35,205 nt of DNA. Origin: Alkalispirochaeta sp. Lineage in GTDB: Bacteria; Spirochaetota; Spirochaetia; DSM-27196; Alkalispirochaetaceae. A program made the translations under genes and the position numbers. The stretch spans positions 1 to 35,205 of the forward strand of contig JBAYPC010000001.1 of the NCBI GenBank assembly GCA_041677905.1. Direction: 5' to 3'. Shown here piece by piece: positions 1 to 35,205 of the stretch (positions are counted from its first letter, which is position 1; each line of letters opens with the position of its first letter). Under the pieces are notes generated by a model that was not told the origin of the DNA, searched no databases, and saw only the letters and a list, made by a program, of their open reading frames with translations.

Positions 1-268
1 GGGGACGATGGTTCTTGATGAGGTTGTTTTCAAGCAGCAGCGCCTCGTACTCGTTGGCCGTGAGGACATAGTCGATGGTAACCACTCGGGACATGAGCAC
101 CCGGGTCTTGACCGGCAGGTCTTCGGCAAAATACGAGCGCAGACGGGCACGCATGTTCTTGGCCTTGCCGACATAGATGACGTCACCCGAGGTGTCTTTC
201 ATGATGTATACCCCGGCACCGGTGGGATATTCGCGAATATCGATTTTCAGTTGGTCTTTGAGTTCCAT
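1..268 (-). CDS. uvrC: Excinuclease ABC subunit C, N-terminal part (runs off the window edge)
   Basis: Manual reverse-complement translation from ATG at 268 gives MELKDQLKIDIREYPTGAGVYIMKDTSGDVIYVGKAKNMRARLRSYF...ANEYEALLLENNLIKNHRP, the GIY-YIG nuclease domain typical of UvrC. It is absent from the ORF track because it is truncated. Confidence 0.93.
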   Translation of the reverse strand, partial: MELKDQLKIDIREYPTGAGVYIMKDTSGDVIYVGKAKNMRARLRSYFAEDLPVKTRVLMSRVVTIDYVLTANEYEALLLENNLIKNHRP

Positions 269-301
269 GCGAGATGTGCCGATACCAGAAAATACGAAAC
301 T

Positions 302-1828
302 ATGAACAAACGCGCCACAAACGCGAGACAGTCAGTTCGACTCGTTGTGATTATGAGCCTCATAGGGGGAATGATATCACAAAATGTCTCGGCCCAGACA
401 GTGCGTATCAGTCAGGACCCGCCCGGTCTGGAACGGATCGTTCTCGGCGGGAGAAACGGGTGGGAGCAGGTTCGCCAATTCGACAACGTCGGTCTTGAAT
501 CCGGCTGGAGGGGGGGAAAGGACCTCGTCATTACCGGCTATTCCGATCCTGTAGAAACGGCGGACTTGAGGGCGGAGTTTGACCGTTCGCTGGGAGATTT
601 TGACGGCCCCTACCGTCTGGATCAGTCCGGGACTGTGAGGCACAGTACGCAGATCACCCGTTTTGGAGACGGTGCCGCCGCGTTTGACGGCAGTTCGTTT
701 CTCTCTTTCAAGCCGTCGACGTCGAGTCTGTTTGCGCCGAACACCCAGCCGGGTTCATTTGTGGTTGATATCTGGGTGTATCCGATCCGCATTACCGAGG
801 GGGCGGAGATATTCCATTGGAACGGCGCTCTGGTATTCGGAGGACATCCGGTGCTGCAGGAAATGCGCCTTGTTTTAGATGGTGGACGTTTCCACTGGGT
901 GATGAACAACACTGTTGTCCGGGTCGACAATGACGGCAGACAACAACTGAAGAACGTCACTCTGTCGGCCCGCCGGGGTCCCGTTCCGGGGCGATGGACC
1001 CACCATCGGCTGCGGTATGATGGAGAACGGAGCCAGCTTGCCTATCTGGTCAACGGAACCCCCGAAGCGATCACCTACCTGACCGATTCGGGACGGGAAG
1101 ACGGCGAGCGATTCGCAGTCCTTTTGGGGGTCGATACCGGCGAAGGAGTCATGATCGGAAAGCACTTCCAGGGGGTTGTCGACAGTCTTCACATTGAACG
1201 GGGGGCCGATGTGCCGGTGCGGGTCCGGCGATACACCGGCCGTCCCGGTGAATTTGTTACAGCACCGATTCCCCTGGGTTCTCGTGGTGGTGACATCTAC
1301 GCTATCCGGAGTCGGACCGAGACGCCGGGCAACACTGAAGTGCGGCTGTTCTACCGGGTGGGGAATCGATTTGGCGATGGTCTCTGGCGGCCTGTAACCA
1401 ACGATGGAGTTTTCGAATCGTCCGGAGGTGAGTACCTTCAGCTGCGAGGCGTCCTGTTGAATGACGCATCACATAACCACTCGCCACGCCTGCAGGAACT
1501 GGAAATTCTCTACCGGCCATTCAAACAGCCGCCGGTGCCCGGTGGAATACGGGGACGAAGTGTTCCCGGCGGCGTGGAAATCAGCTGGGATGGGGTGTTC
1601 AGTAAAGACGTGTCTGGATACAGGGTCCTTTTTGGAGAACAGCGCGGGCGGTATCTCGGGACCCCTGAGGTTAACTCTCCGATCTCCGTTGGCAGTGGTA
1701 CGACCGTTGTAATCGACAATCTTGTTCCGGACCGGTCTTACGTCTTTGCAGTTGAAAGCGTAAACCAGTACGGGCAAAGCAGTGCTCTTTCTCGAGAAAT
1801 TGAAGTAAGAGCCGGGGGGATGGACTGA
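302..1828 (+). CDS. Exported protein with a LamG/ConA-like jellyroll domain and a C-terminal fibronectin type III domain
   Basis: Start moved from 8 to ATG 302 because 8-268 is antisense to uvrC. There is a signal-peptide-like N-terminus (MNKR...LVVIMSLIGGMISQNVSA-Q), LamG-like motifs (FVVDIWVYP, WTHHRL..YLVNG, FQGVVDSLHI) and an FN3 pattern (VEISWD..GYRV..NLVPDRSYVFAVESVN..G.SS). Confidence 0.72.
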   Translation: MNKRATNARQSVRLVVIMSLIGGMISQNVSAQTVRISQDPPGLERIVLGGRNGWEQVRQFDNVGLESGWRGGKDLVITGYSDPVETADLRAEFDRSLGDFDGPYRLDQSGTVRHSTQITRFGDGAAAFDGSSFLSFKPSTSSLFAPNTQPGSFVVDIWVYPIRITEGAEIFHWNGALVFGGHPVLQEMRLVLDGGRFHWVMNNTVVRVDNDGRQQLKNVTLSARRGPVPGRWTHHRLRYDGERSQLAYLVNGTPEAITYLTDSGREDGERFAVLLGVDTGEGVMIGKHFQGVVDSLHIERGADVPVRVRRYTGRPGEFVTAPIPLGSRGGDIYAIRSRTETPGNTEVRLFYRVGNRFGDGLWRPVTNDGVFESSGGEYLQLRGVLLNDASHNHSPRLQELEILYRPFKQPPVPGGIRGRSVPGGVEISWDGVFSKDVSGYRVLFGEQRGRYLGTPEVNSPISVGSGTTVVIDNLVPDRSYVFAVESVNQYGQSSALSREIEVRAGGMD

Positions 1829-4800
1829 TGAAACATCAGGAACGACTTGACCGGGCCGTGAACGCCTTTCGGGTCAATGACTATGAGGTGGCCGCGAACC
1901 TGACACGTGATCTGCTCCGCGATTTTCCCGATCTTACGGCGGCGCACGTCCTGCTTGGAACGATATACGGAAAGCAAAAACGGTATGCCCCTGCCATTGA
2001 GTCGTACGAATATGCGGTCGCTCTCGATCCCCGGAACTACGAGGCGCTGAATAACCTGGCCGTCATCTACCGCCAGACCGGCGATACCGAACACGCCCTG
2101 GAAACGATCAGGAAAGCACTGAAGTACGACGGTCAAAACGGTGAGATCTACTATAACCTTGGAAATATCCACAAGGATCTGGGTAACTACCCCGAGGCGA
2201 TCGAAGCGTATGAAAAGGCTATCAAGACAGACCCGACGCTGACTGTGGCGTACAACAACCTTGGTACTCTTTTTGACACCCAGGGCAGACACGATGAAGC
2301 TCTTGAGGTATTCCGGAAAGGGTTGGAACAGGATGGTAACCACCCGACCCTCCACTACAATTTGGGAAATAGTTACCAGGCCATGGGGCGTCTTGAGGAG
2401 GCGCGGAAGAGTTACGAAATTGTGCGCCGGACCCGACCTGGTTGGGGAGAGGCGCTCAACAACCTCGGTGTTGTTCTGGACAAGATGGACGCTCTGGACG
2501 AGGCGCAGGAGATCTACTCTGAACTCCTTGAGCTTCAGCCCGAAAACCACACCGCCCGAAACAACCTGGGGACCGTCCTTGCCCGACAGGGACGTGTGGA
2601 CGACGCGATTCGCCACTTTCAGGCGGCGCTGAACCAGTCACCTCAATATGCACGGGCGGCCGGTAACCTGGGGCAGCTGGCGGAGCACGCCCAGGATGTC
2701 GTTGAGGCGCGCAGAATTCTGCAGAATCTGATACAACAGGACCCCGACAACACCCGACTGCGCAAGAGCCTCGCCCGGGTATACACCAAGTCAAATATGC
2801 ATGATCAGGCGGCGGCCGCCTGGGAACGGGTCGTTTCAGACGATCCTCACAACCTGGACGCACAAAGAGATCTGGGACTGGCTCAGTACCGCAGCGGTAA
2901 ACGGGATCTCGGTGAGGCAACTCTGGCGCGATACGCCCAGCAGAACCCCGGAGATTCATCGTATCTGGCCGATCTCGCGGACATCCTTGGGAAGGAAGGG
3001 TTGTACGAAGAGGCTCTGGAATACGCCGACAAGGCAATTCAGACAAACCCCGACGACGTAGCCGGGTTGCTTCGAAGAGCGGAAGCTCTGGCCGGGCTCG
3101 GCCGAAGTGATGACGCAAAAACGGCTCTGGACGAGGCCGACAACCTTACTCCCAATGACTACCGTGTGTTGGCGTCACGGGCAGAGGTTCACCACACGCT
3201 GGGTGACCGGGATGAGGCTCTTGCAGCCGCCGACGAACTCGTATCGCTGCAGGGAAACCGGGGAAGTACGGAAGACCTGGATAACCTCAACAAGAGTTTA
3301 GAACTCTACGAGGAGATGGTTCGCGACTTTGAAGCTGAAAACGCGGAACAGTGGCGTCGGAATCTGGACAGATTGGGCCATCTCGCGCGGCGCGGTTCTG
3401 ATGAGCCGGCCGTATCAGCCATGGACCGGGACGAAACCGGTGACTTGGACGAAGAGTCTATCCCGATTCTGAACTTCGGAGACGACACCCTCAGTGCCGA
3501 AGAAGATGAAGAAGAAGATCAGGATGGCGACGAGATTGACGAGTATCTGGAGTACCTGCCTGACGATCAGCTGGAGCCGGAGATGTTGCGATACGGCGGC
3601 GATGGTTCGGGTAGTGGTGGGGGTGCCGGGGGAGGTATGCCTGATGGACAGCCAGGTATCGGTGACCCCGGAACAACCGACGCACCCGACGCACCCGACG
3701 CAATCGACGATGACGTATTCGGCGAAGGACCGATCAACTCCGGCGATCTGCAGGATATTCCGGTAGATGACGATGAGATGCCCTTTGATTTTGGTGATAC
3801 CCTCGGCGATGCCGACGCCGACGCCGATGCCATGAAAGGGATGCCCTGGAAAAGCCCTCAGGCCCCGCCGATGCCGCTGCCCGAGAAACCGGAACCTACT
3901 CCGGAACCGGAGCCAATCCCAGAACCGGAGCAAATCTCAGACCCAGAGCAAATCTCAGACCCAGCGCCTACGCCGGAACCTGCATTTCCACATGAAGGTG
4001 ACTCGGAGGAAACCGAAGACGAAACCGAGGATGAAGATCAATCGGTAGAACCTGAGGTTGAGCCGGAACCGGAACCCGCGTTCAAACCTGAGCCAAAACC
4101 AAAACAAGAGCCGAAACTTGAGCCAAGACCTGAACCAAAACCCGTGGCAAAACCGGTGGGTGAACCCGAGCCGGAGCCTGAACCACCTCTTGATGACGAG
4201 TCAGACACAGGTCCTCCGGAAAGTCCTCAAGAAGAGGATTACCCGGAAGAAGAACCCACCGAAGACGTTTTACCCGACGAAGTTCCGGAAGAACCGTCGG
4301 AGCCCTCTGCTCCCGCCGCAACACATCCACCTGCGGAGCCGGAAAAAGAGCCTGAAAAAGAGCCTGAAATTGCCCGGACCGATCCGCCGCCGTTAGAAAC
4401 GGTGCCCCCGGACGGTGGGGTGCCTCAACCGGCCGGACCTCAGGAAACACCCGGTGAACCGGCTCCTCCTGTGGCCGGACCACCTCCCCCTGGAGCCGAA
4501 AGCGCCCAGGACCCGACGCAAGACCCGGCTCAGGACCCGACGCAAGGTACTGCCCCGGGACCTGCAGCACAACCCCGGGAAGGTACGGAAGACGTCCCCA
4601 AACCGGACCCGTCATTGCGACGCAAACTCAAGGAGATGATCGAGAAACTCCGGGACAAGTTGGCGCCGCCGCCTGAACCGGAGGTACCGCCGTCTGAAGA
4701 CACCCCCTTCGGTAAGCACGCCCGTCTCTTCAAGTACCTTATGGGCCTGGCCGGAAGCCTGCCGCCCGACCGGGACAGGGAGTATCAAAACAGTGAGGAA

Positions 4801-5070
4801 CGGCTGAAACTGGCAGGGCTGCACGCTCGACTCAGCGGACGTGAAACGCTCCGTGACAAACTCGATAGACTCAGAAAAAAGCAAGGAACACCGGCGGAAG
4901 AGAAGACCTCTGTCGACACATCGCTGGACCGGAAGAAAATCGCTGCGACTTTTGACTACATCGGTGACGTGAGCACTTATTTACCGGATAAAGATATCGG
5001 TGAACAGCTGCGGACCCGTGCCACCGCAGTGTCTATCGAACTACTGAAACCGAACCAGGAAGACACCTGA
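1828..5070 (+). CDS. Tetratricopeptide-repeat protein with a long acidic Pro/Glu-rich linker and a C-terminal helical region
   Basis: Repeated TPR consensus (AYNNLG, YYNLGN, ALNNLG) over roughly the first 480 aa, then about 400 aa of D/E/P-rich low complexity, then a charged helical C-terminus. The start overlaps the upstream stop (TGATG). Confidence 0.88.
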   Translation: MKHQERLDRAVNAFRVNDYEVAANLTRDLLRDFPDLTAAHVLLGTIYGKQKRYAPAIESYEYAVALDPRNYEALNNLAVIYRQTGDTEHALETIRKALKYDGQNGEIYYNLGNIHKDLGNYPEAIEAYEKAIKTDPTLTVAYNNLGTLFDTQGRHDEALEVFRKGLEQDGNHPTLHYNLGNSYQAMGRLEEARKSYEIVRRTRPGWGEALNNLGVVLDKMDALDEAQEIYSELLELQPENHTARNNLGTVLARQGRVDDAIRHFQAALNQSPQYARAAGNLGQLAEHAQDVVEARRILQNLIQQDPDNTRLRKSLARVYTKSNMHDQAAAAWERVVSDDPHNLDAQRDLGLAQYRSGKRDLGEATLARYAQQNPGDSSYLADLADILGKEGLYEEALEYADKAIQTNPDDVAGLLRRAEALAGLGRSDDAKTALDEADNLTPNDYRVLASRAEVHHTLGDRDEALAAADELVSLQGNRGSTEDLDNLNKSLELYEEMVRDFEAENAEQWRRNLDRLGHLARRGSDEPAVSAMDRDETGDLDEESIPILNFGDDTLSAEEDEEEDQDGDEIDEYLEYLPDDQLEPEMLRYGGDGSGSGGGAGGGMPDGQPGIGDPGTTDAPDAPDAIDDDVFGEGPINSGDLQDIPVDDDEMPFDFGDTLGDADADADAMKGMPWKSPQAPPMPLPEKPEPTPEPEPIPEPEQISDPEQISDPAPTPEPAFPHEGDSEETEDETEDEDQSVEPEVEPEPEPAFKPEPKPKQEPKLEPRPEPKPVAKPVGEPEPEPEPPLDDESDTGPPESPQEEDYPEEEPTEDVLPDEVPEEPSEPSAPAATHPPAEPEKEPEKEPEIARTDPPPLETVPPDGGVPQPAGPQETPGEPAPPVAGPPPPGAESAQDPTQDPAQDPTQGTAPGPAAQPREGTEDVPKPDPSLRRKLKEMIEKLRDKLAPPPEPEVPPSEDTPFGKHARLFKYLMGLAGSLPPDRDREYQNSEERLKLAGLHARLSGRETLRDKLDRLRKKQGTPAEEKTSVDTSLDRKKIAATFDYIGDVSTYLPDKDIGEQLRTRATAVSIELLKPNQEDT
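3925..3960 (+). repeat. In-frame 18-bp tandem duplication encoding PEQISD x2
   Basis: ccggagcaaatctcagac followed by ccagagcaaatctcagac (one mismatch). Confidence 0.85.
4507..4545 (+). repeat. In-frame 12-bp tandem repeat encoding QDPT-QDPA-QDPT-Q
   Basis: caggacccgacg caagacccggct caggacccgacg caa. Confidence 0.8.
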
Positions 5071-5092
5071 CCGTCTGCGCATTTGCACAAGG

Positions 5093-5121
5093 TTGTGGAT
5101 ACTTCAAAAGGTTGGCATAAT
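5093..5121 (+). promoter_or_regulatory. Putative sigma70 promoter with extended -10 for pheS (probably a leaderless mRNA)
   Basis: TTGTGG (5093-5098), 17-bp spacer, TGg-CATAAT (5116-5121). ATG 5129 follows 7 nt later with no Shine-Dalgarno. Confidence 0.55.
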
Positions 5122-5128
5122 GCGCGCC

Positions 5129-6685
5129 ATGGTTTCCGAAGCAACTCTCAAGAGTCTTCACCCCCTGGAAGTGAAGACTCTCCTCCATTTTGACGGTGAT
5201 ACCGAATTTGACGCTGCCGGAATTGAAGCCGACCTGGGCCTGAAACTGGGCCAGTGTAATCAGGCTATCAGCTGGCTCCAGGCGAAGGCGTATATCGCCG
5301 AAACACGACGGGAAGAGCACATCTTTTACGAACGTACCGATCTCGGGACGGAGTTCGCGGAAAAAGGGACGCCCACAGAGCGAATCATTTCCACAATCGC
5401 CAAAGAAGGCCCTTTGACCATGCCTGAGCTTGCCGCGGCGGCGGGGCTTGAAAAGAAGGATGTAGGATCTTCTTTTGGACAGCTCTCAAAACAGGGTGTA
5501 CTCGCCATGGACGATGAAAAGCGTGTCGGTTTTCCTTCGTCTTCAACCCCGGACGTACCGTCGGTAGATCAACTGCTGCGGCAACTTCTAAAGAAGGCGG
5601 GAACGGAAGAACTGGTCCACGGGGACCTTTCACCGGAGCAGCAGCGGGCCATTGCCCCAAACGCCAAAAAGCGCGGTGCCTCATCGGCCATGTTTCGCAT
5701 AATCGAGCGGGAGATAGTGTTCTATCGATTGACGAAAGAGGGGCTCTCAATCAGGGCCGCTCTGGCCGATGCCGGGATGACCGGAGAAGAAATTGGGCGG
5801 TTGACTCCCGAAATGCTGCGTGACGGCACGTGGCGGGGAAAAACGTTCCGAGAATACGGCGTTAACGCACCGACAAGTCGCCTTGTTCCGGGTCGCCGAA
5901 ACCCCTACTGTGAATACCTCGATTCCGTCAAAGACAAACTCGTCTCCCTCGGTTTTCAGGAGTTTGACGGCCCTCTGGTAGAAACGGAGTTCTGGAACTC
6001 CGATGCCCTTTTTATGCCCCAGTTTCACTCGGCCAGGGATATCCACGACGTATACTACGTCAAGGAACCGAGCCACGCCCGAGAGATAGAAGAGCCCTAC
6101 CTCTCCCACATCGCACAAACACACGAAGACGGGTGGAACACCGGCAGCCGCGGGTGGGGGTACTCCTTCGACCGCGACTTTACCCGGCGGCTCATTCTGC
6201 GCAGCCAGGGTACGGTCATGTCCGCAAAAACACTCCGCACCGCGAAAATACCGGGAAAGTACTTCGGAATACTCCGCTGTTTTCGCTACGACCAGGTCGA
6301 TGCGACCCACCTGTCCGACTTTTACCAGACCGAAGGCATCGTCCTTGGAGACGAGGTAAACCTGAAGAACCTTCTTGGCCTCCTGGAGATGTTTGCCGTC
6401 GAGCTCGCCGGAGCAACCGAGGTCAAATACGTCCCGGGGTACTTCCCCTTTACGGAGCCGTCCGTAGAAGTTCACATCAAACACCCCGAATTGGGTTGGT
6501 TTGAGCTGGGCGGATCGGGGATTTTCCGGCCGGAAGTGACCAAACCCATGGGAGTGGACGTTCCCGTTCTGGCATGGGGCCTCGGTATCGACCGGATGGC
6601 TCTGATGCATCTCGGACTGAACGACCTGCGTGAGCTCTTCAGTCCCGACCTCGAAAAAGTGCGCCTCCGTCGCCGGACCGTCTAA
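5129..6685 (+). CDS. pheS: Phenylalanine--tRNA ligase alpha subunit (long, archaeal/eukaryotic type)
   Basis: Class II aaRS motifs FWNSDALFMPQFHSARD, FRYDQVDATHLSDFYQTEG, YFPFTEPS, GSGIFRPE and AWGLGIDR, with a long N-terminal extension. The start could be 5120 or 5129. Confidence 0.95.
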   Translation: MVSEATLKSLHPLEVKTLLHFDGDTEFDAAGIEADLGLKLGQCNQAISWLQAKAYIAETRREEHIFYERTDLGTEFAEKGTPTERIISTIAKEGPLTMPELAAAAGLEKKDVGSSFGQLSKQGVLAMDDEKRVGFPSSSTPDVPSVDQLLRQLLKKAGTEELVHGDLSPEQQRAIAPNAKKRGASSAMFRIIEREIVFYRLTKEGLSIRAALADAGMTGEEIGRLTPEMLRDGTWRGKTFREYGVNAPTSRLVPGRRNPYCEYLDSVKDKLVSLGFQEFDGPLVETEFWNSDALFMPQFHSARDIHDVYYVKEPSHAREIEEPYLSHIAQTHEDGWNTGSRGWGYSFDRDFTRRLILRSQGTVMSAKTLRTAKIPGKYFGILRCFRYDQVDATHLSDFYQTEGIVLGDEVNLKNLLGLLEMFAVELAGATEVKYVPGYFPFTEPSVEVHIKHPELGWFELGGSGIFRPEVTKPMGVDVPVLAWGLGIDRMALMHLGLNDLRELFSPDLEKVRLRRRTV

Positions 6686-6696
6686 GGAGTAGTTAT

Positions 6697-8487
6697 ATGC
6701 CGAAAATTGAAGTCTACCGGGACGTACTGGTTTCATCTATCGGTGCCGGTTCCCTGAGCGACCACCAGTTGGAAGAGATTTTTCCCGCAGCCAAGGCGGA
6801 GCTGGACGAGCCGGCCGACGCCAACGGTATTATGAAGGTCGAGTTGAACGACACCAACCGCCCCGATCTTTGGTCTACCGCCGGCCTTGGACGGCAGCTG
6901 AGGATTTACAAGGGTGCGGGCGCACCGAAGTACACCTTCTTCTCCGACGCTTCGGTCCGGAGGGAGCACGGAAACCGCCGCGTTGTTGTGGACAAATCAG
7001 TCCAGAAGGTGCGCCCCTGGGTGGTGGGTTTCGTCATGACCGGTAAACCCATCAGCGAGGCGATGCTGAAAGACCTCATTCAGACCCAGGAAAAACTCAC
7101 CTGGAACTACGGCCGCAAGCGCCGGTCCATAGCAATGGGCGTCTACCGGTCCGATCTGATCGCCTATCCCGTTCATTACCGCGCCGTTGATCCGGATACC
7201 ACTCGGTTTACCCCGTTGCAGTCCGACCGGGAGCTCTCCATGCGGGAAATTTTGACGGAACACCCAAAAGGTCAGGAATTCGGTCACATCGTTGCAGACG
7301 AAAAGCTCTTTCCCCTGCTGACCGATGACGACGGTGAAGTTCTCAGTTTCCCGCCGGTCATCAACAGCGCAACTCTCGGGGCCGTTCAGGAAGGGGACGC
7401 CTCTCTGTTTATCGAACTGACAGGCAGCGACCTGGACTCACTCCTCCACGCCGCTTCAATTGTCGCCTGTGATATCGACGATATGGGGTATACCGTTGAA
7501 CCGGTCCAGGTCGAATACCCCTATGACACGCCGTATGGCCGGAATATCACCGTTCCCTACTACTTCCAGAAACCCCAGTCCGCCGCCTTAAGCGAGATCA
7601 ACGCCCTTCTCGGAGAAACACTGTCTCTGGACGAAGTTGTCACCGCACTGAAGCACATGGGGATCACCGCCACCGAAATAGCCGGCTCAACCGGCACCAG
7701 GGGGTCCGCAGAGGTCCTGATCCGCGTTCCCGAGTACCGGAACGATTTTCTTCACGCCGTGGATATCGTGGAAGACGTGATGATCGGACGGGGAATGGAC
7801 AGTTTTGCACCGGAAATGCCTCGGGACTTTACCGTCGGACGGCTTACACCGTTGGAAGAGTTTACCCGCCGCATCAAGAGCACCATGGTCGGCCTTGGTT
7901 TCCAGGAGATGATCTTCAACTACCTCGGCTCAGGGAAAGACTATATCGAACTCATGTACGATGAACTGGACCGGGAAGCGGCGTTTGCCCGGGCCGTGCG
8001 TATCGCCAATCCCATGAGCGAAAACTACGAGTATGTCCGCCCGTCGGTTCTACCCTCTTTACTGGCGTCGGAATCGGTCAGCGGAAATGCAGTCTATCCA
8101 CATCACATCTTCGAGTCCGGTAAAGTCGCAGTTCGGGACGACGACGAGGTTACCGGAACGGCTACCAGAACTACCCTCGGGTTTCTCAGTGCCGACCGGG
8201 AAGCCGGTTTCAATATGATAAATTCTCACGTATCGGCTATACTTTTTTACATGGGACGGGACTACGAACTCCGGGACGTTCGGGATTCCCGTTTTATTCC
8301 CGGCAGGGCTGCACAGATTGTGGCGCCGGGAACCGGTAAAAAAGGAAAGGCCCCCTCGGTTCTCGGGGTTTTCGGTGAACTGCATCCCCGAGTTCTTGAA
8401 AACTGGGGTGTGCAAGTTCCATGTACGGCCGGAGAACTGATTCTGGAGAGGTTGCTGGAACAAGGTGGTAGAGGTTCAACCGACTGA
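6697..8487 (+). CDS. pheT: Phenylalanine--tRNA ligase beta subunit (short, archaeal/eukaryotic type)
   Basis: NRPDLWS, QEKL, VLSFPPVINS, RNDFLHAVDIVEDV and NPMSENY..RPSVLPSLL motifs. It is 596 aa, has SD AAGGAG, and lies directly after pheS. Confidence 0.95.
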   Translation: MPKIEVYRDVLVSSIGAGSLSDHQLEEIFPAAKAELDEPADANGIMKVELNDTNRPDLWSTAGLGRQLRIYKGAGAPKYTFFSDASVRREHGNRRVVVDKSVQKVRPWVVGFVMTGKPISEAMLKDLIQTQEKLTWNYGRKRRSIAMGVYRSDLIAYPVHYRAVDPDTTRFTPLQSDRELSMREILTEHPKGQEFGHIVADEKLFPLLTDDDGEVLSFPPVINSATLGAVQEGDASLFIELTGSDLDSLLHAASIVACDIDDMGYTVEPVQVEYPYDTPYGRNITVPYYFQKPQSAALSEINALLGETLSLDEVVTALKHMGITATEIAGSTGTRGSAEVLIRVPEYRNDFLHAVDIVEDVMIGRGMDSFAPEMPRDFTVGRLTPLEEFTRRIKSTMVGLGFQEMIFNYLGSGKDYIELMYDELDREAAFARAVRIANPMSENYEYVRPSVLPSLLASESVSGNAVYPHHIFESGKVAVRDDDEVTGTATRTTLGFLSADREAGFNMINSHVSAILFYMGRDYELRDVRDSRFIPGRAAQIVAPGTGKKGKAPSVLGVFGELHPRVLENWGVQVPCTAGELILERLLEQGGRGSTD

Positions 8488-9427
8488 TAAACCGCAGGTT
8501 CTCATTCCCTATCCCGGGCCTGAGCCTCGCCCGGAGTATCTTGATATTTTTGTCTACCTGCGTCCGGAAACCAACGGTGTTGTCGTAGAGAGCAAGATTC
8601 TCAAACTGGTCCGGGACTGTCGTGCCAATGACGTGGATATCAAACTGGTATATTTGGCCAACGTGCCCGGCGAGTACATAGTCAACCGTAAAATCATAGA
8701 ACACCATTACTCCCTGCGCCTGTACTTTGCGACTCATGGGGGAGCGGTCTTCGCGCCAAAAATGGTAGATCAGTTCGAGGACTTCTACGGAGAGCCGTTC
8801 CGGTCTGATGTCGTTATCGGTGCCTTTGATGCGCTGTCGCGGTTCAGCTGGAATCCGGACGAACTCTTTGCCCTCTGGGTCGATGAGCGTGACGTTATCC
8901 GTATCGCCGGGCAGGTGATCAAACGGTACCGCGACGTCTGGATCGTCAACTACGATATCCCCGCTCTTCTACACAAGAACAGCGCCGGAACGGATATCGC
9001 AGTCATGGCCTTCAGAACGTCCATGGGATACCCCGCTTTTTTTGAACTTGCCGCCAGGATGCAGGAAGAACTCGTAACAAGCCGCCTCCTCCGACAGGGG
9101 ATGCCGATAGCCCGGGCGGTGCACATCTCGCGCAGCCCCTTTGAGCAGCTCCTGGACAGTCGGGACTACCTCCTGTCTCCTGACGGAGAATCGCTGGGGA
9201 TCGGCGCAAGTTCCTTCGGTGCCTTCCTGCTCGAACGTGGGTTGTCCCCTGGCCACGTCCAGGCTCTGGTTGAACATCCGATCTGTCTCTTTGACTTCAC
9301 CGAGCAGGGATTATCTGTTCATAACCTGACCGATCTCTGTGAAGGGTTCAACTACAACGATGGCTGGCACATTCTGAACCGGATAACGGCGCAGTTGGCT
9401 ATTCCCCCTCATTCCTATCTCACATAG
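8465..9427 (+). CDS. Hypothetical protein, probably a divergent nucleoside-diphosphate-kinase fold
   Basis: 320-aa ORF filling the gap, with a GTG start overlapping the pheT end. Ordered motifs FVYLRPE, IIEHHY and RAVHISRSPFE parallel the NDK motifs (F..IKPD, EHY, N..HGSDS). Confidence 0.55.
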   Translation: MVEVQPTDKPQVLIPYPGPEPRPEYLDIFVYLRPETNGVVVESKILKLVRDCRANDVDIKLVYLANVPGEYIVNRKIIEHHYSLRLYFATHGGAVFAPKMVDQFEDFYGEPFRSDVVIGAFDALSRFSWNPDELFALWVDERDVIRIAGQVIKRYRDVWIVNYDIPALLHKNSAGTDIAVMAFRTSMGYPAFFELAARMQEELVTSRLLRQGMPIARAVHISRSPFEQLLDSRDYLLSPDGESLGIGASSFGAFLLERGLSPGHVQALVEHPICLFDFTEQGLSVHNLTDLCEGFNYNDGWHILNRITAQLAIPPHSYLT

Positions 9428-9497
9428 CTGTACAAATCTGTACAACAAACTGCAAAAATAACTCCATACATCAGACGTTTTCTCTCTGTGCCGTCCG

Positions 9498-9506
9498 TGG
9501 TACCAT
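9498..9506 (+). promoter_or_regulatory. Putative extended -10 element for the cNMP-domain gene (leaderless candidate)
   Basis: TGg-TACCAT ends 6 nt before ATG 9513. There is no SD and no good -35. Confidence 0.4.
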
Positions 9507-9512
9507 CTGTAA

Positions 9513-11612
9513 ATGGATCTGATCCAATTGCTGCAACAGGTACACCCTTTTCGATTTCTACGCCGTCGGCAGCGGCTGGATCTGGTCGAAATTCTCGTGG
9601 AAGGGCGCTACCAGCCCGGTGATATCGTATATCGACGCCACGATGCGGACCAGTCGGTGTTCATCGTGGCATCGGGTACGGTGGAAGTTTTTGATCCCCG
9701 CCGTACGCCGGATGACCTGGTTACGGTGATACGGACCAACCACTTCTTTGGTGAATGGGAGGCAGTTTTTCAGGAGCCCCGGATATACAGTGTCCGTGCC
9801 CGGACGGCGTGTACCTGCTATTCCATACCGGGTGAAGTCTTCCGGAAGCTGCTGCAGGATTCACCTACATTTGCGCAGGGATTCGGTTCCATCCTTCAGG
9901 ACAACCAGGGGATATTTGCGGGGTTTGAACGGTTCAGGACGCAGCTTATCCATGAGGCAGGAGAAGGTCGCGTTGATATCGGGCGGCTTCTGCCGCTGTA
10001 TCGGGAGCTGCTGCCGGCCCTCCATCCCGGCGTTTCTGAACCGAGAAAACTCGATGTCTCGGCACTGCAGTACGCAGTACGGCGGCTGCCGGACAATGTC
10101 ACCGGAACGTTCGCCTTTCTTCTGGTGGACGAGCTCACCGAGCCGTTTGAGGGGGCCGACACCGACTTCCCGGCAGTCGTGTCCGCGGCGCGACGGCGGG
10201 ATGTCTGGGAGGTCCTCCCCGGGAAAGACCTGGTACTCTTGCGGGCCGGTGATTCCGATCTGATCGATTTTGTTACGGCCCTCTGTCTGTACGCAGTGGA
10301 AGCGCGTAAGATCCGAGAACGAATTACCCGGGACGGTGCGTTGCACAGCCTGGACAGATACGTTCGATCCACTGCAGACGAGGTCAGTTCCACGGACGTT
10401 GTGGATTCAGCGGACACGATTGAAGACGCCCGCCGCTTTCTCAATACCCTGGCGTTCAGTTCCCGGGAAGTGAATGGACTGACTGCGATATGGGGGGCTG
10501 ACGCACCGCGGCGGGTCTCCGAGATCACCCGGCACCGCGAGATGTTTTCCATAAATGTCCGACGGCGGGAACGGAATTACAACGTCCGGCGTAGCGAGCT
10601 CTGGACGGCCGAGATAGCCCGGATGACCCAAAAACTGACCGGTTTTGATCCCGGGGATATGCCGAACGAACGGGGTTTTCACATCATCAGCAGCAATACC
10701 CACTCAGTCACAAACTGTCTCAACCCATGGGTCGCTGAAAACGCCGCCGCCGTAATGAATTGGGCCCGTTCTGTTGGGCACGCGATGGTCAGGGACCCCT
10801 GGAACCGTGAACCCGATCTGGTCTATGCGCTGCTGCCGGACTACTTTACCGCGCATCCGGATGATCGGGGTAAGTTCCGGTCTGCTGCCGATGAAACGGG
10901 GCAGTACCGTCTGGACTACACGGCGAGTACGGGGATTCAGGTTCAGCTTATCGATCTTTCCCGAGTCAGAGGCGCTATAGATCCGTATATCCGGCCTTTC
11001 AGTGAGTCACCGGCAGGTACAACGGATTGTATCGTCAATATCGATTACGCATTTGGTGAACAGGCTGCCCACATGATCCGTAATCTGCTGATGTTGTTTG
11101 GTGAGAACATTCGAAGTGTGAATTTTCTTGGGAAGGCCGGAGCCCTCGTTGGTAGCCGTGGTGATATACTGGTACCAACGGCGTTTATTGAGCAGCACAG
11201 TGATCTGTTTCAACCCCTGCCTCTTCGTGATACGGTGGACGGCAGGGGTTTGCAGTGCGTCGATCGCTTGAGAGACAGATTCCCGGAAGGATCCGTCTAT
11301 GAGGGGCCGTTGTTGACGGTAGACGGTACCCTGCTTCAGAACCGGCAGATGCTCAGTTTTTATCAACAGTTTTGGGACGTGATCGGTATTGAAATGGAAG
11401 GCACTCACTACTACCGCGGAATAGTTGAATCGGGACAACTTGGCGTAATCAAAAGGGATGTTAATTTTCGGTTCCTCTATTATGTCTCGGACTTGCCGCT
11501 GCAGTCCCATTCCAATCTGGCCTTACCGCTGAAACGGTCCGAAGGTGTACCGCCCCTGTACGCTATCACTCGCCATATACTCGATGAAATATCCCGGGGA
11601 GGTAGCGCATGA
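9513..11612 (+). CDS. Cyclic-nucleotide-binding domain fused to a nucleoside phosphorylase/nucleosidase-fold domain (resembles DUF6909-like proteins)
   Basis: N-terminal CNB signature (GDIVYR..D..FIVASGTVEV...FFGE......PRIYSVRA). C-terminal PNP/MTAN-like motifs LGKAGAL...GDILVP, GPLLTVD, IGIEMEG and YYVSD. Confidence 0.75.
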   Translation: MDLIQLLQQVHPFRFLRRRQRLDLVEILVEGRYQPGDIVYRRHDADQSVFIVASGTVEVFDPRRTPDDLVTVIRTNHFFGEWEAVFQEPRIYSVRARTACTCYSIPGEVFRKLLQDSPTFAQGFGSILQDNQGIFAGFERFRTQLIHEAGEGRVDIGRLLPLYRELLPALHPGVSEPRKLDVSALQYAVRRLPDNVTGTFAFLLVDELTEPFEGADTDFPAVVSAARRRDVWEVLPGKDLVLLRAGDSDLIDFVTALCLYAVEARKIRERITRDGALHSLDRYVRSTADEVSSTDVVDSADTIEDARRFLNTLAFSSREVNGLTAIWGADAPRRVSEITRHREMFSINVRRRERNYNVRRSELWTAEIARMTQKLTGFDPGDMPNERGFHIISSNTHSVTNCLNPWVAENAAAVMNWARSVGHAMVRDPWNREPDLVYALLPDYFTAHPDDRGKFRSAADETGQYRLDYTASTGIQVQLIDLSRVRGAIDPYIRPFSESPAGTTDCIVNIDYAFGEQAAHMIRNLLMLFGENIRSVNFLGKAGALVGSRGDILVPTAFIEQHSDLFQPLPLRDTVDGRGLQCVDRLRDRFPEGSVYEGPLLTVDGTLLQNRQMLSFYQQFWDVIGIEMEGTHYYRGIVESGQLGVIKRDVNFRFLYYVSDLPLQSHSNLALPLKRSEGVPPLYAITRHILDEISRGGSA

Positions 11613-12400
11613 GTCGGCGTCTTATTTTCACCAACAGGAAGGGCGGTTGCGGGAAAACGACCACCAGTGTCAACGTCGCCGCGGCATTGGCGCACATGGG
11701 TTTTCGGGTTCTGGTAATAGATACGGATCCCCAGGCTCACGCAACCATGTCCCTTGGAGTTTCTCTCGGTTCCATTTCATCGGACTTGAGCCACGTTCTG
11801 GAGGGGCGCATTGCCGCCGCTAAAGTTCTGCAGACAACCTATATTCCCCGTTTGCGGATTCTGCCGTCTTCTCGCCGGTTGGCCGATTTTGAACGGCGTT
11901 ATGCAAACAGCAAGGAGGCCCGTTTCTGGATGCGGGACCATCTGGGTCTGGTCATGAAAGACGCCGACTACGTTGTCTTCGACACGCCGCCGACGACCCA
12001 GTTGTTGACGGTTGGCGCCCTTATTGCAGGATCAGAGGCGTATGTCCCGATGCAGGCCCATTTTCTTGCTATGGAGGGCATGATCGAAATAATCGAGCTG
12101 GTGGACCAGGTTCGTCGTCACTACAACAGTTCTCTTGCCGTCCGGGGAATAATTCCCACGTTTATGGAACGCGGTTCGGCATATTCCGACAAACTCATAA
12201 AAGAACTGGAAACCCGTCTGGGACCGGAGATGATCATGAAGCCGGTACATCTGAACCGGGCTCTTGCGGAGGCGCCCGGTAAAGGTCGCACCATTTTCCA
12301 GCATGAACTGCGTAGTATGGGCGCGGTAGACTACTACCGAGTTGCCCTGCAGATCAGAAATCTTGGAAATCCGCAAAAAACCGACCGTCATAGTCGGTAG
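11609..12400 (+). CDS. ParA/Soj-family ATPase (orphan)
   Basis: Deviant Walker A NRKGGCGKTTT, plus IDTDPQAHAT, FDTPP and LAEAP motifs. ATGA overlap with the upstream gene and SD GGAGG. Confidence 0.92.
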   Translation: MSRRLIFTNRKGGCGKTTTSVNVAAALAHMGFRVLVIDTDPQAHATMSLGVSLGSISSDLSHVLEGRIAAAKVLQTTYIPRLRILPSSRRLADFERRYANSKEARFWMRDHLGLVMKDADYVVFDTPPTTQLLTVGALIAGSEAYVPMQAHFLAMEGMIEIIELVDQVRRHYNSSLAVRGIIPTFMERGSAYSDKLIKELETRLGPEMIMKPVHLNRALAEAPGKGRTIFQHELRSMGAVDYYRVALQIRNLGNPQKTDRHSR

Positions 12401-12403
12401 GGT

Positions 12404-13000
12404 TCAGTCCGTTAGAAACGCGTACAGGTCGTCGTAGGTGCGGCAGACGGGGACATCGGGATTCTCGGCGACGATAGATTCCGGCGGCGTAAAAAAGGCG
12501 CCGCGGTGAGCTTCCCTGATCATGGCAAGGTCGTTGTAGGAGTCTCCTGCGGCGTATACGTCAAATCCCATACTGCTGAACCCCCGAACGGCGTGGTATT
12601 TGCCGTTTTCCTGTCGCAGACGGTAGCTTAGGACTCTCCCGGTTGACGCATCCACGTCCAGAGAGTTGCAAAAGAGGGTGGGGTACCCGAGCTGCCGCAT
12701 GAGAGGGGCGGCAAACTCCTCAAACGTATCCGACAAGAGGACAAACTGCATAGTTTCCCGCAGTCTGGTGACGAAATCATGTGCTCCCGGGAGGGGGCTC
12801 ATGCCGGAGATCACATCCTGTATGTCCGGTAGTCCAATCTTGTTCCTGTCCAGTATTGCAAGCCGGTGCCGCATGAGCTGGTGGTAGTCCGGGATATCCC
12901 TGGTGGTCAGTTGAAGTTCATCAACCCCTGTCCGGGCGGCAACGTTTTCCCAGATTTCCGGTACCAGAACGCCTTCGAGGTCTAAACATGCCAGTCGCAT
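12404..13000 (-). CDS. thrH: Bifunctional phosphoserine phosphatase/homoserine phosphotransferase (HAD family)
   Basis: ACLDLEGVLVPEIW, TTRDIPDY, LSDTF and AAGDSYND motifs characteristic of ThrH. ATG at 13000 is preferred over GTG 13015. Confidence 0.92.
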   Translation of the reverse strand: MRLACLDLEGVLVPEIWENVAARTGVDELQLTTRDIPDYHQLMRHRLAILDRNKIGLPDIQDVISGMSPLPGAHDFVTRLRETMQFVLLSDTFEEFAAPLMRQLGYPTLFCNSLDVDASTGRVLSYRLRQENGKYHAVRGFSSMGFDVYAAGDSYNDLAMIREAHRGAFFTPPESIVAENPDVPVCRTYDDLYAFLTD

Positions 13001-13234
13001 AGGTGTTAATACCACAGAAGTGCCGGATGTACAACGTCACATGATCTTAGAGAGCGGTAAATTCGTATCGTAACTATTTAAATGAATTTTATTATTAGTT
13101 TAATGGTTGTCAGATATGGGTGAGAGATTTGTAAATATCTATATTGTAATAAGTTATACATACTGATTCCGATCTATTTCGATAAGCTGTCTCGGTTGTA
13201 TTAAAAAAAATTACTTTGCAGACTATCAAATTAC

Positions 13235-13263
13235 TTGACAATGCGCCGAGATTTTTTTATCGT
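13235..13263 (+). promoter_or_regulatory. Putative sigma70 promoter for the glycine betaine binding-protein gene
   Basis: TTGACA (13235-13240), 17 bp, TATCGT (13258-13263), inside an AT-rich intergenic region. Confidence 0.6.
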
Positions 13264-13316
13264 TAGTTCAAATACGTATTGATCGTATACTGTAAAAACA
13301 ACAAAAAGGAGTTTGT

Positions 13317-14219
13317 ATGAGGAAATTTACACATACTGTACTGACCATCGCCCTGCTGGCGATGACGACGTTTGTCTTTGCGGGCGGCCAACAGGAAGCC
13401 GGCGCGGACAAGGCGAAAGAAGCGAAACTCGTCTATGTCAACTGGGAAGAGGGTGTTGCCTATACCCACCTGGTCAAGGCGATTCTTGAAGACGAAATGG
13501 GCTATGATGTAACCATTACCGCCGCCGACGTCGGTCCCGCCTACGCATCTGTCGCAGCCGGTGACTACGACGCGTTTATGGAAGCGTGGCTGCCGGGTCT
13601 ACACGCCACCTATATGGCAGAACTTGGGGACGACCTTGTTGACCTTGCCGTTATCTATGAAGGTGCGGAGAGCGGTCTGGTCGTACCACAGTACATGGCC
13701 GATGACGGCGTAACCGCAGTGTCCGACCTCAGAGATCCTGAAGTCTTTGACAAGCTGGACGGTAAGATCACCGGTATTGACGCCGGCGCCGGTGTCATGA
13801 TTACCACCGGAGAAAAAGCTATGCCCGCCTACGGTCTTGATGAGATGGGGTATGAGCTTGTAACTTCTTCCGGTCCCGCCATGATGGCCGCCCTTGATAC
13901 GGCGGTGGTGAACAACGAGTATATTGTTGTCACCGGGTGGCAGCCCCATTCCATGTTTGGTTACTACGACCTTGTTCTTCTTGACCAGGACGAAGAACAG
14001 ATATGGGGTACCGACGACATTCACATCATCGGACGGGTCGGTCTGAAAGATGAAAAGCCGGAACTGGCCCAGTTCTTCGATAACATGGAACTCTCCACCT
14101 CCGAGGTCGGATCGCTTATAGTGGCCATCTCAGAGTCCAACTTGAGCACTCTGGAAGCAGCTCGGGAGTGGAAAGACGCCAACCGTGACGTATGGGGAGA
14201 CTGGGTTCCTGCAAACTGA
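13317..14219 (+). CDS. Glycine betaine ABC transporter substrate-binding protein (OpuAC/ProX family)
   Basis: Signal peptide; YVNWEEG, EAWLPGLH, GIDAGAG and VTGWQPHSMF motifs with the Trp-cage residues; SD AAGGAG. Confidence 0.92.
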   Translation: MRKFTHTVLTIALLAMTTFVFAGGQQEAGADKAKEAKLVYVNWEEGVAYTHLVKAILEDEMGYDVTITAADVGPAYASVAAGDYDAFMEAWLPGLHATYMAELGDDLVDLAVIYEGAESGLVVPQYMADDGVTAVSDLRDPEVFDKLDGKITGIDAGAGVMITTGEKAMPAYGLDEMGYELVTSSGPAMMAALDTAVVNNEYIVVTGWQPHSMFGYYDLVLLDQDEEQIWGTDDIHIIGRVGLKDEKPELAQFFDNMELSTSEVGSLIVAISESNLSTLEAAREWKDANRDVWGDWVPAN

Positions 14220-14239
14220 GAAACACGGACCGGTTAATT

Positions 14240-14263
14240 GGGGGGCGACAAGCCCCCTTTTTT
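14240..14263 (+). terminator. Rho-independent terminator after the betaine binding-protein gene
   Basis: GGGGGGC-gacaa-GCCCC stem followed by T7. Confidence 0.75.
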
Positions 14264-14278
14264 CTTGGCGCCCTCTGT

Positions 14279-14307
14279 TTCCAGGATGTACCAGGAAGTA
14301 CTATACT
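14279..14307 (+). promoter_or_regulatory. Possible separate promoter for the betaine ATPase/permease genes
   Basis: TTCCAG, 17 bp, TATACT (14302-14307), downstream of the terminator. Confidence 0.4.
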
Positions 14308-14397
14308 TGACGGGTATGACGCGTCGGGTACCCACAGATCGAACATCCACACACAAAAATCTATATGAAATACACATAAGAGGGAAAAAAGAAAAAT

Positions 14398-15645
14398 ATG
14401 ACAATAATTGAAGTAAGGGATCTCTACAAGATATTTGGTCCCAATCCCAAGCGAGCCATTCCGTTGATCAAAGAGGGCGTCGCCAAGGGTGAAATCCTAA
14501 AAAAAACGGGATGTACTATTGCGATAAACGGCGCAACCTTCTCCATAAAAAAAAGTGAGACCTTTGTCGTGATGGGACTTTCCGGAAGCGGAAAATCAAC
14601 CTTCATCAGATGTCTTAACCGGCTGATCGAACCAACCGCCGGAGAGATCCTTATCGACGGAACGGATGTCATGAAAATGGACCAAAGTGAGTTGCGGGAA
14701 ACCCGTCGCCATAAGATGTCGATGGTTTTTCAGAACTTCGGACTCCTTCCGCAACGTAACGTCGTCAGCAACGTTGAGTTTGGCCTTGAAGTCAGCGGGG
14801 TAGAGAAGGAAGAACGTCGTAAAAAGGCGCTGAAGGCGATCAAACTCGTTGGTCTTGAGGGCTTTGAGAACAGCCTCACCTCTGAGTTGAGCGGCGGTAT
14901 GCAGCAGCGCGTCGGTCTGGCTCGGGCGCTGGCCAATGAGTCGGAAATCCTGTTAATGGATGAAGCGTTCAGTGCGCTGGACCCGCTTATCCGGACACAG
15001 ATGCAGGATGAACTTCTGGAGCTACAGGCCCGGATGCACAAGACCATCGTCTTTATCACCCATGACCTTGACGAAGCGCTGAAACTGGGTGACCGCATCG
15101 CTATTCTCGGCCCTGACGGTAGAGTTCGGCAGATCGGCTCGCCTGAAGAGATTTTGGCAAATCCCGCCGACGAGTACGTTGAGAAGTTTGTACAGAACGT
15201 GGACCGGACCCGGGTAATTACCGCTTCTACCATCGGGTACCACGCCGCCAGTATCACCTACCCCCGGGAAGACCTGAAAGCTGCCATGCGCGCCATGAAA
15301 CAGCAGGATATTTCGTCGATCTTCGTTACCGATCAGCAGCGGCGCCTTAAGGGAATCGTCAGAATCGACGACCTGGTGGAGCTGAAGAAAAAGGGCATGC
15401 AGGATATCGGGTCCGTTATTATCGATAACGTCTACACGACGACTCCCAATACACAGGTGTCCGACTTGCTGACTACGGCAATGCAGACGCGCTATCCCAT
15501 AGCGATTATCGATGAAGATGGGACGTTCCTTGGGGCCGTCAGTCGAGCCGCCATCATCGCCGAAGTCGGAAAGGGAACGGATGATGCAAATACACCGTCT
15601 CCGCTCAATGAAGTGCAGAACGGCAACGGGACGGATAAGGAATAA
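14398..15645 (+). CDS. proV: Glycine betaine/proline ABC transporter ATP-binding protein with tandem CBS domains (ProV/OpuAA)
   Basis: GLSGSGKST, LSGGMQQRVGLARAL, MDEAFSALDPLIR and FITHDLDEA motifs, with a C-terminal CBS pair. Confidence 0.93.
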   Translation: MTIIEVRDLYKIFGPNPKRAIPLIKEGVAKGEILKKTGCTIAINGATFSIKKSETFVVMGLSGSGKSTFIRCLNRLIEPTAGEILIDGTDVMKMDQSELRETRRHKMSMVFQNFGLLPQRNVVSNVEFGLEVSGVEKEERRKKALKAIKLVGLEGFENSLTSELSGGMQQRVGLARALANESEILLMDEAFSALDPLIRTQMQDELLELQARMHKTIVFITHDLDEALKLGDRIAILGPDGRVRQIGSPEEILANPADEYVEKFVQNVDRTRVITASTIGYHAASITYPREDLKAAMRAMKQQDISSIFVTDQQRRLKGIVRIDDLVELKKKGMQDIGSVIIDNVYTTTPNTQVSDLLTTAMQTRYPIAIIDEDGTFLGAVSRAAIIAEVGKGTDDANTPSPLNEVQNGNGTDKE

Positions 15646-15650
15646 CGTAT

Positions 15651-16496
15651 ATGGAGAATTTTCGACAGTTAATTGATATAGGCGGCTGGTTTGAGACGGG
15701 CGTACGCTGGCTGCAGGTCAACATGCGCTGGCTCTTCGATGGTATTCGCGCCGCAGTTGAAGCGGTTCTTTCGGGGACGGTCTATGTACTGGAATTACCG
15801 CCGGTCATAGTGACAGTTGTTCTGTTTACCGCGCTGGCCTGGTATGTTGCAACCCGAGGCGTGGCAATTTTTACCTTTCTGGGCTTTGGACTGATCTGGT
15901 ACATGGGGCTGTGGTCGGCAACGATGAGCACCTTTGCTCTGGTCATAACGTCGGTCCTGATCGCCTTGATGATCGGCATACCTCTGGGTATCTGGTCTTC
16001 AAAAAACGACAAGGTCTGGGACGTAGTGCGGCCGATTCTCGACTTTATGCAGACGTTGCCCGCCTTTGTGTACCTGATTCCGGCGGTACTCTTTTTCCGG
16101 CTGGGACCGGTTCCGGGCGTTGTTGCCACTCTGATATTCTCTCTTCCCCCGGCCGTCCGCCTGACCAACCTGGGTATTCGCCAGGTTCCCACAGAGATAA
16201 AAGAGGCGGCCCTGTCTTTTGGGGCAACATCCGGGCAGATGCTTTTCAAGGCCGAACTACCGGTAGCAATGCCGACTATCATGGCCGGTATAAACCAGAC
16301 GATCATGCTCGCCCTTTCGATGGTCGTTATCGCCGGTATGATCGGTGCCGGAGGTCTTGGGAACGAGGTTGTTCGGGGTGTAACTCAGCTGCGGATCGAC
16401 ATCGGTTTTGAAAGCGGTATTGCCATCGTTATTCTGGCAATTTTCCTTGACCGGCTGACCCAGGCATTGGGTGTAAACAACCAGAAACAGGAGTAA
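15651..16496 (+). CDS. proW: Glycine betaine/proline ABC transporter permease (ProW/OpuAB)
   Basis: LDFMQTLPAFVYLIP, EAA-loop EAALSFGAT and GINQTIMLALSMVVIA motifs; hydrophobic. Confidence 0.93.
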   Translation: MENFRQLIDIGGWFETGVRWLQVNMRWLFDGIRAAVEAVLSGTVYVLELPPVIVTVVLFTALAWYVATRGVAIFTFLGFGLIWYMGLWSATMSTFALVITSVLIALMIGIPLGIWSSKNDKVWDVVRPILDFMQTLPAFVYLIPAVLFFRLGPVPGVVATLIFSLPPAVRLTNLGIRQVPTEIKEAALSFGATSGQMLFKAELPVAMPTIMAGINQTIMLALSMVVIAGMIGAGGLGNEVVRGVTQLRIDIGFESGIAIVILAIFLDRLTQALGVNNQKQE

Positions 16497-16562
16497 GGCG
16501 CAAAACGTAGACAGATTATCCGGTTTCCGCTACCCTTCCACGCCGTTAAAGGAGGAATCTGT

Positions 16563-17576
16563 ATGAGGACTTTTCGTCGTGGATTTACAGTCGGCGTGTT
16601 ACTGTTGGGCGCAGTTATAACAGCGTGGGCAGCGGGTACACCGGAAGGCGGTTCGACCTCCGCCAAGACAGGCAACGTCATCGGGATTTCCAAGTTTGTC
16701 GCACATCCTGCCCTGGATGACATTGAACGGGGCATCATGGATGAACTCGCCGAACTTGGGCATACCGATCTTGAGTTCGATCTGCAGAACGCCAACGCCG
16801 ATATTTCAACAGCATCGAGCATCGCTACGAAGTTTCGGAATGACGGCGTGCGGTTGGCTATCGGCATTGCGACCCCGACGGCCCAGGCCCTGGTTGGAGC
16901 GATCGAGGACATACCCGTTGTGTTTGCCGCCGTCACCGATCCGGTTGCAGCCGGTCTCATTTCCTCGACCGAGTCAGGTGAGGGCAACGTTACCGGGTCC
17001 TCGGATATGACTCCCATTGAGGCACAGTTTGACCTGATGACGACACTGCTGGACGTTCAGACGGTGGGACACGTGTACGCAGGTGGTGAGTCCAATGCGG
17101 TATCCCTGAAAGACATGGCAAAAGGGGCTTCGGAAAAACGGGGGCTCGCCTTTGTGGAAGCCACCGTGGTGAACTCCAGTGAAGTACGTTCGGCAACGCA
17201 GTCCATTATCGACCGGGTGGACGTCATCTACGTCAGTAACGACAACACCGTGGTGAGTGCTCTTTCGGCTCTGATCGACGTCGCTACTGCTGCAGGGGTA
17301 CCGATTATCAGTGCCGACACCACCTCCGCCATGGACGGCGGCGTGCTTGCGGCTCTGGGGTTCAACTACTACAAATTCGGCCGCGCCACCGGGCGCCTGG
17401 TCTCCACCATTTTGAACGGTGCCGACCCGGCGGACGTACCCACCCTCTTTCTGACTGATCCAAGTGACCTTGACCTTCTGATCAACCTGGATGTGGCGGG
17501 GGATCTCGGTGTAACCGTGCCGGACAGCGTGCTGAACGACGCGTCAATCGTCATCGAAAATGGAGCGGTTCGCTGA
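16563..17576 (+). CDS. ABC transporter substrate-binding protein (aromatic amino acid / ABC_sub_bind type)
   Basis: Signal peptide; HPALD, IATPTAQA, PVVFAAVTDP, NVTGSSD and DNTV motifs; SD AAAGGAGG. Confidence 0.88.
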   Translation: MRTFRRGFTVGVLLLGAVITAWAAGTPEGGSTSAKTGNVIGISKFVAHPALDDIERGIMDELAELGHTDLEFDLQNANADISTASSIATKFRNDGVRLAIGIATPTAQALVGAIEDIPVVFAAVTDPVAAGLISSTESGEGNVTGSSDMTPIEAQFDLMTTLLDVQTVGHVYAGGESNAVSLKDMAKGASEKRGLAFVEATVVNSSEVRSATQSIIDRVDVIYVSNDNTVVSALSALIDVATAAGVPIISADTTSAMDGGVLAALGFNYYKFGRATGRLVSTILNGADPADVPTLFLTDPSDLDLLINLDVAGDLGVTVPDSVLNDASIVIENGAVR

Positions 17577-17584
17577 CCTGGGCC

Positions 17585-17635
17585 ATGGTAATCTGACAAA
17601 TGGTAATCTGACAAATGGTTATCTGACGAATGGTT
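17585..17635 (+). repeat. 15-bp tandem repeat (3 units plus a partial one) whose last partial unit is the permease start
   Basis: atggtaatctgacaa atggtaatctgacaa atggttatctgacga atggtt. Confidence 0.9.
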
Positions 17636-18574
17636 GAAGCGATCCTCGTCGAGGGCCTGCTCTACGGCATCATGGCCCTCGGCGTTTTCATAACATTTCG
17701 TATTCTCGATTTTCCGGACCTCTCCGTCGACGGAACGTTTCCCCTTGGTGCGGTCATCATGGCGGTATCCATCGTCAACGGAGTTCCCCTGGCCCTGGCC
17801 CTCCTTCTTGCCTTTGCAGGAGGGACCGCCGCCGGTGCGGTCACCGCGACCATTCACAACAAACTGGGAGTACCCAACTTACTGGCCGGTATTCTGACCA
17901 TGACGATGCTCTGGTCGGTGAATATCCGTATTTTGGGAAACCGGGCCAATCTGTCCCTCCTCCGGAATGAGACTATACTCAGTGCGGTTACCGAACGGCT
18001 GGAGATGGTGATGCCCCGTCAATGGGCGGTCTTTCTCTTTTTCGTTGCCGTCGGGCTGGGTGTCAAGTTCCTGTTGGATCTCTTTTTCCACACCGATATG
18101 GGGCTCACCCTGGGGGCTATGGGGGACAACCAGCAGATGGTAGTGAGCCAGGGGGTGAATCCCGAATGGATGAAAGTCATCGGAGTCGGCCTTTCCAACG
18201 GCCTTGTCGCCGTATCCGGCGCATTTGCCGCCCAGTTTCAGGGTTTTGCCGACGTGAACATGGGTCAGGGAATCGTCGTTTCCGGTCTGGCGTCGGTTAT
18301 GATCGGTGAATTTTTGCTTCGGTCAAACAAAATCGGCGTGCTCACCTTTCGGGTTTTGCTTGGTTCTATCGTCTATCGGGGCATCATGTACCTCGGCCGT
18401 TATTACGGCTACCACATCAATCTCACTCCAAATGATCTGCGCCTTTTGACGGGCCTTCTCATTGTAGGGTCTTTGATCGTCAGCCGCTATCGCAGCGACC
18501 GGGGCGAATCGGCCCGTCTGCGAAAGAGCATACGTGCCGCACGACAGGAACGGCGCGCAAAGGACACCGGATGA
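17630..18574 (+). CDS. ABC transporter permease (branched-chain/sugar-type fold)
   Basis: GVFITFRILDFPDLSVDGTFPLG, LLAGIL and QGFADVNMG motifs; multiple TM segments. Confidence 0.9.
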   Translation: MVEAILVEGLLYGIMALGVFITFRILDFPDLSVDGTFPLGAVIMAVSIVNGVPLALALLLAFAGGTAAGAVTATIHNKLGVPNLLAGILTMTMLWSVNIRILGNRANLSLLRNETILSAVTERLEMVMPRQWAVFLFFVAVGLGVKFLLDLFFHTDMGLTLGAMGDNQQMVVSQGVNPEWMKVIGVGLSNGLVAVSGAFAAQFQGFADVNMGQGIVVSGLASVMIGEFLLRSNKIGVLTFRVLLGSIVYRGIMYLGRYYGYHINLTPNDLRLLTGLLIVGSLIVSRYRSDRGESARLRKSIRAARQERRAKDTG

Positions 18575-19362
18575 TTCAGTTGGACAGTGTATCAAAGACC
18601 TTTCATCCAGGAACGGTCAACGAGGTCCAGGCTCTTCAACCGGTGAATCTGCGGGTCAGCCAAGGTGATTTTATTACGGTGATAGGCAGCAATGGTGCGG
18701 GGAAAAGCACGCTTTTTAACCTGATAGCCGGGACATACCCTCCCAGTACGGGGTCCATCGAAATTAACGATATCGATGTCACCAAACAGCCCGAATACCG
18801 TCGAGCCCGTCACATCGGTCGGATATTTCAAGACCCCATGCTGGGGACTGCAGGCAACATGAAGTTGGAAGACAACATGATGGTAGCCTACCGCAAGGGG
18901 TTTAAAGGCTTGAGGATAAGTCTGAATCGGGCAATGCGTGAGCAGTTCCGGAGCGGTCTGGTTGACCTGGGAATGGGGCTGGAAAACCGAATGAAGGACA
19001 ACGTCCGGCTTCTGTCCGGGGGACAGCGACAGGCTTTGACCTTGCTCATGATGGTAATCTCTAAACCCACGCTTGTTCTTTTGGATGAACACACGGCTGC
19101 ACTGGATCCGCAAAATGCATCGATTGTACTGGAACTGACCCAACGGTATGTGGATGAATACGGGCTGACCGCCATGATGATCACCCATAACATGCAGCAC
19201 GCCATTGACTACGGAAACCGGTTACTCATGATGGACAAGGGTGAGGTAATTCTCGATATGTCCGGTCCTGAGAAATCAAGGTTGACCGTTGGTGGTCTGG
19301 TTGACCGTTTTCACCGTATACGACGTCGCGACCTCGAAAGTGACAAAGCCCGGCTTTCCTGA
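18571..19362 (+). CDS. ABC transporter ATP-binding protein
   Basis: GSNGAGKST, LSGGQRQ, LLDEHTAALDP and ITHNM motifs; ATGA overlap with the permease. Confidence 0.92.
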   Translation: MIQLDSVSKTFHPGTVNEVQALQPVNLRVSQGDFITVIGSNGAGKSTLFNLIAGTYPPSTGSIEINDIDVTKQPEYRRARHIGRIFQDPMLGTAGNMKLEDNMMVAYRKGFKGLRISLNRAMREQFRSGLVDLGMGLENRMKDNVRLLSGGQRQALTLLMMVISKPTLVLLDEHTAALDPQNASIVLELTQRYVDEYGLTAMMITHNMQHAIDYGNRLLMMDKGEVILDMSGPEKSRLTVGGLVDRFHRIRRRDLESDKARLS

Positions 19363-19424
19363 TTATTTTTGTGTGCCTTATGCAGAAATTACCGTATATT
19401 TATGCAATCGCGGTGGAGTAGTCC

Positions 19425-19454
19425 TTGCACGAACGGTAAAGACTGTTCCATAAT
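19425..19454 (+). promoter_or_regulatory. Putative sigma70 promoter of the liv operon
   Basis: TTGCAC (19425-19430), 18 bp, CATAAT (19449-19454); strong SD GAGGAG before ATG 19481. Confidence 0.5.
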
Positions 19455-19480
19455 GCCGGATATTTGTAAGGAGGAGTGGT

Positions 19481-20605
19481 ATGCGAAACAAAATCGTTGT
19501 GGTTTTTCTTGCGTTTGCGCTGGTCGCGTCATTGGTAGGCGCATCCGGCCAGAGTGAAAGTGGACCGATTAAAATCGGGGTGGCTGGAGCACATAGCGGC
19601 GACCTGGCCTCGTATGGTCTGCCCACGGCAAACGCCGCCCAGCTGGTTGCTGAGAAGGTAAATGCCGAAGGCGGCATCCTGGGGCGGCAGATTCAGTTGG
19701 TTGTTGAGGACGACCAGTGTGACCCCGGTATTGCCACAAATATAGCGGCCAAGATGGTTGGTGAAAAAGTAGTCGCCGTCATCGGGCATATCTGTTCCGG
19801 CGCAACTCGGTCGGCTCTCAGCATTTATACCGGTGAGAACATCGTGGCAATTTCGCCGTCGGCAACTACTCCCGAACTCACCCAGAGTGGGGAGTTTCCC
19901 CTCTTCTTCCGGACGATCGCACCCGATGACGCCCAGGGTCAAATACAGGCGAAGTTTGTAGTCGAAACGCTTGGGGTGAAGCGAGTGGCCATTCTTCACG
20001 ACAATGGTGACTACGGGCAGGGACTTGCCGAATTCGCCCAGGCCGCTATTGAAGCCGGCTACCCCGACGTTAAAGTCGTCCTCATGGAAGGTGTCACCGT
20101 TGGTGCCGTAGACTACAGCGCTATCGTGAACCGGGTCGGTTCCTCCGGTGCCGAAGTGGTGATTTTCGGCGGCTACCACCCGGAAGCGTCCAAGCTGGTC
20201 GGGCAGATGCGTACTCAGGGAATCAACATTCCCTTCATCTCCGGTGACGGGATCAAAGACGAATCGTTTATCGACGTAGCGGGTAAAGCGTCCGAGGGCG
20301 TGTACGCCACCGGTCCCATGGACACTACGGGTAACCCCATTGCAGAGGAAGCCCGGAAGGCCCATCTTGCCAAGTACGGTGAAGAGCCCGGTCCGTTTTT
20401 CATGAACGGCTACACCGCCGCTCTGGCGATCGTCAACGCCATCGAAGCCGCCGGTTCGACCGATACTGACGCAATCGTAAAGGCCCTGCGAAGCAAGTAC
20501 GTGGAGACCCCCATGGGCTCTATCCGCTTCGACGATGCCGGTGACGCTATTGGTGTCGGTTTTGCGATTTATCAGGTTCAGAACGGCGTTTACGTCGAAC
20601 TCTGA
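19481..20605 (+). CDS. Branched-chain amino acid ABC transporter substrate-binding protein (LivJ/LivK family)
   Basis: IKIGVAG..SG, NAEGGILG, DDQCDP, VIGHICSG, FFRT..DDAQG and YGQGLA motifs. Confidence 0.93.
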   Translation: MRNKIVVVFLAFALVASLVGASGQSESGPIKIGVAGAHSGDLASYGLPTANAAQLVAEKVNAEGGILGRQIQLVVEDDQCDPGIATNIAAKMVGEKVVAVIGHICSGATRSALSIYTGENIVAISPSATTPELTQSGEFPLFFRTIAPDDAQGQIQAKFVVETLGVKRVAILHDNGDYGQGLAEFAQAAIEAGYPDVKVVLMEGVTVGAVDYSAIVNRVGSSGAEVVIFGGYHPEASKLVGQMRTQGINIPFISGDGIKDESFIDVAGKASEGVYATGPMDTTGNPIAEEARKAHLAKYGEEPGPFFMNGYTAALAIVNAIEAAGSTDTDAIVKALRSKYVETPMGSIRFDDAGDAIGVGFAIYQVQNGVYVEL

Positions 20606-20623
20606 TCAACGTAGACAACAGGA

Positions 20624-20656
20624 CGTACAGGCGGACGGATTCTGTCCGCCTGTACG
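20624..20656 (+). other. Strong intercistronic hairpin between the Liv binding-protein gene and livH
   Basis: Perfect 13-bp inverted repeat cgtacaggcggac ... gtccgcctgtacg with no U-tract. Confidence 0.8.
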
Positions 20657-20675
20657 AATCCGGCGGTAACAAAGT

Positions 20676-21584
20676 ATGGACACAGACTATTTTCTGAAGC
20701 TGTTTTTCAGCGGTCTTACCAGGGGCAGCATTTATGCGCTGTTGGCACTCGGTTACACCATGGTGTACGGCATCATCAAGCTGATCAACTTTGCCCACGG
20801 TGAAATCTACATGATTGGAGCGTTTATCGCCCTCATCATGTCCGGGGTATTCACCATCTGGGGATTACCGGCGCCGGCAATCCTGGTGCTGGCCAGTCTT
20901 GTGGCGTTGGTCTACTCATCCGCCTACGGTTACACCGTAGAGAAACTGGCGTATAAACCGCTGCGACGAGCACCGAGGCTTTCGGTTCTTATCGGAGCGA
21001 TCGGAATGTCACTGTTTCTTCAGAACTACGTACTCCTGGCACAGACGTCCAATTTCCTGCCCTTCCCCCAGATGTTGCCGGAATTCCCCATACCTGCCGC
21101 TCTGGCAGGAACGGTAACGTCGGCTCAGATGATTATCTTTATCACAACCACGGTGGTTATGGTCATCTTGACGGTCCTCATAAAGTTCACCCGGATGGGT
21201 AAGTCCATGCGGGCAACCAGTCAGGACCGTACTATGGCCACTCTGGTTGGGATCAACGTCAATCGTGTCATCAGCTGGACGTTTCTGATCGGGAGTTTCA
21301 CAGCCGCTTTGGGAGGTATTCTGATCAGTTCTTTTATCGGCCAGATCAACTTCTACATCGGCTTCGTAGCGGGGATAAAAGCTTTTGTCGCCGCGGTGCT
21401 TGGTGGAATTGGAAGCATTCCCGGGGCGGTGCTGGGCAGTCTGGTATTGGGAATGGCAGAATCCTATGCGGCAGGGTATATATCCAGTGTTTACGAAGAC
21501 GTATTTGCCTTCCTTATTCTGGTGTTGATTCTGATTTTCAAACCGTCAGGGCTTCTGGGCAAGCCTGAAGTACAAAAGGTATAG
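20676..21584 (+). CDS. livH: Branched-chain amino acid ABC transporter permease
   Basis: GSIYALLALGYTMVYGIIKLINFAHGE and KAFVAAVLGGIGSIPGA motifs. Confidence 0.93.
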   Translation: MDTDYFLKLFFSGLTRGSIYALLALGYTMVYGIIKLINFAHGEIYMIGAFIALIMSGVFTIWGLPAPAILVLASLVALVYSSAYGYTVEKLAYKPLRRAPRLSVLIGAIGMSLFLQNYVLLAQTSNFLPFPQMLPEFPIPAALAGTVTSAQMIIFITTTVVMVILTVLIKFTRMGKSMRATSQDRTMATLVGINVNRVISWTFLIGSFTAALGGILISSFIGQINFYIGFVAGIKAFVAAVLGGIGSIPGAVLGSLVLGMAESYAAGYISSVYEDVFAFLILVLILIFKPSGLLGKPEVQKV

Positions 21585-21595
21585 GGAGCCGTCGG

Positions 21596-22840
21596 ATGAA
21601 GCGCAATGAAATTCTCAAGATGGCAGGTATTGCTCTCTGGTTCGTCTTTCTCACCTTTCCAATAATGGTCATTAAGGTGCGGGTCACCGACCAGGTCATC
21701 GTCTGGCGTTGGCACAACATGTTCTATATCGGATTCGGGACGTTTTTTGGTGGTCTGTTGTGGCGCTTTGCCCTGTTACGGCGAAAAGCAACCCGTAAAG
21801 GGGCGGCCTCAAAGGTCCTTGGCTACGTCGAAAAAACAGGTTTACCCGTCCTGTTCAGGACAGTCCGGACAAAAATAACCGAACGGCGAAACCGCCGGTT
21901 TCTTTACGTGGCACTGATGGTTTTTGTCATCGTGTATCCCCTGGTGTTCTCCCTCTACCAGACCAATATCATGACTTCCGCCCTGATTTACGTCGTCCTG
22001 GCGCTGGGGTTGAATATCGTTATCGGACTGGGCGGGATGCTGCATCTGGGGTATATCGCATTTTATGCGGTCGGTGCGTATACCTACGGCATTCTCTACA
22101 GGTCGTTCGGTATCGGCTTCTGGGTCGCTTTGCCGATCGGTGCGGTACTTGCCACATTGGTGGGTGTGCTTCTTGCCCTCCCGGTCCTCAGACTACGGGG
22201 GGACTACCTCGCTATCGTCACCCTTGGATTTGCAGAAATAGTCCGTATTGTTCTGAACAACTCCGGTTCCGTCACCGGCGGACCTCAGGGGATCGGTGGA
22301 ATACCGCGGCCCGGGTTTTTTGGTATTGAAATGCGGCTGGCTGCCGCCACGACGTACACCTATTACATTATAGTTGCGGCGGTCCTGCTGACCATATTTG
22401 TCGTCTGGCGGTTTGAAAACTCCCGGTTGGGCCGGGCACTGGTGGCTATGGGGGAGGACGACATAGCCGCAGAGGCGATGGGTATCGATCTCACCAAGAC
22501 AAAGGTGATCGCCTTCGCCCTCGGTTCCCTCTGGGCCGGGATCGGTGGCGTTATTTTTGCGTCCCGGACTACATTTATCAATCCAGGCAGTTTTACCATC
22601 TGGCAATCGGTCATCGTTCTATCGTGTGTGGTCTTAGGTGGAATGGGGTCGATTCCGGGGGCTATCGTCGGTGCTTTGGGGCTTATTCTGCTGCCGGAGT
22701 ACCTGCGGGCCTTTTCAGATTACCGGATGCTGATGTTTGGTGCAATTCTGGTCATCATGATGGTGTTCAGGCCCGGCGGCTTGATTCAGAAAAAGAGAAA
22801 AGCCTACACCTTCCCGACTGAAGAAGAGGCGTTGTCGTGA
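21596..22840 (+). CDS. livM: Branched-chain amino acid ABC transporter permease
   Basis: LGLNIVIG..G.L.LGY.AFYAVGAY, LRLRGDYLAIVTLGFAEI and VVLGGMGS motifs. Confidence 0.93.
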   Translation: MKRNEILKMAGIALWFVFLTFPIMVIKVRVTDQVIVWRWHNMFYIGFGTFFGGLLWRFALLRRKATRKGAASKVLGYVEKTGLPVLFRTVRTKITERRNRRFLYVALMVFVIVYPLVFSLYQTNIMTSALIYVVLALGLNIVIGLGGMLHLGYIAFYAVGAYTYGILYRSFGIGFWVALPIGAVLATLVGVLLALPVLRLRGDYLAIVTLGFAEIVRIVLNNSGSVTGGPQGIGGIPRPGFFGIEMRLAAATTYTYYIIVAAVLLTIFVVWRFENSRLGRALVAMGEDDIAAEAMGIDLTKTKVIAFALGSLWAGIGGVIFASRTTFINPGSFTIWQSVIVLSCVVLGGMGSIPGAIVGALGLILLPEYLRAFSDYRMLMFGAILVIMMVFRPGGLIQKKRKAYTFPTEEEALS

Positions 22841-23628
22841 GCGAAACTATCCTCTCAACAGCAGAAATGACCATGGATTTTGGTGGATTGCGGGCGGTTA
22901 ACGGCGTGTCCGTCGAAATGAACAACCACGAGATTATCGCACTCATCGGACCTAACGGCGCCGGGAAGACCACCTTTTTTAACTGCGTGACCGGTGTCTA
23001 CACCCCTACCCGCGGTGATATCCACATCACCCCGCCCGGCGGGACTACCGTTTCCATCAAAGGACTCAAACCAAACAAGATCACTGAAAAGGGTCTGGCC
23101 CGGACGTTTCAGAACATCCGGCTCTTCAGCAATATGACCGTCCTGGAAAATGTCATGATCGGTCGTCATATCAGGTTGAAGGCGGGTATTTTCGGCGCCA
23201 TTTTTCGGGACAAAGGGACACGGGAAGAAGAACAAAGGGTCATTTATGACAGTTACGAAATCCTGAAACGTCTTGGACTGGCCCGATACGTCAACGATCT
23301 GGCGCGGAACCTTCCCTATGGTGCCCAGCGGAGGCTTGAAATCGCCCGTGCCCTGGCAACTGAACCTTTTTTGCTTCTCCTGGATGAACCGGCGGCCGGT
23401 ATGAACCCCCAGGAGACGAAAGAACTGGAAGGACTGATCAAAAAGATTCGGGACACCGAAAATGTATCGATCTTTCTGATTGAGCACGATATGAGTCTGG
23501 TAATGTCACTGTCCGAGCGGATATACGTCATGGATTACGGGAGGCTGATTGCCGAGGGAACACCGGCGGAAGTGAAGAACAATCCTGAGGTTATTAAGGC
23601 CTATCTCGGGGAGGAAGCAATTGCTTGA
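22837..23628 (+). CDS. livG: Branched-chain amino acid ABC transporter ATP-binding protein
   Basis: GPNGAGKTT, ARTFQNIRLF, LPYGAQRRLEIARAL and LIEHDM motifs; GTGA overlap. Confidence 0.93.
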   Translation: MSETILSTAEMTMDFGGLRAVNGVSVEMNNHEIIALIGPNGAGKTTFFNCVTGVYTPTRGDIHITPPGGTTVSIKGLKPNKITEKGLARTFQNIRLFSNMTVLENVMIGRHIRLKAGIFGAIFRDKGTREEEQRVIYDSYEILKRLGLARYVNDLARNLPYGAQRRLEIARALATEPFLLLLDEPAAGMNPQETKELEGLIKKIRDTENVSIFLIEHDMSLVMSLSERIYVMDYGRLIAEGTPAEVKNNPEVIKAYLGEEAIA

Positions 23629-24328
23629 GCTTAAATCCGTCCGGACGTACTACGGAAATATCCAGGCGCTGAAGGGAATCGATCTGGTGGTGCACCGTGG
23701 TGAGATCATCACCCTTATCGGTGCCAACGGAGCGGGAAAGTCCACCACCCTGATGTCTGTTTCAGGAATTGTACCGCCGAGAAGCGGCGAAATACTCCTC
23801 GATGGGGAGTCTGTTGTCGGGATGAATCCAGACCGTATCGTCTCATTGGGCATCTCCCAGGTACCCGAAGGCCGCCATATCTTTCCCCATCTCACGGTGC
23901 GGGAAAACCTCGATCTGGGAGCGCTGCTTCGCAGTGATCGGGCCGGTATCCGGCAAGATATCGAATACGTCTTTGACCTGTTTCCCATTCTTGCGGAACG
24001 CCGCAGACAGGCGGGAGGCACCCTTTCGGGGGGCGAACAGCAGATGCTGGCGATTTCTCGCGCTATTATGGCGCGGCCGCAGCTGCTGCTCCTTGACGAA
24101 CCGAGCCTGGGTTTGGCGCCGCTGATCGTTCAGCAGATTTTTGAGATAATCTCACAGATCAACAGCGAAAACGGAACTACAATTTTTCTGGTAGAACAGA
24201 ACGCCAATCAGGCGCTAAAAGTAGCCCACCGCGGTTACGTCATGGAAAACGGCCGCATTACACTGGCTGATACGGCGGAGAGACTTCTCAGTAACGAGGA
24301 TGTGAAAAACGCGTATCTCGGCGTTTGA
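23621..24328 (+). CDS. livF: Branched-chain amino acid ABC transporter ATP-binding protein
   Basis: GANGAGKST, VPEGR, LSGGEQQML, LDEPSLGLAP and LVEQN motifs; TTG start with SD GGAGG. Confidence 0.93.
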   Translation: MLELKSVRTYYGNIQALKGIDLVVHRGEIITLIGANGAGKSTTLMSVSGIVPPRSGEILLDGESVVGMNPDRIVSLGISQVPEGRHIFPHLTVRENLDLGALLRSDRAGIRQDIEYVFDLFPILAERRRQAGGTLSGGEQQMLAISRAIMARPQLLLLDEPSLGLAPLIVQQIFEIISQINSENGTTIFLVEQNANQALKVAHRGYVMENGRITLADTAERLLSNEDVKNAYLGV

Positions 24329-24353
24329 AAAGCGTGTCCGATGAGCGTATAGT
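24325..24353 (+). promoter_or_regulatory. Putative sigma70 promoter for the CBS-ACT gene
   Basis: TTGAAA (overlapping the livF stop), 17 bp, TATAGT. Confidence 0.55.
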
Positions 24354-24383
24354 ATTTTGTAGAGTCGTTTAAGGAGGGGGAAT

Positions 24384-25034
24384 ATGCTGTTGCACAAGAT
24401 CATGAGCGAGAACCTTTTTACCGTGTATCCTCACACTGTTGTAACCGATGCCCAAGATTTGATGCGGCGGGAACATATCCACCATTTGCCGGTAATAGAC
24501 GAACACACCAAGAAAATCGTCGGCATTGTCAGCGAAAAAGATCTGATATACGCGTCACCCTCACCGGCGTCTACCCTGGATGTCTATGAAATGACCCGGC
24601 TGCTCTCCAAACTTACCGTCAAGAAAGTCATGACCAAAGACGCGTTGACCGCCGGGCGGAATGATCTGGTGGAGGACGCCGCCCGCAGGATGGTGGACAA
24701 CCACATCAGCTGTCTCCCCGTAGTAGACGAAAAGGGTTATCCCGTCGGCATCGTAACGCAGACCGACATATTCCGGCTGTTTATCGATCTGTTCGGCACC
24801 AGGGATAAGGGTATTCGTGCAACTCTCCGCATTCCTGAGACGCAAGGTGAACTGGCCAGACTTGCGACAGATATAACCAATAATCAGGGGAACATCATCT
24901 CAATTGGTACGTTACCGGGTGACAGCCCTACCAACGCCGTCTGTATCGTCAAAGTATCGGGGATGTCCAAAGAGCAGTTTGTTACCGCCGTAGAAAAGCA
25001 TATACTTGAAGTTATTGATTTGAGGGAAGTATAG
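24384..25034 (+). CDS. CBS-pair plus ACT domain protein (AcuB-like)
   Basis: Two CBS repeats (IHHLPVID..VGIVSEKD; ISCLPVVD..VGIVTQTD), SPASTLDVYE, and a C-terminal ACT-like G.LA.L....GNIIS. Confidence 0.85.
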   Translation: MLLHKIMSENLFTVYPHTVVTDAQDLMRREHIHHLPVIDEHTKKIVGIVSEKDLIYASPSPASTLDVYEMTRLLSKLTVKKVMTKDALTAGRNDLVEDAARRMVDNHISCLPVVDEKGYPVGIVTQTDIFRLFIDLFGTRDKGIRATLRIPETQGELARLATDITNNQGNIISIGTLPGDSPTNAVCIVKVSGMSKEQFVTAVEKHILEVIDLREV

Positions 25035-25105
25035 GACTGAAGTATTTGGAATTCTAACAATTACGCTTGGCATTTTGCCAAAGACTGGGTAACTTGAAGG
25101 TAATT

Positions 25106-26806
25106 ATGGCAGACTGGCTATCAAAGGTCTTCGGGCAGAAGATCAGCGGTGTGAGAGTCACGCCGCTTGTACTGAAGATCGTCACGATCTTCACCTTCTT
25201 TCTCCTCATTTCAAATTTTACTACAAACTACATCAACCTGATGTTGAACCGGGGTGAACAGATCAAGTTGCTAAACCAGCTGCTTGTAAAGGACCTGAAA
25301 GAACTTCACGTCTTTGCCGGTAACCAGCATGAGATTTTCGCGTTCAACCCCGACATGGAAGGAACGATCCGCAGTATTGAAGCCGCTGCCGAACGAAATC
25401 ACCGGGGAGACCACTCTCTGTCGATGGGTGTCCGGCCGGATGGGTCGCTCTTTTTTCAGGCCGGGCGTATAGAACGGCAGGAGACGTTCCCCGATGCTGA
25501 CGCTCTCCAGAGTATGGTGGCCGCCCGGGAGAACGGGGTTCTGGAAGGTACCACCAACTTTACGTTTGCCGGCTATAAGTACTTTGGAGTCTACAAGTAC
25601 AACGATGCATGGGATATGTATCAGATCCGCGCCGAAGAACTCGACGAGTTCTATGCCGATTCCGAGCGGATTTTCCGGCAGATCAGTCTGATTATTATCC
25701 TGATCTCGACCATCTTTGTGGTGGTGGGGATACTGATCCTGCGGTTTATCCTTCGGTTTCTCCGCGTCATCACCGACAACATCATGCGCATGCAGGGTGA
25801 CCAGGCGCTGGATATTATGGACCTGAAAGGTGCGCCCAACGACGATGTGACCTACCTGGGAGTTGCCCTGAATTCACTGACGAACACTATCGACAACCTG
25901 ATGAACATCTTCAAGAAGTTTGTCGCCAGGGACGTCGCCGCCAAGGCGTACCGGGAACGCGAAATTCGCCTGGAAGGTACAAAGCGTGATCTGACCATCC
26001 TCTTTACCGACATCAAGAGCTTTACCTTCATGACCGAGACGCTGGGGACGGACATCATCAAACTGCTGAACCTCCATTATGACCGGGCGATCAGCCACAT
26101 CCACGAACACAACGGTGACATAGGCTCCATTATCGGCGACGCCCTTCTGGCGGTCTTTGGTACGGTGGTAGACGATTCGCAGAACAAGAGTCTTCAGGCG
26201 GTGAACGCCGCATACAAGATCCACGATGTCGCAGCGTCCCTCCGAAAAGAAATGTACAAACGTCGGGAGATCATCCTCAAACAGCGTGGTAGTCTGACTG
26301 AGGCGGAGGAAGACGTTTTTCGGGCGGTCCTCCTGGAAGTCGGCGTAGGAATAGACGGTGGAGAGGTATTTTACGGCAACATCGGCAGCTACGAGCGGAT
26401 GGTGAACACCGTCATTGGAGACAACGTGAACAGCGCCTCCCGCCTTGAAGGTCTGACGCGGTTTTATAAAGTCCCTGTGGTGGTGTCGGAGTACGTCAAG
26501 GACGAAGTTGTTCAGGTGACCAATCACTACGAATTCATGGAGCTGGACCAGGTTCAGGTCAAAGGAAAGACCGAGGGTAAGAAGATATTCTGGCCTATCA
26601 TCCGGGAACACTTTGACGACCGGTTACGCAAAGATGTGGAATCGTACAAACAGGGACTGCATCTGTACTATGTCGGAGACTGGGAGGAGGCTGCAAGCCA
26701 TTTCGACCAGTGTACTTTCTCTGTCGCAGAGCTGTTTTCCCAACGAATTGCCGGTAAAAAGGCGCCGTTGGGTTGGAACGGCGTATGGACGATGAGTGAA
26801 AAATGA
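25106..26806 (+). CDS. Membrane-anchored class III nucleotide (adenylate/guanylate-family) cyclase
   Basis: Two TM helices flank a periplasmic domain, followed by a HAMP-like linker and the catalytic motifs ILFTDIKSFT, IIGDA, GVGI..GEV..GNIG and TVIGDNVNSASRLEG, VKGK. ATG 25106 with SD GAAGG is preferred to TTG 25067. Confidence 0.9.
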   Translation: MADWLSKVFGQKISGVRVTPLVLKIVTIFTFFLLISNFTTNYINLMLNRGEQIKLLNQLLVKDLKELHVFAGNQHEIFAFNPDMEGTIRSIEAAAERNHRGDHSLSMGVRPDGSLFFQAGRIERQETFPDADALQSMVAARENGVLEGTTNFTFAGYKYFGVYKYNDAWDMYQIRAEELDEFYADSERIFRQISLIIILISTIFVVVGILILRFILRFLRVITDNIMRMQGDQALDIMDLKGAPNDDVTYLGVALNSLTNTIDNLMNIFKKFVARDVAAKAYREREIRLEGTKRDLTILFTDIKSFTFMTETLGTDIIKLLNLHYDRAISHIHEHNGDIGSIIGDALLAVFGTVVDDSQNKSLQAVNAAYKIHDVAASLRKEMYKRREIILKQRGSLTEAEEDVFRAVLLEVGVGIDGGEVFYGNIGSYERMVNTVIGDNVNSASRLEGLTRFYKVPVVVSEYVKDEVVQVTNHYEFMELDQVQVKGKTEGKKIFWPIIREHFDDRLRKDVESYKQGLHLYYVGDWEEAASHFDQCTFSVAELFSQRIAGKKAPLGWNGVWTMSEK

Positions 26807-28224
26807 GTGATAAACCCAAGAAACCAGTAACGGATCTTGTAGCGCGCAGCAAATTGATCTTCCTGCAGGAAATTGTGGAGGAGTACCGGGAGAGCCATCC
26901 TCAGTACGATCTCCACGCCGAATTTGCCAAGACAAAGAAAAACCGGAGCTTGATGATACCAGGTGTCATTCTGGCGCTGATTGTTGTCTTTTCGATAGTT
27001 ATTGTCGCGGTTACTCGGTATATCGGGGTGGCCAGCACGTCGATACAGGTCAACATCGACGACTTTGCCGATGTAAACCTGAGAGATGTACTCGACGAAG
27101 CTCAACGGTTGCAGAACCAGCAGGAGGCCGCTCAGCGACAGCTCAAACAGTTTCGCGCCGAGCTTGCCGATGGGATTGCCCGAGTGGAACGGGAACGGGA
27201 TCGGAGTATACAGCTGGTGAACAACCAGGGGTTGAGCGTCGCCCGGAGAAATGCCCGCCGGGCCGAACTGACGGCCCAGGCGGAATCGGAAATTGCCAGT
27301 CTGCAGGGCGAGTACAACCCCCGGATTGCGGAACTGGAAGAGCGTATCCAGCTGCTTCAGGAGCAGATGGACCAATACGACTCGCGACAGCTCGAACAGG
27401 CCCGGGAGCAAGAGGAAATTCTTAACAACCAGCAGAAGGTGTTTGAGCTGGAAAAACAGGAAATCCGCGAAGACTACGAGGCAGAAATTGCCAGGCTGAC
27501 AAAATCGTATGATTCGGAACTCGCCCAGATGGAGGCGTTCCAACAGGACTTTGAACAGGCCGTTCGGCAACGCCACGCCGAAGAGCTGGCGGCAATGTAC
27601 AATCGGTACAACCCCGTCTTTGAACCGGAGACGGAAACACTGCTGAACCGGCCGCTTTCGGAAGGGTCCCGGACGTTCGGGCCTCTTGCGGCCTATTCAA
27701 CGACCCTCGGGGATAACGGTATCGCCTCCAGGCGGGAATACGCGGAACTGCGGCAGCAGTACGCCGAGCTGCAGCAGATTGTCGCCCGGCTGCAGGAGGT
27801 TCCCTATGAAAACTCCGTCGGTCAGGCGCTGGTACAACTGGAAGGACGGATATATGACCTGCTCCGGCGGTACGAGCGGCTCTGGACCGGTTTAGACGGT
27901 TTGGTAGCAGCCCAGGATGCTGTCATGGAGCGGCAGGAACGAAAATTGGATGGTTACTTCTATTCCGTGGATGAACTGACGAAGTTTAACGGTGAAACCG
28001 GGTATATTCTTGATCCTCGTGATCCCGACAGGATCATCGTACACATTGGGAGTGTCCGGTCTGTTCGGGAAGGGGCGCTGGGTTACGTTTTCCGTCGTGA
28101 TGATGAGTTCATCGGTTCCGTACGCTTTGTCCGACAAGACGGTGAAATGGTTGCCAGGCAGGTAGAGACCGTAGAAGATCAGGAAATACGCGCATTCGAC
28201 AAGATTCTGATTGAGGCGCAGTAA
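26803..28224 (+). CDS. Hypothetical single-pass membrane protein with a long coiled coil
   Basis: TM segment (LMIPGVILALIVVFSIVIVAV) at about aa 50-72, E/Q/R-rich heptads and a beta-rich C-terminus; ATGA overlap with the cyclase. Confidence 0.8.
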   Translation: MSDKPKKPVTDLVARSKLIFLQEIVEEYRESHPQYDLHAEFAKTKKNRSLMIPGVILALIVVFSIVIVAVTRYIGVASTSIQVNIDDFADVNLRDVLDEAQRLQNQQEAAQRQLKQFRAELADGIARVERERDRSIQLVNNQGLSVARRNARRAELTAQAESEIASLQGEYNPRIAELEERIQLLQEQMDQYDSRQLEQAREQEEILNNQQKVFELEKQEIREDYEAEIARLTKSYDSELAQMEAFQQDFEQAVRQRHAEELAAMYNRYNPVFEPETETLLNRPLSEGSRTFGPLAAYSTTLGDNGIASRREYAELRQQYAELQQIVARLQEVPYENSVGQALVQLEGRIYDLLRRYERLWTGLDGLVAAQDAVMERQERKLDGYFYSVDELTKFNGETGYILDPRDPDRIIVHIGSVRSVREGALGYVFRRDDEFIGSVRFVRQDGEMVARQVETVEDQEIRAFDKILIEAQ

Positions 28225-28253
28225 ACCATGCAAACCATGCAGGAGAACGGATA

Positions 28254-29309
28254 ATGTATAAAAAGGCGCTTTTTTTCTTTCTCGCCGTATTGACGGTCAT
28301 TGCGCCGGTGAGTGCGCAATCGGGGAGTGATCAGGTCCGGAACCAGCTGAAATCTGCGGGCTACGAGGTCACCGGCTCCCGCTCGCAGGGCGGAATGCCC
28401 GTTTGGGACTTGCGAACCGACGGTGGGATGCGCTTTTCGGTCGCCATGATTGGGTCTTTCGGTACCGTTCGCAGTCAGGCGGTGAAATCCCTTCTTGAAA
28501 TTATCTCCGGGCTGAAAGGCCTTGTCCCTGACAGTGTCCGTTTTGTCTTTGAAGAAAACAGGGCAACCGCTATAGTGATACCTCGCAGTTTTGAAATTGG
28601 CGGACAAGCGTATGCCGATTACATGCCCTCGGGAATGCAGTTCATCTATGACGACGCACCGGCCTACGATTTCCGCATGCTGGTTGAGAACCTGGCGGTT
28701 CGTATTAACGGTGCTTTTCTGACGAACCAGCAGTTCCTTGACAGGATCGTCCGGGCCGTGGAAAACCCTGCAGCGTATATTCAGAGCTCGGATCCACAGT
28801 TTCTGGCGCAGCAGATTCAGGAACTGCAGCGGCTTTTTGACCGTATATCGGCTCAACTGGCACAGCAGGCTGAAGCGATGGCCCAGGGTGACGCGGAGTT
28901 GTCAGGGGCCGTTTCCCAGGCGGTCCGAGAGGGTGAACAGGCGCTGCACCAGGTTATTCGTCAAGGCGAAGAGACGACCGAAGAGATTCACCAACGTATT
29001 ACGGAACTGCAGGTGCAGACCGAAGCGGCTTTTGAAGATGTTGCCCTTGAACGTGCCGAGTTTAGGGATCAATTCAGTCGGCTTCGTGAAGGGTTGGTTA
29101 TTCTGGCGAGTCGTAATATCTTTGGCAGTCTGAAAGAAATCGCTCCTGCAACTGCTGAACGGGTAGTGGAACTGCGTCGCGCGAATCCTGATTTATCGGC
29201 GGACGAGGCGCGCGCCCAGGTCAACAGTGAGCTGCCCGATGAGGCCACGCCGCTCCACAAGAAACACGTGCAGGCGATATACGCCCTCTTTTTTAACGAC
29301 TATCGGTGA
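28254..29309 (+). CDS. Hypothetical exported protein with a C-terminal coiled coil
   Basis: Signal peptide MYKKALFFFLAVLTVIAPVSA-Q, SD AGGAG, and a Q/E-rich helical C-terminal half. Confidence 0.8.
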   Translation: MYKKALFFFLAVLTVIAPVSAQSGSDQVRNQLKSAGYEVTGSRSQGGMPVWDLRTDGGMRFSVAMIGSFGTVRSQAVKSLLEIISGLKGLVPDSVRFVFEENRATAIVIPRSFEIGGQAYADYMPSGMQFIYDDAPAYDFRMLVENLAVRINGAFLTNQQFLDRIVRAVENPAAYIQSSDPQFLAQQIQELQRLFDRISAQLAQQAEAMAQGDAELSGAVSQAVREGEQALHQVIRQGEETTEEIHQRITELQVQTEAAFEDVALERAEFRDQFSRLREGLVILASRNIFGSLKEIAPATAERVVELRRANPDLSADEARAQVNSELPDEATPLHKKHVQAIYALFFNDYR

Positions 29310-29333
29310 GACCGCGCTTTCCACCGTTCGGTC

Positions 29334-29362
29334 TTGCAGGAAATCGATCCTCTCTATATAGT
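29334..29362 (+). promoter_or_regulatory. Putative sigma70 promoter of fusA
   Basis: TTGCAG, 17 bp, TATAGT. Confidence 0.55.
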
Positions 29363-29412
29363 GGCTTTCGCAACAAAAGAAGACACGAGATTACAGTAAG
29401 GGAATATTTTTA

Positions 29413-31500
29413 ATGAATGAAAAACTGGCAAAAATGCGCAATATAGGTATCTCCGCGCACATTGACAGCGGCAAAACGACGCTCTCAGAGCGGATTCTTT
29501 TTTATACCGAGAAAATTCATGCAGTTCATGAAGTTCGTGGAAAGGATGGAGTCGGTGCCACCATGGATTCCATGGAACTGGAACGGGAGCGGGGAATCAC
29601 CATCCAGTCTGCCGCCACCAACGTGACGTGGAAGGGACACCCCATCAACGTTATCGATACTCCCGGCCACGTGGACTTTACCATTGAGGTTGAACGGGCG
29701 TTACGGGTTCTGGACGGGGCAATCCTGATTCTGGACTCCGTGGCGGGTGTACAATCCCAGTCAATTACCGTTGACCGACAGTTGAAACGGTACTCCGTAC
29801 CCCGTCTCGCATTTGTAAACAAGTGTGACCGGACCGGCGCGGCCCCGCTGAAGGCGAGGCAGCAACTGGAAGACAAACTTGGATTGAACGCGGTTATGGC
29901 TCAACTTCCGATCGGCCTTGAAGACAAGCACACCGGTGTGGTCGATCTGGTGCGGATGAAGGCGATCTATTTCGAAGGGGAAGCCGGTGAGATGATCCGG
30001 GAAGACAGTATTCCCGTAGATATGGTTGACCAGGCCGAAGAATACCGGGAAAAACTCCTTGACGCCGTTTCCATGTTTGATGAAGACCTGATGGAAGCGG
30101 TTCTGGACGGGTCTGTCACGGAAGAGCAGATCGATGCGGTAATACGCAAGGCGGTCATTGCCAATGAGCTATGCCCCGTTTACGTCGGTAGTGCATATAA
30201 GAACAAGGGTGTTCAGACACTCCTGGATGCCGTCGTCAAGTACCTTCCTTCACCACAGGACATAACCAACCGTGCCCTTGATCTGGATAATGATGAAGCG
30301 GAGTACATCACCGTTTCCGACGATACCAAGCCGACCATTGCGCTCGCCTTCAAGCTGGAAGACGGACAGTACGGTCAGTTAACGTACATCCGAATCTATC
30401 AGGGGATGGTAAAAAAAGGGTCCGATCTGTACAACGTTCGGACCCGAAAGAAGTTCAAGGTCGGACGGTTGATCCGTATGCACTCTAACCACATGGCGGA
30501 TATCAACGAAGCGGGCAGCGGTGATATCGTCGCGCTGTTTGGGGTCGACTGTGCCTCAGGTGATACCTTTTGTCACCCCGACATAAATGTATCAATGACG
30601 TCCATGTTTGTTCCCAATCCGGTCATCTCCCTGGCAATCAAACCGAAAGACAAAGTCTCGTCTGATCGAATGGGTAAGGCTATTGGTCGATTTGTGAAGG
30701 AAGACCCGACGTTCCGCAGTCACGTGGATGAAGAGACCAACGAAACGATCATTCAGGGAATGGGTGAACTTCATCTTGATGTCTATGTAGAACGGATGAA
30801 GCGGGAGTACAAGGCGGAAGTTGAAACGGGAATGCCCGAGGTCGCCTACCGGGAGACGATCAGCCAACGGGCGGACTTTAACTACACCCACAAAAAACAG
30901 ACCGGCGGTAGCGGCCAGTTCGGTCGAGTTGCCGGTTACATCGAACCCAATGCAGACGACAACTATGAGTTCATAAACCAGATAAAAGGTGGCGTAATCC
31001 CCACCGAGTACATTCCTGCGGTGGATAAAGGGATGCAGATGGCCATGGTCAAGGGTTCGTATATCGGGTATCCCGTTGTGGGGATCCGGGCGCTCGTCAA
31101 CGACGGGTCAACCCATCCGGTCGATTCATCGGATCAGGCCTTTCAGACTGCCGGACTCGGTGCGTTCAGGACCGCCTATGAGAAGGCTAAGCCGATCGCC
31201 CTGGAACCGATCATGAAGGTGGTGGTTGAGGGTCCTACAGAATTTCAGGGAAATATCTTTGCCACACTGAATCAGCGACGAGGCGTGATCATCGCTTCAA
31301 ATGAAGACGGACTGTTCAGTTTCGTCGAAGCTGAGGTTCCTCTGGCCGAGATGTTCGGCTTTTCAACGATACTACGTTCCCTGACACAAGGTAAGGCGGA
31401 GTACTCCATGGAATTTTTGAAATACGGTAAAGTACCTCACAGTATCGCTGAGGAACTTCGCGCAAAGTACCTGAAAGCCAGGCAAGACGGGAACAAGTAA
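29413..31500 (+). CDS. fusA: Elongation factor G (EF-G1 type, outside the str operon)
   Basis: [56 protein letters not shown] and LEPIM motifs. Confidence 0.96.
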
Positions 31501-31513
31501 GGAGAAACGCAGG

Positions 31514-32218
31514 ATGGTCAATAAAGAACTCGTAGAACACAGTGCCCTCCGGATACTGGAAAATTCCATACAAGGGGGGGCTACTGAAGGGAAAATAGGC
31601 GTCATCGCTGCACGTAAGGGTACCGGGAAAACCGCTTCCCTGGTCCATATCGCCACAGATCAGCTGCTTCAGGGTAAGCACGTTATTCATGTTTCATTTT
31701 CCGGTCGGACCGATCATATCATCAGCTGGTATGAGGATATTTTTAACGAAATCACCAAGAAACAGTCTATCGACAAGCCGCTGGAAGTCCATGATGAACT
31801 CATCAAGAGACGGGTCATACTGAATTTTAACCAACACGGGGTGACCCGAGAACAACTGCTGCGTAGTATCTCCGCCCTGGTTGACGACGGTCAGTTCCAC
31901 GCCGATGTGATAGTGGTGGACGGGTATGATTTTCGTACGGGTGAACCGGAGACGCTGCGTGTTTTGCGCGATTTCGCGTCCGAACGGGGCATAACCGTCT
32001 GGATCAGTGCATCGACTCGCCGTGAAGATCCTGAACCCGATCAAAACGGTGTTCCCGCTCTGTTGAAACCCTTTATAGACAGTATTGCGATAGTTATCAC
32101 CCTGGCACCGGAACAGGGCCATTCAACGCTCTGGCTGATAAAGGACCACGAAACGTATCGAAGGGAGAACCTCCATCTGGAATTGGACAGCAGGACTCTT
32201 TTGATCCGGAAAGTCTAG
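31514..32218 (+). CDS. Uncharacterised RecA/KaiC-like P-loop protein
   Basis: Variant Walker A ARKGTGKT, HVSF strand and Walker B VIVVDG; SD within AAGGAG...AGG; 13 bp after fusA. Confidence 0.72.
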   Translation: MVNKELVEHSALRILENSIQGGATEGKIGVIAARKGTGKTASLVHIATDQLLQGKHVIHVSFSGRTDHIISWYEDIFNEITKKQSIDKPLEVHDELIKRRVILNFNQHGVTREQLLRSISALVDDGQFHADVIVVDGYDFRTGEPETLRVLRDFASERGITVWISASTRREDPEPDQNGVPALLKPFIDSIAIVITLAPEQGHSTLWLIKDHETYRRENLHLELDSRTLLIRKV

Positions 32219-32236
32219 ATTTTAAGGTGAACCCGG

Positions 32237-32929
32237 TTATCGGTGGTGGTCGACCCCTATTTTGGGGCAGACATCTTCAAGGGGACACCGTGAGCACCAT
32301 GGACTTCGGGGTGTGCATATCTTCTGCCCAAATCCGACAAGCCACTGGTTCATGGGTATCCAGAACTGTTCAGGCACGATTTCCATAAGGGCAAGCTCGG
32401 ACTGCTCAGGCGTTTTGGTCGCTATCCAGCCCAGTCGGTTTGGAATACGGTGGACGTGGATATCAACACAGATTGCGGGTATGCCGAATCCGATCCCGAG
32501 GACAAGATTGGCTGTTTTTCGTCCGACACCGGGGAGGGCTATTAATCCTTCAAGTGTGTTCGGAACGGTTCCGCCGGCAGTATTTACCAGGATGTTGGCG
32601 ATGCGGGAGAGGTTTTTTGCCTTGTTCCGGTAAAAACCGGCGGGATAGATAAGGGACGCTATCTCCTCGGGCGGCAGAAGGGCCATCTCCTGGGCACTTC
32701 CGGCTCGGGCCAATAGCCGCGCCGAGGCGGGGAAGGTTACCTCGTCCCTGGTGCGGAGACTGATAACTGTTGAAACCAGGACGTGAAAAGGATCAACTGA
32801 ATGCGATGCATCGGCAACCCTGTTAACGCCGGCCCGGTAGTCCGCCCCGATCGCCTCACTGATCAGGTGGAACCTGTGTTCCCACAGGCCTGTACTACTT
32901 GAGTTGCTTGAACTATTTCTCGTCCCCAT
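32237..32929 (-). CDS. nth: Endonuclease III (HhH-GPD glycosylase with 4Fe-4S cluster)
   Basis: LIYPAGFYRNKA, LPGVGRKTANLVL, VDIHVHRI.NRLG and C-X6-C-X2-C-X5-C motifs. The start is uncertain (32929 or 32959); both overlap the carD end. Confidence 0.9.
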   Translation of the reverse strand: MGTRNSSSNSSSTGLWEHRFHLISEAIGADYRAGVNRVADASHSVDPFHVLVSTVISLRTRDEVTFPASARLLARAGSAQEMALLPPEEIASLIYPAGFYRNKAKNLSRIANILVNTAGGTVPNTLEGLIALPGVGRKTANLVLGIGFGIPAICVDIHVHRIPNRLGWIATKTPEQSELALMEIVPEQFWIPMNQWLVGFGQKICTPRSPWCSRCPLEDVCPKIGVDHHR

Positions 32930-33485
32930 TGTCGTCGTCGGGGATGATGGCCTCGTCATCCTCTGATTTGTCCGTTTCTTCCTCCAACTTCCGGAATATC
33001 AGTTCTTCTACTTCCTTGGTGTTGATATCCAGGGAGAAAGAGACCTCATCCACCATGAGTTGAAGGGCCGTGTCGTAGAGTTTGCGCTCCATGATCGGTA
33101 GTTCTTTCACTTTTTTGCGGGCATAGAGGGTGCGAACGACCGATGCGATGTCCTCAATGGAACCTTTCTTGAGAAGATCCAGATTCATCTGGTAACGCAG
33201 TTTCCAGTCCGCTGGAATCGGTTCAAACTCCTGGGTGAAGAGATCCAGGGCGGCGTGGGCTTCTTCTTTTGGAACAATCGCACGAATACCGTGTTCGACG
33301 GCTCTGTCGACGGGAATCTTGACGGTCATGTCCGAAACAGGCAGGTAGATGATGTAGTACAGCGTCTTCTGGCCCTTGAAGTCCATTTCTACAATATCCG
33401 TAATCTGTCCTACACCCTGAAGAGGGTACACCACCTGCTGCAATTTCTGAAACGTGGTCTTTTTTGCTTTAGCGCTACTGCTCAT
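32913..33485 (-). CDS. carD: CarD-family transcription factor
   Basis: VVYPLQGVGQI RNAP-interaction domain, conserved Trp in DWKLRY, ERKLY..A...LM..E, and an acidic tail. Confidence 0.88.
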   Translation of the reverse strand: MSSSAKAKKTTFQKLQQVVYPLQGVGQITDIVEMDFKGQKTLYYIIYLPVSDMTVKIPVDRAVEHGIRAIVPKEEAHAALDLFTQEFEPIPADWKLRYQMNLDLLKKGSIEDIASVVRTLYARKKVKELPIMERKLYDTALQLMVDEVSFSLDINTKEVEELIFRKLEEETDKSEDDEAIIPDDDNGDEK

Positions 33486-33492
33486 TCTGCGG

Positions 33493-33522
33493 AGTATACT
33501 AAATCTGATGGTCTCTGGTCAA
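33493..33522 (-). promoter_or_regulatory. Near-consensus sigma70 promoter of carD (leaderless candidate)
   Basis: Minus strand: TTGACC, 18 bp, TATACT, then 7 nt to ATG 33485; no SD. Confidence 0.7.
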
Positions 33523-33552
33523 AGATACCTCCGACCGCGTCGGATCTTCCGA

Positions 33553-35151
33553 TCAGATGACGCCGGGCAGCGGTGCCTGTTCGGTAAAGCGGAAGTACTT
33601 CATCGGATGGATATCCAGGGGGTTTGGATACCAGCCGTCAACGGCGTTCAAATCGATCAGGTTGATCGCCGGTGAATGGCTAACCGGAAGAACAGTACCG
33701 GTCTGCAGGAGAATCTCTTCGGCCTGACCGAGCCGGTTGTACCGTTCCTGCCCTCGAAGCACCATAGAGTCATCGATCAGGGCGTCGTAACGTGGGTCGG
33801 AAAAGCCGGCGTCGTTGACGTTGCTGTCGCTGATCCACATCTGCAGAAAGGTCAGGGGATCGGCAAAATCACCGATCCAGCTTACGGTACCAACGGTAAA
33901 GTCGCTTTCGCTTAACGCGTCGAAATAGGCGGGATAGGGAGTGACGGTTATGTCGACGCTCAGCTCCAGGTGTTTCTCCCAGGCGTCTTTCATCAGTCCG
34001 GCTACCCGCGCCGACTCGGAGCCCTGGGGGATGTGGATCTCGATAGTTGGTATCCGGACACCTCGACTGTACCCTGCCTCCTTGAGCAGTTCCAGAGCTT
34101 CTTCGACATTTGGTTCGGTGATACCGCTAACGCGGGGGTAATAGGGTATTTCCGGGACCAGCGTCGTTGCTGGAATGAACTGAATTTCGTCACTGCGGAT
34201 CTCCTGCCACGGAAGCAGGAGTGCCAGGGCGCGTCGTACCTTCGGGTTGTCAAAAGGTTCTACATCGGATCGGAAAAAGTAGTAGGTCGTGGCAAACAAC
34301 GGGTTTAGAACGACTGTATCCGGGAATTGGACGGTCCCCAGATCCATACCGCCGGTGACCCAGTCGATCAGGCCGCGGTTAAACTGGTCGGTTATCTTCT
34401 CGGCGTCGTTTTCGTCGGTCAGGAGAATACGAATTCGGGGGATTTTCACCGACTTCGCGTCCCAGTAACGACTGTTTTTATCCAGAACGATGTGACTCTC
34501 CGTCCGCTCCGTGATCCGGTACGGTCCGTTTACCGGTAGAGACGGTATCGCCGACCAGTCGTCGGTCCGGCGCAGCGACGGATGAAGGGGTACGAAGGCG
34601 TGATGGCAGAGAATCCGAAGAAAGTGGGTCGCCGGGTTCCGCAGAGTTACCTTCAGCGTGCGTGTGTCGACGGCCTGGATGCCGACGGAGTCACGGTTTT
34701 TGGTTTGACCGGCCCGGTACTCTCGGACGCCGTCAATGACGTCGAAGAGAAAGTTGTACGCCGCGTTGATCTCAGGGTCTATCAGACGAAACCAGGTGGC
34801 CCGAAAATCCTCGGCAGTAACGGGAGTCCCGTCGGAGAACACCGCGTTTTCCCGTAAGGTAAAGGTGTAGACCAGCCCGTCGTCACTTACCGTCCAGGAC
34901 TCCGCTGCGGCAGGCACGGGTTCCATTGTCAGAGGGTGGTAGTTAACAAGGCCCTCGTATATTCCGCTGTAGATCTGCGCTTCACTTGAGGTGTAACTGT
35001 GCACCGGGTTCAGTTGAATTCCCCCTGAGAGAAATGAAACAACGAACTCGTCTCCTTCTCCTGGTACAACGCCGGTGTCGGCGAATAGGGCGGACCCCGC
35101 AGGTATGGTAAAGACCAGAGCAGCCAAAATGACGACAGGTAAACGTTTCAT
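33553..35151 (-). CDS. oppA: Peptide ABC transporter substrate-binding protein (OppA family)
   Basis: Signal peptide; IYEGLV, AESWTVSDDGLVYTFTLR...FSDGTPVTAEDF, NGPY, VRRAL and WIGDFADP motifs. Confidence 0.9.
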   Translation of the reverse strand: MKRLPVVILAALVFTIPAGSALFADTGVVPGEGDEFVVSFLSGGIQLNPVHSYTSSEAQIYSGIYEGLVNYHPLTMEPVPAAAESWTVSDDGLVYTFTLRENAVFSDGTPVTAEDFRATWFRLIDPEINAAYNFLFDVIDGVREYRAGQTKNRDSVGIQAVDTRTLKVTLRNPATHFLRILCHHAFVPLHPSLRRTDDWSAIPSLPVNGPYRITERTESHIVLDKNSRYWDAKSVKIPRIRILLTDENDAEKITDQFNRGLIDWVTGGMDLGTVQFPDTVVLNPLFATTYYFFRSDVEPFDNPKVRRALALLLPWQEIRSDEIQFIPATTLVPEIPYYPRVSGITEPNVEEALELLKEAGYSRGVRIPTIEIHIPQGSESARVAGLMKDAWEKHLELSVDITVTPYPAYFDALSESDFTVGTVSWIGDFADPLTFLQMWISDSNVNDAGFSDPRYDALIDDSMVLRGQERYNRLGQAEEILLQTGTVLPVSHSPAINLIDLNAVDGWYPNPLDIHPMKYFRFTEQAPLPGVI

Positions 35152-35205
35152 CCCTTGGATATAACCAAGATTAGCGTATCCGACAACCCCGTGGGCGTAG
35201 TACTA

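Follow-up and report, generated by a model that had tools for sequence, protein, structure and literature searches.

CNB domains are by default annotated as sensors of cAMP or cGMP. In PMC10959531, the PKA regulatory subunit of trypanosomatids (PDB 6FLO, 6HYI, and 6H4G) is presented as the first exception among CNB domains, with more CNB ligands expected elsewhere (section 15): a Glu at the position of PKA Ala202 makes this kinase a sensor of nucleosides instead of cAMP. Among enzymes that cleave nucleosides and nucleotides, Amn (EC 3.2.2.4; PDB 7UWQ and 1T8R/1T8S) has homologues that retain just M404, E405, and D428, according to PMC9584410. Sensors fused to PNP-fold domains are also found in the ATP nucleosidases CBASS Cap17 and Detocs DtcC, and the CNB fold is found in Pycsar effectors. 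Some orphan ParAs lie in chemotaxis operons, as exemplified by Vibrio ParC and Rhodobacter PpfA, while Soj/ParA proteins are nucleoid-binding ATPases.

Here, we compare these systems with a spirochaete locus in a window of 35,205 nt, the whole stretch of DNA that was analyzed. An earlier note had described three consecutive plus-strand genes between pheT and thrH, and the ORF coordinates are as it claimed (Table 1). The overlaps that it reported are present too: the 3' end of pheT and the start of orfA share 23 nt, and the CNB-DUF6909 gene and parA share an ATGA at 11609 to 11612, with a Shine-Dalgarno sequence, GGAGGT, upstream at 11598 to 11603. By comparison, orfA and the CNB-DUF6909 gene are spaced by 85 nt and do not overlap. 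Because all three genes are kept in relatives, a chance ORF is excluded for each. The fold labels given earlier were also correct, namely, an NDK-like protein with its His kept (on weaker evidence than the others), a CNB domain with a PNP-fold domain, and an orphan ParA. Taken together, the data below indicate that orfA, the CNB-DUF6909 gene, and parA are real genes that likely do not form one circuit.

Table 1. Coordinates of genes and predicted features at the locus
Feature	Positions	Strand	Remarks
pheT (context)	6697-8487	+	Pfam tRNA_synthFbeta, B5, PhetRS_B1
orfA	8465-9427	+	GTG start, 320 aa
Predicted extended -10 box TG-n-TACCAT	9498-9506	+	6 nt before ATG at 9513
CNB-DUF6909 gene	9513-11612	+	699 aa; PF00027 + PF21850
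CNB domain, aa 1-133 of CNB-DUF6909 protein	9513-9911	+	PF00027 E 2.8e-17; fold matches Z 15-18.5
Ligand cassette G80-E81-W82-E83...R90	9750-9782	+	Alignment to PKG cassette
Middle alpha/beta region of DUF6909, ~aa 134-385	9912-10667	+	Fold search barely covers it; Atlas: DUF6909 only, 0.75
Nucleoside-phosphorylase-I-fold domain of DUF6909, ~aa 386-697	10668-11612	+	Invariant E627-M628-E629-G630, S659-D660
parA	11609-12400	+	263 aa; AAA_31/ParA
thrH (context)	12404-13015	-	Convergent; NF010109 E 1.8e-82

The CNB domain does not match the canonical cassette G-E-x-A...R-(A/T/S)-A. Its G, E, and R are kept, the Ala is replaced by Glu83 (codon 9759-9761), and the Ala that follows Arg+1 is replaced by Tyr or Phe. 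Glu83 aligns with the position of PKA Ala202 and T. brucei Glu311, and it occurs in 111 of 117 homologues, in which G80 and E81 are nearly invariant, R90 is kept in all but one (116/117), and position 91 varies (L 28, V 26, T 12, A 12, R 11 of 117). Of the trypanosomatid-type marks, the Glu is thus present, and the polar replacement of Arg209 is absent. This combination resembles T. brucei mutant 4 (Glu+Arg+Val), for which Table 2 of PMC10959531 gives an inosine EC50 of 36 nM, a requirement for 24 μM cIMP, and no activity with cAMP; the same source reports that restoring the Arg in T. brucei PKA does not reduce the inosine response. Because the cassette carries Glu83 and the Glu+Arg mutant is activated by inosine and blind to cAMP, the description of the nucleosidase-like enzyme as "cNMP-gated" in the earlier note is likely wrong. 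We propose that Glu83 would bind the 3'/5'-OH of ribose and disfavor a cyclic phosphate, such that a build-up of nucleoside would switch the enzyme allosterically; activation, rather than inhibition, is a guess.

The CNB domain might still read cAMP, cGMP, or a less common cyclic nucleotide, making the same housekeeping enzyme, in the same loose neighborhood, a second-messenger-gated nucleosidase. We regard this as unlikely but worth serious attention: the near invariance of G80, E81, and R90 suits it, the host genome has five class III cyclase matches (one inside the window), and the Glu/phosphate clash is not absolute according to PMC10959531; the T. brucei Glu+Arg protein described there still responds to 24 μM cIMP. 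Moreover, CNB-DUF6909 fusions outside the host's order have S, A, T, or P in place of Glu83, and the ancestral CNB domain may therefore have bound cNMP. Nevertheless, a steric conflict with a cyclic phosphate is predicted for the Glu that predominates among the homologues, this Glu is found in none of the other CNB cassettes inspected from the host genome, and the same mutant ignores cAMP. The bacterial Glu cassette apparently has an origin separate from that of trypanosomatids; Glu83 among the homologues may go back to one inherited event. The two systems share the CNB fold and the Glu but differ in architecture: the candidate is a single bacterial CNB domain fused to an enzyme, with the Arg kept, and the trypanosomatid protein is part of a kinase that is eukaryotic and has a lid helix.

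The remainder of the protein matches PF21850 at E 2.3e-115 (386 bits against a cut-off of 27, model positions 3-533 of 535), a family spread from Bacteroidota to Myxococcota. In the predicted model (pLDDT 92), the rear domain adopts the fold of uridine phosphorylase (Z 18.8), MTAN (18.5), PNP (18.2), and Amn (16.4), the matches including 6k5g (Z 18.8, rmsd 3.0, 232 aligned) and 6aym (Z 18.5, 2.7, 206). M628, E629, and D660 are invariant in 117/117 homologues and probably correspond to Amn M404, E405, and D428, i.e., the ribose-binding Met-Glu and the base-binding Asp, an equivalence drawn from motif and not from superposition. With Amn and other members of the nucleoside-phosphorylase-I family (MTAN, DeoD, uridine phosphorylase), the protein shares the fold predicted for aa 386-697 (Z 16-18.8), the conserved Met-Glu and downstream Asp, and an extra N-terminal region; the differences are an identity of 12-17%, the additional CNB domain, and the lack of a match above cut-off to any model of these enzymes. 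CNB-DUF6909 itself did not match the NCBIfam/Pfam AMP nucleosidase model, which was hit by one of 38 members at E 0.0065, and a search of PDB sequences with the rear catalytic domain returned only 1ybf (E 1.4) and 4l0m (E 0.14). Consistent with this, no profile search names a substrate for DUF6909. The openly accessible literature searched contains no paper on these proteins and mentions neither DUF6909/PF21850 nor a combination of AMP nucleosidase with a cyclic nucleotide-binding domain. We infer that the rear domain would act on a purine nucleoside or an AMP-like nucleotide and cleave its N-glycosidic bond, using M628/E629 for the ribose and D660 for the base.

The reading that we favor, at somewhat less than an even chance, is that CNB-DUF6909 is a housekeeping purine-salvage nucleosidase whose CNB domain senses a purine nucleoside or a similar noncyclic ribose ligand, with orfA and ParA acting apart. 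In a more ambitious version, to which we give a small but not negligible chance, a bacterial CNB domain would have evolved nucleoside sensing independently of trypanosomes and been coupled to a nucleosidase of a new class, and OrfA would produce or consume the ligand through its phospho-His; the whole would amount to a switch by which nucleoside signaling governs the purine pools of free-living spirochaetes.

OrfA is, on weaker evidence than that for the other domain labels, a candidate member of the NDK-like fold, with homology traced through distant kin. Its predicted structure (AF2, pLDDT 93) places NDK-titled chains at ranks 3, 5, and 7 of the fold search (Z 7.0-7.4; the best Z, 7.8, falls below the caution level of 8), and Foldseek matches to NDK are weak (E 0.07-0.15, with none at E 0.001), as is the profile-profile comparison with canonical NDKs. 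Searches of Pfam, NCBIfam, and PADLOC gave no match at the thresholds applied, nor did PDB sequences, and the family listings of 97 close members do not include PF00334, which is matched by 14 of 28 distant kin, 5 of them above cut-off. Conserved columns include R33-P34-E35, H81-Y82, R184, H220 (codon 9122-9124), S222, and D231, of which H220 and D231, the presumed catalytic His and its acidic partner, are invariant in 97/97 close members.

Compared with Ndk/NME (PF00334), OrfA has a predicted ferredoxin-like NDK core and would read K12 as Arg33, Y52 as Y82, R88 as R184, H118 as H220, S120 as S222, and E129 as D231, with the register set by a profile alignment that is weak (probability 2.7%, E 0.017). 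The protein differs in its length of 320 aa, with a large insertion, and in the Kpn loop (T94, R105, V112), which is present in distant kin and gone in the spirochaete rows, where Arg217 occupies the N115 position; we assign the roles of these NDK residues after PMC7461546. In the host's order, 70 of 71 genomes carry one copy of orfA, which coexists with a normal ndk. The idea that it stands in for a lost ndk was ruled out by canonical ndk in 41/41 genomes. OrfA would be a phospho-His transfer enzyme, read together with pheS-pheT, and its acceptor would be something other than a standard NDP because the Kpn loop is lost and a normal ndk is encoded elsewhere in the genome.

Analyses of gene neighborhoods support only part of the association that the earlier note had proposed. 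Across the order, CNB-DUF6909 is found in 52 of 71 genomes versus 70 of 71 for orfA; 51 of those 52 have an orfA match, and in 44 the two genes lie within 2.1 kb on the same contig, directly adjacent in 31 and across many families. ParA, by contrast, is confined to one family, and each gene also occurs without the others. OrfA and CNB-DUF6909 are unlinked in G367, G369, and G370. A working pair, in which phosphate transfer through His220 makes or removes the ligand or substrate of CNB-DUF6909 and ParA is optional, would account for this proximity, which exceeds what a loose neighborhood needs, and for the conservation of H220, S222, and D231. The Glu83 form is likewise seen where the genome has orfA; a tighter link of Glu83 to orfA adjacency was dropped, as L136 carries the Glu form although its orfA lies at another place, and the kin are not independent. 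We nonetheless consider the pair improbable. Nineteen genomes retain orfA and give no match to CNB-DUF6909, the genes co-occur in only 4 genomes of a 301-genome phylum sample, orfA has no match in 7 of 10 genomes outside the order with the fusion, and all 58 CNB-less DUF6909 loci lack orfA within 4 kb. Furthermore, among the 44 linked pairs, 13 have a gap of at least 500 nt, and 10 of these gaps hold an opposite-strand DUF1707/LiaF-like gene.

The promoter evidence also separates orfA from the other two genes. The box at 9498 to 9506 is kept in 17 of 19 aligned upstream regions, and its pattern is matched once in the window, where 0.09 matches are expected; among 212 loci, 36 match, 35 of them at CNB-DUF6909. 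It is likely a leaderless promoter from which CNB-DUF6909 and parA would be transcribed on their own. The box is near-palindromic and, in relatives that retain DUF1707, is likely shared with that divergent gene. A sigma-70 scan did not flag it because the scan requires a -35 match. Given the frequent intervening opposite-strand gene, the separate -10 box, and the separate occurrence of the genes, the three genes do not make up an obligate module.

ParA matches AAA_31 at E 9e-43 and has an intact deviant Walker A, KGGCGKT, with K11, G12, G13, G15, and K16 invariant in the family alignment. It shares this signature Lys with the Soj/ParA ATPases but not their DNA-binding Arg pair, which we take to be R189 and R218 in the C-terminal part of Soj: in an alignment to Soj/ParA structures, Gly and Ala occupy these positions, which are unconserved within the ParA family. 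It would position a cargo other than the nucleoid. In a three-part circuit, ParA would place the CNB-DUF6909 enzyme, and perhaps OrfA, at a fixed cell site. The overlap and strong Shine-Dalgarno sequence indicate that parA is translationally coupled to CNB-DUF6909, which it adjoins in 20 of the 21 genomes carrying it, and its Walker A is intact. Still, such a circuit seems doubtful in the extreme. Within a single family (f1), 21 of 22 genomes have a member of this ParA clade, versus 0 of 19 outside it, though most of these have the enzyme; G020 keeps parA and is missing CNB-DUF6909; and another family without CNB-DUF6909 has an unrelated ParA (21-22% identity) at the same spot. Together with the opposite-strand gene, the -10 box, and the retention of orfA alone, this distribution speaks against the circuit suggested earlier. 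The nearest paralogue (42%) lies directly before cheA in G017, and ParA would derive from chemotaxis-operon ParAs and have joined the locus in one family. It resembles ParC and PpfA in being an orphan with no parB; unlike them, it lies outside a che operon, and no ParP-like partner was identified.

The architecture of a CNB sensor and a PNP-fold domain also recalls Pycsar sensors and Cap17, and an abortive-infection effector in which a phage-induced cNMP turns on ATP cleavage would be supported by the PycTIR CNB among the fold matches and by PADLOC Pycsar CNB matches, albeit weak (E 0.008-0.01). We give this scarcely any credence. The gene is inherited vertically in single copy at a fixed chromosomal site after pheST across the order, which argues against defense. 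The neighbors inspected are housekeeping or chemotaxis-type signaling genes, with no cyclase or defense gene; none of 38 DUF6909 catalytic domains matches a PADLOC PNP effector; and Cap17-clade PNPs belong to PF01048 and are tied to defense systems, according to bioRxiv 2023.01.24.525353. Thus, nothing points to the defensive role that had been entertained.

OrfA, then, belongs to the core genes of an entire order; its NDK active site has been rebuilt, and no reaction is known for it. CNB-DUF6909 is a specific bacterial candidate for an exception to the default annotation of CNB domains. If true, its nucleosidase activity would be the first activity for DUF6909, and a nucleoside response of its CNB domain would be new for bacteria.

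The three same-strand reading frames that the earlier note had placed between pheT and thrH, with an orfA/pheT overlap and an ATGA junction, were confirmed by their coordinates (see the table). pheT and orfA overlap by 23 nt, orfA and CNB-DUF6909 are spaced by 85 nt, and the ATGA of the CNB-DUF6909/parA junction comes with a Shine-Dalgarno sequence; thrH is convergent to the trio, with pheT on the other flank. The GC content of the trio is similar to that of the remainder of the window, and its closest named homologues are proteins of Alkalispirochaeta, Spirochaeta, and Salinispira, which makes a free-living, Alkalispirochaeta-like spirochete the likely origin of the DNA. The genes are real, and two of the three are unstudied. 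Elsewhere in the window, a class III adenylate/guanylate cyclase gene lies 13 kb downstream of the trio; neither of the two genes next after it has a clear Pfam match. A TPR protein of 1080 aa with a long acidic/proline-rich middle holds a conserved position before pheS and weakly resembles, below the cut-off, NF047371, the model for the flagellar collar protein FlcA.

Features of the window and of compared loci (L, locus of a compared genome)
Feature	Position	Strand	Remark
orfA	8465-9427	+	between pheT and thrH
CNB-DUF6909	9513-11612	+	between pheT and thrH
ParA	11609-12400	+	between pheT and thrH
-10 box	9497-9506		near-palindromic, also in relatives
Shine-Dalgarno	11598-11603		CNB-DUF6909/parA junction
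TPR protein	1828-5070		before pheS
Class III cyclase	25067-26806
Gene after cyclase	26803-28224
Gene after cyclase	28254-29309
DUF1707 + LiaF-like gene	L110:4470-5147
DUF1707 + LiaF-like gene	L114:5878-6516
DUF1707 + LiaF-like gene	L115:4864-5487
DUF1707 + LiaF-like gene	L120:9770-10354
DUF1707 + LiaF-like gene	L121:11049-11669
Unrelated ParA	L112:6787-7542		family f13, after orfA
Unrelated ParA	L113:6647-7453		family f13, after orfA
CNB-DUF6909 frameshift	L004:3460-3572		genome G001
CNB-DUF6909	L122:10010-12043		genome G170

CNB-DUF6909 joins a PF00027 sensor domain (aa 32-116) to PF21850/DUF6909 (aa 158-693). In its AF2 model (pLDDT 91.8), approximately aa 360-697 resemble nucleoside-phosphorylase-I enzymes, all at 12-17% identity; because the Z values for uridine phosphorylase (18.8), MTAN (18.5), PNP (18.2), and AMP nucleosidase (16.4) are nearly equal, no substrate can be named, and none of the enzyme family models scored above its own cut-off against the catalytic domain. 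H390, N395, G540-K541-A542-G543, E627-M628-E629-G630, and S659-D660 are invariant in 117 aligned homologues. PMC9584410 describes distant Amn homologues that retain M404, E405, and D428 alone. Read by motif, M628, E629, and D660 may be the counterparts of these residues, and the predicted enzyme part is therefore likely an active N-glycosidase or phosphorylase. The frame is broken in five genomes (a frameshift about 17 codons past the start codon in G001, a stop within the matches in G032 and G033, and a division over two frames in G027 and G040), reflecting either assembly error or decay. In another genome, G170, a RelA/SpoT gene and CNB-DUF6909 point away from each other. With regard to defense, PADLOC gave weak CNB-level matches and no match to the catalytic domain, and the gene occupies a fixed site in single copy; Cap17-type ATP nucleosidases are a defense-linked PNP clade, according to bioRxiv 2023.01.24.525353.

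The sensor cassette aligns gap-free to that of PKG, with canonical G80, E81, and R90, and the Ala of the G-E-x-A motif is replaced by Glu83 in 111 of the 117 homologues, with six exceptions. The window's genome has 15 CNB domain matches. Glu occupies this position in CNB-DUF6909, and Ala, Ser, Ile, or Asp does so in the remaining cassettes that could be read; no motif was readable in three. PMC10959531 shows that a Glu at the PKA A202 position (Trypanosoma brucei E311/E435) binds the 3'/5'-OH of ribose and that the cyclic phosphate clashes with it, and that T. brucei mutant 4 (Glu + Arg + Val) retains inosine activation (36 nM versus 18 nM), requires 24 μM cIMP, and shows no cAMP activation. 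Because the same Glu and Arg pair is present in CNB-DUF6909, although the residue after Arg varies in spirochetes, we infer that its pocket likely accepts a nucleoside or another noncyclic ribose compound. A cassette that still reads a cyclic nucleotide, as the earlier note proposed, would suit the five class III cyclase matches in the genome and the Ser, Ala, Thr, or Pro found at position 83 in DUF6909 fusions of other spirochete lineages and Myxococcota, and PMC10959531 states that the clash is not absolute; against it stand the prevalence of Glu83 and the cAMP-insensitive mutant 4. With a nucleoside-type ligand, CNB-DUF6909 would fit a salvage enzyme that senses its own substrate pool.

Extended -10 elements close to a start codon have the geometry of leaderless promoters. 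The pattern TG-n-TA(C/G)(C/G)AT stands exactly 6 nt 5' of the CNB-DUF6909 start codon, without a Shine-Dalgarno sequence, in 17 of 19 upstream regions of family f1, a family of the spirochete order examined. It occurs once in the window (0.09 expected) and in 36/212 loci, 35 of these at CNB-DUF6909, the pattern having been derived from the same, often overlapping, loci. The first base of the box corresponds to the key T of an opposite-strand -10; it is A in 9/9 genomes with a divergent DUF1707 gene and G in 7/7 without, one genome being undetermined. From its sequence, the box is likely a bidirectional promoter that decays after loss of the divergent gene. Since CNB-DUF6909 has this conserved box of its own, it likely forms with parA a transcription unit apart from pheS-pheT-orfA, with read-through possible.

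Gene order was compared by hand from coordinates in 71 genomes of the order with at least 85% completeness, kin that are not independent and many of them incomplete. orfA was present in 70 and CNB-DUF6909 in 52 (50 by the CNB part, plus G030 and G038). The two share a contig, at most 2.1 kb apart, in 44/52 (gap below 300 nt in 31, at least 500 nt in 13), lie on different contigs in 7, and in 1 orfA has no match. Three of these seven (G367, G369, and G370) lack orfA in the 1.1-6.8 kb upstream of CNB-DUF6909. Eleven of the 13 wide gaps were inspected: ten contain an opposite-strand DUF1707/LiaF-like gene and one another gene. In several families the DUF1707/LiaF-like gene, lost from the window's genome, stands tail-to-tail with orfA and head-to-head with CNB-DUF6909; the head-to-head arrangement also occurs in G135, from another order, where orfA was not found. 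Across 301 genomes of the phylum, DUF6909 occurs in 14, orfA in 17, and both in 4; 10 further genomes with the fusion include 3 with orfA, away from it. Among 80 listed of 582 confirmed loci, 58 CNB-less DUF6909 loci, mostly of Bacteroidota, have no orfA, ParA, or CNB within 4 kb. Between the trio locus and thrH, compared loci (L110, L114, L115, L021, L023, L025, and L031) often carry CheB-CheR-PAS fusions, hybrid histidine kinases, and response regulators; the window has none of these.

orfA has no match in Pfam, NCBIfam, or PADLOC, and Foldseek returned none for its model (pLDDT 93.2) at E 0.001. Structural comparison gave moderate matches, with Z 7.8 at best. Chains titled NDK rank third, fifth, and seventh, and those at ranks 1, 2, 4, and 8 are probably NME5/NME7/RP2-type NDK folds; its Atlas clusters carry NDK on 22% and 45% of members. 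A profile search gave 209 representatives, and PF00334 matched 14/28 scanned distant kin (5 above cut-off). Among them are eukaryotic multi-repeat proteins from Trypanosoma theileri and from a euglenid (P0317, P0330, P0340, and P0344; 1382-2516 aa), which have 7-8 orfA-type NDK domain repeats and, in two cases, EF-hands. In an alignment of 47, distant bacterial kin retain the Kpn-loop and N-x-x-H-x-S motifs; spirochete rows lack the Kpn loop and have Arg in place of Asn. All 97 close members share R33, P34, E35, Y82, R184, H220, and D231. With residue roles taken from PMC7461546, orfA likely still forms phospho-His but would lack the clamp for the NDP base; NME6, which PMC8597243 describes as having complete active-site residues yet no phosphotransfer, counsels caution. 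A normal ndk is present in 41/41 genomes; in several genomes (G025:C66, G033:C24, and G030:C1) a small gene with a CNB domain lies about 2 kb from it.

ParA has an intact Walker A motif, and the positions of the two DNA-binding Arg residues of Soj hold Gly and Ala and are unconserved in the family. Its clade (at least 58% identity) occurs in 21/22 family-f1 genomes versus 0/19 others and adjoins CNB-DUF6909 in 20/21 of its genomes; G020 keeps ParA, orfA, and the DUF1707 gene with no CNB-DUF6909 match. The ParAs of family f13, which lacks DUF6909, share 21-22% identity with it. Its nearest paralogue (42%, G017) lies immediately 5' of cheA in a che operon, and ParC and PpfA are likewise chemotaxis-operon ParAs (PMC9178275).

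The single three-part nucleotide-signaling circuit proposed earlier thus finds no support, as this ParA clade is limited to family f1 among the genomes compared, orfA and CNB-DUF6909 are often split or apart, and CNB-DUF6909 has its own -10 box. The literature searched yielded no published description of these proteins. Tentatively, with somewhat less than even confidence, we read the locus as a predicted housekeeping nucleosidase that nucleosides likely control; its neighbors in this reading are an NDK-like core gene that acts independently and a ParA specific to one family.
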